64,000 nt of DNA from Carcharhinus amblyrhynchos (Eukaryota), in assembly GCA_965287045.1 (NCBI GenBank), contig OZ336876.1, positions 22,506,001 through 22,570,000 of the forward strand, written 5' to 3'. The position numbers and the translations under genes were made by a program. Below are positions 1 through 64,000 of the stretch, piece after piece; positions within the stretch are counted from its first letter, which is position 1; each line of letters begins with the position of its first letter. Below the pieces are notes generated by a model. It made no database searches. It was not told where the DNA came from and worked only from the letters and a program-made list of their open reading frames with translations.

Positions 1-73
1 TGATCTTATTGAATGGCGGGGCAGGCTCGAAGGGCTAGATGGCCTACTCCTGCTCCTATTTCTTATGTTCTTA
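1..73 (+). mobile_element. 3' end of young CR1 LINE
   Basis: 3' UTR GAATGGCGGGGCAGGCTCGAAGGGCTAGATGGCCTACTCCTGCTCC plus (TTCTTATG)n tail, the same as the end of the CR1 at 41310-43134. Confidence 0.9.
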
Positions 74-79
74 TCTCCA

Positions 80-720
80 GTAACATTAGACAGTGGCAAT
101 ATACAGCAAAACGGGCTGTTTTTCAATTTATAATGGTGAAACTGAGATTGTCAAAGACTTAATGAACAAGCTTGAAACAATTAGGGCAGCTATACTTTTC
201 TGAGGGAAGGACTGTAACAAGCCACTTTAAATCAAACTGGCAAGCAAAGAGATAGACCAGAGATTTTGAAAACCTTGAGTGCACATTATGAAATCTAAGT
301 GAATGTTACATATGAATATTATGCATTCAACACAAGAGTTCAGTGTAAAATACGACCATTGAACAATATGTGATAGCAGTAATGCTGATGGCAAAATTCA
401 GCAGCTAAAAAACGATCTGATTAAAGAATGATAGATGTGAGAGACCTGTCAGTGACACCAAGTCTACTGAAAGATGAGGAACTGATGTTGACGGAAATGA
501 TAGATGTGTGTCAAAATGAGTAGGTTATAAAACATCAACTAGAGCATATGTATGGCAGAGCAAATCAGGTGACATGTAATACCAAGAAGCAATCACAGAC
601 AAAGAACTGGGACAAATACTGTGGTAGACAGCTTGCACAGGAAAATAATTTCCCAGCATAGGGGGGAAAGCAACATTTTAACTGCAAGAAGCAAAATCAT
701 TTTGTGCACAGTGTTTTTTA
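80..720 (+). mobile_element. Degraded Gypsy/Ty3 LTR-retrotransposon gag relic
   Basis: Frameshifted translation gives VNVTYEYYAFNTRVQ (gag 'YER..F..R.Q' motif) and a decayed zinc-knuckle region KYCGRQ...FPA*G...NCKKQNHF..C. Confidence 0.6.
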
Positions 721-804
721 CAGGATAAAGTAAAACAAACTTATACATAAGGCCAGTGGAGAGCCTGTTACAATTGCCCTGTCCCTGTCATTAATGGGAT
801 GGCT

Positions 805-1078
805 TGGTGGCACGATGGTTAGCACTGCTGCCTCACAGCACCCAGGGACTCGGGTCACTGTCTGTGTGGAGTTTGCTCATTCCCCCCATATCTGCATGGG
901 TTTCCTCCAGGTGTTCCGGTTTCCTCCCATAGTCCAAAGATGTGCTGGCTAGATGGATTGGCCATGCTAAAATTAGTGTCAGGAGGGCGAGGGTTATGGG
1001 GATAGATTCTGAGTGGGATTGTGGTCGTTGCAGACTCAACGGGCCAAATGGCCTCTTTCTGTATTACATGATTCTATG
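805..1078 (+). mobile_element. HE1/V-SINE-type tRNA-derived SINE
   Basis: GGTGGCACGATGGTTAGCACTGCTGCCTCACAGC head, TGTGTGGAGTTTGC...GGGTTTCCTCC core, ATGATTCTATG tail. Confidence 0.9.
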
Positions 1079-2002
1079 TAACAAGTATCCCAATGTTAAA
1101 TGTTGGGACTCCCATTTGAATATATTGAAGTACCATTAGCAATGCCTTTATGTTTAATAGACCCACTCCATCACCCCATCAAATTGACCATTCATGTCAG
1201 CATGAGGGCATGCCAATGTGAACCATGACAGGTCTCCCATGACTTGCACAGGCAAGCAGAACATGTTGGAGTTGCACAGGTTGGTACAGCCTCTAGGTGG
1301 GGGAGGGTGGGTTCATGCCCAGGCACTGCTCATTGACACTCCTCCCTTGGGTTCCATGGGGAGTGTTGCGTGGGGGAGCTTTATTTTTATTTTTTAAAAG
1401 GAGCCATAAAACCTTAAGCTGCTGGCAGGCTGGGCTCAATCCGAGTGCACCCTGCCTGTCTGATTTCGTGGGATCTGCCCTTTAACTCTTCCTTTTGACG
1501 AAGTAGGAGGAGGGAAGCCATTGTTAGGGCCATTGTCTTCCACACTGTTTTTCCCATGTGCTGTGCCACTTGCAGAAATATTAGAAAATACTTCCTTATA
1601 TGTGCAATGCATGTTCAGAGACTAACTAATAATTATTAACTCTGAATTGTTAACAACTGAACAGTTGTTAATTCATGCAAACAGTGAATACTTGGGTAAT
1701 TCACAGTCACACATGAGCGTGCATGCAGTTGTGTCTCTTGATCACCTTTGTATCTATAGATGGAGAAAGAGATGCCTGTGTTTTGGAAATGCAATCTTGT
1801 ACTACCCGACTAAATGGCTTGCCATCATCATATTAATTTGCCATGAAGCAAGTATTGTGTTGCTGCCATTTCCAGTCAGTTCAATAAAGGCTGTCACTGA
1901 GTACACACTGAAAAACTGTAGCTGGCCTTGTACTTTACCTGGTATCTATGAAGCAGGAAATAAGTACTTGACCCTGAGGGCTTCACAGCTGAGCTAGTTT
2001 CT

Positions 2003-2138
2003 NNNNNNNNNNNNNNNNNNNNNNNNNNNNNNNNNNNNNNNNNNNNNNNNNNNNNNNNNNNNNNNNNNNNNNNNNNNNNNNNNNNNNNNNNNNNNNNNNN
2101 NNNNNNNNNNNNNNNNNNNNNNNNNNNNNNNNNNNNNN
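2003..2138. other. Assembly gap (136 N)
   Basis: Run of N. Confidence 1.
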
Positions 2139-2391
2139 AGCAGAAATACTGGCTGATTTTCCTTCCCTGACCCTGCTTACTGTAGCCAATTGCCTCTGGC
2201 CAAACTGAACATTCTCTATAGTCTGTGTATTTCAGCTGTGTGCTGCATTAACCAGTTGAGTTGCTTAGCTGCATTATTCATACGGCTCGTCCAGTTCAGT
2301 TGCTGGTCAATGGTAACCCCCTGGTTGTTGAAAGTGCAGAATTTAGTGATGGTAATGCTAGTGAATCGTAGAAGTCATGCCTAGCCAATGT

Positions 2392-3422
2392 TAAGAACAT
2401 AAGAACATAAGAAATGGGAGCAGGAGTAGGCCATCCAGCCCTTCGAGCCTGCCCCGCCATTCAATAAGATCATGGCTGATCTGTCGTGGCTCAGTTCCAC
2501 ATTCCCGCCCTCTCCCCATAGCCCTTAATCCCCTCGCTTATCAAAAACCCATCAACCCGCATCTTAAAAATATTTAGCGAGGCAGCCTCCACTACCTCAA
2601 TGGGCAGAGAATTCCAGAGATTCACCACCCTTTGAGTGAAGAAGTTCCTCCTCAACTCCGTTCTAAATCACCCCCACTTTATCTTGAGGCTGTGCCCCCA
2701 GGTCCTACTGTCCTTTCTGAGCGGGAAGAGTCTCTCCACCTCTACCCTATCCATTCCATTCATCATCTTATACGTCTCAATGAGATCTCCCCTCATTCTT
2801 CTAAACTCTAACGAGTACAAGCCTAGTTTATTCAGCCTCTCCTCATAGCTCAACCCCCTCAACTCCGGTATCAGCCTAGTAAACCTCCTCTGCACTCCCT
2901 GCAAGGCCAAAATATCCTTGCGTAAGTGCGGCGACCAAAACTGCACACAGTACTCCAGCTGCGGCCTCACCAATGCCCTATACAGCCGCAGCAAGAACTC
3001 CCTACTTTTATATTCAATCCCCCTCGCTATGAAGGCCAGCATCCCATTTGCCTTCCTGACCACCTGCTGCACCTGCAGGCTGGGTTTTTGTGACTCATGC
3101 ACAAGGACCCCGAGGTCCCTCTGCACCGTCGCATGCTGCAGTTTTTTGCCACGTAAGTAATAGTCCTTCCTACCATTATTCCTACCAAAGTAGACCACCT
3201 CACACTTGCCAACATTAAATTCCATTTGCCATTTCCTGGCCCATTCGCCCAGCCTATCTAGATCCTTCACACTCTCCACACCCTCCGCACAATTTGCCGT
3301 TCCCCCAATCTTGGTGTCATCAGCAAATTTCGACACCATACACTCGGTTCCCTCCTCCACATCATCTAGATAAATGGTAAAAAGCTGAGGCCCCAGCACC
3401 GACCCCTGGGGCACTCCACTAG
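2392..3422 (-). mobile_element. Young 5'-truncated CR1 LINE (RT C-terminus and 3' UTR), nested in an older CR1
   Basis: ORF 2668-3414 has PQGSVLGP, KFADDTK and QFWSPH motifs; (TAAGAACA)n tail at 2392; old CR1 sequence on both flanks (about 2280-2390 and 3423-4020). Confidence 0.95.
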
Positions 3423-4020
3423 GGGCTATGGTTAGATTCTTTCTTGTTGGAGATGGTCACTGCCTAGCACTTGTGTGGCATGAATGTTCCTTCCCATTTA
3501 TCAACCTGTACCTGAAAGTTGTCTGAGTCTTGACATATATGGACATGGATTGCTTCAGTATCTGAGCGTAGTGTAGAACATTGTACAATCATTATTGAAC
3601 ATCCCCACTTCTGATCTTATGATGGGGGGTGGTGGGGTGTGGGGTGAAATCATTGATGAAGCAGCTAAAGATGGATGGGCCTAGGACAGCATCCTTAGGA
3701 ACTTCCGCAGGGATGTCCTAGGAGTGTGATAATTGACCTCCAATGCTCATAAACATCTTCCTTTGTGCTAGTATGACTTCATCTGGTTTTGCTAGAACTC
3801 CGTGCTAATACACTTGCTCAATTATTGCCGCTTGATAGCACTGCTGGCAACACTTTCCATCACTTTACCTGTGATCAAGGGTAGACTGATGAGATAGCAA
3901 TTGGCCAGTTTGGATTTTCCCTTTTTTTTGTGTATGGGACATATCTGGGCAATTTTCCACGTTGCAGGGTAGATACTGGAGTTCAGCTAATTCTGGAACA
4001 TAATTCTTCAGTGCAAGAGC
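3423..4020 (-). mobile_element. Old CR1-clade LINE fragment
   Basis: Aligns by eye to the old element at 50215-51080 (TTGTTGGAGATGGTCA.TGCCT). Confidence 0.7.
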
Positions 4021-4367
4021 AGGGCTCAGCGCTTTTCCAGTTTTCTTTGCAGATTGTGGGAGATGAGTGACACCTTTGGGTGAATTTAAGAGGGGGAGCT
4101 GCTTGCCCAACTTTAAAAACGTCCCCCACTGCCCAACAGACTTCACAAGCTGAGAGCAGGGCTTCTGCCCCTCAGTAGAAGGAAGTCCAACCCTCCAAAA
4201 CTTCCAGCCAATCTGATTGGCTGGAGTCTCCTGAGATCCCAACGGCGGCAGACGTCAGTAGCAGCCTCTAATGAGATTACAATCATTTCCACAGAGACAG
4301 AATTGATATCAGAATGAATTGAATAAAGCTTTTTGTGGAATTGCTGGCATTGGACTGAGGTAGGCAC

Positions 4368-5020
4368 GGTAATAGTCTCACAACACCAGGTTAAAGCCCA
4401 ACAGGTTTATTTAGTAGCAAAAGTCACCAGCTTCTGAAGCGCTGCTCCTTCGTCAGGTAAGTGAGAGTTCTGTTCACGAACAAGGCATATAAAGACACAA
4501 ACTCAATTTACAAAATAATGGTTGGAATGCGAGTCTTTACAGGTAATCAAGTCTTACAGGTAATCAAGTCTTAAAGGTACAGACAATGTGAGTGGAGAGA
4601 GCATTAAGCACAGGTTAAAGAGACGCGTATTATCTCCAAATAGGACAGTTAGTGAGATTTTGCAAGACCAGGCAAGTTGTGGGGGGTTACAGATAGTGTG
4701 ACATGAACCTAAGATCCCGGTTGAGGCTGTTCTCGTGTGTGTGGAATTGCCTGTCAGTCTCTGCTCAGCAACTCTGTGTTGTCATGTGCTGTGAAGGTCG
4801 CCTTGGAGAAGGCTTACCCGAAGATCAGAGGCCGAGTGCCCTTGACCGTTGAAGTTTCCCCAACAGGAAGAGAACACTCTTGCCTGGTGATTGTCGAGCG
4901 GTGTTCATTCATCCATTGTCGTAGCGTCTGCATGGTCTCCCCAATATACCAAGGATGCCTCGGGACATCCTTTCCTGCAGCGTATCAGGTAGACAATGTT
5001 GACCGAGTTGCAAGAGTACA
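4368..5020 (-). mobile_element. Penelope-like element 3' part: GIY-YIG endonuclease remnant and terminal pseudo-LTR with decayed hammerhead
   Basis: Minus strand translates YSCNSVNIVYLIRCRKGCP..WYIGETMQTLRQWMNEHRSTI; terminus reads CTGACGA-A-GGAGC-AGC-GCTTC-AGAAGCTG...AATAAACCTGTTGGGCTTTAACCTGGTGTTGTGAGAC. Confidence 0.85.
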
Positions 5021-5430
5021 GAAACCACAGATAATGTCAGTGGACTCTCTGGAGTCCATTTTGTTAAGGTAGTGTCCATTTCCAAAGTTGCTGTTTGAAA
5101 GGAAAGTGCCCCTCTCCCAACAAGCTTCACAGGCACATGGCAAGACAATAATGCTAAATGCAGGAACAGATAGTTTGGAACTTGATTCCAATCTGATCAA
5201 CTGAGTGTATTGAATTCAAATCATTTTGAATTCTCACACTAGGAACAGGCAAGGTGTTTGCCACAAGGGCTACTAATTAAGCATGTTTTCAATGATTGTG
5301 TGCTTAATAGGTCTGTGACAGTTTGGGCCTGGAGTTTCTGTACAATTTCTGTCCAATAACCTGAGGAGAATCAAATCAAACAGCATGCAACATTACAGAA
5401 TTCTAAATGTGAGTTGCACCCATTGCAACT

Positions 5431-5741
5431 TAGAATCATTGAGTCCTACAGTGCAGAAAGAGACCATTCAGCTCATCGAATCTGCATTGACAACAATCTC
5501 ACCCAGGCCCTATCCCCATAACCCCACATATTTACCCAGCTAACCCTCCTGGCAATAAGGGGCAATTTAGCATTGACAGTTCACCTAACTCACACATCTT
5601 TGGAATATGGGAGGAAACCGGAGCACCCAGAAGAAACCCATGCAGACATGGGGGTAATGTGCAGACTCTGCACAGACAGTGACCCAAGATGGGAATCGAA
5701 CACCTGTGAGGCAGCAGCGCTAACCACCGTGCCACTGTGCC
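5431..5741 (-). mobile_element. HE1/V-SINE-type SINE
   Basis: Reverse complement of the same head, core and tail as the other copies. Confidence 0.9.
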
Positions 5742-8029
5742 AACCCGAGACTGTACTTTTGAGTATCCATAATAATTTATATGAGTAAATGGTTCCTTTA
5801 TCCGAATCAGTTCACCAAACTGGCCATGCCCCAGGTTGGAAAGAGGGGTTTCCGTTGACTGCCCGATTGGATGGGGTGAGCTATTGCATTGTGGCCAGAT
5901 TCCCAAACTTCCAGGCACCGTATAGTCACATGAATCTAAAGTTAACCACCTGAGCAGCAGTGACCAGCTGCCAATGAAGCCATTGACCGGATCTGTCCTG
6001 CTGCTGTTGCAAATTTGTTTCAAAAGACCAGCAATAGCATTAAATCAGTCAATCGATCTACTGCTGCAGAAATATCAGTGATCTAACTGAAGACCAGTGA
6101 CAAGCAATCAATTGGTCTGTCCTCCTACTGCAGGAATCACCAATTAGTTTAAAATTCTTTCCCTCCACCCTAGTGTCTAGTGGTCCGATTGGTTCTATTC
6201 CAGTCTCAAATGGATTATGTTGCTTGATTGTGCTGATTCCTAGATATATGTGAGACCTCATATTAATGAGAATTCACAGAAACTTCATTCTGGAAACACC
6301 GATACAATGTCCAGCCCATGCTGAGGGTATTCTGTCGAATGATACCCGGAGCAGAAATCCCAGACCCAAACTGTCAACCCTAAATTCTGTGAGTAAATTG
6401 TAGGTAAGAACACCAATCCTCTAACAAAGATGGAGAACTTTGGTGATATTAAGCAAAATGAGGCCTAGTTATACAGCAGACACTTCCATATCTTGTGCTA
6501 TCTTGCAGAAATTGCTGGGAAGGCCTTCCGATGTGTTGTGTAACTCCTAATGTGAGGCCAGCAGTTTTCTTTTCATAGCTTAACTCACATCGCTTCTCCT
6601 TGGTTGTGAGGCAAACTGTCTCTCGCTTTAGGAGGATCTCCTGGGCTGCTTCTGCCAACATAATCTGTTCATGGTGGTTGTACCACCATGTGGAGACCTC
6701 ACTAATTTTCTCTCTGTTGCAAATGGGGTGCCAACTCCTTGCAGATGTTATAGCTTCATGGGCAAATATCTCCTTCGAGGTGTCTTACTCTTCAGGCTGA
6801 GAAGGACAATCAGCAAGAGAAACTTTAGAATGCAGCTTGAAATGTGTCCCCTTGCTAAGAAGAGTCTCAATGGCGGAAGAGGAAGAAATTGCTGAATAGT
6901 GGAAATGAGACAGTTCTGTCCATGAATGCAGAGGCAAAGACATTGCTTCAGCCTTCAGGTTTTCTGTGGATAGAGGACTCTCTGAGCAGCTGAGAGAAGC
7001 TGTCTATTACGGCATGCAGAGTGACTGGGGTGTAGACAAGACAGGGGTATGGGGCAGTGTGTGAATCAGCGCATGTATTATTGAAAGACCAATCCAGAGT
7101 TTCAATAGAGTTAACTATCAGGAGGAAGGGGGGGGTGGGATGGGGTGTTGGGCGGGGGCAAGTGTGAGAGTGAGGAGAGGAAAATGGTGCACAATAGAAG
7201 TATTTTTCGGGAAGGGTCTGTTCTAGGTCAGGTCCTGCATTAGCAAGTAAGCTCGAAAGGGATTGTTATTAAGCCTATGAGGTCACTAAAACGGAAAGTT
7301 GCTGAAGGTAAGTCCACAAGGATGAAAAGGCCCAAGTGGTTAAATCAGAAATGTCCCTTTGCGGTGCCTGGAGAAGCAGAGGGAGAACAGTCCAAAGGAA
7401 GTTGTGAAGTGAACATTCACACTCAAGACAGTCAGTTTCTGTCCACAGGAATGTCTTGTGTGTGTCATAGTGCTAGTGGCCTGAATGTTAATGCTACTGG
7501 ACCTGTGGAAGTAGCATCTGGACACATCTAGCTAATCTTCAAAGCTGGAGTGTACTGTACAGATGTGGTTGCTTATTTTACTCTATTCAAATGGGACATA
7601 AGAGAGACTGCAGTTTTACCACTCAGCTGAATTCCCTAAAGTGTGTGGTATTACTGATGAATGAGTTACTGGCCTATGACAATACGTGCGGAATCATACG
7701 GATTAAAGCCTGCTACCCTGCAAGTTAACATGAATCATTCACCTTAAGGCAGTCCGTGCTGTTAAGAAGGTTGTATTGATATCTGCAGTGCAATCAAGGC
7801 AATCCATAGCAATTTTAATTGCCTAAGACTGTAATGATCTCATGCAGTTACCAGGGCCATTGTAGAGCAGACCACTGATGTGCTTAAATCAAGATTCACA
7901 AGTTTAAATTGGGGAAGTGTTACCAAACAATCAGACAAATGGTGTCCAAAATTAGTGCAATGTACACAATGATACTTGCAAAGGACCACTCCAAAATGTT
8001 TAGTCAGCCTGTAAAAGATGTTACTCCTT

Positions 8030-9175
8030 ACACTCCAATGCCTTCTATGGTACTGTTTTTGACATGAATGGGAAGCTGCTCAATCTGAGAGAACTCCAGG
8101 CAAAGACCCTGATCTCCATGGACTTGCTTTATGATTTCCTTTATGTCGCTAACTGCGCTCTAGCTGCCGGTTCAGAGTTGGGCATGCAGTGTAGCACGGA
8201 TTGTTCTTCAGTGCATGGCACTTAGCCTTATGATCAGCACAAAAAAAAACTGAAGTAATGTACCTGCCTGCTCCAAGAAGACCCAAGGTTTCAGTCCATG
8301 ACCAGGATCTGTCAGCAGTGGATAAGTTCAATTATCTCAGCAGTACATTCTCTCTCTCTCTCTTGAGCTGTTTGTATTGACACTAAGATTTGCCAAAGTA
8401 AGCGTAACCTTCAGCAGACTTGAACATCAGTTTGGGAATGAAGAGGAGTAAGTCTGCCTGAAAGTCTGTAGCTCCATAGTTCACACATGTGAAATTTGGG
8501 CCAGGATGTTTTATAAGTTTAAAGTTTATTTATTAATGTCACAAGTTGGTTTACATTAACACTGCAATGAAATTATTGTGAAAATCCCCAGTTGGCACAC
8601 TCTGGTGTCTGTTCCAGTTCACTGAGGGAGAATTTAGCATGGCCAATGCAACTAACCAGCGTGTCTTTCGGACTGTGAGAGGAAACCAGAGCAACTGGAG
8701 AAATTCACACAGACACAAAGAGAACGTGCAAACTCCACAGGACAATGACCCAAGCCAGGAATTGAACCTGGGTCCCTGGCAGCAGACTAACCACTGGGCC
8801 ACCGTGCTGATGTTGTGGCCCTACTGTAGTATGTAAACCTCCAACATCACCCACCACCCCCTCCACCCCCACACTCAGCAAATGCAGCGAGCTAGTTCTA
8901 TCTCCAATCAGTCCAGCAGGACTTGACATCTCACCAAGAGGGAAGGGCTGTAATATCCTAGCCTTGGGCTGTGTGTCAATGCCATGCCAAGAAATTCAAC
9001 CACTTGCACTTGAGTTGCTGTCAGAGGTTTCTGAAGATCAGACAGCAGGACCCTGAGGTGCTTATCCGAGCTGGCATGCCAAGCATTCACAGCATGTTGA
9101 GAGAGACCCAACTGAGTTGGACTGGTCATATAGCCAGAGTACCTGACAGTCACTTAACAAAGTTAACATTCTCTA
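8030..9175 (+). mobile_element. Degraded RTE-clade LINE (RT), interrupted by a SINE at 8515-8808
   Basis: GKLLNLRELQAKT..DLL, KKTEVMYLPAP and VDKFNYLSSTFS; ORF 8971-9180 HAKKFNHLHLSC..LKIRQQD..VLIRAGMPSI..QLSWTGHIARVPD is typical RTE RT/thumb sequence. Confidence 0.85.
8515..8808 (-). mobile_element. V-SINE-type SINE with alternative 3' tail
   Basis: Same head and core as the HE1-type copies, but ends ...TTCATTGCAGTGTTAATGTAAACCAACTTGTGACATTAATAAATAAACTTT. Confidence 0.85.
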
Positions 9176-9194
9176 GGTAGATTGTATTTTTGAA

Positions 9195-9680
9195 TTTTAT
9201 TCTTTTATGGGATGTGGGTGCCATTGGCTAGGCCAGCATTTATTGCCAATCCCTAATTGAACTAGGTGAGGGTGAGCTGCCTCCTTGAACCGCTGCCATG
9301 TGGTGTAGGTACACCTGTAGCACTGTTATGAAGGGAGTTCCAGAATGTTGACCTTGTGAAGGAATGGCGTTCCAAACCAACATGGAGGGGAAATTTCAGG
9401 TGGTGGTGTTCCCATGTACCTGCTGCCTTTGTCCTTCTAGGTGGTAAAAGCTGCAGGGTTGGAAGTTACTGTTGAAGAGTCCTTGATGAGTTGCTGCAGT
9501 GCATCTTGTAGATGGTACCGTGTGTCTGTCATGGATGAAAAGAGAGGTACCCCATCCACAAACAATCAAGTGGGCTGCTTTGTCTTGGATGGTTTAGAGT
9601 TTCTTGAGTTTCATTAAAGCTCCATTCATCCAGGAAAGTGGAGGGTATTCCCTCAAACTCCTGTCTTGTGTCTTGGAGCG
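9195..9680 (-). mobile_element. Old CR1-clade LINE 3' end
   Basis: GGGATGTGGG...GGCTAGGCCAGCATTTATTGCC motif shared with 30165-30430, 50215 and 46480-46700. Confidence 0.75.
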
Positions 9681-9854
9681 AAGTGGATTCTAGGCTCAAT
9701 GGGGACTATCCTGAATCGGACACTCCCTGAGCAATCTCCTTCACTTGAGTTCAAGGTATTCATTTCCCACAGACGTTTATTCTGGGTCTGAGAAAGTCAA
9801 CTGCTTCTCCCCCAAGGATGGCAACTTTTAAAAGTTGTTACATTCTTGTTGTTA

Positions 9855-9910
9855 CAATCTTAAGGCTACAGTAACAACTTTTAAAAGTTGTTACTGTAGC
9901 CTTAAGATTG
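9855..9910. repeat. Perfect 56-bp palindrome with no loop
   Basis: CAATCTTAAGGCTACAGTAACAACTTTT followed directly by its exact reverse complement AAAAGTTGTTACTGTAGCCTTAAGATTG. Confidence 0.97.
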
Positions 9911-10054
9911 GGAGAAACTTAAACCCAGCAAATGAGGACCAAGGAACTGAATAAGAAAGAGGATATAAATGCACACTAGTGAGGAACATAAGTGCGGACG
10001 AAAGTTCAGTCAGTGAACATGTCCAAGACAGAAATTGATAGACTTCTGGAGTTT

Positions 10055-10300
10055 TAAAGGAGATGTCCGAGGCAAGTTTTTTTACACAGAGCGTGGTGGG
10101 TGCCTGGGGAGGTAGTGGAGTAAGATATGATAATAACTTTTAAGGGGCGTCTGGACAAATACATGAATAGAATGGGAATAGAGGAATATGATCCCTGGAA
10201 GGGTAGGGGGTTTTAGTTCAGTCAGGCAGCATGGTCGGTACAGGCTTGGAGGGCTGGAGGTCCTGTTCCTGTGCTGTAATTTTTTTTGGTCTTTGTTCTC
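10055..10300 (+). mobile_element. CR1 3' fragment
   Basis: GDVRGKFF-TQ.VV..W coding end followed by CR1-type 3' UTR. Confidence 0.8.
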
Positions 10301-11529
10301 AGACGAGTATTGCACTTGCAATGAATGGAATCGCAACAATGCAAAGAGTAAACCTGTCTCCGCTCCTCCCAAAACTTGCAAACCAGTGCCAGAGAAAGTT
10401 CAATCACATTGTGAGGATACGTAAGGTGACAGATCTGCCACTATCCTTACACCCCCTGGCAGCACCACATTGTACACCTTTTAAGATGATTAGGCTCTCA
10501 CTGCAATTTGTTCAGGGATTCAATATTTCAGTATATCAAAACAGCTGCATACACAAAGCTTAAAACTCCTCCCTCAACTTTAAAGAGGGAGATGGGAGAC
10601 CTGTAACCTTAACTATACTTTCTCATTTTTGTACTCAATGTTTCTATTTATTAAGCCAAAGATTATATGTCCTTTTTAGCACCCTTCTCAACTTCCTTTT
10701 CCATCCTCAAAGATTTGTATATGTGAACTTTTGGGTCTCTCTGTGCCTGCACCCCCTTTAAAACTTTACCATGTAACTTTTATTCTCCTTGTTTTGCTTC
10801 AAAAATACATCAATTCACGTTTTTCCTTGATAAAAATTGTCTGGCACATGAATGCCAATCTGCAACTATATTCCTCTGTTTTCATTACATTTCTATGTTT
10901 CTTTTATCTTAAAACTTTGAAATAATGCAATCCCCATTCCTTCCCACCAAGACCAGATCAGGTATCATATCAAAAAGAGCAGTCATCCTATTGTTGACCA
11001 CTGTATATTTCCCTCCAGTTTGATCGAGAATCTATTTATCACTAGCCCCTCTTCTGTCTTTTAAGACCATGTTGTATCCACATTCCTGTTGTTTGTTGAA
11101 GAATATGAAGTTGAATTTAGTGGCGGCAAAAGTTTTGGAATCAGTCAAGGAACATGTGGATTACCATGAGGCACACTGTAAGGTTCTATGGAAAGGTTGT
11201 CCAATGGATTCCCTGATCCTACTTATCTATGTTGTGCAGATTGTGCCCAATTCAACTTGTGTATCAAGTTGTATTGTTATCACCCTGTATGCAGTATCAG
11301 CTCAGAGCCTTGACTAAAGGATTAGATTTGGTCAATATGAGCAGGCTTTTTTGAATTAGGTAGGTTAGATCAAAGGACAATTATGGAAAAGCAAATAATT
11401 AGATTAGATGTCAAGAGACACTTAGCTTCTCCCAGAGCTGTTAAGAAGAATGAAACACGTTTCCAGCAGTTGCAGTGTGCTGTGAGTCTGACTCTTGCTC
11501 CCATCCGAACATGCTAATGGATATTAAGG

Positions 11530-11900
11530 AAGAACTATATACATGTTATGTGGATATAATTATTATATATTGCACTGGCACAAAGGATGTCCCAAAATGC
11601 AGAGTGCTATTCCTGTAAGAGAGCAAACTTCACATCTGTGTACATAACAAAAAGCTCCCAGCTCAGAAATTAAAGGAGAAACCAAATAAAACAAGTGGAA
11701 TTCAAGACATTGAAGATGCAAAAGACAATAAAATGCCATTTTTGGGAGAAATTACAGGATTGAAAAGGAAATGTTGGAGTCCGGACATTATGGGCAATAG
11801 ACCAAAAAGTAAAGTTAGATGCTGAAGAACGAGCTTCAGTTAATAATTGAATCTTAGAGAAGCATATGTGTATTCTCCAGCACACCAGTTCAGCATTAAG
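11530..11900 (+). mobile_element. Possible Gypsy gag-protease relic
   Basis: Decayed zinc-knuckle-like ECYSCKRANF followed by QKVKLD..AS, resembling the retropepsin KLDTGA motif; heavily mutated. Confidence 0.3.
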
Positions 11901-12487
11901 TATCATGACCTAGAAGCAAATTCACCAATACTGATGAGAAGACTCTCACAACCCCTATTGTGAGCTAGCATACTGAAGTCTCACAACATTGGTGCTCTGG
12001 ACCTTAGTTTAGCAGACCTGGCTGCAGTAGTGAACAATGCTCTTTTGAAGTCTTTACTAAATACACTCTCCTGGCCTGAAGTCCTGGGAGAAGCCTTAGA
12101 AGTGTCCTTTGATCTACAGATCTTGTTGGATGGAAACAGATAAGGATGTTTTGGCTTTCCTCTGATGTTGACTGGTTATTCTAGCTCCCCTTGCGTCTCC
12201 ATGATTCCCCTCTTTTTCTAGGTGACTTAGGCCTCACCTTATAACATTGATGCTATTTCTGCCTCCATGGCTGTTGCTGAATATTTCTGGCATTTTCTGT
12301 TTCTCTCGAATAGCACTTGGGGCTCGGGAGTTGAATTTTGTTTGATAACGCTCCTGCCTTGGTATATTTTACTATATTAAAGGCACTATTTAGAATACAA
12401 GCAATTGTTACTGTTGTTTAAATATTGCAGTGAATATCACACACTAAGTATCAGGATATGGTCTCTTATTCTGAGACATCATGCATA

Positions 12488-12621
12488 GGGGAGATGATGG
12501 CCTAGTGGTAATTCAGAAACTCAGCAAATGTCTGAGAAACCTGGGTTTGAATTCCATCATAGCAGATGGTGGAATTTGAACTCAATAAAAATAATGTGGA
12601 ATTAATCTACTGATGACCATG
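12488..12621 (+). mobile_element. 5' half of a second tRNA-derived SINE family
   Basis: GGGGAGATGATGGCCTAGTGGTA...GGGTTTGAATTCC...CAGATGGTGGAATTTGAA; same family as the full copy at 47488-48060 (-). Confidence 0.8.
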
Positions 12622-13178
12622 CAGCTGTATAAGGTACTGGTGAGGCCATACCTGGAGTACTGTGTACAGTTTTGGTCTCCTTACTTGAGAAAGGATTTAC
12701 TGGCACTGGAGGGGGTGCAGAGGAGATTCACTAGGTTGATTCTGGAGTTGAGAGGGTTGGCTTATGAGGAGAGGCTGAGTAGACTGGGGCTATACTCATT
12801 GGAATTCAGAAGAATGAGGGGAGAACTTATAGTAACGTATAAGATTATGAAGGGAATAGATAAGATAGGAGCAGGTGAAACTAGAACGTGGCCTCAAAAT
12901 AAGGGGAAGCTGATTTAGGACTGAGTTGAGGAGAAACTTCTTCACACAGAGTTGTGGATCTGTGGAATTCCCTGCCCAGTGAAGCAGTTGAGGCTACTTC
13001 ACTCAATGTTTTTAAAGCAAGGATAGATACATTTTTGAACAGTAAAGGAAGTAAGGGTTACGGTGAGCGGGCGGGTAAGTGGAGCTAAGTCCGCAAAAAG
13101 ATCAGCCATGATCCTATTGAATGGTGGAGCAGGCTCGAGGGGCCAGATAGCCTACTCCTGCTCCTCATTCTTATGTTC
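12619..13178 (+). mobile_element. 5'-truncated CR1 LINE
   Basis: ORF 12613-12918 QLYKVLVRPYLEYCVQFWSP; CR1 3' UTR and TTCTTATGTTCT tail. Confidence 0.93.
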
Positions 13179-13444
13179 TAAATTAATTTGAGTGTTGCAG
13201 TATAATTCTGTTAAATTAATCTAATAATGTGTCTGTCAAGCAGTGAAATGCTATTTGCTATGAGGCAATCATCATACAGAAATCGTCATCTGTGGTGTTC
13301 CAACACTTGCATATATGATTGCTTACATCATTGCTATGCAACAAATAATGTTTTTAAACTGAGCACAAATAGTAATACCACATAGCATCCAAATTTCCAA
13401 TGTCAGGTGTATGATCTACTTGGATGCTTCACCTCTGGAAGACT

Positions 13445-13836
13445 GTGGTTTGTAGGTTCAATTAGCACTTGAGCAGACAATCTAAACTGACATCTCAGTG
13501 CAGGAATGAAACAGAGCTGTATTTCCAGGGGAGCCTTTTTTCTGAATGGACGTTAAACTGAGGTCCTACCTGTCCTGTCATGTAAATAAGAAAGACCATT
13601 TCAAAGATGAGAAGGATATGTGTTAACCTTGGCCGACATCTTTCCCTCAGCCCACACCAAGGGATGAATTTTCCAGTCTTGCCCACCACAGGAATTATCA
13701 CAGTCATGCTAGACATTTGATGGACAATTGAAAGGTTTGCTTTGTTGATCTTGGGCAGGAACCTCCAGTCCCAGGTGATCTGGTCATTATCTCATTGTGG
13801 ATTTTGGGATCTTGTTGTGCACAAACTGGCTGCCAC
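13445..13836 (+). mobile_element. Old Deu-domain (SacSINE1/AmnSINE1-like) SINE split by a CR1; its 3' end resumes at about 15180-15250
   Basis: GGACGTTAAACTGAGGTCC..., TGGTCATTATCTCATTG..TGGGATCTTGTTGTGCACAAACTGGCTGCC; tail GAAAGGTGCTAAATAAATG after the CR1. Confidence 0.7.
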
Positions 13837-15172
13837 ATAAGAACATAAGAAATAGGAGCAGGAGTAGGCCATCCAGCCCTTCGAGCCTGCCCCGCCATTC
13901 AGTAAGATCATGGCTGATCTGTCATGTCTCAGTTCCACATTCCCGCCCTCTCCCCATAACCCTTAAACCCCTCACTTATCAAAAACCCATCAACCCGCGT
14001 CTTAAAAATATTTAGCGAGGCAGCCTCCACCACCTCAACGGACAGAGAATTCCAGAGATTCACCACCCTTTGAGTGAAGAAGTTCCTCCTCAACTTCGTT
14101 CTAAACCGCCCCCCCTTTTATCTTGAGGCTGTGCCCCCTAGTCCTACTGTCCTTTCTGAGCGGGAAGAGCCTCTCCACCTCTATCCTATCCATCCCATTC
14201 ATCATCTTATACGTCTCAATGAGATCTCCCCTCATTCTTCTAAACTCTAACGAGTACAAGCCTAGTTTATTCAGCCTCTCCTCATAGCTCAACCCCCTCA
14301 ACTCCGGTATCAGCCTAGTAAACCTCCACTGCACTCCCTCCAAGGCCAAAATATCCTTGCGTAAGTACGGCGACCAAAACTGCACACAGTACTCCAGCTG
14401 CGGCCTCACCAATGCCCTATACAGCTGCAGCAAGACCTCCCTACTTTTATATTCAATCCCCCTTGCTATGAAGGCCAGCATCCCATTAGCCTCCCTGACC
14501 ACCTGCTGCACCTGCAAGCTGGGTTTTTGCGACTCATGCACAAGGACCCCGAGGTCCCTCTGCACCGTCGCCTGCTGCAGTTTATCGCCCCGTAAGTAAT
14601 AGTCCTTCCTACCATTGTTCCTACCAAAGTGGACCACCTCGCACTTGCCAACACTAAATTCCATTTGCCATTTCCTGGCCCATTCGCCCAGCCTATCTAG
14701 ATCCTTCTGCAGACTCTCCACACCCTCTGCGCAATTTGCCGTTCCACCAATCTTGGTGTCATCAGCAAATTTCGACACCATACACTCGGTTCCCTCCTCC
14801 AGATCATCTATATAAATGGTAAATAGCTGAGGCCCCAGCACCGACCCCTGGGGCACTCCACTAGTCACCAACCGCCAATCCGAATAGCACCCATTCACCC
14901 CCACTCTCTGCCTCCTATTTGACAACCAATCCTCTATCCACGCTAACACCCTACCCCCAACTCCATGCCCCCTTACCTTCTGCAATAACCTCTTGTGAGG
15001 TACCTTGTCAAACGCCTTCTGAAAATCAAGGAAGACCACATCCACCGGCTCTCCTCTATCCACCGCCCTAGACACATCCTCATAGAACTTTAATAAATTT
15101 GTCAGACACGACTTCCCCTTAATGAAACCGTGCTGTGTCTGCTCTATCAAGCAATTCCCCTCAAGATGCCTG
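13835..15172 (-). mobile_element. Young 5'-truncated CR1 LINE
   Basis: 349-aa ORF 14101-15150 with RT motifs QHGF..KSCLTNL, DFQKAFDKVPH, GVPQGSVLGP, FADD; near-identical to 2392-3422. Confidence 0.97.
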
Positions 15173-15415
15173 TCTCACTTTATTGCAGCAATTACACTTT
15201 AATAGTGCTGGAAAGTGATTTGAAGTCAGGAAAGGTGCTAAATAAATGAACAACCTTATTATTGTATATTTGCAATGATTTTGAGGCTCAGGAATTTTTC
15301 AAAAATTGAGTATTTCAAAGTATTAAAGCTTTTTTCCAGCTCAATCTTGGAGATCAATTAATCTGAGCAAATAACAAATGAAATAGGATGATGGAAGGCA
15401 ACGAAGACATATCAC

Positions 15416-17720
15416 TTGATTTGATTTATTATTGTCACATGTATTGGTATACAATAAAAAATATTGCTCGAGTGCTATACAGACAAAGCATACCGTTCAT
15501 AGAGAAGGAAAGGCGAGGATGCAGAATGGTGTAGTGTTATAGTCATATCTAGGGTAAAGAGAAAGATCAACTTAATATGAGGTAGATCCATTCAGAAGTC
15601 TGATAGCAGCAGAGAAGAAGCTGTTCTTGAGTCGGTTGATACGTGTCCTCAAACTTTTGTATCTTTTTCCCAATGGAAGAACGTGGAAGAGAGAATGTTT
15701 GAGGTGCGTGGGGTCCTTGATTATGCTGGCTGCTTTTCTGAGGCAGCAAGAAGTGTAGACAGAGTCAACGGATGGGAGGCTGGTTTGAATGATGGACTGG
15801 GCTTTGTTCAAAACTCTATGTAGTTTTTGCGGTCTTGGCCAGAGCAGGAGCCAGACCAAGCTGTGATACAACCAGAAAGAATGCTTTCTATGATGCATCT
15901 GTCAAAGTTAGTGGGAGTTGTAGTGACAGGCCAAATTTCCTTATCCTCCTGAGAAAGTAGAGACATTGTTGGGTTTTCTTAACTATAGCATCAGCATGGA
16001 GAGAGCAGGACAAGTTGGCGATCTGGACATCTGCTAAGTTGAGGCTCTCAATCATTTCTATGTTGTCGCCATTGACATAAATAGGGCATGTTCCCCACTA
16101 TGCTTCCTGAAGTTGATAATTATCTCCTTCATTTTGTTGACATTGAGGGAGAGATTATTCTCATTGTACCAGTTCACCAGATTCTCCATCTCTTTCCTGT
16201 ACTCCGTCTCATTGTTTGAGATCTGACCCACTATGGTGGTGTCAAAAGCAAACTTGAAAATCGAGCTGGAGGGGAACTTAGCCACACAGTCATAGGTATA
16301 TAAGGAGTATAGTAAGGTGCTGAGGACACGGCTTTTTGAGGCACCAGTGTTGAGGATGATCATGGAGCGGGTGTTGTTGCTTATCCTTATTGATTGTGGT
16401 CCGTGGATTTGGAAGCCCTAGGCTCCAGTTGCAAAGGGAGGAGCTGAGCCCTAGGCCACAGAGTTTGGAAATAAATTTTGAAGGAATAATGGTGTTGAAT
16501 GCTGAGCTGTAGTCAATAAATAGGAGTCTAACAAATAGGTGTCTTTGTTATCTAGGTGTTCCAGGGTTGAGTGTAGGGCCAGGGAAATGGTGTCTACTCT
16601 GGGTCTGTTCAGCGATAGGTAAACTGCACTGGATCAGGCAATCATAGAATTCCTACGGTGCAAAAGGAGGCCATTATCCCATCATGTCTGCACCAACTAC
16701 AATCCTACATTTTTATCCCCCTGATACTAGTGTCAATTTCGCACAGCCAATCAACCAAACCCGCACATCTTTGGACTGTGGGACGAGACAGGAGCACCTG
16801 GGGGTTCAATTATCACTTGAACAGACAATCTAGACTGACACCTCAGTACAGGACTGAAACAGAGCCGCATTTCTGGGGGAGCCCTTTTTCTGAATGGACG
16901 TTAAAACTGAGGTCCTATCTGTCCTCTCATGTAGAGCTTTGGTCCAGGTTCCAAGGCTTCTGGGTAGAGGGCGTGCTCTTGCAGACCTCTTGCTCATAAC
17001 GAGCATAGAATGCATTTGAGCTCATCAGGGAGGGGTGCCTTGGTGCCAACGATTTTATAAGCCTTCATCTTTAGCCTGTTATATCTTGCAGATCTTGTCA
17101 TAGTCGGTGGAAGTCCATGTGGCTGGCCTAGGACTCTAGCTTGGTCCGGTACTGTCTTTTGGCATCTTTGATGAATCTCTATAGATCACTTCTGGATTTC
17201 TTGTATAGGTCAGAGTCGCCTCTCTTGAATGCCTCAGATCTGGACTTCAGCAAGCAGTGGATAACCCTGTTTATCCATGGTTTCTGGTTGGGAAACACAT
17301 GGATTTGCTTCTTTGGCACACAGTTTTCTACACACTTACTAATGAAGTCAATTGTAGTGGTATATTCATTTAGGTTGGTTGCTTAGTTTTTAAATACTGA
17401 CCAGTCTACTGACTCGATACAGCCCCATAGAAGATATTCCAACTCCTCAGACCAACGTGGTACGACTTTCTTTAATGGATTCTCCTGTGTCTGATTTTGC
17501 TTGTAAGCCGAGAGCTGGAGCACAGCCTTGTGCTCTGAATTGTCAAAGTGTGGGTGGATGATAGAGTGGAAGGCATTTTTGATATTTGTGAAGCAGGGGT
17601 CTAGACTGTTTGGGTTGCTGGTGAAACTGGAGATGTATTGGTGATATCTTGGTAGGATACTTTTGAGTTTGGTCTGATTGAAGTCCCCAAGGTGCCATGT
17701 AGACTGTGGCCTGCTCAAAT
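15416..17720 (-). mobile_element. Degraded Rex1/Babar-clade LINE (APE endonuclease and RT), interrupted by SINE fragments at about 16640-16935
   Basis: GDFNQ..LDPCF..HPHFDNSEHKAVL (APE); [38 protein letters not shown] (Rex1-type RT); (TCAAA)n-type tail at 15416. Confidence 0.88.
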
Positions 17721-18669
17721 AGGTATTGCTAGTGTGATGTGTGCAATTGATTGCTTGCTCTTCCTTTCTGTGTTAATAATTGCTTAGTTATAAAACTTAA
17801 TGAAATTTTCAGCAAGGTTTAACACAGCGCTCAAAAATAAGAATGAAAAAGATAATTGACATCTGTACCAAGATTCAGATGGAGAGAGGCCCTGGACATA
17901 TTACATCATATTCGATTAGAACTATTTGGAAGCATGCAACTTTATATTTTCTGGTTCTTCAATTACCCAGATTGCTAATGGTGCAACCAAACATGAATTA
18001 GGTACATGGTATGTAAGGAAAAATGCAGAGTTTTTAGCATTAAATATTTTAAACAATCTGAAATGTCAAATTAAGTACTATTTATAATGAATTCATAGGG
18101 AAAATACTAAAGAAAAAATCAATGGTGCAAACCCAAAGGAGATAAAGTGACAGATGAAGATGATCCAAAATTCATTGACATTTGGAATACATTGTCTGGG
18201 AGCAGCAAACTAACCAACAGTATTCAAAACCAATTCTCCACGCATGATTGCTGGCATCTTTAATCTCAATATGTCACTGCTTCAGTGACATTCCTTGTTA
18301 ATAGCTACTCAAGATATTATACTTCACGGTATTTATCTTACACAAATATTGCACAAACTCATGATGGTTTTGCTGGAAGCTTTAAAAAATGCAGCAAGAT
18401 TCATTTAACATCGATTTCTTCATTACCAAACAAATTCACCAAGTAACAATAGAATTGAAAACGATCTGTATTCATTTTCTTTTCCGTCAAGACTTATCTA
18501 CTGATATTATCGTCTAACAGGTAAATATAGGTACACAGGAACAAGTGAAGGCCATAATTCCTCAAACTTGTCAACCACTCAATAGCTAATGCGTATAACA
18601 ACTATTGCTCCTACTCTTCTGTTTCATTCAAAGAGAAGGTGCATTGCCAGAAGTTATTCCTTTTCCTTA

Positions 18670-18760
18670 CGGAGGGTCAGTTCCCCGTGTATGAATATAT
18701 GTAGCTTCTAGCAAGCATAAGTGAGCTCCACTGTGAGCCTGGCTGATGATCTTAAATTGG
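18670..18760 (-). mobile_element. Penelope-like element fragment (GIY-YIG C-terminus)
   Basis: QFKIISQAHSGAHLCLLEATYIHTRG, homologous to the end of the PLE at 33520-34036. Confidence 0.7.
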
Positions 18761-19340
18761 TACAGAGAATGCTGGAAAAGTTCAGCAGGTCTAGCAGCAT
18801 CTGTAAGGCCAGGCAGCAGAGTGAATGTTTTTGAATACTTTTGACTCTTCAGCATTGCCATTTTAACTCAGCACCTTCCTCTCATGTCCACATGTCCATC
18901 CTTGACCTGTTTGTAATGCTCCAGTGAAGCCTGGTGCAAGCTGGAGAAGCAGCATCTCATTTTCTCAATGGACAAATTGTAGCCCCTGAGATTCAATATC
19001 AAGTTTGGCAACTATAGATTGTGACCTTTCTATTCTACCTTAAAGTCCTCTTTATAAAATATCCCATGCATATAATGTCTCAGTGTTACCAACTTCCTCT
19101 CCTCCTGCCCCCCACACCTCCCCCACACCAGGCCATTTGTATTTTGTTCTTAAAGTTACTACATTTTGTTGCAATCTCTCACAGCTAATATCTAACACAT
19201 TTGCCTTCTCTTCAGTTCTGATGAAGACCCAAAAGGACTCTAAGTGTTTTCTCTCCCTTCAGATGTTGGTAGACCAGCTGAGCTTTCCCAGCATCGTCAG
19301 TTCTTGTTTCAGATTCCAGCATCCGGAGTATTTTGCCAAT
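18760..19340 (+). mobile_element. Penelope-like element with inverted 5' pseudo-LTR, GIY-YIG C-terminal remnant and 3' pseudo-LTR with decayed HHR
   Basis: Starts with inverted terminus AATGCTGGAAAAGTTCAGCAGGTCTAGCAGCATCTG; codes HFNS..HMSILDL..SEA.CKLEKQHLIF; ends TTCTGATGAAGACCC..GGACTC...CAGATGTTGGTAGACCAGCTGAG...TCAGATTCCAGCATC. Confidence 0.75.
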
Positions 19341-19630
19341 TTTAAATTAATTGTTTATGTAATTCTTAGCACACTCAAGATTGTTCAGAAAATGCCCTCC
19401 AGTTTTGGAATCATTTAATGTTCAACATCATTTGCAAGAAAGGGCTGGTGAAATATGGTCAGTAGTCTGCCTATTGTGAACAACTGGAGGGACAGGCTGT
19501 TTGATATGATCCACCAGTCATTGGGATATATGGTCTAGTTGCTGAAATAGGGATGCATCAGTGCTAAATTGCGTGATAATGGCTATCCCAATCGGATCAT
19601 TGCTTGTGTATCACGCATACTTGTATGTGT

Positions 19631-20558
19631 ATCACAGATGACGCTAAGATGGGTGCAAGAGCAAAGTGTGCAGAGGTCGCTGCAAGTTTGTAAAGGGATG
19701 TAGGTAATCTAAGTGAGTGGGCGAGGGTCTGGCAGATGGAGTACAATGTTGGTAAATGTGAGGTCATCCATTTTGATAGGAGTAACAGCAAAATGGACTA
19801 TTATTTGAATGGTAAAAAATTGCAGCATGCTGCTGTGCAGAGGGACCTGGGTGTCCTTGTGCAGGAGTCTCAAGGAGTTGGTTTGCAGGTGCAGGAGGTA
19901 ATTAAGAAGGAAAATGGAATTGTCCTTCATTGCTAGAGGGATGCAGTTTAAAAACAGTGAGGTTATGTTGCAGCTGTATAAGGTGCTGGTGAGGCCACAC
20001 TTGGAGTACTGTGTGCAGTTTTGGTCTCCTTACTTGAGAAAGAATATACTGGCACTGGAGGGGGTGCAGAGGAGATTCACTAGGTTGATTCCGGAGTTGA
20101 GAGGATTGGCTTATGAGGAGAGACTGAGTAGACTGGTGTATACTGATTGAATTCAGAAGAATGAGGGGAGATCTTATAGAAACATATAAGATGACGAAGG
20201 GAATAGATAAGATAGAAGCAGGGAAGTTGTTTCCACTGGTGGATGAAACTAGAACTAGGGGCCATAGCCTTAAAATAAGGGGAAGCAGATTTAGGACTGA
20301 GTTGAGGAGGAACTTCTTCACACAAAGGATTGTGAAACTGGAATTCCCTGCCCCAGTGAAGCAGTTGAGGCTATCTCATTGAATGTTTTTAAGGCAATGA
20401 TAGATAAATTTTTGAACAGTAAAGGAATTAAGGGTTATGGTGAGCGGGTGGGTAAGTGGAGCTGATTCCATGAAAAGGTCAGCCGTGATCTTATTGAATG
20501 GCAGAGCAGGCTCGAGGGGCCAGATAACCTACTCCTCCTCCTAGTTCTTATGTTATGT
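19631..20558 (+). mobile_element. 5'-truncated CR1 LINE inserted in a PLE RT remnant (about 19520-19630 and 20559-20645)
   Basis: ORFs 19736-20382 are frameshifted CR1 RT; the flank encodes the PLE motif LRDNGYPNRII. Confidence 0.9.
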
Positions 20559-21179
20559 ACTCATGGATGCGCCAAAGTCAGCCATTGTTGAACCTGATAA
20601 GTGTCTGGTCCAACATTAATTACTCTAGAAAGAAAAGGCATCTAAGCACAGTGGAAGATCCTGCTGTTTGTGACTTTGATCTGCCATGAAATTCTCAGTA
20701 TGAACCTTGTCTGTATTTGGTGGAAGCATTGCAGAGCTTTGATGTGGCACCTATATCCAGAATCCTCTAACATATGGCAGAGTGGTAAGAACAATGACTA
20801 ATAGTTTAAATTTATCCTTCAGATTAATGCCATGCTCCTTCCAGGCACCATCATAGAGTCAGCTGTAAGCAAAAAGTTGCTTTCTAGATGCATACGCATG
20901 TATCCTCACCAATAATGACACCTCTGGAGAGCACACTACCAAACTAAGGTAATTTTTCAAGATCCTTGAGATTGTGCTATCAACAATTGCATCTGGCACT
21001 TCATAATGTCTGCCTGGTAGTGGCTGAATCATATTCTCGATCTTGGGTTCACTAAGTTAGGGAGCAAAGCTTTTGGCAGCATTTGACTGCTATTGCAAAT
21101 GTGGAGACACAGCTCTCTCTACTTTTCCAAGTGATTTATAAATATCATGAAAAGCTGACTTAAATATGAGTATGAAGGC

Positions 21180-21960
21180 ATGATGAAAATATTTGCAGAT
21201 GACTCAAAGACAGATAAGAAAGTATGTTGTGAAGGGGACATAGAGGGTTGCAGACAGATGTAGATAGATTGGATGAGTGGGCAAAAATCTGACAGATGAG
21301 CACATCGTGGGAAAATTTAAAGTTGTTCACTTTGGCAGGAAGAATAAAAATGCAGACTACTACTTTGTATTACAAAGTATTACAGGATTCAGAGGGGCAG
21401 AGGGATCTTGGTGTTCTCATGCATGAGTAGTTTTGGTTTCCTTAGTTAGGAAAAGATGTAAATGCTTTGGAAGTGGTTCAGAGGAGCTTTACTAGATTGA
21501 TACCCAGAATGTGCGAGTAGATTTAAGAGGAAGGGTTGGAGAAACTGAGCTTGTTTCCACAGAATTTAGAGGAGTGAGGAAGTGACTCAATTGAAGTATA
21601 TAAGATCATCAATGGTATTGACCAGATGGACGTGGAAAGGCCTCTTGGGGCCAGTCTAGAATTAGAAACACTGCTTTACAATTAGGGGTTGAATTTTTAG
21701 GACAGGAGATTAGAATTTTTTTCTTTTGAGAGCTGTGTGACTTTGGAACTCTGCCTCTGAAGGCAGTGGAGGTGGGGTAATTAAATATTTTTAAGGTGGA
21801 GGTAGCTAGATTCTTGTTAGGTATGGGAATCAAAGGTTCCCAGGGATCGATGGGGAATGTGAAATATGAAATTCAAAATGATCAGGCATGACCTTACTCA
21901 ATGGTAGAGGAGACACGAAGGGCTGAACGGCCTACTTCTGCTCCTATTTTGTATGTTCAT
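21180..21960 (+). mobile_element. Old CR1 LINE 3' part
   Basis: IFADDSK..., CR1 3' UTR GGGCTGAACGGCCTACTTCTGCTCCTATTTTGTATGTTC. Confidence 0.85.
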
Positions 21961-23379
21961 TCATTCGGAAAGCTGCTACTTTGAGCCTTATTAACCCTGT
22001 GTTAACCAATCTTGCTCAAGACAATGAGCTAAAATGAACATAAATCCATGGCTAGGTGGTCAATGTGTGGTGCAGAATTATGCTCACAAAGCAGGTTCAA
22101 TCCCTGAATTGGTTGTGGTAATTCATTATGACCTACCTTGCCCCAAGCTTGATATTGAATAGTGCCTCTTAGCTCTATAACCAATAAACTCTCTTTAATG
22201 GAGGAAGAAACTGATGGTTCTTCATTGACTGCAGTTAATTACGTTTTCTAGGTTAAAAAGAGGATATCTTATTGGGGGATCTTGTATTTTTAGCCTCTAT
22301 TCTTTGACCCTCATGGCCTAAGCAGATGTGTGTTGATATTAAATGCTAGCCTTGGTTGTGAGATCCCACAGTAAACTATCCTGCTGATGCTTATTATTTA
22401 GGTTCGATCAGGAAGATTTGCCATTTAGCCAAGAGGCAACAGGGCTCCCTGCAGCCCTGAACCCATAAGGCCAATTCTCAGTTGGGTGCTCTTGTGAAAT
22501 ACACCCATACATTCCAAGTGGACATCTTGTGGATTCATATAGGATAGGCCCAAGATCCACAATCATTGCAACCAAGTTCATAATGTGGAATTTTAATATG
22601 GTTTAAAGCCAGTACTAAGAGTGTGTATGATCATTACTGTAACCACCAATTCAATGCAAACCATCTCTGGACAGATCTCTAATCACAGCATTTGCTAACC
22701 TCAGCTCTAATTGTACTGCTTGATATGAGTGCCCTATTCCTCCAGCCAATAATTGGCATGGATTTGGAGAAATTCAGATAGATTCAGACAGGGATTTGTC
22801 CTTACCATTGGTACCAATGTAGAATTAACCCAGAGACCACTTGCACTGGGCACTTCACCAATCAATCCTTCCTGGCCCCCACTATCAGAGTTCCTTGAGA
22901 TAAATGTATGTAAGCTGACGCTTGCTGACTCTTTTCTCAGATACCAAATTCCCGTTCTCTCTCATTTGAGAAAGGAGGATTCATCCTAAAAGAAAAAGGA
23001 ACATGTATTAGCACAGAAGGTGTGAGATAATGATCTGTGTGCAGTATTAAGGTCCTAATACTATTTTTCTCCTAGCCACACATAATAACATATCACTTAA
23101 TGAGGGCTTTTAATGGGAAACTAAGAGTAAGTTGAAGTGAACCCTAAGATTTTTGGAATGGCATCAAGTCTCTCTCACATTCTCCGTAGCTTGCACACAT
23201 TAATAGGGATAGCTCTTTGTGGATGCAAAAGTTGGCTGGACTGCCACCTCCAGGCGTTCGCTTTTGATGATTGTTAGTAGACTTCTCTTTTAAAAATGGA
23301 CATGTTCAGCACTTGAGCATAACATAAGACGCAGCCTAGTTCATATCCTTCATTTCATCTTGTGTCAAGGCCTGACAAG

Positions 23380-23670
23380 AAGAGAGAAAGGCTTACATTT
23401 ATACAGCACTTTTCATGATCCCCCAAATATTTAACAGTTAATGAGGAACTTTTGAAGTGTAATCATGACAGGAAATGCAACAGTCAACTTTCATACAACA
23501 AGCTTCCAACAGCAATAGAATAATGATGAGATAATCTAATTGTGGGTGTTGTGAGAGATAAACATTGGCCAGGATAGTCCCTTGTGCTCCTTCAGAAGAA
23601 TAATGCCATGCAATCATTCACATCCAACTGAAAGGGCAGACCAGGCTTGGTTTAAAGTCACAGTCAAAAC
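23380..23670 (-). mobile_element. Deu-domain (SacSINE1-like) SINE fragment
   Basis: Reverse-complement tail AGAAAGGCTTACATTTATACAGCACTTTTCATGA and Deu core AAACATTGGCCAGGA. Confidence 0.7.
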
Positions 23671-24574
23671 CCTTCCAACATGAAAGTAGCTCATAGTAGC
23701 TTGTTCTGAGTTGTTGACAAGATTTGCAATAGTTGTATGAGACAAAATAAATATTTTTCATTGGCAGTTAGAACTCAATCTTCAAAGATACACACTTGAA
23801 ATTTATGCATCAAATCTCAGATGGGATTTCAGCAGAATACATCCAGAGAAATGTCTAATACACCATTTATATAATTTCGACAAGATTTCCACACATCTCC
23901 CACTAAAGTACTCCTTACTTATTTGTTAAGAAGTGTGAGGTATTGTGGCACCATGTTGTAGGCTGTGTTAGTTGTGTGCACAATACAGGCCATCCATTGG
24001 ATTAAGTTGGTACACCCTCATCAACAATACCTTGGCATTCTTCCTCAGGCAGTAGAACATCAACCTCATCCGCTCCTGCCAATTAGTTTCTGGGAAAACT
24101 TTCCTTCACCCATATTTTATCAAACGTAGCCTGGATATGACATCACCTTTTAACTCAAATGATGACCTCTCTTATCTTGCCTTTGCTGTTGGCTGTCCCT
24201 CGATTCAAGAATGACTATTCGGGGTTTGTGAGTTTCTGCCATGGGACTGAATTTATGTGACTGAAGAGGCCAATTCTTGATTTGTAAATGCTGAGGCATA
24301 TGGAACAAAAGGTCCCCTGAGTTAGTGGGATCTGGAGGGCTGAAACTGTTTCCTTTTATGATGCCACTCTGCCTCCTCATTAATATGTTTTGAGTTCAAG
24401 TGTGATGCAGCTTGATGGAAATATTGTTGCTGTTTTAAAAAAGTGGTAGCAAGCCCCCAACACCTCCCTTACCAACTTATTAAGATCAATGCTTGAAGGA
24501 GAGCTTCAAAGTGTCATCAAAGTGTTTTCTTTGTTCTCCAATGGAATGCTAGCCATTTGAGAGTTTAGGACTTT

Positions 24575-26345
24575 TTAGAATGGTGGAGCAGGCTTGATGG
24601 GCTGAGTGGCCTACTTCTGCTCCCATGTCTTGTGGCCTTTCAAAATGCTACACTATGAAATCCTTGATAATGGACTTCCCCAGTATTGATGTTAGGCTCA
24701 CTGGTGTTTTCTCTCTATCTCCCTTTCTGACGAGTGGGCTTATATTTGCTACCTTCCAATCTGTAGGAACCAGCGCAGAGTCTGAAGAATTTAGGAATAT
24801 GACCACCAATGAGTCTATTATTTCCAGGGCTACTTCCTTAAGTACTCTGGGATGAAGATTATCAGGCCCTGGAGATTTATCCACCTTCTATCCCATCAAT
24901 GTCCCCAAAACCATTTCTCTGCTAATACTGACTTCCTTCAGATCCTCATTAAAACTTGTTTTTCTCTGAACTTTAGGTACATTATTGATGTTTTCCTTTG
25001 TGAAAACAGAAGCAAAGTACAAATTTAGTTCCTTAGCCATTTCTTTGTTCCCTGTTAAGAGCTCTCCCGCCTCTGAGGCTGACACTCATTTTTGTGAATC
25101 TTTTTTCTTTACATACTTATAGAAACTTTAACAGTTAGTCTGCTATTTGCTATAGCCATTCACTCCAACCTGCCTACTTCAAGCATCTACCCAATTCACC
25201 TGTAAAAGCTGCTATTCTTTCAAGCAGTGCATTCTGGATCATATCTTTCTGCATAAAGAAAATACTCCTTACTTTATTTCTGGCCCTTTTTGATCAATTA
25301 CTTTAACTCTGTTCTCTGGTTGCTGACCTTTTTATTGTTGAAAATAGTTTCTCTTTGTTTAGTCTAACAATACCATTCATGATTTCGAGAGCATCTATTA
25401 AAACTCTTCTTTACCTTAGCCTGGGGGTACAACCCCAGCTTTTACAGTCTCTCCACTACCCAAAGTCCCTCATCCCTGATATCATTCTAATAAGTCTTCT
25501 TCATGTTTTTGATATCCTTCCTGGAGTGCGGTGCCCAGAACTGAAGATAATACTCAGCAGGGGCTTAACCTAGAATTTATAAATGCTTAGCATAACTCCC
25601 TAACTTTTGTACTTTATTGCTCAGTTTATAAAACCAAGTGACCCATACGCTTTTTAACAGCCTTATTTTTCCTGTTACCTTCAAAGATTTCTGCACATAA
25701 ACTCCAGGTTTCTCTGTTCCCACATCATTATCAAATGGCATTTGGTTTTATTGACTCTCCTCAATATGCCTTCCAAAATGCATCAGTTCACATTTGCATA
25801 AGTTAAATTTCACCTACCAAGTATCTGTCAATTTCACCAGTCTTTGTTCTCCCTATTAGAATAAAATCCCTACAGGAGGCCATTCTGCCCATCGGGTCTG
25901 CACCAACAACAATTCCACAACGGCCCAGTGCTCGCAACCCCAGGTATTCACCTTGCTAATCAGCCTAAGAGTCAATTTGGCTTGGTCAATTCGGCTTGGT
26001 CAATTCACCTAACCTGCACATCTTTGGGGTGTAGGAGGAGAGCGGAGCGCCCAGAGGAAATCCAAGCAGACACGGAGAGAACAGGCAAACTCCAAACTGA
26101 CAGCAACTTAAGGCCGGAATTGAACTCAGGTCCCTGTCACTGTGAGGCAGCAGTGCTAACTATTGTGCCATCATGCCATCCAATACTATCCTCTTCACTG
26201 GATTGTGACATTTCCAGCCTTCGTATTATCTGCAAACTTTGAAATTATGTCCTCTATACCCACGTAAGTCCAGGCCATAAATATAAATCAAAAAGAACAG
26301 TGGTTCTATCACCAATCCCCACCAGACTTCACTGGATACCTCCCT
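24575..26345 (-). mobile_element. Cluster of CR1 fragments, mostly minus strand, with a V-SINE at 25857-26180
   Basis: ORFs DKSPGPDNLHPRVLKEVA..DWKVANISPL and KEMAKELNLYFASVFT; SINE head in reverse complement at about 26140-26180. Confidence 0.8.
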
Positions 26346-26528
26346 TCAATTTCATAATCAGCTGAATTTAGATCTGAAGTCCATATGGTAACTGCGCGAG
26401 TTCCATTCATTCTCTGATCATGTGGGAAACATACAATAAGCATAGCACAATTGTATAAATGAGCTAATGTCACCAACTTCCTCCTAGTTCCCTTGCCTTT
26501 TAATTTGATATGAGGGCACAATTTCCAG

Positions 26529-26559
26529 GATTGGAAAACCAATTATTTTATCCCGTATG
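26529..26559 (+). CDS. Putative internal exon of an unidentified host gene (DWKTNYFIPY-G, phase 0 to 1)
   Basis: ttccag acceptor, strong G|gtaagc donor, in non-repeat DNA; its end phase joins the 32769 exon in frame. An alternative frame (RIGKPIILSRM) cannot be excluded. Confidence 0.45.
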
Positions 26560-27109
26560 GTAAGCACTATCACAAAAGAGGGCAGATAATGAAAGAAAAA
26601 ATATATATAGGGTTATTGGGATTTACAAAACTACAGGGTCATGTATTATAAAATGTGTTAGTACTACTTTGTACAGAAGATGGCATTGTGGTATTACTGT
26701 ACTGGCAGAAATGTGAAAAAAATCTTACAGACAAAATACTTGGCTCTTTTCCAGAATGCATTGTCAGGCAAGTTGTTCTACTTGTTCCAACTGCCAAGGT
26801 CCTTACTGAAGTCAGCTCATCTGTAAATTGCTAGAAAAGGATTACACATTTTGTCACCTCTTTTTCTAAAAAGAAACAAACCCATCTCTTCCAGTTTTCA
26901 GTGCAACATTGTTTTAAACACCTACTTTTAGTTGATAATACCTAACACCATACATTCTGATTGTTCAGACGTATTTATATTTCTGTGTCAACTTTGTTAA
27001 TTCAGCATTGAAAACAACATCAGTTCAGTGCTCAATAGGCAAATCTTTTCAGAAATATTATCACCTAATGAGTGCCGCACAGTCAGAACTACTGTGGACG
27101 TTGGCAATC

Positions 27110-27760
27110 AGAAACAAAAATAGAAAATACTACTCAAGAGGTCTGGCAGTATCTGTGGAGAGAGAATCAGTGGGTGGGATTTTCCAGTCCCACCTGCCCC
27201 AGGACTTGAAATTCCTGCCCAAGGTCAATAGTCCATTCAATAGTCCATTAGATTGCCTGTCCCACCTTTGATAATTCCCGTGGTGGGGGGACTGGAACAT
27301 TTATTCCAGTGTTAACATTTCAGGTTGATGACCTATTGTCAGAACTGGAAAAAGTTAGACACAGATTTGAAGCAAGTACAGTGGCAGGGAATCTGTTCTG
27401 TGACAGGTTACAAGGCAGGACATATCAAATGATAAATGGGATAACAGTGCAAGGCAAAAGGGAAGGGTAACTGAATAAGTGAAAAAACAAAGTTGGGTCT
27501 GGAAGAGATGCAAATGGTAAAAAAGTCGAATCATTACGTATAGCTGCTTGCTCAAAGGCAAATCATAAAAGTAAAATACAGGCTACATTTGATAGCACTT
27601 GAAATTATGATCTGAAATTGTTGAACTCAATGTTGAGCTCTGAAAACTGTAAAGAGCCTAATTGAAAGCTGAAGTGCTGTTCCTTGGGCTTACATTGAGT
27701 TTCATTGGAACAGTGTAGGAGGCAAAGGGCAAAAAGCTGAGTGAGAGCCAGTGAAATTGC
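27110..27760 (-). mobile_element. Penelope-like element (GIY-YIG C-terminus and pseudo-LTR with mutated HHR), with a MITE-like insert at about 27171-27308
   Basis: ORF 27605-27802 ends LHCSNETQCKPKEQHFSFQLGSLQFSELNIEFNNFRS; minus strand CTGACAA-TAGGT-CATCA-ACCT-GAAA-TG-TT-AAC; insert bounded by inverted TTCCAGTCCC / GGGACTGGAA. Confidence 0.75.
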
Positions 27761-30164
27761 CACTACACTTGCCTTGTGCGAGTTCGTATTGTTTTCATAC
27801 AATGTAATGTTCTGGATTTTGCAGTCAGTAGCAAATTAAGGGTTCTGGTTGCTACCCCCGAAGAAAACTGTCCGCAAAGACCTAACGGGAATCTCTTCTT
27901 TTCCGAAGGCAGTTTAAATCTGATGCAAGTCAGGGGGATGTCCCGATGTGCAGCAGCACGGATGTCAACAAGTAGGGAGGCAACAAGTCAAATTGAAGTA
28001 ATTATTATGAGGCCATTTGATATCCCACAAATTAGATTAGCTTTTAAGGGAGACAGTTTAAAAGTAATTATGAAGTGAAAATACCTTGTTACAGCTCACT
28101 CCAATAAGGTACAACTTTCTCCAGGCAAATCTTTGTCAATTGATAATGGCAAGTGAGCTATCATGGAATTGCCTCTGGATTTCCATGTTAAGTTGTGGAT
28201 ATATGAACTCTGAAGTTGTTGCCAGTTTTAATGGAGTAATGATGGCAAATGCTGACAGCTTTGTTGTCTTCACTACAGCAAAATCCGTGCCTCAATTTTC
28301 TGTTTCAATGTGCATGACCACATTAATAACCATGCACCTAGCCTTAATAGAGCTACCAAAACAGCCCCAGTATCTTTGGCAGTGATCAGTGTTTCTCATA
28401 TTCTTCATATGAGGACATAGTTGAGTTCCATCAGAAAGTGTTATCCTATTGAAAAGTAGATTTCTTCATGCCATTTCAAAATTGTGTGAACAGTGGGAGA
28501 TCCAGAATGGATTCTCACACAACCTGAATAATCACTGCCTCCAGAACTTTTCCATTTCTTGTGACCTTCCAGTTTCTATTGCAAGGACAGTTTTCAATTC
28601 ATTTCAGTTGACTTACATTTCAAACTTTTAATTCCACAAGCCTTGATCTTATTTATCAGCCTTAGGATTGAATATTTTTCAAATGCTCTCAGGAAATATC
28701 AAAGAAAGGTATAGACACAAGTTTGCCTTTATTAACCAAATTGATCATTTTTCAAAGCAGCCCCAGCATATTCATGAGACTAAAATGTTGCTGTTAACTC
28801 TGTATTGACTGCTCCCTATCAGTTGTGTATTTTACTGAGTGAACAATCATTGAAAAAATATTTTTAAACTTTGTCAAATATTAAACTAATGTGCTGAATG
28901 TCCGCAGTTGATATCTCAGACCTAGTTGGGAATTGGAATAGACTCATAGGGCAGATATTTGGGTGTGTCCAGTTATGGGCATGCCGGGGTAGTGGTGGTG
29001 ATGTGGTCAAAGTGTGCCAATGCCTGCACTTGAATGGTGAGGCCTGAGACTTCCATGATATTAGACTGCTGGCATTATTAACATTAATTAACAATAACTT
29101 TGGAATACCATGCCTCCAAAGACTAAGCAAAGATCATTTCACAGTTAATGACACAGCATACTTAAGGTATGTGAGGCCGGGGTGAATCTGAGTTTAGGGA
29201 AAAGCAGACTCAGAGGTCAGAAAACAAGAGGCTTAATCTCATTTGCAGCTTACACATTTGTTAATCAACAGAAATGGCTTCTCTTTCAACTTTTGTGGTC
29301 TCTGAGTCCCTTCCATGCCTTCTGCTTTCCCATCCCAGCTTCCTGTCTCCCGCCGCTTGACTCCTAGCCAACTTTCATGGGCTCTGGTGCCCTTCCCTAG
29401 GCTCTGTTCTCCCCGGGACTGGCCTTTGACCTCTCTCCATGGCTTCCAACCCTCTTTCCCGGCCTATCACTCTCTTGTCCTATCTCCCGATGACTGGTCT
29501 CCAGCCAAATTTTCCAATCATATTCCTGCCGGTCTTATGGAAGGCATAGGAGGACAGATAGGATTCAATAAACAGATGCTTGATAGCCAACTTTATTTTT
29601 CAGCCCTCTGCTTATAAACTGCACATATCCAGTGTGGCGTGCCACATCCTGGCGTGAGAAAGTTCGATCTGGAATTATTACTGCGAATGTCAAACAGACT
29701 TTTTGGGTTCAGGGATGGTCTCTTGATTTGCACGAGCTGCATGACCAGCGCTGGAACACCAGAGCCATTTGTGGTATAGCCAACCACCGATAAAGGCAGA
29801 CCTGGTCAAAGATTACCTGGAAGGGGCAAGAGAAGGATGTGAACGATTAGGTTTTGCATTTTTTTGGGGACTGCTGGGGTGAAGGGAGGGTGGGGGATAG
29901 GAGGGTGGTAGCGGTGCAGAGGTGGGGTGAGGGTGGCACATATCTTTTTCTTTAATAGTCTGATTGTTGTGCACTGCCCTGAGTAAGGCATGCTCAATTG
30001 CAGACAACACATCAGTGAATAATTTTATTCACACCTCAGCAGCAGAGAGGGCAGTATTTGATTTGATTTGCCAATAGGTTTGGCCAGGCTGCCATCTCTC
30101 TTCATAATACTGTGCATAAATGAATAAATCATGGCAGTCTTCGCAATTGAAGCCAAAAGACATA

Positions 30165-30430
30165 TTTTTAGAAAACATTTATGGGATGTGGGCGTGCTGG
30201 CTAGGCCAGCATTTATTTCCCACCTGGAATTGTCCTTGAGAAGGTGGTGGCGAGCAGCCTTTTTGAACCCCTGCAGTCCCTGTGGTGTAGGTACACCCAC
30301 AGTGCTGTTAGGGAGGGAGGTGCAGGATTTTGACTCAGTGACAATGAAGGAATGGCAATATATTTCCAAGCCAGGATGGTGAATGACTTGGTGATGAACT
30401 TTTAGATGGTCGTTTTCCTACAGTCTTTTC
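30165..30430 (-). mobile_element. Old CR1-clade 3' end
   Basis: ORF 30025-30369 SKSCTSLPNSTVGVPTPQGLQGFKKAARHHLLK is a typical CR1 ORF2 C-terminus. Confidence 0.85.
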
Positions 30431-30586
30431 TTCTGTTCCCTTTGTCTCTAGAAAATGACTTAAGCATGATGCTCATAGCTGGGATAACCTCTTTAGCATG
30501 TGTTATTGGCATCCTGTTTACAGGAGCAGGCCATTGACCTCCCCTCAACTCCTCTCCACCCGAGGTAGTTCTCTACTTGCACATGA

Positions 30587-30862
30587 AAGTTTAAAGTTAT
30601 TAGTTACAAGTAAGGCTTACATTAACACTGCAGTGAAGTTACTGTGAAATTCCCCTAGTTGCCACAGTCAGGTGCCTGGGTCAATGCACCTAACCAGCAT
30701 GTCCTTCAGGATATGGGAGGAAACTGGAGCGCTTGGAGGAAACCCATGCAGAGAAGGGGAGAACGTACAAACTCCACACAGATAGTGACCCAAGTCAGGA
30801 ATCGAACCCAAGTCCCTGGTGCTGTGAAGCAGCAATGCTAATGACTGTGCTACGGTGCTGCC
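30587..30862 (-). mobile_element. V-SINE-type SINE with alternative tail
   Basis: Same subfamily as 8515-8808 and 38081-38348. Confidence 0.88.
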
Positions 30863-30984
30863 CCTGCTGAAGTCCAAACATAAAGATACACTGGCCTCTT
30901 GCTGCTATGATCAGGTGAGTCACCCGCCAACTCATCCCATGAATATAGTTAATAGAAATGGTCTTTTTTTTTCAAATAATGAAT

Positions 30985-31940
30985 GTACAGAATCACAGAA
31001 TTACAGCACAGAAGGCAGCCATTGTGCCTTCACCATTCTTTGAGCAATTCCCTTCCTGCTATTACACTATCTTCATCGCATAACCCTGCATAAATTCATC
31101 TTTTCAGATAACAATCTAATTCACTTCTAAATGCTTCAATTGAACCTGGCTCCATCACACTCTCAAGCAGTACATTTCAGAGCTTAAACACCCACTGTGT
31201 GAAAAATACTTTTCTCACATCACTTTTTTGCTTCTTTTGTCAATTATTTTAAATTGCCCTCTAATTCTCGATCTTTTCACAAGCAGGAACAATATCTGCT
31301 CTGTCCAGACTCCTCATTACTTTGAATACCTCTATCAAATCCCTGCATCCCCTTTTACAATTGTACTCTTTATTTTAGATTGTCTCTCCATGTTCTTCCT
31401 ATCAAAATGAATCACTTCGCATTTCTCTGCATTGAACTTCATCTGTCACTTTTTCATTCATTTCACCAACTTGTCTATGGCTTTTGAAATTCCACATTAT
31501 CATCAGCACAGTTTGCAATGCTTCCAAGTTTGTATCATCTGCAAACTTTGAAATTGCAACCTGTCCACAAAGGTCCAGGTCAAAAATATATGTTAGAAAA
31601 AGTGAGGGTCCCAACAATGACCCTTGGAGACCTCCATTACAAACCTTCCTCCAGCCCGAAAAAGATATTCACTAATCATTACTCTCTGTTTTCTGTCACT
31701 CTGCCAATTTTTTTTTATCTATGGTGCTACTGTCCCTTTTATTCCATAAGCCATAATTTTTTCAGAATTTTGTTGTTTGGCACTGTATCAAATGCCTTCT
31801 GGAAGTTCATACACCACATTAACAACATTGTCTTCATCAGCCTTCTCTGGTACCTCTTCATAAAACTTCAGCGAGTTAGCTAATCATGATTTTCCCATAA
31901 GAAAGCAATGTTGCTTTTCCTTAATTCACCCACATTAGTC
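30985..31940 (-). mobile_element. Old CR1 LINE fragment
   Basis: LGPSLFLTYIFDLD..ISKFADDT (ORF 31402-31617); ACAGAATCACAGAAT tail. Confidence 0.85.
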
Positions 31941-32768
31941 ATTTGCCATTCAGCCAGTAATTTTCCTACAGATTCCTGAGTCTTTATACATGAGAGCCAA
32001 TCTCCCACTGTCAGAGGAAGATCTTCCTCTTACATTTATTAAACACTAAACCTGTCGTTGTCTTTAATAGTGCTGAGTTTTCTTCAGGATGTCCAGTTCT
32101 CTGTCAACTTTTATTGCCATTTTTGCCACTTATTTGACTGAGAATAGATTAAATGTTGTTACCAAGCAACAGAGAATTAAATCTTGAACAGTAGTGAAAT
32201 GACAAGAGGCACTTACTCGGGCTGTAGCTTCCAAATTAATATTTCTGCAGGCAACGGAAGCTGCAAAATATAGCCACAAACATTATTATGGATTTTATCT
32301 ATTACTGCTAGTTGTGTACTTCAGCTTCTCCAATTAAAGCCTTATTGCTATTCCCAACTGATTACTTTCTTCCCATTTGCAATTCTGGGTTCTGCAATGT
32401 ATGTAATAAGCAGTGGAAAGTGATCACTTTCATTTTAATGTTAGGTCCTTTACTAAATCATCCTACTGACTAAACCAATGAGTTATACATGTGACATACC
32501 TGATTAAAGTGGATGGGAGAAATCACCAAGGAAGATGCATGCACTCATGCATGTATATCATGTCGGACAATTCCTAGAAAGGTTCTCTGTGGATACTAGA
32601 GTTTAGTAGCCTGATCAATGAGTGACAAAAGTATAAGGAAAGTAAGTTATGCATTTTGGGGAAGTATACTCCAGACGTAGGACAGGAATTTCCAGAACTT
32701 TTTATGTTATTCTTCAGGGTCAACTTGACCCTTTTGAGAGTAAGTTTCCTTTGTAACATTTGGGACAG

Positions 32769-32824
32769 GAGGTGTCAGCTTTGCCCATCTGATGCAGTTG
32801 GCAGGAGGTCCAAATGGAATTAAG
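32769..32824 (+). CDS. Putative internal exon (GVSFAHLMQLAGGPNGIK, phase 1 to 0)
   Basis: tttcctttgtaacatttgggacag acceptor, strong AAG|gtaaga donor, 56-nt open frame, non-repeat DNA. Confidence 0.6.
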
Positions 32825-32943
32825 GTAAGAGCTCAAAAATCTCAAACAATGTTTCATGAAAAGTGATTTTCAAAACATTTTGTAATTTTTATCTTTAATG
32901 AAATTATTTGACTTTCAACAAATGTAAACTTGTCACTTGGTTG

Positions 32944-33370
32944 TACATAGAACATTACAGCGTAGTACAGGCCCTTCAGCCCTCGATTTTGCGCCGACTA
33001 GTGGAACCAATCTCATGACCCTCCAACCTAAACTATTCCAATATTATCCATATGCCTATCCAATGACCATTTGAACGCCCTTAAAATTGGCGAGTCCACA
33101 ACTGTTGCAGGCAGGACATTCCACATCCTTACTACCCTTTGAGTAAAGTACCTACTTCTGACATCCGTCCTTTAATTATCACCCCTCAATTTAAAGCTAC
33201 GTCCCCTTGTGTTAGCCATCACCATCCGAGGGAAAAGGCTCTCACTGTCCACCCTATCTAACCCTCTGATCATCTTGTATGCCTCAATTAGGTCACCTCT
33301 TAACCTTCTTCTCTCTAATGAAGACAACCTCAAGTCCTTCAGCCTTTCCTCATGGGACCTTCCCACCATA
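32944..33370 (-). mobile_element. CR1 (HER1-like) 3' fragment
   Basis: EERLKDLRLSSLERRRLRGDLIEAYKM; (ACATAGA) tail. Confidence 0.9.
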
Positions 33371-33371
33371 C

Positions 33372-34036
33372 AGGGCTTGAGTATTGCTGAAAAAGTAGAC
33401 TTTTTTGCCAAAGCTTTTAATCTTGAAATCATCAGAGCAATTTGCAAGAATACCAAATGCAAAGGGAACAGCAATTTATAGTGTGTAAGAACAGCATGCC
33501 AATTAGTTAGCTTTTCGAACTGAAGACTGCCCAGTCTACTTTACAATACATTGGAATGGTAAGGTTTTGCAAAAATTTGAGCAACAAGTGAAGCTAGCTT
33601 TTTCACACTGCTACTATGCAGTAGCAACAGAAGAAACTGATGGTATGCTGCTGTCAAACCAAAAGGACATTCTGCTAATCACACAAATGATTAAAGTGGG
33701 ATGTGAATTTCAGTGCCAGTGTGATACTAAGTGTGTAGGCCATACATCCCAAAGACTGGCGGATCACATCAAACAACATGTCCATTCCACTGTTCATAAT
33801 GACGAAGGTAGTGTACTCAGCCAGCCCGTGCTTACAAAATTCAATATACAATGTCCAACGTTAAATGTGATTCCATGATTGGTCAACATTTGCTAAATAA
33901 CCTTCAGTGTGCTAAGAATTGTGCTGACAACCAATTTAAGGTTGTCAGTCAGGCTCACAAAGAGGCACATTTGTGTGTATATTGGAAGCTGTATTTTTAA
34001 TACACAGGGCCCTGTTCCTTGCAGGTAGAAGGAACA
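33372..34036 (+). mobile_element. Penelope-like element (GIY-YIG remnant) with inverted 5' pseudo-LTR
   Basis: ORF 33567-33878 ..CEFQCQCDTKCVGHTSQRLADHIKQHV is a decayed GIY-YIG domain; 33372-33510 is an inverted terminus with a decayed CTGATGA...AAAAGCTT motif on the minus strand. Confidence 0.8.
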
Positions 34037-35310
34037 TAGAATCACAGAATTGTTACAGTGTAGAAGACCTTTTGTTTCATTGTGTCTGCACCAGCTTTCT
34101 AAATAAGCATTATGGTTCAGTGCCATTCTCCTACCTTTTCCCCCAAACCCATTGTTTCTATTTACATTATAATCTAATGCTCTCGAGTGCCTCGATTGAG
34201 CCTGCCTCCACTACAATTCCAGGCAGTGCATTCCAAACCCGAACCCGCTGTGTGAAAATGTCATTTCTCATATTGCATTTGCTTCATCAATCTGCCCTCA
34301 TAATGGAAGGTTTTCATCCCTGGAACCATTCTTGTAAATCTCTTCTGCACACTCCTCAATGCATTCACACCTTTACTATATATAGCACCCAGAACTGTAC
34401 ATAATATTCCAGCTGAAGTCTATCTAGTGTCATGTGTAAGTTCAGCATAACCACATTGCTATTGTACTCTATGCCATTATTAATAAAGCCTAGAATACTG
34501 TATGTTTTATTAACTGCTCTCTCCGCCTTTGCTGCCACCTTTAACTTATGCACATGTACTCCCAGAGCCCTCTGCTTCTCCACACCCTTTAGCGATGTAC
34601 ACCTTATTTTGTATTGTCTCTCCACATTCTTGCCAACAAAATGAATCACCGCACATCTCCATATTGAATTTCACCTGCCATCTGTCTATCCACTCCATCA
34701 ACTTGTCTATGTCCTTTTGAAATTCTACACTGTCCTCTCAGTTTACAAAGCTTCCAAGTTCTGAATCATCTGCAAACTTTGAAATTGTGCCCTGCACACC
34801 AAGGTCGAGATCATTAATATATATCAGGAGAAGCAAGGGTCCCAATACAGACCTCTGGGGAACCCCACTACAAACCTCCCTCTAGCCTGAAAAATATCCA
34901 TTAACCATTACTCGCTGTTTCTTATCACGGAGCCAGTTCTGTATACATGTTGCTACTGTCCCTTTTATTCCATGAGCTATAACTTTTCTCACAAGTTTTT
35001 TGTGTGGCACTACATCAAATGTCTTTTGAAAGTCTATGTATATCACATCAACAACATTAACCTAATCAACCCTCTCTGTTACCAGGAGGTATAGCATCCA
35101 GTAATGCCTTCTGGTAGGAAAATTAAGAATGTATGTTCAACGGTAAAATTTTAAAGCAGGTGTCAGAGAGAAATGGGAGATGTTTGTACACAATTTTCCA
35201 AAGTGGCAGGACAGATTGACAAACCTGTTTGTAAAATATCTGGGATCCTGGGCTTCATAAATAGAACCATGGAGTACAAGAGCTAAGAAGTTATTCTAAA
35301 ACACTACCTT
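34036..35310 (-). mobile_element. Old CR1 fragments (minus 34036-35085, short plus piece to 35310)
   Basis: ORF 34365-34649 QRALGVHVH..LGFINNGIEY..QLEYYVQFW. Confidence 0.8.
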
Positions 35311-36634
35311 GGCCCCTGTCAAGTCAGAATCTTGTTGCCGTTTACACTGGCAGGATCTTACTTGTGCTTGATATGGGGAGTTCTTGCTACCTCAGGGAGG
35401 GCTGATAGCTCAAGATGACTGGGATTTTGTAGTAGGAAATCAGCTAATGGCTATCAATGGTGTGGGTAATGGCTATTCACAGGTAGCAGCTCGATATGGA
35501 GAATGCAATTGCATCCTCTAAATCTCCTATACAGTCTGCAAATACTTCTACTTGTTGCCTATTTTTCTTAGACTAAGGGAAGATGATACAGGTTTAATAA
35601 AGATGGGTCAGGGCCGAAGATTTGAAAACAGTAATCTCTAAAAGATAGCCATTATTAATTTGCATAAAAGCCACCAGGACTTGAGCGCCCCTGCAGGTTT
35701 TTGCTGATGATGGACAAAGATTGAGTAGTAAGTTCCGTAACAAGACAACCCCTCACAATAATTTCAGTTCTGAAACACCATCTTTTGACAACCATTTAGA
35801 TGCTCCGCTCAGATTATAGAATTCAGCCACATTAGCGTGAAAACCCAAGGGCTAATGAGTCTGTGTGATCAAGCCGGAACTTACGCAGTCAGTTTACTGG
35901 AACCATGCTTGATGGGTAAAAAGTAGAACCCTTGTAAAATGTATGGGTAGAAGAAAGACAATTAAAAGTAAAAATGTCAGCAGCCTAAGTTGTAATTACC
36001 CATGTCTGGATGGAGCAGGTGAAGCAGCATATATTGCCAATCCGTAGTTGTCCTGTGAAGGTGATGGGGGGGCCTTCTCCTCAATTTGTTGTAATCCTTG
36101 TGGGGACAGAGTTGCCACAAGGGGATAGGGTAGGGAACTTCAGAATATTAACCCAGAGATGGTGAAGGAACAAACAGCAAAATATATTCTGGAATCAGGA
36201 TGGTCTTTGACTCGGAGGGTGACTTTGAAGTGATGGTGATCCTACAGCATTGTTGCAGTTGGCTTTCTCAGGTGTGCTGGTCACAGGGGAGGGAAATGCA
36301 TTTGAATTAATGTCACTGAGTTGCTGCAATGCATCCTTTAATTCATTCATACTGAAGTGACATATTGAACGGATATATGGTTACTTAGGCAGCCAAAAAG
36401 ACAGATGTTTTCTCATGGAATGGTTAAAGCCTGTTAAAGCTGGGTAGATGTCCTGATGGAAGTGCAATCAGGGGATTGCTTTAATCAGAGCAGAATGCAT
36501 TACGAATAATCCACCTACAATTTTCCCTGACAGACAATGCTAACCCCTTTAGTAAAACTCCTGGCAGCTAGTCCTTTAGTGGCCTCTGATTTCCATTCCC
36601 CAGGGCACAGCAAGCCACCATGATAGAAGAAACT

Positions 36635-36790
36635 TGAAACCAAAAGAGAAAATGCTAGAAAATCTCAGCAAGTCTGGCAGCAACTATAAGGAGAAAAAAG
36701 AGCTGACATTTTGAGTACCGACGGCCCTTTGTCAAAGCTTTGATTTCTTTTGGTATCAGATTCCAGCATCCACGGTAATTTGCTTTTATA
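36635..36790. mobile_element. PLE-terminus-derived fold-back element with most of its right arm deleted
   Basis: Left arm near-identical to 61881-61955; central palindrome TCAAAGCTTTGA; then TTCTTTTGGTATCAGATTCCAGCATC. Confidence 0.75.
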
Positions 36791-36964
36791 GAAAAAACTT
36801 GCTCTGACACATACTACAGTGCCCTGAGGCACGAAAACATTCCCGTCACTATTCTTACAGACCACTTAACAATTGTTTCAGCTCACTAATCTATGTCACT
36901 GCTGCTAAGGATGCCACTCAAAGTAGAGTTGTGAGCCACAAAAGCACCCAAAGTCTAGGCTGGA

Positions 36965-37192
36965 CTAAAAACAAAATACCATGGATGCTGGCAATCTGAA
37001 ATTAAAAACAGATAATTCTGGAAAGACACAGCAATTATGACAGCATCTGTGGATGGAGAAACACCGTTAACATTCTGAATCCATATTACCAGGATCAGGG
37101 TGCTGTAGAAGAGTCACACAGACTTGAACATTAACAGTGTTTCTCTCTCCACAGATGCTGCTAGACCTGCTGAGTTGATCCAGCATTTTCTA
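36965..37192. mobile_element. Older PLE-terminus-derived fold-back element
   Basis: CAGCATCTGTGG..GAGAAACAC.GTTAA pairs with TTAACAGTGTTTCTC..CCACAGATGCTG; decayed HHR CTGTAGA-A-GAGTC-ACACA-GACTT-GAA-CATT. Confidence 0.7.
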
Positions 37193-37589
37193 TAGAAGCC
37201 TGGAGAGTCTCCTTTCAAAAACATCGTGAGAATTACTTTCAATTTTGGCATTGGTCTGCAGAACTCATTGTTGCTAATCACAACTAATTTGAATGATCAG
37301 GGCTTGGGACTTTTCTCTACTGAGGAATTTTGATTAGTTCAGAATAGGAGCCCACAATACAGCCTGAACTTTGTTGAAACCAGCGATATGATATCGTTCT
37401 TTCATACAAATGCTTTGCAATCACCCCAGGAGGCACCACCCTTCGGATGATGCCTTTGTTACCATTGATGGAAAATGCAAAATGTAATGGCACTCGGTGA
37501 CATTATAGCAGTTACGTTCTTCAGCCTGGAAAGTGTCAGTGGTATAGAAATTGAGGGCCACTAGCCTGGCTCAGGCCCATGTCTGTACA

Positions 37590-39310
37590 AACTGTGCTCC
37601 TTGGAGAGAAGAAGGCTAGGCGGAAATTAGATATAGGTGCTTAAAATCATGAGGGCACTAGACAGAGTAAATAGGGAGAAAATGTTCCCTCTCCAATCTA
37701 TTCTCATAAGTGAAGTTTCTCATCCCTGGAACTATTCTTGTAATTTTTTTCTGCACTCTCTCCAATGTGTTCACATCCTTCCTATAGTGTGGCACCCAGA
37801 ACTTTACACATTCAGTTAAAGTCTAACTCACGTCTTGTATAAGTTCAGTATAACTCCCTTGCTCTTGTACTCCAAGCCTCTATTAATAAAGCCCAGGATA
37901 CTGCATACTTTTATTCATTGCTCTCTCCATCTTCAATGACCTATGAATATATACATCCAGATCCCTCTGCTCCCCTTAAGAATCTTACCTCTTATTTTGT
38001 GTTGTCTGCCCATGTTCTTCCTACCAAAATGCATCACCTCACACTCTTCTGCATTGAAGATCATCTGCATGAAGATCATTGGCAGCATGGTAGCACAGTG
38101 GTTAGCACTGCTGTTTCATAGTGTTAGGGACCTGGGATCAATTCCTGGCTTGGGTCACTGTCTTTGTGGAGTTTGCACGTTCTCCCTATGTCTGCATGGA
38201 TTTCCTCCAGGTGCTCGGGTTTCCTTCCACATCCTGAAAGATGAACTGGTTAGGTGCATTGACCCAGATGTGGCAACTAAGGGAACGTCACAGTAATTTC
38301 ATTGCAGTGTTAATGTAAGCCTTACTTGTGACTAATAAATATACTTTAGTTTCTTACTTTATCTGCCCAATCCACCAACATGTCTCTATCCCTTTGAAGT
38401 TATACGCTGTCCTCTTCCCAGTTTATTAAACTTCCAAGTTTCCTATCATCTGTAAAATTTGAAATTGTCCCCTGCACACTAAGATCTAGATCATTAATAT
38501 ATATCAGGAAAAACAGGAGGATACAAAGAGTCTCCAATGGGCTAGAAATGTTAAGTGAATGAGTAAAAAATTGGCAAATGGAGTACAATGGTAGAAAGAG
38601 TAGAAAAGCAGAAGATTATTTAAATAGAGAGATTGCAGAATGCTACAGTACAGAGGGATTTGGGGGTCCTCACAAAAGATTAGCATGCAGGTAAAGCAAA
38701 TAGAAAGTGACTTTTATTGAAGAGGGGTGGAGTATATAAAACCTGATATAGCTATATAGGACATCTGTGCAACTGCACATAGAATACTGTGTCTAGTTTG
38801 GTCTCTTAAGCTGGGAGATACTTGCATTTGAAGTAGCTCAAAGAAGGTAAGGCAGATTCCCGGGATGAAGAGGGTTGTCTTATGAAGAAAGGTTGAACAG
38901 TTTGGTCTTATTGGAATTTAGAAGAACGAGAGATGATCTTGTTAAAACAAGTCAGATTCTTGTTGGGTGCACGATGGAAGGATGTTTCTGCTTGTGGGGC
39001 TATCTCGGACTAAGGGTCACAGTTTCAAATTAAGGGCTCTCCAATTTAAGATGGACAAGATGATGATTTTTTTTTCCCAGAGGGTTGTTCATTTTTGGAA
39101 TTCTTTTTCACAAAGAAAAGTGGAGGTTGTGTCATTGAATGTATTCAAAGCTGGATTAGGCAGATATTTGGTCGATAAGGAAGTGAAGAGTTATGAAGGA
39201 CAGGTAGGAAAGTGGAGTTAAGGCAAATAACCTGATTAGCCATGATATTATTGAATGGTGGTGTAGGATTTTTGCGCCAATTTGCTGCCTCCTGTTCCTA
39301 TTTCTTATGA
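37590..39310. mobile_element. Rearranged old CR1 fragments (both strands) with an alternative-tail V-SINE at 38081-38348 (+)
   Basis: CR1 RT peptides in ORFs 37637, 38400 and 38967; SINE head GGCAGCATGGTAGCACAGTGGTTAGCACTGCTG. Confidence 0.8.
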
Positions 39311-39376
39311 TTTGGTTCTGACATGACCTGATTTATTTGGTGGTGGAAATGAGAACATGTTGAAATATTTGCACAG

Positions 39377-39475
39377 TTGACAAAGAAAGGGTTCGATTTA
39401 GCCAATCTGGATACTTTGGTGCCTGTCACTGAAGTGGAAATGGACTCTGACCCAATCTGTCTTGAGCCCCCACAG
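39377..39475 (+). CDS. Putative internal exon (LTKKGFDLANLDTLVPVTEVEMDSDPICLEPPQ, phase 0 to 0)
   Basis: atatttgcacag acceptor, CAG|gtatat donor, exactly 99 nt open frame, unique sequence between repeats. Confidence 0.7.
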
Positions 39476-39889
39476 GTATATATAAAAACCTGAGACGGAT
39501 CAATAGTGATTTCAGAAAAAAAATGGGCACACGGGCATACAAAAAGAAAGTGAAGATTGAAGATGATTGTACTGCAAAATAGACTGTTCCCAAAACTTTT
39601 CTAACCTGCAGTACAGCAGCATCAACTCAGCACATTGATGACAGTGTTATCTATAACTCAAAATTTCACCACAGGATCTAAATTACTGCACATGGCCTTT
39701 GACAATATACTTGTACAGGAGATGGAAGAAAAGCTGTGATTGAATAGAATGCCAAGAAATAAAGTGCAATTTATTTAGGTTGCTATCTTGCAATACAAAA
39801 AGCAATAGAATTAGATTTCTTTTTTTTTATTCTTGTCAGTTTTGCTGTAAAAGCAAAACCATTGACTGATCACCTACAGCGGACAGGTA

Positions 39890-40200
39890 TGACACGTGGC
39901 ACAGTGGTTAGCACTGCTGCCTCACAGCACCAAAGACCTGGGTTCAATTCCAGCCTTGGGTGACTATCTGTGTGGAGTCTGCACGTTCTCCCTGTGTCTG
40001 CATGGGTTCTCTTCAGGCGCTCCAGTTTCTTCCTAAAAATCTGCGGGTTAGGTTGATTGACCACGCTAAATTGCCCCTTAGTGTCAGGGTGATTAGCAAC
40101 ATAAATTCATGGGGTTATGGGGCTAGGACCTATGTGGAATTGTTGTTGGTGCAGGCTTGATGGGATGAATGAACTCCTTCTGTACTGTAGGGACTCTATG
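39890..40200 (+). mobile_element. HE1/V-SINE-type SINE
   Basis: A-box TGGCACAGTGG, B-box GGTTCAATTCC, CR1-like tail. Confidence 0.9.
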
Positions 40201-40893
40201 ATAATTTGTAAAGCATGTAACTGTGGATGACAATAGTATATCACAAAGGTGCAGCTTTGTGGACAATTTAAGAACACAAGTAGAAACTAGAGCAGGAGTA
40301 TGCCATGCATCCTCTCCAGTCTGCCGACCTTCGAACTCAACTTCATTTTCCAGTTTGATTCCTGTATCTCTTGATTCCCTGAGAACCTAAACATCAATTG
40401 ATCTCAGCTTTGAAAATATTCAATTATTGAACATCCATAGCCTTGGGTTGAGAATTCCAAAGAAGAATAACCGTCTAAGTGAAGAAATATCTTCTCATCT
40501 CTGTCCTAAGTAGCTGACTCTGTTGTACTGAGGTGATGTCCCTTATTTCTTGCTGCAATTTTCTGTTCATTGAGGATGCAGGATCCTAAAGCCTCTGTTA
40601 GGCCCCCATCCTTTTTCCCTCCTTTTCCTCATAGGCCATACCTCAGGGATGTTACCAGCAAGGAAACTGGAAGGGAAGCAACAAGCTGCCTGAAGAGAAA
40701 TAACAAGTGCTAGTTGCGCACCTGAATTTTTCAGCCAACAAGTACTCATTGTGGTTGATCCATACTGAGTTGTTTTACATTTGTATCACCTGGTACGTGC
40801 TGAAAAATAGGTGTGCACAGACTTACCTGCCCCAGAGACTTATCTTCCCGATTAAAGATCAAAGACTAAAGCACTATTTTTATTATCCTTTAG

Positions 40894-40918
40894 GGGCAGA
40901 GTTGCTCTGCGCACCAAG
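40894..40918 (+). CDS. Putative 25-nt micro-exon (GQSCSAHQ-G, phase 0 to 1)
   Basis: Strong acceptor ctatttttattatcctttag with an upstream ctaaa branch-like site; AAG|gtaggt donor; phase bridges the 39377 exon and the terminal exon. Confidence 0.6.
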
Positions 40919-41309
40919 GTAGGTTGTAACAGAAGTAATTTATATTTTTATAGAATCTTCGCACATTCTCAAGATGTCCCATCCCAAAGCAATTTGCAGC
41001 TACGTAGTTAATAGTTGTTATGCAAATTAAAATACCAGGCAATTTTCTGACACCAAGATCCCACCAATGGCAAATAAGAGGAAAGGCAAGTTAAAACTGT
41101 TTGGTGTATTGGTTGAGGGAGAACTGTTAACATTGGGAGAACTCTCTTTTCTTCAAATAGTATCGCAGTCCGATGTCTCAACTGAACTTTTTTTTAGAAC
41201 ATGTCATACATCAGTTTTAAAAGAATAAAGAAAATCTTTCCTGGACAATTTGCCAGGCGCTGCATTAGTGCAATGTGGACTAATCATCCCCTTTGTCGCT
41301 TGTATATAT

Positions 41310-43134
41310 ATATATATACAACGAAGAAGAGACTGGCTAGAGTGAATGTTGGACCATTAGAGGATGAGAGGGGGGGATTTAGTGGTGGGTGACGAGGAAA
41401 TGGCTGAGGCTTTAAGTAAGTTTTTTGTGTCGGTCTTCACGGGGGAGGACACAAATAGTTTGCTGAATATTAAAGATAGAAGGATGGTAGGAGATGAAGT
41501 CCTTAATGCAATTACTGTCACTAGGTAGACTAAGGTGACTGTAGATGGTCAAGTCCCCGGGACCAGATGGAATGCATCCCAGGGTTCTGAAAGAAATGGC
41601 TGAGGTGATAGCGGACGCCTTAGTAATTATTTATCAAAATTCGCTGGACTCTGGGGAAGTGCCGGAAGATTGGAAAATGGCTAATGTTACGCCACTGTTT
41701 AAAAAAGGTAGCAGACAAAAGGCAGGGAATTATAGGCCGGTTAGTTTAACATCCGTAGATGGGAAAATGCTAGAATCCGTCATCAAAGAAGAAATAGCAA
41801 GGCACCTAGAAAAGAATGGTTTGATCAAGCAGACGCAGCACGGATTCGTTAAGGGGAAGTCGTGTTTAACGAATTTATTGGATTTCTATGAGGATGTGAC
41901 TTATGCTGTAGACAGAGGGGAACCGGTGGATGTGGTGTTTTTAGATTTCCAGAAGGCATTTGATAAGGTGCCTCACAAAAGTTTGCTGCAAAAGGTTAGG
42001 GTGCACGGAGTTGGGAGTAAGGTGTTAGCGTGGATAGAGGATTGGCTGTCTAATCGGAAGCAGAGAGTTGGAATCAATGGGTGCTATTCTGGTTGGCAGT
42101 TGGTGACTAGTGGAGTGCCGCAGGGATCAGTGCTGGGGCCTCAACTGTTTACCATTTACATAGATGATCTGGAGGAGGGGGCTGAATGTAGGGTAACGAA
42201 ATTTGCTGATGACACGAAGATGAGTGGAAAAGCAAATTGCGTGGAAGGCGCGGAAAGTCTGCAGAGAGATCTGGATAGGCTGAGCGAGTGGGCGAGGACC
42301 TGGCAGATGGAGTATAATGTTAGCAAGTGTGAGGTTATCCACTTTGGTAGAAATAATAGTAGGAGGGATTATTATTTAAAGGGCGAAAAGCTGCAGCATA
42401 CTACGGTGCAGAGAGACCTGGAGGTCCTTGTGCACAAGTCGCAAAAACCCAGTCTGCAGGTGCAGCAGGTGATCAAGAAGGCGAATGGAATGTTGGCCTT
42501 TATAGCGAGGGGGATAGAATATAAAAGCAGGGAGGTCTTGCTGCAACTGTACAGGACACTGGTGAGGCCGCAACTGGAGTACTGTGTGCAGTTTTGGTCG
42601 CTGCATTTGTGAAAGGATATATTGGCCTTGGAAGGAGTGCAGAGGAGGACACGAGGCTGATACCAGAGATGAAAGGGTTAGCCTATGAGGAGAGATTGAA
42701 TAGACTGGGTCTGTAATTGTTGGAATTTAGAAGGCTGAGGGGGGACCTTATAGAGACATATAAAATAATGAGGGGGCTAGATAGGGTAGAGGTAGAGAGA
42801 TTCTTCCCGCTTAGAAAGGATAGCAGAACTAGAGGGCACAGCCTCAAAATAAGGTGGGGGCAGTTTAGATCGGAGTTGAGGAGGAACTTCTTCACTCAAA
42901 GGGTGGTGAGTCTCTGGAATTCTCTGCCCAATGAAGTGGTGGAGGCTACCTCGCTAAATATATTTAAGTCACGGGTAGATAGGTTTCTGATAGACAGGGA
43001 ATTAAGGCTTATGGGGAGAAAGCGGGAAAGTGGAACTGATCCACTTCAGATCAGCCATGATCTTATTGAATGTTGGGGCAGGCTCGAAGGGCTAGATGGC
43101 CTACTCCTGCTCCTATTTCTTATGTTCTTATGTT
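41310..43134 (+). mobile_element. Young 5'-truncated CR1 LINE (about 1.8 kb) with premature stop
   Basis: 355-aa ORF KSPGPDGMHPRVLKE, NYRPVSLTS, DFQKAFDKVPH, GVPQGSVLGP, FADD; TTCTTATGTTCTTATG tail. Confidence 0.97.
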
Positions 43135-43629
43135 GTGCACTGATCTATTCCCATGGCCCAATGACCCTTGACTGCAACCAAAACAATCATGGCATAATCC
43201 AGCAAGAACTGAAATCTGGCATGGTATTGGTCCTGAGGTTATCATTTTGAGACACTGTACCTATTTGGAATTGTTTAATGCACTTCAGTGGTGACAGAAA
43301 GTTAAAGAAAGGACATATAGGCAGTTTTTTTCCAGGAAAGGATTAGAATGTCTCTTTTTAAAAAAACGTATTTATCATTGTAATTAATGTGATTATCATT
43401 TGCCATTCCTCAAATTTCTTTATACAATTTGGATACAAGGGATTTATGAATAGTTAGATCATTGAATGTGTCCTGATAGGATAACTAAACCGTCTTTACA
43501 AATGTGCACCAACCTAAGTAGAGAGGGAGAGAGAGAGATAGAGAGAAAATCTAATGTTCATCTTCAGAATTTTACAGAATCACAGAATTGTTGTGGTATA
43601 GAAGGAGGCCATTTGATGCAAAGAGATCA

Positions 43630-44398
43630 AGAGTACATGTTCATAACAAAGAGATCTCAGGGTACATGTTCATAGCCCCTTGAACTTGGAGTCACAGGTG
43701 GACAGAGTGGTGAAGAAGGTCATGCTTGGCATGCTTGGTTTTGTCGGTCAGAGCATTGAATACATGGGTTGGGACGTCTTGTTGAAGTTATACAAGACAT
43801 TGGTAAGGCCACACGCTCAGAATACTGTGTGTAATTCTGGTCACCCTACTATAGAAAGGATATTATTAAACTAGAAAGAGTGCAGAAAAGATTTACTAGG
43901 ATTCTACCTGGTCTTGATGGAATGAGTCATAAGGAGAGGTTGAATAGACTGGGACTTTTTTCTCTGGAGCATAGGAGGCTAAGGGATGACCTTATAGAGG
44001 TCTATAAAATAATGAGGGGCATAAATAAGGTAGAGAGTCAATATCTTTTCCCAAAGGTGGGGAGTCTAAAACTAGAGGACATAAGTTTGAGGTGAGATGG
44101 GAGAGATACAGAAGTGTCCAGAGGGGCAATTTTACAGAGGGTGGTGAGTGTCTGGAACAAGCTGCCAGAGGTAGTAGTACAGGCAGTACAATTTTATCTT
44201 TTACAATTTTTACAATTTTTATCTTTTAAAGAGCATTTAGATAGTTACATAGATGGGTATAGAGAGATATGGGCCAAATGCGGGCAATTGGGATTAGCTT
44301 AGGGGCTTTAAAATAAAAGGGCGGCATGGACAAATTGGGCCGAAGGACCTGTTTCCGTGCTGTAAACCTCTATGACTCTTTGACTCTATGACTCTATA
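43630..44398 (+). mobile_element. CR1 LINE 3' part (different subfamily, (CTCTATGA)n tail)
   Basis: Frameshifted ORFs 43680-44302 encode the RT C-terminus. Confidence 0.9.
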
Positions 44399-45137
44399 TC
44401 TGCACTGGCTCTCTAAACGAATAATAGGAAGTAGTGTCATTCCCCTGTCTTGCTCAATACCTCTGCTCATTGTTTCTGTTCTAGTAATCATCAAATGCCC
44501 TCTTGAATGCCTCAACTGAACCTGCCTCCACCAGACTTCCAGACAGAGCATACCAGGTGCAGACCACACTTGCTATGTGAAAAAGATTTTAAACATATTA
44601 TAATTGTTTCTTCTGCAAATCACTTTAAATTCGTGCCCTCTCGTCCTTGATCCTTTCATGAATATGAATTATTGCTCCCTATCTACTCTGTCCAGCCCCT
44701 GCATGATATTGAATATCTCTGTCAAATCTACATATGTAGAAATTTATTAATAATATTGTGCATGGCATAAGATCTGGTTCAAATTTTGTGACAATGGAAT
44801 AAACCATACCTCATTCTTAAACAGGGAAATATACTTAGAAATCACAATTTTTATGAAAGGCCAAAACTAATTAAGGTGGATCATCACAAATCAGAGTCCC
44901 CAATTAGCTAATAAACATTTGGAAGGACTGGGGGGATTTTTCCAAACCAGTAGCTGAAAAGGAGACAGGAACAGAGAACCACATCTCCAGTAAGATGTTT
45001 GCAATAAGTATTTATTGTAAGCCACTGCAAGAAGAAGTCTGAGCTGATTAACTGCTTTGTTGTTTAGTGTTAAAGGTCTGCTGAAAGGCCCCTATTACAT
45101 AAATCAACTGGATTGCAGTGTGTTCTGATTGTAATTG

Positions 45138-46310
45138 ATGTTACTACTGGATGGGAAGACCCCATCCAGTGGTTCAAAAGACTGTAACTTTTAATTTTTT
45201 TTTTAGAAAATATGGAGGAACAGAGTCACAGAGTCATAATTAGCTTTTAACCAAAAAAAGTTATCAAGCATGACAAGTTTGACTACAATACAATACTCCA
45301 CTCCCACTTACGTTCACTAATGTTCACAGATTTTAAGGAAAACACAGGTTGCAAAATATATTTTATGCTATAATAATCTTGCTAAATACACAGTTCCTTT
45401 ACACCCACAAGCTTACTGTGGTAAGATACACTCCACTCTGAAACCAAGTGGATGATGCTACCTGATTGAACTTCTGTAGTGTTCTTCTCAAATCCCCCCA
45501 GATGATTCTTAAACTTGGGGCAGCTTATCTCATTAGACTTTGGCTTCCACATGAATGATTTCAAGCGTCACTCTCAAAAAGATAGACTTTAAAATCTTCT
45601 TTCAACTCCTCCCAACAATGATCCACTTCCAGGTTTTCCAACTTTGTTGCAGTATTCCTTTGCCTTTCAAGCTTTTACACAAACTCTGAGATCCAGCAAC
45701 CAATTACTTCAACTGTTGCTTTAAAGACTGTAATAAGATATCACAAACATGATGATCACATCAGGTATCTTTAGCTTTTCACTAGCCAACTTCCTCTCAG
45801 CTCTGTCTGTGACTTCATAAATAGTAGTCTGTTCCAATTCCAGTTTCTTTGTTACTTCCTGGAACTTTCTTTTCATTTCATTAATTTCCTTAACTAGCTG
45901 TTCACCTGGCACTCTATTTCTTATCTCATACTTATTGCATGGCTTTTCTTCAAGCAAAGTTGTAAGAGATGTTCCTCTGTCCCTCCAAATCTGCTTCTTA
46001 TAAAATTGAGAGAACTGTTCTCTCTTTAGCTTCCTTGTTTTACCTGCTGTGAATTCAGCTAAAATATAATCTCAAGATTTGTTTCTCCTGATGTAGTCCC
46101 AGTTGCTAAGCAACACCTCATTCTTTCCCCAACTCATCTTTACTTTTCTCTTTGTAAACTCTCTCTCCCAGCACAATAGAAACACACTTTGCAATGAAAC
46201 AACAAACCCCATTCATGCAAACACCTTTGTCTAACATGAATCTAATTAGAGTTTTATCCTTTTCTTGTAGGTTAAAGTTAGAAATATTAACTTTAACCTA
46301 CATAAATCTA
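45138..46310 (-). mobile_element. Possible solo-LTR-like repeat
   Basis: Begins with TGTTA; about 1.2 kb non-coding pyrimidine-rich block resembling shark LTR repeats; the other end and a TSD were not identified. Confidence 0.3.
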
Positions 46311-46872
46311 TACCTTATTTGTAGCATCCAACAATAAAAAATATAGATTAAAATTATCTCTGCTTCCTGACAAATGATCAACAAAAGTGGAACTGTTTTT
46401 ACTTCCTTTCTATTATATAAACACAAACCTTCCAAACTCAGGAGGACAAAGCAGCAGACACACAGTGGGCACATTACCATTTACACGTTCCCTCCAAATC
46501 TACACACTATCCTTGCTTGGAACTACGTCACCTCTCCTTCACTTTCGCTGTGGCCAAAATCATGGAACTCTTTCCCTAACAGCACTTGGGTGTACCTGTA
46601 CCACATGGATTGCAGTGGTTCAAGAAGGTGACTCACCTCTCGAGGGCTGTTAGGGATGGTCAATGACTACTGGCCTTACCAGTGACATATTCCAGGACTA
46701 AATGTAAGAAAAATAATTTTTGCATTCAAATCTCAATCCTCAGGTCAAATCTAGGTAAATAAATGCTTTCATTCAATCAGTGGAGTAAAAATTGTTGACA
46801 AATTATACGTTGTTAAATTCTGTTCTTGTATTATTTATGTTTTGGTAATGCTAATTCAGTTATTTATTTTAG

Positions 46873-46964
46873 TTGCAGAATGCTTTCAAAAATTCAAAAG
46901 ATCTGAGGAAGATGGATTGGAAAATGTTCTGGATTTTTCAATGCAAACTTTAAAAGAAATCTAA
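46873..46964 (+). CDS. Putative terminal coding exon (V-AECFQKFKRSEEDGLENVLDFSMQTLKEI*)
   Basis: Branch point tgCTAAT at about 46851, ttatttattttag acceptor, phase-1 start completing GTT with the upstream micro-exon, TAA stop at 46962-46964. Confidence 0.65.
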
Positions 46965-47625
46965 TTAGTGTTCTGAATTCTGTTCTTTTATAATGGTGTA
47001 ATGCCTAATGTGATGCAAGGTTATTCCCCTTGCATGTATTTGTTTATTTGAAATAACATATTTCATTGATTTTATCAAATGACATACTGGGACATATGAC
47101 TGATTACTTGACATTTTCTACCATAATTATAGCCTAGAACATATAATATTACAGGGAACACTAAGTATAGCAGTTCATCCTGCCGCAGAATCAATGGTTC
47201 AGAGCAAACCTAGCATTCTTAAGCCCCTGTGAAATTGATATTTTTATTTTATTGAAGACAGTTGAGCCAATGGAATTGAAGCACTTTACCTTTAAATCTA
47301 GAAGTTATGCCTGGTGAGAACTTGTGAATTATCAGTTCACTGTTGGTGATGGAACCTAAATTTCATTGCTGGAGGTATCATATTGTTGCATCATATTGTT
47401 GCATACTTAAAACAGGCTGTGAAAAGGATGCTTATAATACAAGTTGTAAAGGCAAAATCTATGAACATGACGTCATTTTAGGTTTTACTTATTCATCCAT
47501 GGGATATGGGCCTCGCTGGCTGGCCAACATTTATTGTGTGGATATGCCGGCGTTGGACTGGGGTAAACACAGTAAAAAGTCTGACAACACCAGGTTTAAG
47601 TCCAACCGATTTATTTGATAGTAAA

Positions 47626-47663
47626 CTCACTAGCTTTCGAGGTTTCCCTCTTCTTCAGGTGAA
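47626..47663 (-). ncRNA. Minimal type-I hammerhead ribozyme motif (core intact)
   Basis: UUCAC-CUGAAGA-A-GAGG-GAAA-CCUC-GAAA-GC-UA-GUGAG: stem I 5 bp, CUGANGA box, stem II with GNRA loop, GAAA box, palindromic AGCU helix III, UH site = UA. Confidence 0.7.
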
Positions 47664-47710
47664 TGACCTGAAGAAGAGGGAAACCTCGAAAGCTAGTGAG
47701 CTTACTATCA

Positions 47711-47716
47711 AATAAA
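47711..47716 (+). promoter_or_regulatory. Candidate polyadenylation signal AATAAA, PLE-derived
   Basis: First canonical hexamer I can find after the stop at 46964; GU-rich sequence (CTGGTGTTGT..TTTTT) lies downstream. Confidence 0.35.
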
Positions 47717-48149
47717 TCGGTTGGACATAAACCTGGTGTTGTCAGACTTTTTACAGCATTTATTGCCCATCCCAGGCAGTTGAGAATCAACCACATTGCT
47801 GTGGCTCTGGAGTCTCATGTAGGCCAGACTAGGTAAGGGTGGCAAATTTCTTTCCCTAAAAGACATTAGTGAACCAGATGGGTTTTACTCTCAATTGACA
47901 GTGGTTTCATGGTCACCAGTAGATTCTTAATTCCAGATATTTTTACTTGAATTCAAATTCTATCATCTGCTGTGGCAGGATTTGAACCTGGTCCCCAGAA
48001 CATTGGCTGAGCTTCTAGATTAATAGTCCAGCAATAATACTACTAGACCATCACCTCCCCTTCCTTCAATGAGATATATAAGAATTAGCTAAACCTGTGG
48101 GATATTTCCTAGTTTTATGACATCTTGTATAGATTGATCTGAATCACGG

Positions 48150-48458
48150 CTTGGTAGCACAGTGGTTAGCACTGCTGCTTCACAGCTCCAGGGACCTGGA
48201 TTCGATTCCAGGCTCGGGTCACTGTCTGTGTGGGTTTCCTCCGGGTGCTCCAGTTTCCTCCCACAGTCCAAAGATGCGCAGGTTAGGTTGATTGGCCATG
48301 CTAAAATTACCCCTTGGTGTCCTGGGATGTGTAGGTTAGAGGGAATAGCGGGTAAATGTGTATGGGGATATGGGGATAGGGCCTGGGTGGGATTGTGGTC
48401 AGTGCAGACTCAATGGGCTGAAGGGCCTGTTTCTGCACTGTCGGGTTCAATGTTCTAT
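48150..48458 (+). mobile_element. HE1/V-SINE-type SINE
   Basis: TAGCACAGTGG A-box, GATTCGATTCC B-box variant, TTCTATG tail. Confidence 0.92.
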
Positions 48459-48654
48459 GAAGTTAAAATTTATTGCATTGAAAGTGTATATCTTGGGATG
48501 AAAGATCCACTAAATTTGCATGTCTCAGAATTGCAGTATCATTGATTATTTATCCAAAGATAATTTGATATAGCTTGGTTTAATGTAATGATATCTTGAT
48601 TACAAAGTAACCTAATTTCTAGTTTTCAATGAAATTGAAATTGAAATTGGCTGT

Positions 48655-49698
48655 CTCATAGAAGACAGAGGGTGGTAGAGGAGGAAAAATTTTCAGACTG
48701 GAGGCCAGTTACTAGCAGTGTACCATAGGGATCAGTGCTGGGTCCTCTGCTATTTGTGATTTTTATCAATGACTTGGAAGGGGGGACTGAAGGGTGGGTT
48801 AGTAAATTTGCTGATAACACCAGGATTGGTGGAGTAGTGCATGAGGTGGAGGGCTCTTGCAGGCTGTAAAGAGACATTGATAGGATGCAGAGCTGGGCAG
48901 AAAAGTGGCAGATGGAGTTTAACCCTGATAAGTGCGAAGTGATTCATTTTGGTAGGACAAACTTGAATGCGGATTACAGGGTCAAGGGCAGGGTTCTGAG
49001 GAATATGGAGGAACAGAGAGATCTTGGAGTTCGTATCCACAGACCTCTGAAGGTTGCCACTCAAGTGGATAGAGCCGTGAAGAAGGCTTATAGTGTGTTA
49101 GCGTTTATTAACAGGGGGGTTGAGTTTAAGAGCTATGGGGTTATGCTGCAACTGTACAGGACCTTGGTGAGACCACATTTTGAATATTGTGTGCAGTTCT
49201 GTTCACCTTAGTATAAGAAGGATGTGGAAGCATTGGAGAGAGTGCAGAGGAGATTTACCATGATGCTGCCTGGTTTGGAGGGTAGGTCTTATGAGGAAAG
49301 ATTGACAGAACTGGGGCTTTTCTCTTTAGGGTGGAGGAGAATGAGAGGTGACTTAATAGAGGTTTATAAGATGATAAGGGGGATAGATAGATTGGACGTG
49401 CAGAGACTATTTCCTCGGGTGGATGTAGCTGTTACCAGGGTGCATAACTATAAGGTTCATGGTGGGAGATATAGGAGAGATGTCTGAGGTAGATTCTTTA
49501 CTCAGAGTGGTCGGGATGGGGAATGCACTGCCTGCTGTGATAATGGAGTCAAACACTTTAGGAACTTTCAAGTGGTTATTGGATGGGTACATGGAGCACA
49601 CCAGAATGATCGGGAGTGGGATAGCTTGATCTTGGGTTTGGACATAGCTCGGCACAACATTGAGAGCCAAAGGGCCTTTTCTGTGTTGTACTATTCTA
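48655..49698 (+). mobile_element. 5'-truncated CR1 (HER1-like) LINE
   Basis: RT ORFs 48885-49211 and 49224-49487 with internal stops. Confidence 0.93.
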
Positions 49699-50214
49699 AA
49701 TTAATGTTTTCTATTTGACATAATTTTATGTCAACAGTATGATCATAAAATGTTTTTTTCTCCCTTTCCTTACATTTTATTATTCAAAATAAATCATCTA
49801 CAGAGTACAATCCTACAATACGCTAATCCTGACCATTTCCTGGTTAAGGTGAATTAATTTGTCTCCTTGTACAGCTGATCATGATTACAATTAAACTGTT
49901 TATGTGGCTGCTACAGTAAAGTATGTGCATCGTACACAGTATTCTCTGTAGAGCCATTAGCGCAAACCCACTTAACATACCTGCATCATTATTCTTCTTT
50001 CCAAAGGTAGATCTGTTAAGCTTGTATCTAAAATGATTTGTGTGCCATTGCCAATCCAGACAATTTATAACTGTTGAGATTTATATAGCAGTATTGTTAC
50101 CAGGCTAGAAAACAACTAATCTTAATTGGACTAGAGCCATCAGTAGCAGTTCCTCATAATTCATTTGCATCATTCTGTCTCCCTTTTACGTGTTACTGTC
50201 ACCAAGCTACATTT

Positions 50215-51080
50215 CTTTTTTATTCATTGCTGGGATACTTGCATTGCTGGCTAGACTAGCATCTGTTGCCCACCTCCGAGTACCCTTGAGAAGGTGACAG
50301 CCAGCCGCTGTCTTGAACTGCTGAAGTCCATATAGTTTAAATATATCCACAGTGCTATTAGAAAGTTCCAGGATTTTGACCCAGCAACAGCAAAGGAACA
50401 GTGGTATGGTTCCATGTCAGAATGGTGAGTGGCTTAGAGGGAAACTTGCAGGTCGAGTTGTTCCCATGTCTTTGATATTCTTGCTCTTCTAAATGTTAGA
50501 AGTCAGGCAAGGAAGAAGGGTTTTCAAAAGTGCTGTTGAAGAATGTTTGGTTGTCTCTTATTAACACTGCTGACACTCTGTGCTGGTGATGGGAAGAGTG
50601 AATGTTGCAGTGGATAGGGTGTTGATCAAGAGGGCTGTTTTTTTCTGGATAAGGTCAAGCTTCCTGAGTGCCCTTTGTATTCATCTGGACAAGTGGAGAG
50701 TGTTCCATTGCGCATCTGACTTGCACCCTGTAGATGGTGGACAGGCTTTGGGGAGTCACGATGCCACGGAATTCCCAACCTTTGACCTGCTATTGTAAGC
50801 ACAGTATTTAAATGGCTAGTCCATTTAAGTTTCTGGTCAATGGTGATCTCCAGGATATTGATGGTGGGGACTCAAATTGATAATGCCATTGAATGTCAAG
50901 TGGAGATGGGTAGATTCTCTCTTGTTGGAGATGGTCATTGCCTGATGCTTGTGTGGTATCAATGTTACTTACCATTTATCAGCCCAAGTCTGTATGTTGT
51001 CCAGATCTTGTCACTCCTCAGCACAGACTGCTTTAGTATTTGAGGGCTTACGAATGGTTCTGAACATGGTGCAATCACAG
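50215..51080 (-). mobile_element. Old CR1-clade LINE
   Basis: Same family as 9195-9680 and 3423-4020. Confidence 0.8.
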
Positions 51081-51479
51081 GTTAAAACTTAAAAATCTGC
51101 AGCCTCCTAGAAGATGACTGTTGGCGCCCATGATCTCTCATTATCAACAGTTGTGAAAATGTCCACCACCTTCCAGGGCATTTCCAGAGATGCGTCCTAG
51201 ATCTCCTACTTAGCAGCCCATGAATGCCCAAGACAGGTCTCTGATGGGTTATTTGCCATGGTTGGCAATGAGTGAACTTTTTCTATGATGACACCGGTTA
51301 GAGTGAGTGGGTGCTCAGGTCCCTAGCTTCCTTCCCATAGCTACAAGGTATCATTGACTGCAGCCATAGAGTCCAAATATATCAAATCAGGAATATTTGT
51401 AAACTGCAAGTGATTTTGTAGAATATCTTGTGGCTCACGCTCCTGTCTCTGAGATAAGCTCTGGGTTCAGGCCCCATTC

Positions 51480-51812
51480 GAGCACAGTGGTTAGCACTGC
51501 TGCTTCACAGCTCCAGGGACCTGGGTTCGATTCCCGGCTCGGGTCACTGACTGTGTGGAGTTTGCACGTTCTCCTCGTGTCTGCGTGGGTTTCCTCCGGT
51601 GCTCCGGTTTCCTCCCACAGTCCAAAGGTGTGCGGGTTAGGTTGATTGGCCATGCTAAAATTGCCCCTTAGTGTCCTGGGATGTGTAGGTTAGCGGGATT
51701 AGTGGGTAAATGTGTAGGGATATGGGGGTATGGCCTGGATGAGATTGTGGTCGGTGCAGACTCGATGGGCCGAAGGGCCTCTTTCTGCACTGTGGGTTTC
51801 TATGATTCTATG
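51480..51812 (+). mobile_element. Young HE1/V-SINE-type SINE
   Basis: B-box GGTTCGATTCC, CpG-rich, TTCTATGATTCTATG tail. Confidence 0.95.
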
Positions 51813-52177
51813 AGGAATTAATGGCTTTGGAAGAAGTGTTCATGATGCAGAAAAGCAAGTTAATAATCAATCTGCTAGCCCTTCCAACACAAACACATGA
51901 CAGGGGGTAAGAGTGGGAGAGACCCCTGGTCAACAATTCCTGACAACAGGCCTTGCCAATATTGAACAGAATTCCCTTATGAGAAAGGTATGAGCCGGGT
52001 TACATCCTACAGTGAATGAACACAGCCAAAGAAGAGAGGATCTTATTCAATTAATGTGCAGCTGGTGAGTAACCATGAGAAATGTTGTATGCAGATTTAG
52101 GCCAGATTCATGTGGAACTGTCATGGTGCTTTCATCCTGTGACAATCATCAACTTCAATGAATTACAAGCATATTTA

Positions 52178-52522
52178 GGGTGGCATGATAGCTCAGTGGT
52201 TAGCACTGCTGCTTCACAGCTCCAGGGACCTGGGTTCGATTCCCGGCTCGGGTCACTGTCTGTGTGGAGTTTGCACATTCTCCTCGTGTCTGCGTGGGTT
52301 TCATCCAGGTGCTCCAGTTTCCTCCCCCAGTCCAAAGATGCGCGGGTTAGGTTGATTGGCCATGTTAAAATTGCCGCTTAGTGTCCTGAGATGTGAAGGT
52401 TAGAGGGATTAGTGGGTAAATGTGTGTGGATATAGGGGTAGGGCCTGGATGGGACTGTGGTTGGTGCAGACTCAATGGGCTGAAGGGCCTCTTTCTGCAC
52501 TGTAGGGTTCTATGATTCTATG
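52178..52522 (+). mobile_element. Young HE1/V-SINE-type SINE with consensus Pol III boxes
   Basis: A-box TAGCTCAGTGG 52189-52199, B-box GGTTCGATTCC 52233-52243. Confidence 0.95.
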
Positions 52523-52524
52523 GT

Positions 52525-53732
52525 TAGAACATAGAACATAGAACACTACAGCACAAACAGGCCCTTCGGCCCACGAGTTGCGCCGATCACATCAACACCT
52601 ACCAACCTACAGACCTATCTATAACCCTCAATCTCATTAAACCCCATATACTCATCCAGAAGTCTTTTAAAAGACCCCAGCGAGTTCGCCTCCACCACCA
52701 CTGACGGCAGCCGATTCCATTCACTCACCACCCTCTGTGTGAAAAACTTACCCCTAACATCACTTCTGAACTTCCCTCCTTGCACCTTAAATCTGTGTCC
52801 TCTCGTAGCAACCATTTCAACCCGGGGAAATAGCCTCTGAGAGTCCACCCTATCTATTCCTCTCAACATTTTGTAAACTTCTATCAGGTCGCCTCTCAAC
52901 CTTCGTCTCTCCAGGGAAAAGAGTCCCAGCTCCCTCAACCTAACTTCATAAGGCATGCCTCCCAGTCCAGGCAACATCCTTGTAAATCTCCTCTGTACCC
53001 TCTCAATAGCTTCTACATCTTTCCTATAGTGAGGCGACCAGAACTGCGCACAATACTCTAAATGAGGCCTGACAAGGGTCTTATAAAGTTGCAGCATTAC
53101 CTCCCGACTCCTAAACTCAATCCCTCGATTAATGAAGGCCAGTACACCATACGCCTTCTTGACCACCTCCTCCACCTGCGAGGCCGATTTAAGAGTCCTG
53201 TGGACCCGGACCCCTAGATCCTTCTGCTCTTCAACACTACTCAGACTTCTGCCCTTGATAGTGTACTCGTTCATCCCGTTGGTTCTGCCAAAATGGACGA
53301 CTACACATTTATCCGCGTTGAAGTCCATCTGCCACTTCTCCGCCCAGTCCTGCATCCTATCTATGTCCTGCTGCAACTTTTTCCATCCTTCCAGACCATC
53401 CACAACACCACCGACCTTAGTGTCATCAGCGAACTTACTTACCCATCCCTCCACTTCCTCATCCAGGTCATTTATGAAAATGACAAACAACAAGGGTCCC
53501 AGAACAGATCCTTGAGGCACTCCGCTGGTGACTGACCTCCATTCAGAAAAAGCCCCATCCACAACCACTCTCTGCCTTCTGCAGGCAAGCCAATTCTGGA
53601 TCCACAAGGCCAAAGGCCCTTGGATCCCATGCCCTCTCACCTTCTCAAGAAGTCTTGCATGGGGGACCTTATCAAACGCCTTGCTGAAGTCCATGTACAC
53701 CACGTCCACGGCACTTCCTTCGTCAATGTGTT
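52525..53732 (-). mobile_element. Very young 5'-truncated CR1 (HER1-like) LINE with ORF open to its natural stop
   Basis: 378-aa uninterrupted ORF 52615-53751 (DFSKAFDKVPH, GVPQGSVLGP, FADD, FFTQRVVSEWNRLP); (TAGAACA)n tail. Confidence 0.97.
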
Positions 53733-56399
53733 CAGTCAATGTGTTCGTCAATGTGTTCTTAAGAGATAGCTGCTAAGACACTAAAGATACCCTCTTCAGA
53801 GTTGGCTGATAACATTTGGTGAGAATCAAGTGTACACCAGGTCTATTAAGATAAAAGCTGAACACGTCTGGGTGCTGTTGCACCACCCCAGCATGTCAAA
53901 ATTACACTTTTCAACTTTCATTAGCAGTCATGCAACATGGTCCATCACTCATGCATCTCATCTAAGAGGGGGAGAGGGTGGTGAAACTGTCTCCAGCAAT
54001 AAGGCAAAACAGGGGACAGTGAACAAGCAGCCCTGTTTACAGCTAGCTGATGTCCTTGCTAAAGAAGTCTATAAGGGGTATACATAGACCAGATAATTTC
54101 ACTGCACCGCCTCCCACAATGTATCTGGGCACAATGCACACTGGAGAATAACTCTTCTATTTTAACTCTCTGGTGCAAGCAGAATGGTAAATAGGGTGGG
54201 CTGAGTGACAGGACAATTTTGAACTAGACAAATTGATTAACCCCTTGCAGCAAGAACAACATCACAACCACTGTCACTTCTCATATCTACTATCCCCCCA
54301 ACCACTGTAACCCCACTTCCCTCAGTCAGGTAGCATTCGTATTGACCGAGGCAGTAGAAGGACTTTCCTTGCTCTTTGTTTATTACTGCTATGAGATTTT
54401 CTACCAACTGGAGTTTCCCACAAGGTCAGCACAAACCCAGGCAAAGGGCATGTTTTTGATTGCCAGTGAAATCAGGCAATGAATGATCATAATGGTTCTG
54501 AACCACAAGCTCGCTAACCTCCAGGCTAACATTCTCATTTGTTTTGCTCTGCACCAGGGATTCAAAAGTAGAAAATAACCCATTGGCTCTCTCAAGCCAA
54601 TTCATGAGATAATATGAAGGAACTGATAGATATTTTCAGGGCCTCCATGTATATGGAAAATGGTGATTCAAATCTAAGTATTCAAATCAAAACTTCAAGC
54701 AAAAAAATCATTGCTGTGGCATTTTAACACTAGTAATGAGGGAGATGCTTTTATTGGATGTTATTCATGTTTTTTCAAAGGAGTAAAGAATCATAAGGAG
54801 CAATTAGTGTCATTTCTAAAGCAATAGGTCACAACTCATGGATCCACTGTTTCAGAAGGTAATTGGGTCATGAATGAAGACTGTTTCTTGAATACAATTC
54901 ATTCAGATTTTTTGTAATCATTCCACACCTGAGGCCATTAAATAACATGTAAACATCCATGGACTGAACAGCAAACAATCTAAGAGAAAAGGAAATATTG
55001 TAGGGCATTTTGCACATTTTTTCTACATGATCATCTAATTATATGGACTTTTTTTTTAACGTGGAAACCATTTTTAGTCACATAGGATCAGATTAGGCAC
55101 CCTCCTGATTTGACCAACTGCTGAATATCTCCAGGGTGAGCCTAGATGAGGGAAAAAGAGAAAAGTTAGCATTTAAATATTGCCTTTTGTGACTTCATAA
55201 CATTGCAAAGCATTTCACTGCCGATGATGTTTTGGAGGTTATTTTAACTCCATGAATGGGTAGGTTTGGCTTGCGTAGGAGAATAAAAAGTTAAAAGTCT
55301 GAAACAGGAAGCCAACCTATCTCAAACAATTCACCTCCAGTTTTAACAGAGGTTGGACAAGGGGTTGCTGAACATGCTCCCCCCCCGGTTTTCAGGTGGT
55401 GGGCTAGTTACTTACATTTTCTGATGAGCAGTGTGCTGTGATTTTATCAGGGATTTTATCTTTAACAGCAGTAGGCCAGGTTTTCCTGGCCTCAGGAAAT
55501 CCAGCAGGCTTTGAAACCATGAGGTGAGTGCATTTGCGGAACTACTTGTGGGTCAGGAGTGTTTCCTCCAGATCCAAGAAGCCACTCAACAAACCTTCCC
55601 TACTGTGATCCGCCTGCTTTGCCCCATTTCCCCTCTGCCTTCAGCCTACCCAGACCATCAACTAACCATCTACCCTCCCAAGTGACAACTGATTTCCCCT
55701 ACCATCTGCCTCCCTAGTAGATGGAATTGGATTGCCTGACCATTATCTATTCTTCCCAGGAGCAGACCCTCACTGATCACTACCACTCCGCAATCTCTCT
55801 TACCTGACCTACCCACTGTCAACTCAACTGTAACCATGTGCTGCAGAATTTCCTGTCCGACAGCGGCTGTGGATGAGAAACCTACAGAATTTTCTTTGAG
55901 AAACATCCCGAATGTACCAAGTGCTGGAAAGTGCGATTACACTAGCTAGTTGTTTTTCAGCCAATTTTGACGTGATGGTGGCATATCCTCCTCCTGTTCC
56001 AAAATTTTCTTCTTTGATTCTATGTAAAGTTTGAACGATAAATATTAAATTCACTATCCGGTCCAAACAAGCTACATCTCTATTAGGACTATTATAATAT
56101 ATCTATCCATTGTTATATCTGTATTATTTATTTTGTAAATTCTCTAAATTCATATATACAAAACTCATTTCTAAGCTCAATTTTCAGAACCATGATTTTT
56201 ATTCTTCTTCTTGGCTTTATCGTTTTATATTTGACATCCCTTGTCTTTTTTACAACCATGATTTTATTTCACTCATAGTCTATATATCTTTCTTTCTCCT
56301 GCGATATTTCAGAACATCAGACTATCTATTTTAAAAGGCTCCGTGTCCATTGAAATGACTGTAAGGATTCTGCTGCTGATCTCTCTCAGATCTGGCTTT

Positions 56400-56830
56400 T
56401 GTTCATGACCTAACAGATTGATTTAAATTCCTCCTTTACTGCCCTGTATACCCTTGTCACAAAGACATTTGTGCTGTTTCAGTTGAAGTTAAGGTTGCCC
56501 CTTTGGTATATCTTTTTGGTTGCTCCAGAGTTCACATCAATGCCCCAAGAGTTTTACCCTTCAGTCCTGCACCAGACCTAGAGTCTAGTGTTTGACTTTT
56601 TAATTTCCTCTACTTACAAGCCCATGTAGCATTGGAAGTAATCTCAAGATTACCATCCTTGTGGATTGTATGTCATTTACAAACTCCCTGTGCAAGATCT
56701 CAAACAGACTTGTACCTACATCATTAATTCTGACAGGGGCTACACATTTTGGCTATTGATCTCCCTCCATCCCCCCAGATATTCCATCCATCAATGATAT
56801 CCTGACATGAGAAGGAGCAAAACTGGAACT
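56400..56830 (-). mobile_element. Decayed CR1 ORF1 (SGNH esterase-like) fragment
   Basis: Minus-strand peptides RINDVGTSLFEILHREF, MVILRLLPML, VWCRTEG..LGH and STNVF match the CR1 ORF1 esterase pattern (GTND..., ISGLLP, WC..EGF.F..HW). Confidence 0.55.
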
Positions 56831-56934
56831 CTGGAATAGTACAAAATAGGCTAAATGTTCATTATGACAGATTCCTGTCTCTTTAAATCAAACTGTGTCT
56901 CATTTCATTGTGTTCTTGGCTCACTGGTAGTCAC

Positions 56935-57074
56935 ATCTCTACACCCTAGCTACGACTGTAATCGATATTCTGCACTCCTTTCCTTCTTGATGAACAGTAT
57001 GCTTTATCTGTATAGCATACAAGAAACAATACTGTTCACTGTATACTAATACACGTGACAATAATAAATCAAAT
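56935..57074 (+). mobile_element. Rex1/Babar 3' UTR fragment
   Basis: Reverse-complement match to 15416-15560, ends GTGACAATAATAAATCAAAT. Confidence 0.8.
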
Positions 57075-58094
57075 TTTCTCCTCTAATGTCAGAAATCAAA
57101 CATTCATCCCCTCTAGCCTTAGAAATCAGCATTTGAGTACGTAATCAAAATTAAGACTTCAATGTAGTATTGAAGAAATGTTGCATTGTTGAAATGAACA
57201 TGTTTTGGATGAGATGTTAAACTGAGTTCCATTGTGTCTGATTAGTTGGACATCCTGTGCTACGGTTTGGAAAAAGACACAGACTGGGGCTTTCTGCTCC
57301 CACTCTTCTCGGACGGGTTTAACGACAGGAGTGGAAAATCTTGTAAGAGATCCAAATTGTGTTGTACATCAGTGGGAAGCCTCATTGTGAATGTCCTTGA
57401 TTCCTCCCCCTTCCCCCTTCCTCCCCCCCACACCCACACCCACCCCAGTGACATAATGGGAACATCAGGAATCCAATTATCATGAATTTGAATATTATTA
57501 CCAGGCCTCTAAATCCAATAATCCTCCAATCCCTGACTTGCATTATGACTGGTCTTCCACAGTGTGCATTTGGTGGGCAGACTCACTGGAGGAGCTCAGG
57601 TGGGTGCGTTGCTCTGGGGGGGAAAATGGACATGCTCAGGCAACACCCGGTCATTGATTTTGTTCTAGAGCACAGGACGGTGGTGGGGGGGGGAGGGTTC
57701 TTCTATTTTAACTTTTGTGTACTGGGACGGCCTTTAAAAATGGCACCCTGATCTTTAAATAAAAAGTTGCTGATGAGACAGGCACAATCTCAGCTCGCCT
57801 CACGAGTGTGACAACATGGGATTCACCTCTTCCGACCTATCTCCCTCGCACAGCGGTGGAAAAATCTGCTGTTTGGGCTGAGCAACATTTTACATTTTAC
57901 CACCCACTGCTCACTCTACAAGAAAATGTTAAAATTAGGTCCACGGAAAATTCTCCAGCTGTACTGGCCAGCACTTATCTCTCAGCCAACATCCAGGATC
58001 TCATTGCTATTTGTACAACCTGAATATGTGTAAGCCTGTCTATAAAACTGTATCAACAATGTTCCCATGTTGGGAACAAGGGCATGAATAGTCC

Positions 58095-58398
58095 CATAGA
58101 ATCCCTAAAATGCAGAAAGAGGCCCTTTGGCCCATTGAGTCTGCACTGACCACAATCCCACCCATGCCCTATTCTCGTAACCCCACACATTAACTCAATT
58201 AATCCCCTAACACCAAGGTCAATATGTCATGGCCAATCAACCTAACCCGCACATCTTTGGACTGTGGAAGGAGCAGCCAGAGGAAACCTAGGCAGACACA
58301 AGGAGAATATGCAAACTCCACACAACAGTGGCCCAAGGCCGGAATTGAACCTGGTTCTTGGCATTGTGAGGCAGCAGTGCTAAGCAATGTGCCACCCC
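58095..58398 (-). mobile_element. HE1/V-SINE-type SINE
   Basis: Reverse complement of SINE head, core and tail. Confidence 0.9.
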
Positions 58399-60099
58399 AA
58401 TGTTATATAAACGTTAGTTCTTTCTTTGTGCATCACGCCATGATGTTATAGTTTTGCTCAATTTGACACTCTCCTGAGCACTGTTGCAAACAAAGGATAG
58501 TTACCATCAATTGCATAGCAAAAAGAGGTAAACCAGCTGAAATAGGTGTTTCAGCTAGCTAGCAGTAACCCCTTCTGAAAATTTTAGTTGGTCATTGTCA
58601 GTGCTAACACTAACAAAATGACACTGCTCTGATAATGCCAACTCTGACAGGCTTAAAATCAACCATGGCATCTCTATACTTTTTTTTATTGCAGATGAAT
58701 TGTTCCCATCTACCTTTCTGATTATTGTTTTCAATGCCTCAGTTTTAAAACCACTACGACAAATTTGTGAATTGTGCTAGATGCATTAATGAGGTCTGAG
58801 TATGAATTGCCGTTCCCAATTAAAACTGAAGTGCTCTGTGTTAGCACTGTAATATTGTTATAATGAGTTTGGTATGGTCATTCTTGGATCACTACGTTCC
58901 AAATCAGCTCACCAGATACTGAGATGCCCATTGAAAGGTTCAGACAAAAAGACAGAGACACACAAAAATGAATTATTTGCAATTATTCCCTTTTAAAGGC
59001 AGGTAAAATGGTGAATGACCATAATTCTGGATCAAATGCACACTCTCCATTTGAACAATGCATTAATTGTATTTTATTTTGATCATTATTTGAATGTCTT
59101 ACCTTTGACTATTAATATACTGCATATCTGTATATGAATTGTATGCCTTGTTTTTGTTCTTAAAATGAATGTCTTAAAATGGACTCTGAACTGAAACACT
59201 GATAAAGTTAGGTAGCACTAGCACAGAGAAGCATTCCATGATACAACTGTAAGTAGCATGTGATGGATCTTGTACAAGTTTACGGTCAACATTTCAGAGA
59301 CTGGTAGAGAACAAATGTGTACAAAGTGACATAATTTATGGAAGTCACTATAAGTGTAACATTAGCTAAGATAAGTGAGCTTTTCTCATATATTCGTAGG
59401 CTGTACGCATTGCGTGTTAGCTTAGACCCAACACTTCCGAATTTGGAAGAGCTATTCACAGCTATAAATGGAACACATGCCTATAACACTTATGTTCCTC
59501 AGAAAGTAGTTCCCAACACATAACATTAGTTTCTAGCTATGTAGTTCCTAACTATTTACAGATGATATAACAATATATAAAAGTGCCTCTTTTATCAGCA
59601 AAATAATTGTGAATAAAACCTACTGTACAACTAGCTGAATCTGTGGCTCAGAGGCAATACCAGCGATGAACCAAATTAGTACAGACAACATTTGTTTCCA
59701 TTCTGATGAGAATACATGAATCTCAGTTTCTGTAAATATATTCTCCCTAAAAAATTAAACATGATATTCTGAAGACAAAATCAATACAGATTAGACCTTG
59801 TATTTGAAAGCAATCAGAAGGGAGAAAGTAATTATTCATCTAGCCCATTGATCACATATTAACAATGAAGAAACCTGGCCTGTATTAAATAGGTCAATGG
59901 TTTTAAATCCAATTGAATCAAGTTAGTCAAATGTCCCACTTTGTGCTCAAAGATTTTTTCCTTCCTGTTGTTTGAGAGATCCTCAGATGAAATAAATTGG
60001 TAATTTCAAACGGACTTTTCATGACTTTCAACATTGGGAGAAAATACAGGTGAAGGAAAATGAACATTGAATTGCTTAAATCACTTTTTTTGTTATTTT

Positions 60100-60240
60100 A
60101 GGGAAATCAGCTCCTCCAACAGTACAGCATTCCCTCAGCGCTGCACTGGAATGTCAGTCTGATTTTTTTGTATTGAAGTCCTGGAAGTACTTGAACCCAC
60201 AACTTGGAACGAAGAGGCAAAAATGTCACCAAGGCTGACA
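60100..60240 (-). mobile_element. Deu-domain SINE 5' fragment
   Basis: Minus strand GACTGACATTCCAGTGCAGCGCTGAGGGAATGCTGTACTGTTGGAGG. Confidence 0.7.
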
Positions 60241-61304
60241 CAGAGGGCAGGAGAAAACAACTTTACAAACATGAGTGCAGTAGCCTATAAAGCAGGCCGT
60301 GAGAAGGTGGTGAGAACAGCTGGTTATTGTTGTTAATACAAAGATTGCTGCCTGACGAAAAAAGTTTATGATTTCATGTGAGTTGTCAAGGTCAACAACT
60401 GTATTTTTCAAATAATCACCTGTGTTTCACACTACTCCATTCTGTTACCTACCAACATTCATTATTGGGCATGACTCACACCTCAAATTTATAGCCTTAT
60501 TTCACATTGATATTCATTTAGAACCTCTGCAAGCCTCACCATCATCCTGATCCATTGCCACATTGTTATGGGCAGGGAAAAGACAGTAGAGATGGTTTCC
60601 CTTTCTTCCTCTGTGTGACTGGCTGACTGAAGACCAAACACATCTTAACCCTTGAGTGCTGTAACTGTTAGGAACAGACAAATAATAGACTTTCCCATTA
60701 AGTCTTAAAAAGATAAATGTTTATTGTTCCACACCTGAAAAGATGCAACTATACCCACTCATAGGCACACACAAGAAAAGATTGTATCACATGCATTTAG
60801 CTCTTAGGAGTTCAAGGGCTCTTTGCTACACTTTCTTTTCCTTAGGGTGAAGACTTGAAACAATACAGGCCTGTACTCCACGTTTTATCCACAAATCAGC
60901 ACTGAAGGTTAGGAGGTCAGATTCACTATTGTTTAACGTTCACTGTCACAGTTTTCTCTTATTTCACTCCATTCAATGTGTAAAGACTACAGCCCTGTAG
61001 TGAAGCTCTGGTACAGTTTCTCACGTAAGGGTTCAACATCAACTTAAGTCTTAGCCTACTAGTGTTTCTTAGGCAGGGTCATTTTCCCTTTGCATGGTCT
61101 AGATGTTTCTATCATGCCTGCTTAGAAAATGCCTTATTAAATCCTCTTAACAGAAACCTAGAATGGGATTTTTCAGTCCCGTCCACCACCAGGATCATCT
61201 TGCCCCGCTGAAAGTCAATGAACTTTTGGCTGGTCTGTCTCATTTCCTGCAATGGGCCCTGCCACTGTGGGTTGGAAAATCTTGGCCTTAATTTCTGTTA
61301 TGTG

Positions 61305-61575
61305 ACCAGAGCACTGTTGCCTCACAGTACCAGGGGCCATAGGTTTGATCCCAGCCTTAGGTGCCTGTCTGTGTGGAGTTTGCACATTCTCCTTGTGTCT
61401 GCGTGGGTTTCCTCTAGGTGCAAGTTAGATTGAATGGTCATAGTAAATTGGCTTCAGCGTCAAGGTTAGCAGTGTAAATATGTAGGAGTTACTGGAGTAG
61501 GGCCTGGGTGGGATTTGTATTAGTGCAGGACTGATGGACTGAATGGCCTCCTTCTGCAATGTAGGGATACAATGA
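61305..61575 (+). mobile_element. HE1/V-SINE-type SINE, degraded
   Basis: TGTGTGGAGTTTGCACATTCTCCTTGTGTCTGCGTGGGTTTCCTC core. Confidence 0.85.
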
Positions 61576-61880
61576 TTCCATTGCTCTCCAGTAGTTACTA
61601 ATGGTTAAGGCACTATCAGACAATGCAGTTTGTACACTCACATATTATTCAGATAAGATATGTACATTCACATCCATATTCTTGATTCAAGTTTTGGCTT
61701 TGAAAAGTCTGCAACAGTATAGTGAAACCAATCTTAATTAGTTGGAGGAATAATCAGTCAGTCATTAACCATAGGAAAGGTAGTTTGCATTTTAATAGCT
61801 TCGCAAGTATATGTCCAAAAAGATCATTTGCATTTTGTTGATCTCACCAAAGCTAGCACAGACATGATTAGCTCAGGACA

Positions 61881-62066
61881 CAAAAGAGCAAATGCTGGAA
61901 AATCTCAGCAGGTCTGGCAACATCTGTAAGGAGAGAAGAGAGCTGACATTTCGAGACTCGAAACGTCAGCTCTTTTCTCTCCTTACAGATGCTGCCAGAC
62001 CTGCTGAGATTTTCCAGTATTTTCTCCTTTGGTTTCAAATCTCAGCATCTGCAGTAATTTGCTTTT
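61881..62066. mobile_element. PLE-terminus-derived fold-back element (75-bp arms)
   Basis: 61881-61955 versus 61957-62031: 6 mismatches, 1-nt loop; right arm extends to CAGCATCTGCAGTAATTTGCTTTT. Confidence 0.9.
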
Positions 62067-62309
62067 ATCCAACAACTAGCTCAGGGTCTTTGTAATACAA
62101 CATGTATTTGCAGGAAAGAAAAAGATCATCTGGCTTTTCAACTCAATGTTGTTTTATACAAAAAGTGTCCACTTTGGGTTTATACTTTATAAGTTTATAT
62201 TCACAGTTTGCACATTTGTGTTGCGTGAGTGTGACACAATGTACTGATAAAATTCCCTCTCGTGCTGGATAAGAGTACTTGCAAATGCTAACACCTAATC
62301 AGCATGTAC

Positions 62310-63090
62310 TGAACAAACTGTTGGGGCTGCAGGTTGCTGAGTCTCCAGCTCCCGACGGACTTCATCCTAGGGTCTTAAAAGCAGTGGCTAATGAGATAAT
62401 AGATGCTTTGGTGTAACTTTTCCAAAATCCATTAGATTCTGCAAAGGTTCCATCAGTTTGAAAAATAGCAAATATAACCCTTCTATTCAGGAAAAGGGGC
62501 AGAAAACAGAAAATTATAGGTTGTAGCTGGGCACTTAGATAAGATCAAGGTAATTAGGAAGACTCAGCATATTTTGAAGACTCAAAATAAAAACACATGG
62601 TGTTTTTGATTGGCAAAGCAGCGTTGATTGGCCTACTTATGCTCTTGTTTCGTAAACTTTGAGGCGCTTACTTGCCACAGCATCTATTGGTTCCACGCAT
62701 CACTTTCCCAGTGGGAACCTGCCCAAGGTCCAAAAATTGACTAAGTGTGGGTGAATTGCAAGTTGGATCATGCTGATCCACTGGGGGAAATTCTCACTGA
62801 TTTTTGCGCCGGTGATAGTACTTTTTGGGAGCATTCAGCCTGAAATATTGAGCGCTTGTGATAAATGTACTGCAATAGCCATCGGTGTACTGCAATAGCC
62901 ATCTCCAAATAACTGGAAAGACCAGATTGACAGTGGTAACCTGGTTGAGGAGTTCTTAGGATGCATTTGAGATCGGTCCCAGAATGTTGTTCTAAGAACC
63001 TACCCGACAGCAGGTTATTTTCGATTTAGTGTAATGTGACAGGATTAATTAACGACCTCAGAGTGAAGACACCACTAGGTAGCAGTGATC
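62310..63090 (+). mobile_element. CR1 ORF2 fragments
   Basis: SPAPDGLHPRVLKAVANEIIDAL (62340-62410); endonuclease-region VEEFLGCI..QVIFDLV.C (62940-63090). Confidence 0.7.
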
Positions 63091-63471
63091 TCAAAGCGGA
63101 TGTCTCCCAAGACCCCATGGACATCGCGACCCTCACAGACATGGAAAACACCTATGACTCTGGAGGGGCAACCCTCCTGCCCATCCCTTTGCCTCCCGCC
63201 CATCCCTTTGCTTCCGCTGCCCCCACCCCTCCCCCTGCCCTGGTGTGGTCATCATGCGTGGTCTCTGCTTGTAGAATAGTGATTCATGCTAGGTTGCTGT
63301 TGCACCTAAGGGTCAGTGAATCCTGCAAGTTAGGTGAATCCAGCCTTTAAACTGACCCTGCATATTTAAATCAGGATTCAGATATGCTCATCTGGTTCAC
63401 ATCCTCGCTGGACACGAATCAGATTAAGTCAGTGCGGGGCAATGGGGAGAATTCCCAAAAGATGGTTTTCC

Positions 63472-63785
63472 TGGGCGGCACGGTGACACAGTGGTTAGCA
63501 CTGCTGCCTCACAGCGCCAGGGTTCAATTCTGGCCTTAGGTGACTGTCTATGTGAAGTTTGCACATTTTCCTCATATCTGCATGGATTTCCTTCAGCTGC
63601 TTCAGTTTGCTCCCACATTCCAAAAATATGGATTAAGTGGATTGACCATGTTAAATTATCCCTTGATGTGAGTGGGATTAGCAGGGTAAATATGCGGGGT
63701 TATAGAGATAAGCCCTGGGTGGGATTGTTGTCGATGTAGACTCAGTGGGCTGAATGGCCTCCTTCTGGATTGTAGAGATTGTTTG
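63472..63785 (+). mobile_element. HE1/V-SINE-type SINE
   Basis: GGGCGGCACGGTGACACAGTGGTTAGCACTGCTGCCTCACAGC head, GGTTCAATTC B-box. Confidence 0.92.
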
Positions 63786-63874
63786 ATCGTGTGAAATCGC
63801 GTTTGGTCTCTCTTGCAATATTTTCTGACCATAATGTGATTTGAACCTGGGCGTGTGGGGGCCGGAGAATCACC

Positions 63875-64000
63875 CCCTTCTTCTCGAATGCTTTGCCCTA
63901 CATTGTGATTACTATTAGGGGGCCTGTAGACCACTCCCACTAATGACTTATTCTGTTACTAGTCCTCATCTCCACCTAAATTGAATCCATATCCTGATCT
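63875..64000 (-). mobile_element. CR1 APE endonuclease fragment
   Basis: VGVVYRPPNSNHNVGQSIREE (YRPP motif). Confidence 0.8.

Follow-up and report, generated by a model that had tools for sequence, protein, structure and literature searches.

The element at positions 47537-47753 of the window (the whole stretch of 64,000 nucleotides of Carcharhinus amblyrhynchos DNA analysed here) is probably a one-off insertion product of a Penelope-like element (PLE), by whichever route it arose. It consists of a target site duplication (TSD), a tail followed by the end of a PLE pseudo-LTR (pLTR), an inverted pLTR end without the tail and the second copy of the TSD, with no body between the two arms. Our preferred explanation, to which we give about even chances, is that the RT-endonuclease of a Neptune-like PLE produced an insertion that is complete, if miniature, via twin priming. 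Every component of the unit is known, and as a locus it is a routine PLE product.

Results

The inserted unit and its target site

The two arms of the unit (47572-47660 and 47666-47754) are 89 bp each and identical at 87 of 89 positions, with mismatches at 47599 and 47625, and they are separated by a 5-nt loop at 47661-47665. The alignment of the arms and their fold bore out the arm length, the two mismatches and the loop described in an earlier, sequence-only reading of this DNA. The outermost arm pair, at 47754, is also the first base of the right TSD. As RNA, the unit was predicted to fold at -166.9 kcal/mol (z -26), a stability reached by none of 200 shuffles, and as DNA it would also form a strong hairpin (-102 kcal/mol).

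Direct repeats of 12 bp with one mismatch flank the unit; the left copy (47525-47536, plus strand) is AT-rich and contains ATT, and the right copy lies at 47754-47765 on the same strand. When the flanks were compared with an uninterrupted paralog, the left flank ended at 9245 and the right flank began at 9234, so both repeats cover one and the same 12-bp stretch, 9234-9245. The assignment is borne out by a second paralog near 30207, and the same TSD search at random site pairs succeeded in 7 of 1500 trials. The repeats are a true TSD at an AT-rich site, and the empty paralog at 9234-9245 confirms the 12-bp TSD; the single insertion event that had been read from the sequence earlier is also supported.

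From left to right, the first part of the unit is a 35-nt piece (47537-47571, minus strand) that is present on this side only and the end of which is the presumed distal RT start site. It is followed by the left arm and the loop (47572-47665, minus strand), a 3' segment of the pLTR in PLE sense orientation with its 5' limit at -7/-8 relative to the hammerhead C3; the loop belongs to this minus-strand pLTR and supplies the 5' strand of stem I. The right arm (47666-47753, plus strand) is an inverted, tail-less copy of the pLTR 3' segment, which begins 2 nt above C3 and extends as far as the point at which the other arm passes into its tail, the presumed proximal RT start site. The inversion junction is at 47665/47666, with a microhomology of 0-1 nt. 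Both arms read outward from the centre in PLE sense, the arrangement of a head-to-head inverted pLTR.

There was no RT-EN ORF in the unit, so it is an insertion product and not an autonomous element. The open sense frame across arm and tail yielded 0 of 10 candidates at E<=10 in a protein search. No internal promoter was found in the unit, a TATA-like motif at -35 being absent, and the 64-kb window contains a single copy of it.

The unit lies in a tRNA-type SINE-like repeat with approximate ends at 47489-48061 (minus strand), which has an A-box-like sequence at 48050 and a B box at 47988, and shares its 3' tail with the repeats at 9197 and 30181. A T4 run at 47861 in this host repeat precedes the unit, and ARAGORN found no tRNA. 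The host repeat may resemble the shark SacSINE1. A search for host genes gave no Pfam match in 131 ORFs (29152-63897) of the 276 non-repeat ORFs.

Two other classes of hairpin were considered and rejected for the unit. Its inverted repeats are not terminal on both sides, as the left arm starts 35 nt inside the unit, which does not fit a MITE. As a microRNA precursor, its best Rfam match scored 72.9 bits against a cut-off of 200, and all 20 matches were below the gathering score. Pattern scans of a prokaryotic genome collection for host-contaminant contigs bearing the unit gave 0 matches, a result that is uninformative on a shark repeat.

A related PLE in the same window

The terminus of the unit is shared with a GIY-YIG PLE at 4334-5036 (minus strand), which is probably Neptune-like and is 5'-truncated and frame-broken. 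Positions 47537-47636 match 4334-4433 of this element with 79% identity (E 7e-18), and the homology extends to about 47666/4464. The homology of the arms to a PLE terminus, as claimed earlier, was upheld, but its range had been drawn too narrowly: the unpaired 35 nt at 47537-47571, previously left uninterpreted, match the very last part of the PLE at its 3' end (about 4334-4367). PLE insertions have a tail of 30-40 nt on one end only (PMC3846280, PMC8557442, PMC11167929, PMC8969392). As the 35-nt piece is both one-sided and homologous to the PLE end, we read it as a PLE tail. Judged by its 79% identity, the PLE at 4334-5036 is a relative of the unit and not its parent.

The coding fragment of this PLE matches shark proteins at 74-94% identity (12 of 13 candidates), among them proteins of Mustelus asterias and Scyliorhinus torazame. 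Pfam identified the GIY-YIG domain in two of three tested homologs, and full RT-EN relatives were found; three short GIY-YIG pieces of the window itself gave 0 Pfam matches. A CX4CxxC linker, which falls outside the fragment in the window, was read by eye in the homologs P0004 and P0010, and a pattern search for it in the homologs gave no match, the spacing in the pattern being too wide. A CX2-5CxxC linker and RT phylogeny define the PLE clade, and the linker marks Neptune/Nematis and not Poseidon (PMC8557442).

The hammerhead of the PLE is degenerate, with a damaged core and C3 at 4456. A TATA-like motif is present at 4491 and a TCACT initiator-like motif has its A at 4462 (-6), 29 nt downstream of the TATA-like motif; the background for this arrangement is 5 of the 171 TCACT sites in the window. 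The long arm of the unit ends near the position that corresponds to this A. A search around the PLE for a TSD or an inverted arm turned up nothing convincing. Neither the frame nor the N-terminus comparisons demonstrated a tail and hammerhead at the 5' end of the ORF in this PLE family; when the N-termini of six full-length relatives were compared with four termini, 1 of 24 comparisons scored above all 200 shuffles, with a low score of 28.

On the minus strand, 47537-47615 (the arm end and the tail) was predicted to form a stem-loop in which the tail start is on the 3' side. In the related PLE the outer helix of this structure is retained and the interior folds differently. By these predictions it is possible that the stem-loop is the counterpart of the one at which RT starts in the anole element.

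Three further observations were made on this PLE family. Within the 3' region of the PLE there is a short tandem duplication of about 18 bp (4533-4575). On the plus strand, antisense to the PLE, 4453-4464 and 47655-47666 resemble a splice donor with its boundary exactly at the hammerhead C3; the PLE sequence is a full consensus match, and the likeness may merely mirror the hammerhead sequence. Pieces matching the protein of this PLE also occur in named shark host proteins (P0006, P0028 and P0032; NOXP20-like, XRCC5 isoform and PPP1R12A-like), which suggests exonisation events or annotation artefacts.

Hammerhead motifs

A descriptor for minimal hammerheads, based on PMC4209133, found only two sites in the 64 kb, with C3 at 47658 (minus strand) and 47668 (plus strand); the simulated background was 0.03 matches per 64 kb (30 simulations). 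The minimal type-I hammerhead core that had been noticed on each strand was recovered in this way. Both sites contain the core, the extra nucleotide, a stem II with a G-C closing pair, the palindromic 15.2-16.2 positions and a UH cut site. The minus-strand sequence (47625-47664, C3 at 47658) is complete, with a 4-bp stem II and a 6-bp stem I, and its predicted cut lies between 47631 and 47630. The plus-strand core (47668-47695) is 5'-truncated, with a stem I of 2 bp only. Stem I of a minimal type-I hammerhead is taken to comprise at least 4 base pairs, a number that the minus copy has and the plus copy does not. The full stem I reported for the minus copy was thus confirmed at six pairs, while the supposed stem-I mismatch of the plus copy proved to be the inversion junction, which leaves two contiguous pairs.

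With the minus arm folded alone, hammerhead stems I and II had a pairing probability above 0.97, and for stem I of the plus copy the probability was 0.002. In the full unit the hammerhead stems had a pairing probability of 0.0 on either strand, and forcing the hammerhead fold cost 57-58 kcal/mol. On either strand there is a single motif, which would be transcribed later than its complement, and in prefix folding the motif was almost completely paired on emergence. When two copies of the minus motif were cofolded, one monomer-like stem I persisted and no clear active-dimer fold emerged, a result that is uninformative on dimer activity. The scan with Rfam hammerhead models, suggested earlier as a check, detected neither copy: there were 0 matches at gathering in the window, and no hammerhead family was among the 20 matches at E<=10. 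These models may miss hammerhead forms without helix III.

Minimal hammerheads need a second copy on the same strand and are weak even as dimers (PMC4209133). As the two motifs of the unit lie on opposite strands, they cannot form such a dimer with each other. The hammerhead motif of the anole PLE needed protein (PMC11167929), and among Xenopus retrozyme dimers one of nine was cleaved (bioRxiv 10.64898/2026.07.22.740005). Ribozyme activity in place is unlikely according to the folding models, because the motif would be sequestered by its complement and the plus copy lacks stem I. The hammerheads are better seen as passengers of the pLTR, which would be zipped into an 89-bp duplex in any read-through transcript and should not cleave; the RNA product of the unit would likely be a long hairpin. 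The difference in stem II between the unit and the PLE hammerhead at 4456 is most simply explained by divergence of pLTR subfamilies and not by selection on the palindrome.

A second PLE-like terminus and its palindromes

A scan of the whole window brought up further palindromes. Six loci in the window carry another terminus (family B), with a hammerhead-like motif and a one-sided extension of about 31-39 nt. Family B was assigned as PLE-like by its architecture, and no coding partner for it was found in the window. In sequence it is unrelated to the terminus of the unit, the score between the two being reached by 152 of 500 shuffles. One of its subfamilies has the U3-A8 core variant described in PMC4209133.

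Head-to-head palindromes were present at three of the six family-B loci. The first (36623-36801) is flanked by a 14-bp TSD with one mismatch and consists of a tail-less arm, an internally deleted second arm and a tail. It has the U3-A8 hammerhead variant, and its position-3 bases, 36735 and 36740, are spaced 4 nt apart. Its centre (36736-36739) is a self-complementary 4-mer that gives the 5' strand of stem I to both strands, as expected for the annealing of two identical cDNA ends. About 85 nt are missing from its right arm, at 36743/36744. The second (61869-62085) has arms at 61881-61955 and 61957-62031, identical at 69 of 75 positions, and a tail on the right. The centre between these arms (61881-62031) falls within stem II, which leaves both arms without a full hammerhead; a TSD-like repeat of 9-11 bp, offset by a few bases, was found for 61881-62070. 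The third (36961-37191) is older, with its tail on the left, 61 of 88 arm positions identical and a centre at about 37099-37102. Its position-3 bases are about 4 nt apart (37098/37103), its left arm is degenerate towards the centre, its score against a reference copy being equalled by 9 of 1000 shuffles, and no TSD was found for it. Arm identity indicates that the palindromes differ in age (69/75 and 61/88 in family B, 87/89 in the unit).

The non-palindromic family-B termini are at 18764-18854, 19218-19336 and 27087-27342, the last being interrupted at about 27167-27300 by other sequence. Two of the three have a branch-point-like motif, a pyrimidine tract and a CAG ending 2 nt above C3. Family B shows a splice-acceptor-like motif and not a TATA box above its hammerhead, in which it resembles Penelope of D. 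virilis.

Taking both termini together, four of the eight PLE-terminus loci in this one window are palindromic, with four different junctions, and the other four have no inverted partner; the count of eight omits the weak profile matches at 48801-48826 (E 0.46), 12240-12302 (E 0.02) and 42532-42554 (E 0.78). In three of the four palindromes, one of these three being degenerate, the centre is at most 9 nt from the 5' edge of the hammerhead. The position-3 spacing in the unit is 9 nt.

Discussion

The tail, the inverted pLTR and the TSD support one of the two alternatives that the sequence-only reading had offered, an extreme inverted PLE insertion. The other, a retrozyme-like unit with working ribozymes on both strands, found no support, as the motifs are on opposite strands and sequestered and the plus copy has no stem I.

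Both outer junctions of the unit have the orientation of first-strand cDNA starts, with target 3' ends running into PLE-RNA antisense. In vitro, the anole PLE protein nicks and extends both target strands with a preference for ATT; its template is uncleaved RNA, and RT begins there at two internal sites flanking the tail (PMC11167929). By analogy, two nicks 12 nt apart could each have primed one short cDNA, one starting at the tail end (47537) and the other at the tail start (47753/4). Each cDNA, about 90-130 nt long, would have crossed the uncut hammerhead and reached a fixed template end a short way above it, where it ran off the 5' end of the RNA; the two would then have been joined head to head. 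Both arms pass through the predicted cut site, so the template would have been uncut. The tail end is 94 nt and the tail start 59 nt past the predicted cut; for the anole element, subtraction of positions given in PMC11167929 places the 111-118 site, one of the two start sites, at 85-92 nt.

The fixed template end could be a transcription start, marked by the TCACT initiator-like motif with its A at -6. The same pair of TATA and TCACT-like motifs occurs in rotifer pLTRs (PMC3846280). A run-off start at this site is suggested by motifs in one relative of 79% identity. The start of Penelope in D. virilis is separated from helix I by 46 nt plus a 75-nt intron, about 120 nt in all (PMC2377424, PMC4209133), so a start just above the hammerhead is not universal.

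Points against twin priming are that the palindromic loci are four among eight in a single window, that the centre of 61881-62031 is inside stem II, that 36961-37191 has a degenerate left arm and no TSD, and that family B, assigned by architecture, has a splice-acceptor-like motif above its hammerhead. The bottom-strand junction of the unit has no adjacent ATT, which also counts against this route. A fixed template end would give a shared centre in independent insertions too; a shared centre is therefore no proof of a self-propagating family, and only the genealogy of the arms separates one-off insertions from self-propagation.

In its layout of inverted pLTR, tail and TSD, the unit is typical of PLEs (PMC8557442). 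For example, Pen2a of the rotifer Adineta has an inverted pLTR, a 31-bp tail and a TSD of 9-10 bp, with an ORF in the middle (PMC3846280). The insertions described for EN+ PLEs (Pen2a/Pen2, PMC3846280; PMC8557442; D. virilis, PMC2377424) share with the unit the head-to-head pLTR ends, a 30-40-nt tail on one end, a TSD and a short overlap or palindrome at the junction, and TATA and TCACT-like motifs in the pLTR are a further likeness. The unit differs from them in having no ORF or body between arms of about 90-130 nt each and a centre pinned at the hammerhead edge, and its TSD, at 12 bp, is longer than the 8-10 bp of the rotifer insertions.

Poseidon from Anolis carolinensis (PAc, PMC11167929) is similar to the unit in its two RT starts bracketing the tail, its AT-rich target with ATT, a template read through the uncut hammerhead and the distance from cut to start. 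The shark relative, however, appears Neptune-like by the CX4CxxC linker of its homologs, whereas PAc is a Poseidon, and the unit has no ATG at stem II. Body-less palindromic products are not described for PAc in the text consulted; the mapping of RT starts and insertion ends in that paper may include them.

The minimal hammerheads of metazoan PLEs (PMC4209133) have the same core as those of the unit, the extra nucleotide before stem II, the G10.1-C11.1 pair, the palindromic 15.2-16.2 positions and no helix III. Schistosoma has pairs of minimal hammerheads, one motif on each strand and 100-700 bp between them, which have been ascribed to truncated PLEs (PMC4209133). Unlike these, the cores of the unit are 9 nt apart inside a perfect hairpin and one of them is without stem I. 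Non-LTR retrozymes (bioRxiv 10.64898/2026.07.22.740005) are, like the unit, non-coding and pLTR-derived, with type-I hammerheads, and they occur in a chondrichthyan. They are direct tandem repeats with at least two hammerheads on the same strand, whereas the unit is an inverted pair with one motif per strand and so does not fall under the same-strand tandem definition.

Instead of two joined cDNAs, a single cDNA could have been primed at the tail end, run to the template end, folded back with the 5-nt loop and copied itself. Cutting or resolution of the second arm at the tail start would then have let it join the other nick. We consider this unlikely as the actual route, even if it accounts for the anatomy of the unit nearly as well. 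The 5-nt loop and the near-identical arms are the remnants expected from it. Self-priming on an antisense template at palindromic junctions, in place of joined cDNAs, was proposed in PMC3846280, and EN-mediated resolution has been proposed as the origin of the tail (PMC8557442). However, the junction of the unit offers only 0-1 nt of pairing for priming, and a second precise event would be needed at the tail start, where twin priming can call on the internal initiation seen in vitro (PMC11167929).

A self-propagating, non-autonomous palindromic family (retrozyme-like or a retro-MITE), mobilised in trans by a Neptune protein, is also conceivable and in our judgement quite unlikely; its templates would be read-through transcripts that keep the tail and the start sites. 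The unit does retain the tail and the pLTR end, its arms are young (87/89) and differ by 21% from the sole PLE in the window, and recurrent centres at the hammerhead edge would also be expected from master copies. Short palindromes of this kind are probably abundant in shark assemblies. Rotifer pLTR sequences alone mobilised cargo in trans (PMC3846280), and non-autonomous PLE derivatives are known (PMC8557442; bioRxiv 10.64898/2026.07.22.740005). Set against this, there is one copy in 64 kb, no promoter inside the unit and a T4 stop in the host SINE before it, the hairpin would block both ribozymes and the four palindromes have four different junctions. The copying of read-through RNA also gives no obvious reason for a 5' junction exactly at the tail start.

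An extended form of this idea, which we likewise hold to be quite unlikely, is that PLE-dependent palindromic mini-elements in shark genomes serve as their own templates. The Neptune protein would recognise the tailed hairpin RNA and copy it whole, and in several unrelated families the hammerhead edge would set the position of the centre. If true, such self-templating mini-elements would form a class of retro-mobilised hairpins separate from the tandem retrozymes and would continually supply perfect double-stranded RNA, and any action of their ribozymes would require unwinding or the help of protein.

It is very unlikely that the unit began as an ordinary inverted PLE insertion of greater length and later lost its unstable palindromic centre by deletion. 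Inverted terminal repeats of variable size are the commonest form of Penelope in D. virilis (PMC2377424), the unit would form a strong DNA hairpin (-102 kcal/mol) and palindromes in this window do lose sequence, as shown by the roughly 85 nt lost at 36743/36744 and by 61881-62031, the centre of which is inside stem II. However, later deletion gives no reason for three of four centres, in two unrelated families, to be at most 9 nt from the same landmark.

It is highly improbable that the unit is an assembly or read artefact (a fold-back chimera), or a hairpin of the MITE or microRNA type that owes nothing to PLE transposition. The assembly does have a gap of 136 N in the window, and the hairpin draws matches from Rfam microRNA models, none of which reaches its gathering score, but read chimeras do not make a TSD proven by an empty paralog, two arm mismatches and a one-sided tail, and the inverted repeats of a MITE would be terminal on both sides.

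The value of the unit is that of a clean footprint of PLE integration. The origin of the head-to-head inversions and of the one-sided tail is still called unresolved (PMC8557442, PMC3846280). If body-less palindromes centred at the hammerhead edge are common, both RT start sites, the stagger of the nicks and the template 5' end could be read from the genome, and the choice between twin priming and self-priming could be decided. In shark introns, such palindromes might in addition give rise to much perfect hairpin RNA, and they could mislead the annotation of MITEs and microRNAs. No description of a body-less form with its centre at the hammerhead edge was found in the open-access literature searched, and this is not evidence of novelty.

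Several other features of the window were recorded. A perfect 56-bp palindrome without a loop is located at 9855-9910 and is preceded by a 20-bp copy of its central part (9822-9841); the searches run on 9822-9910 gave no relation to either PLE terminus. The assembly gap mentioned above spans 2003-2138. Four ORFs with a Pfam RVT_1 domain, at 2668-3453, 14104-15174, 41545-42609 and 52618-53772, are probably LINE fragments.
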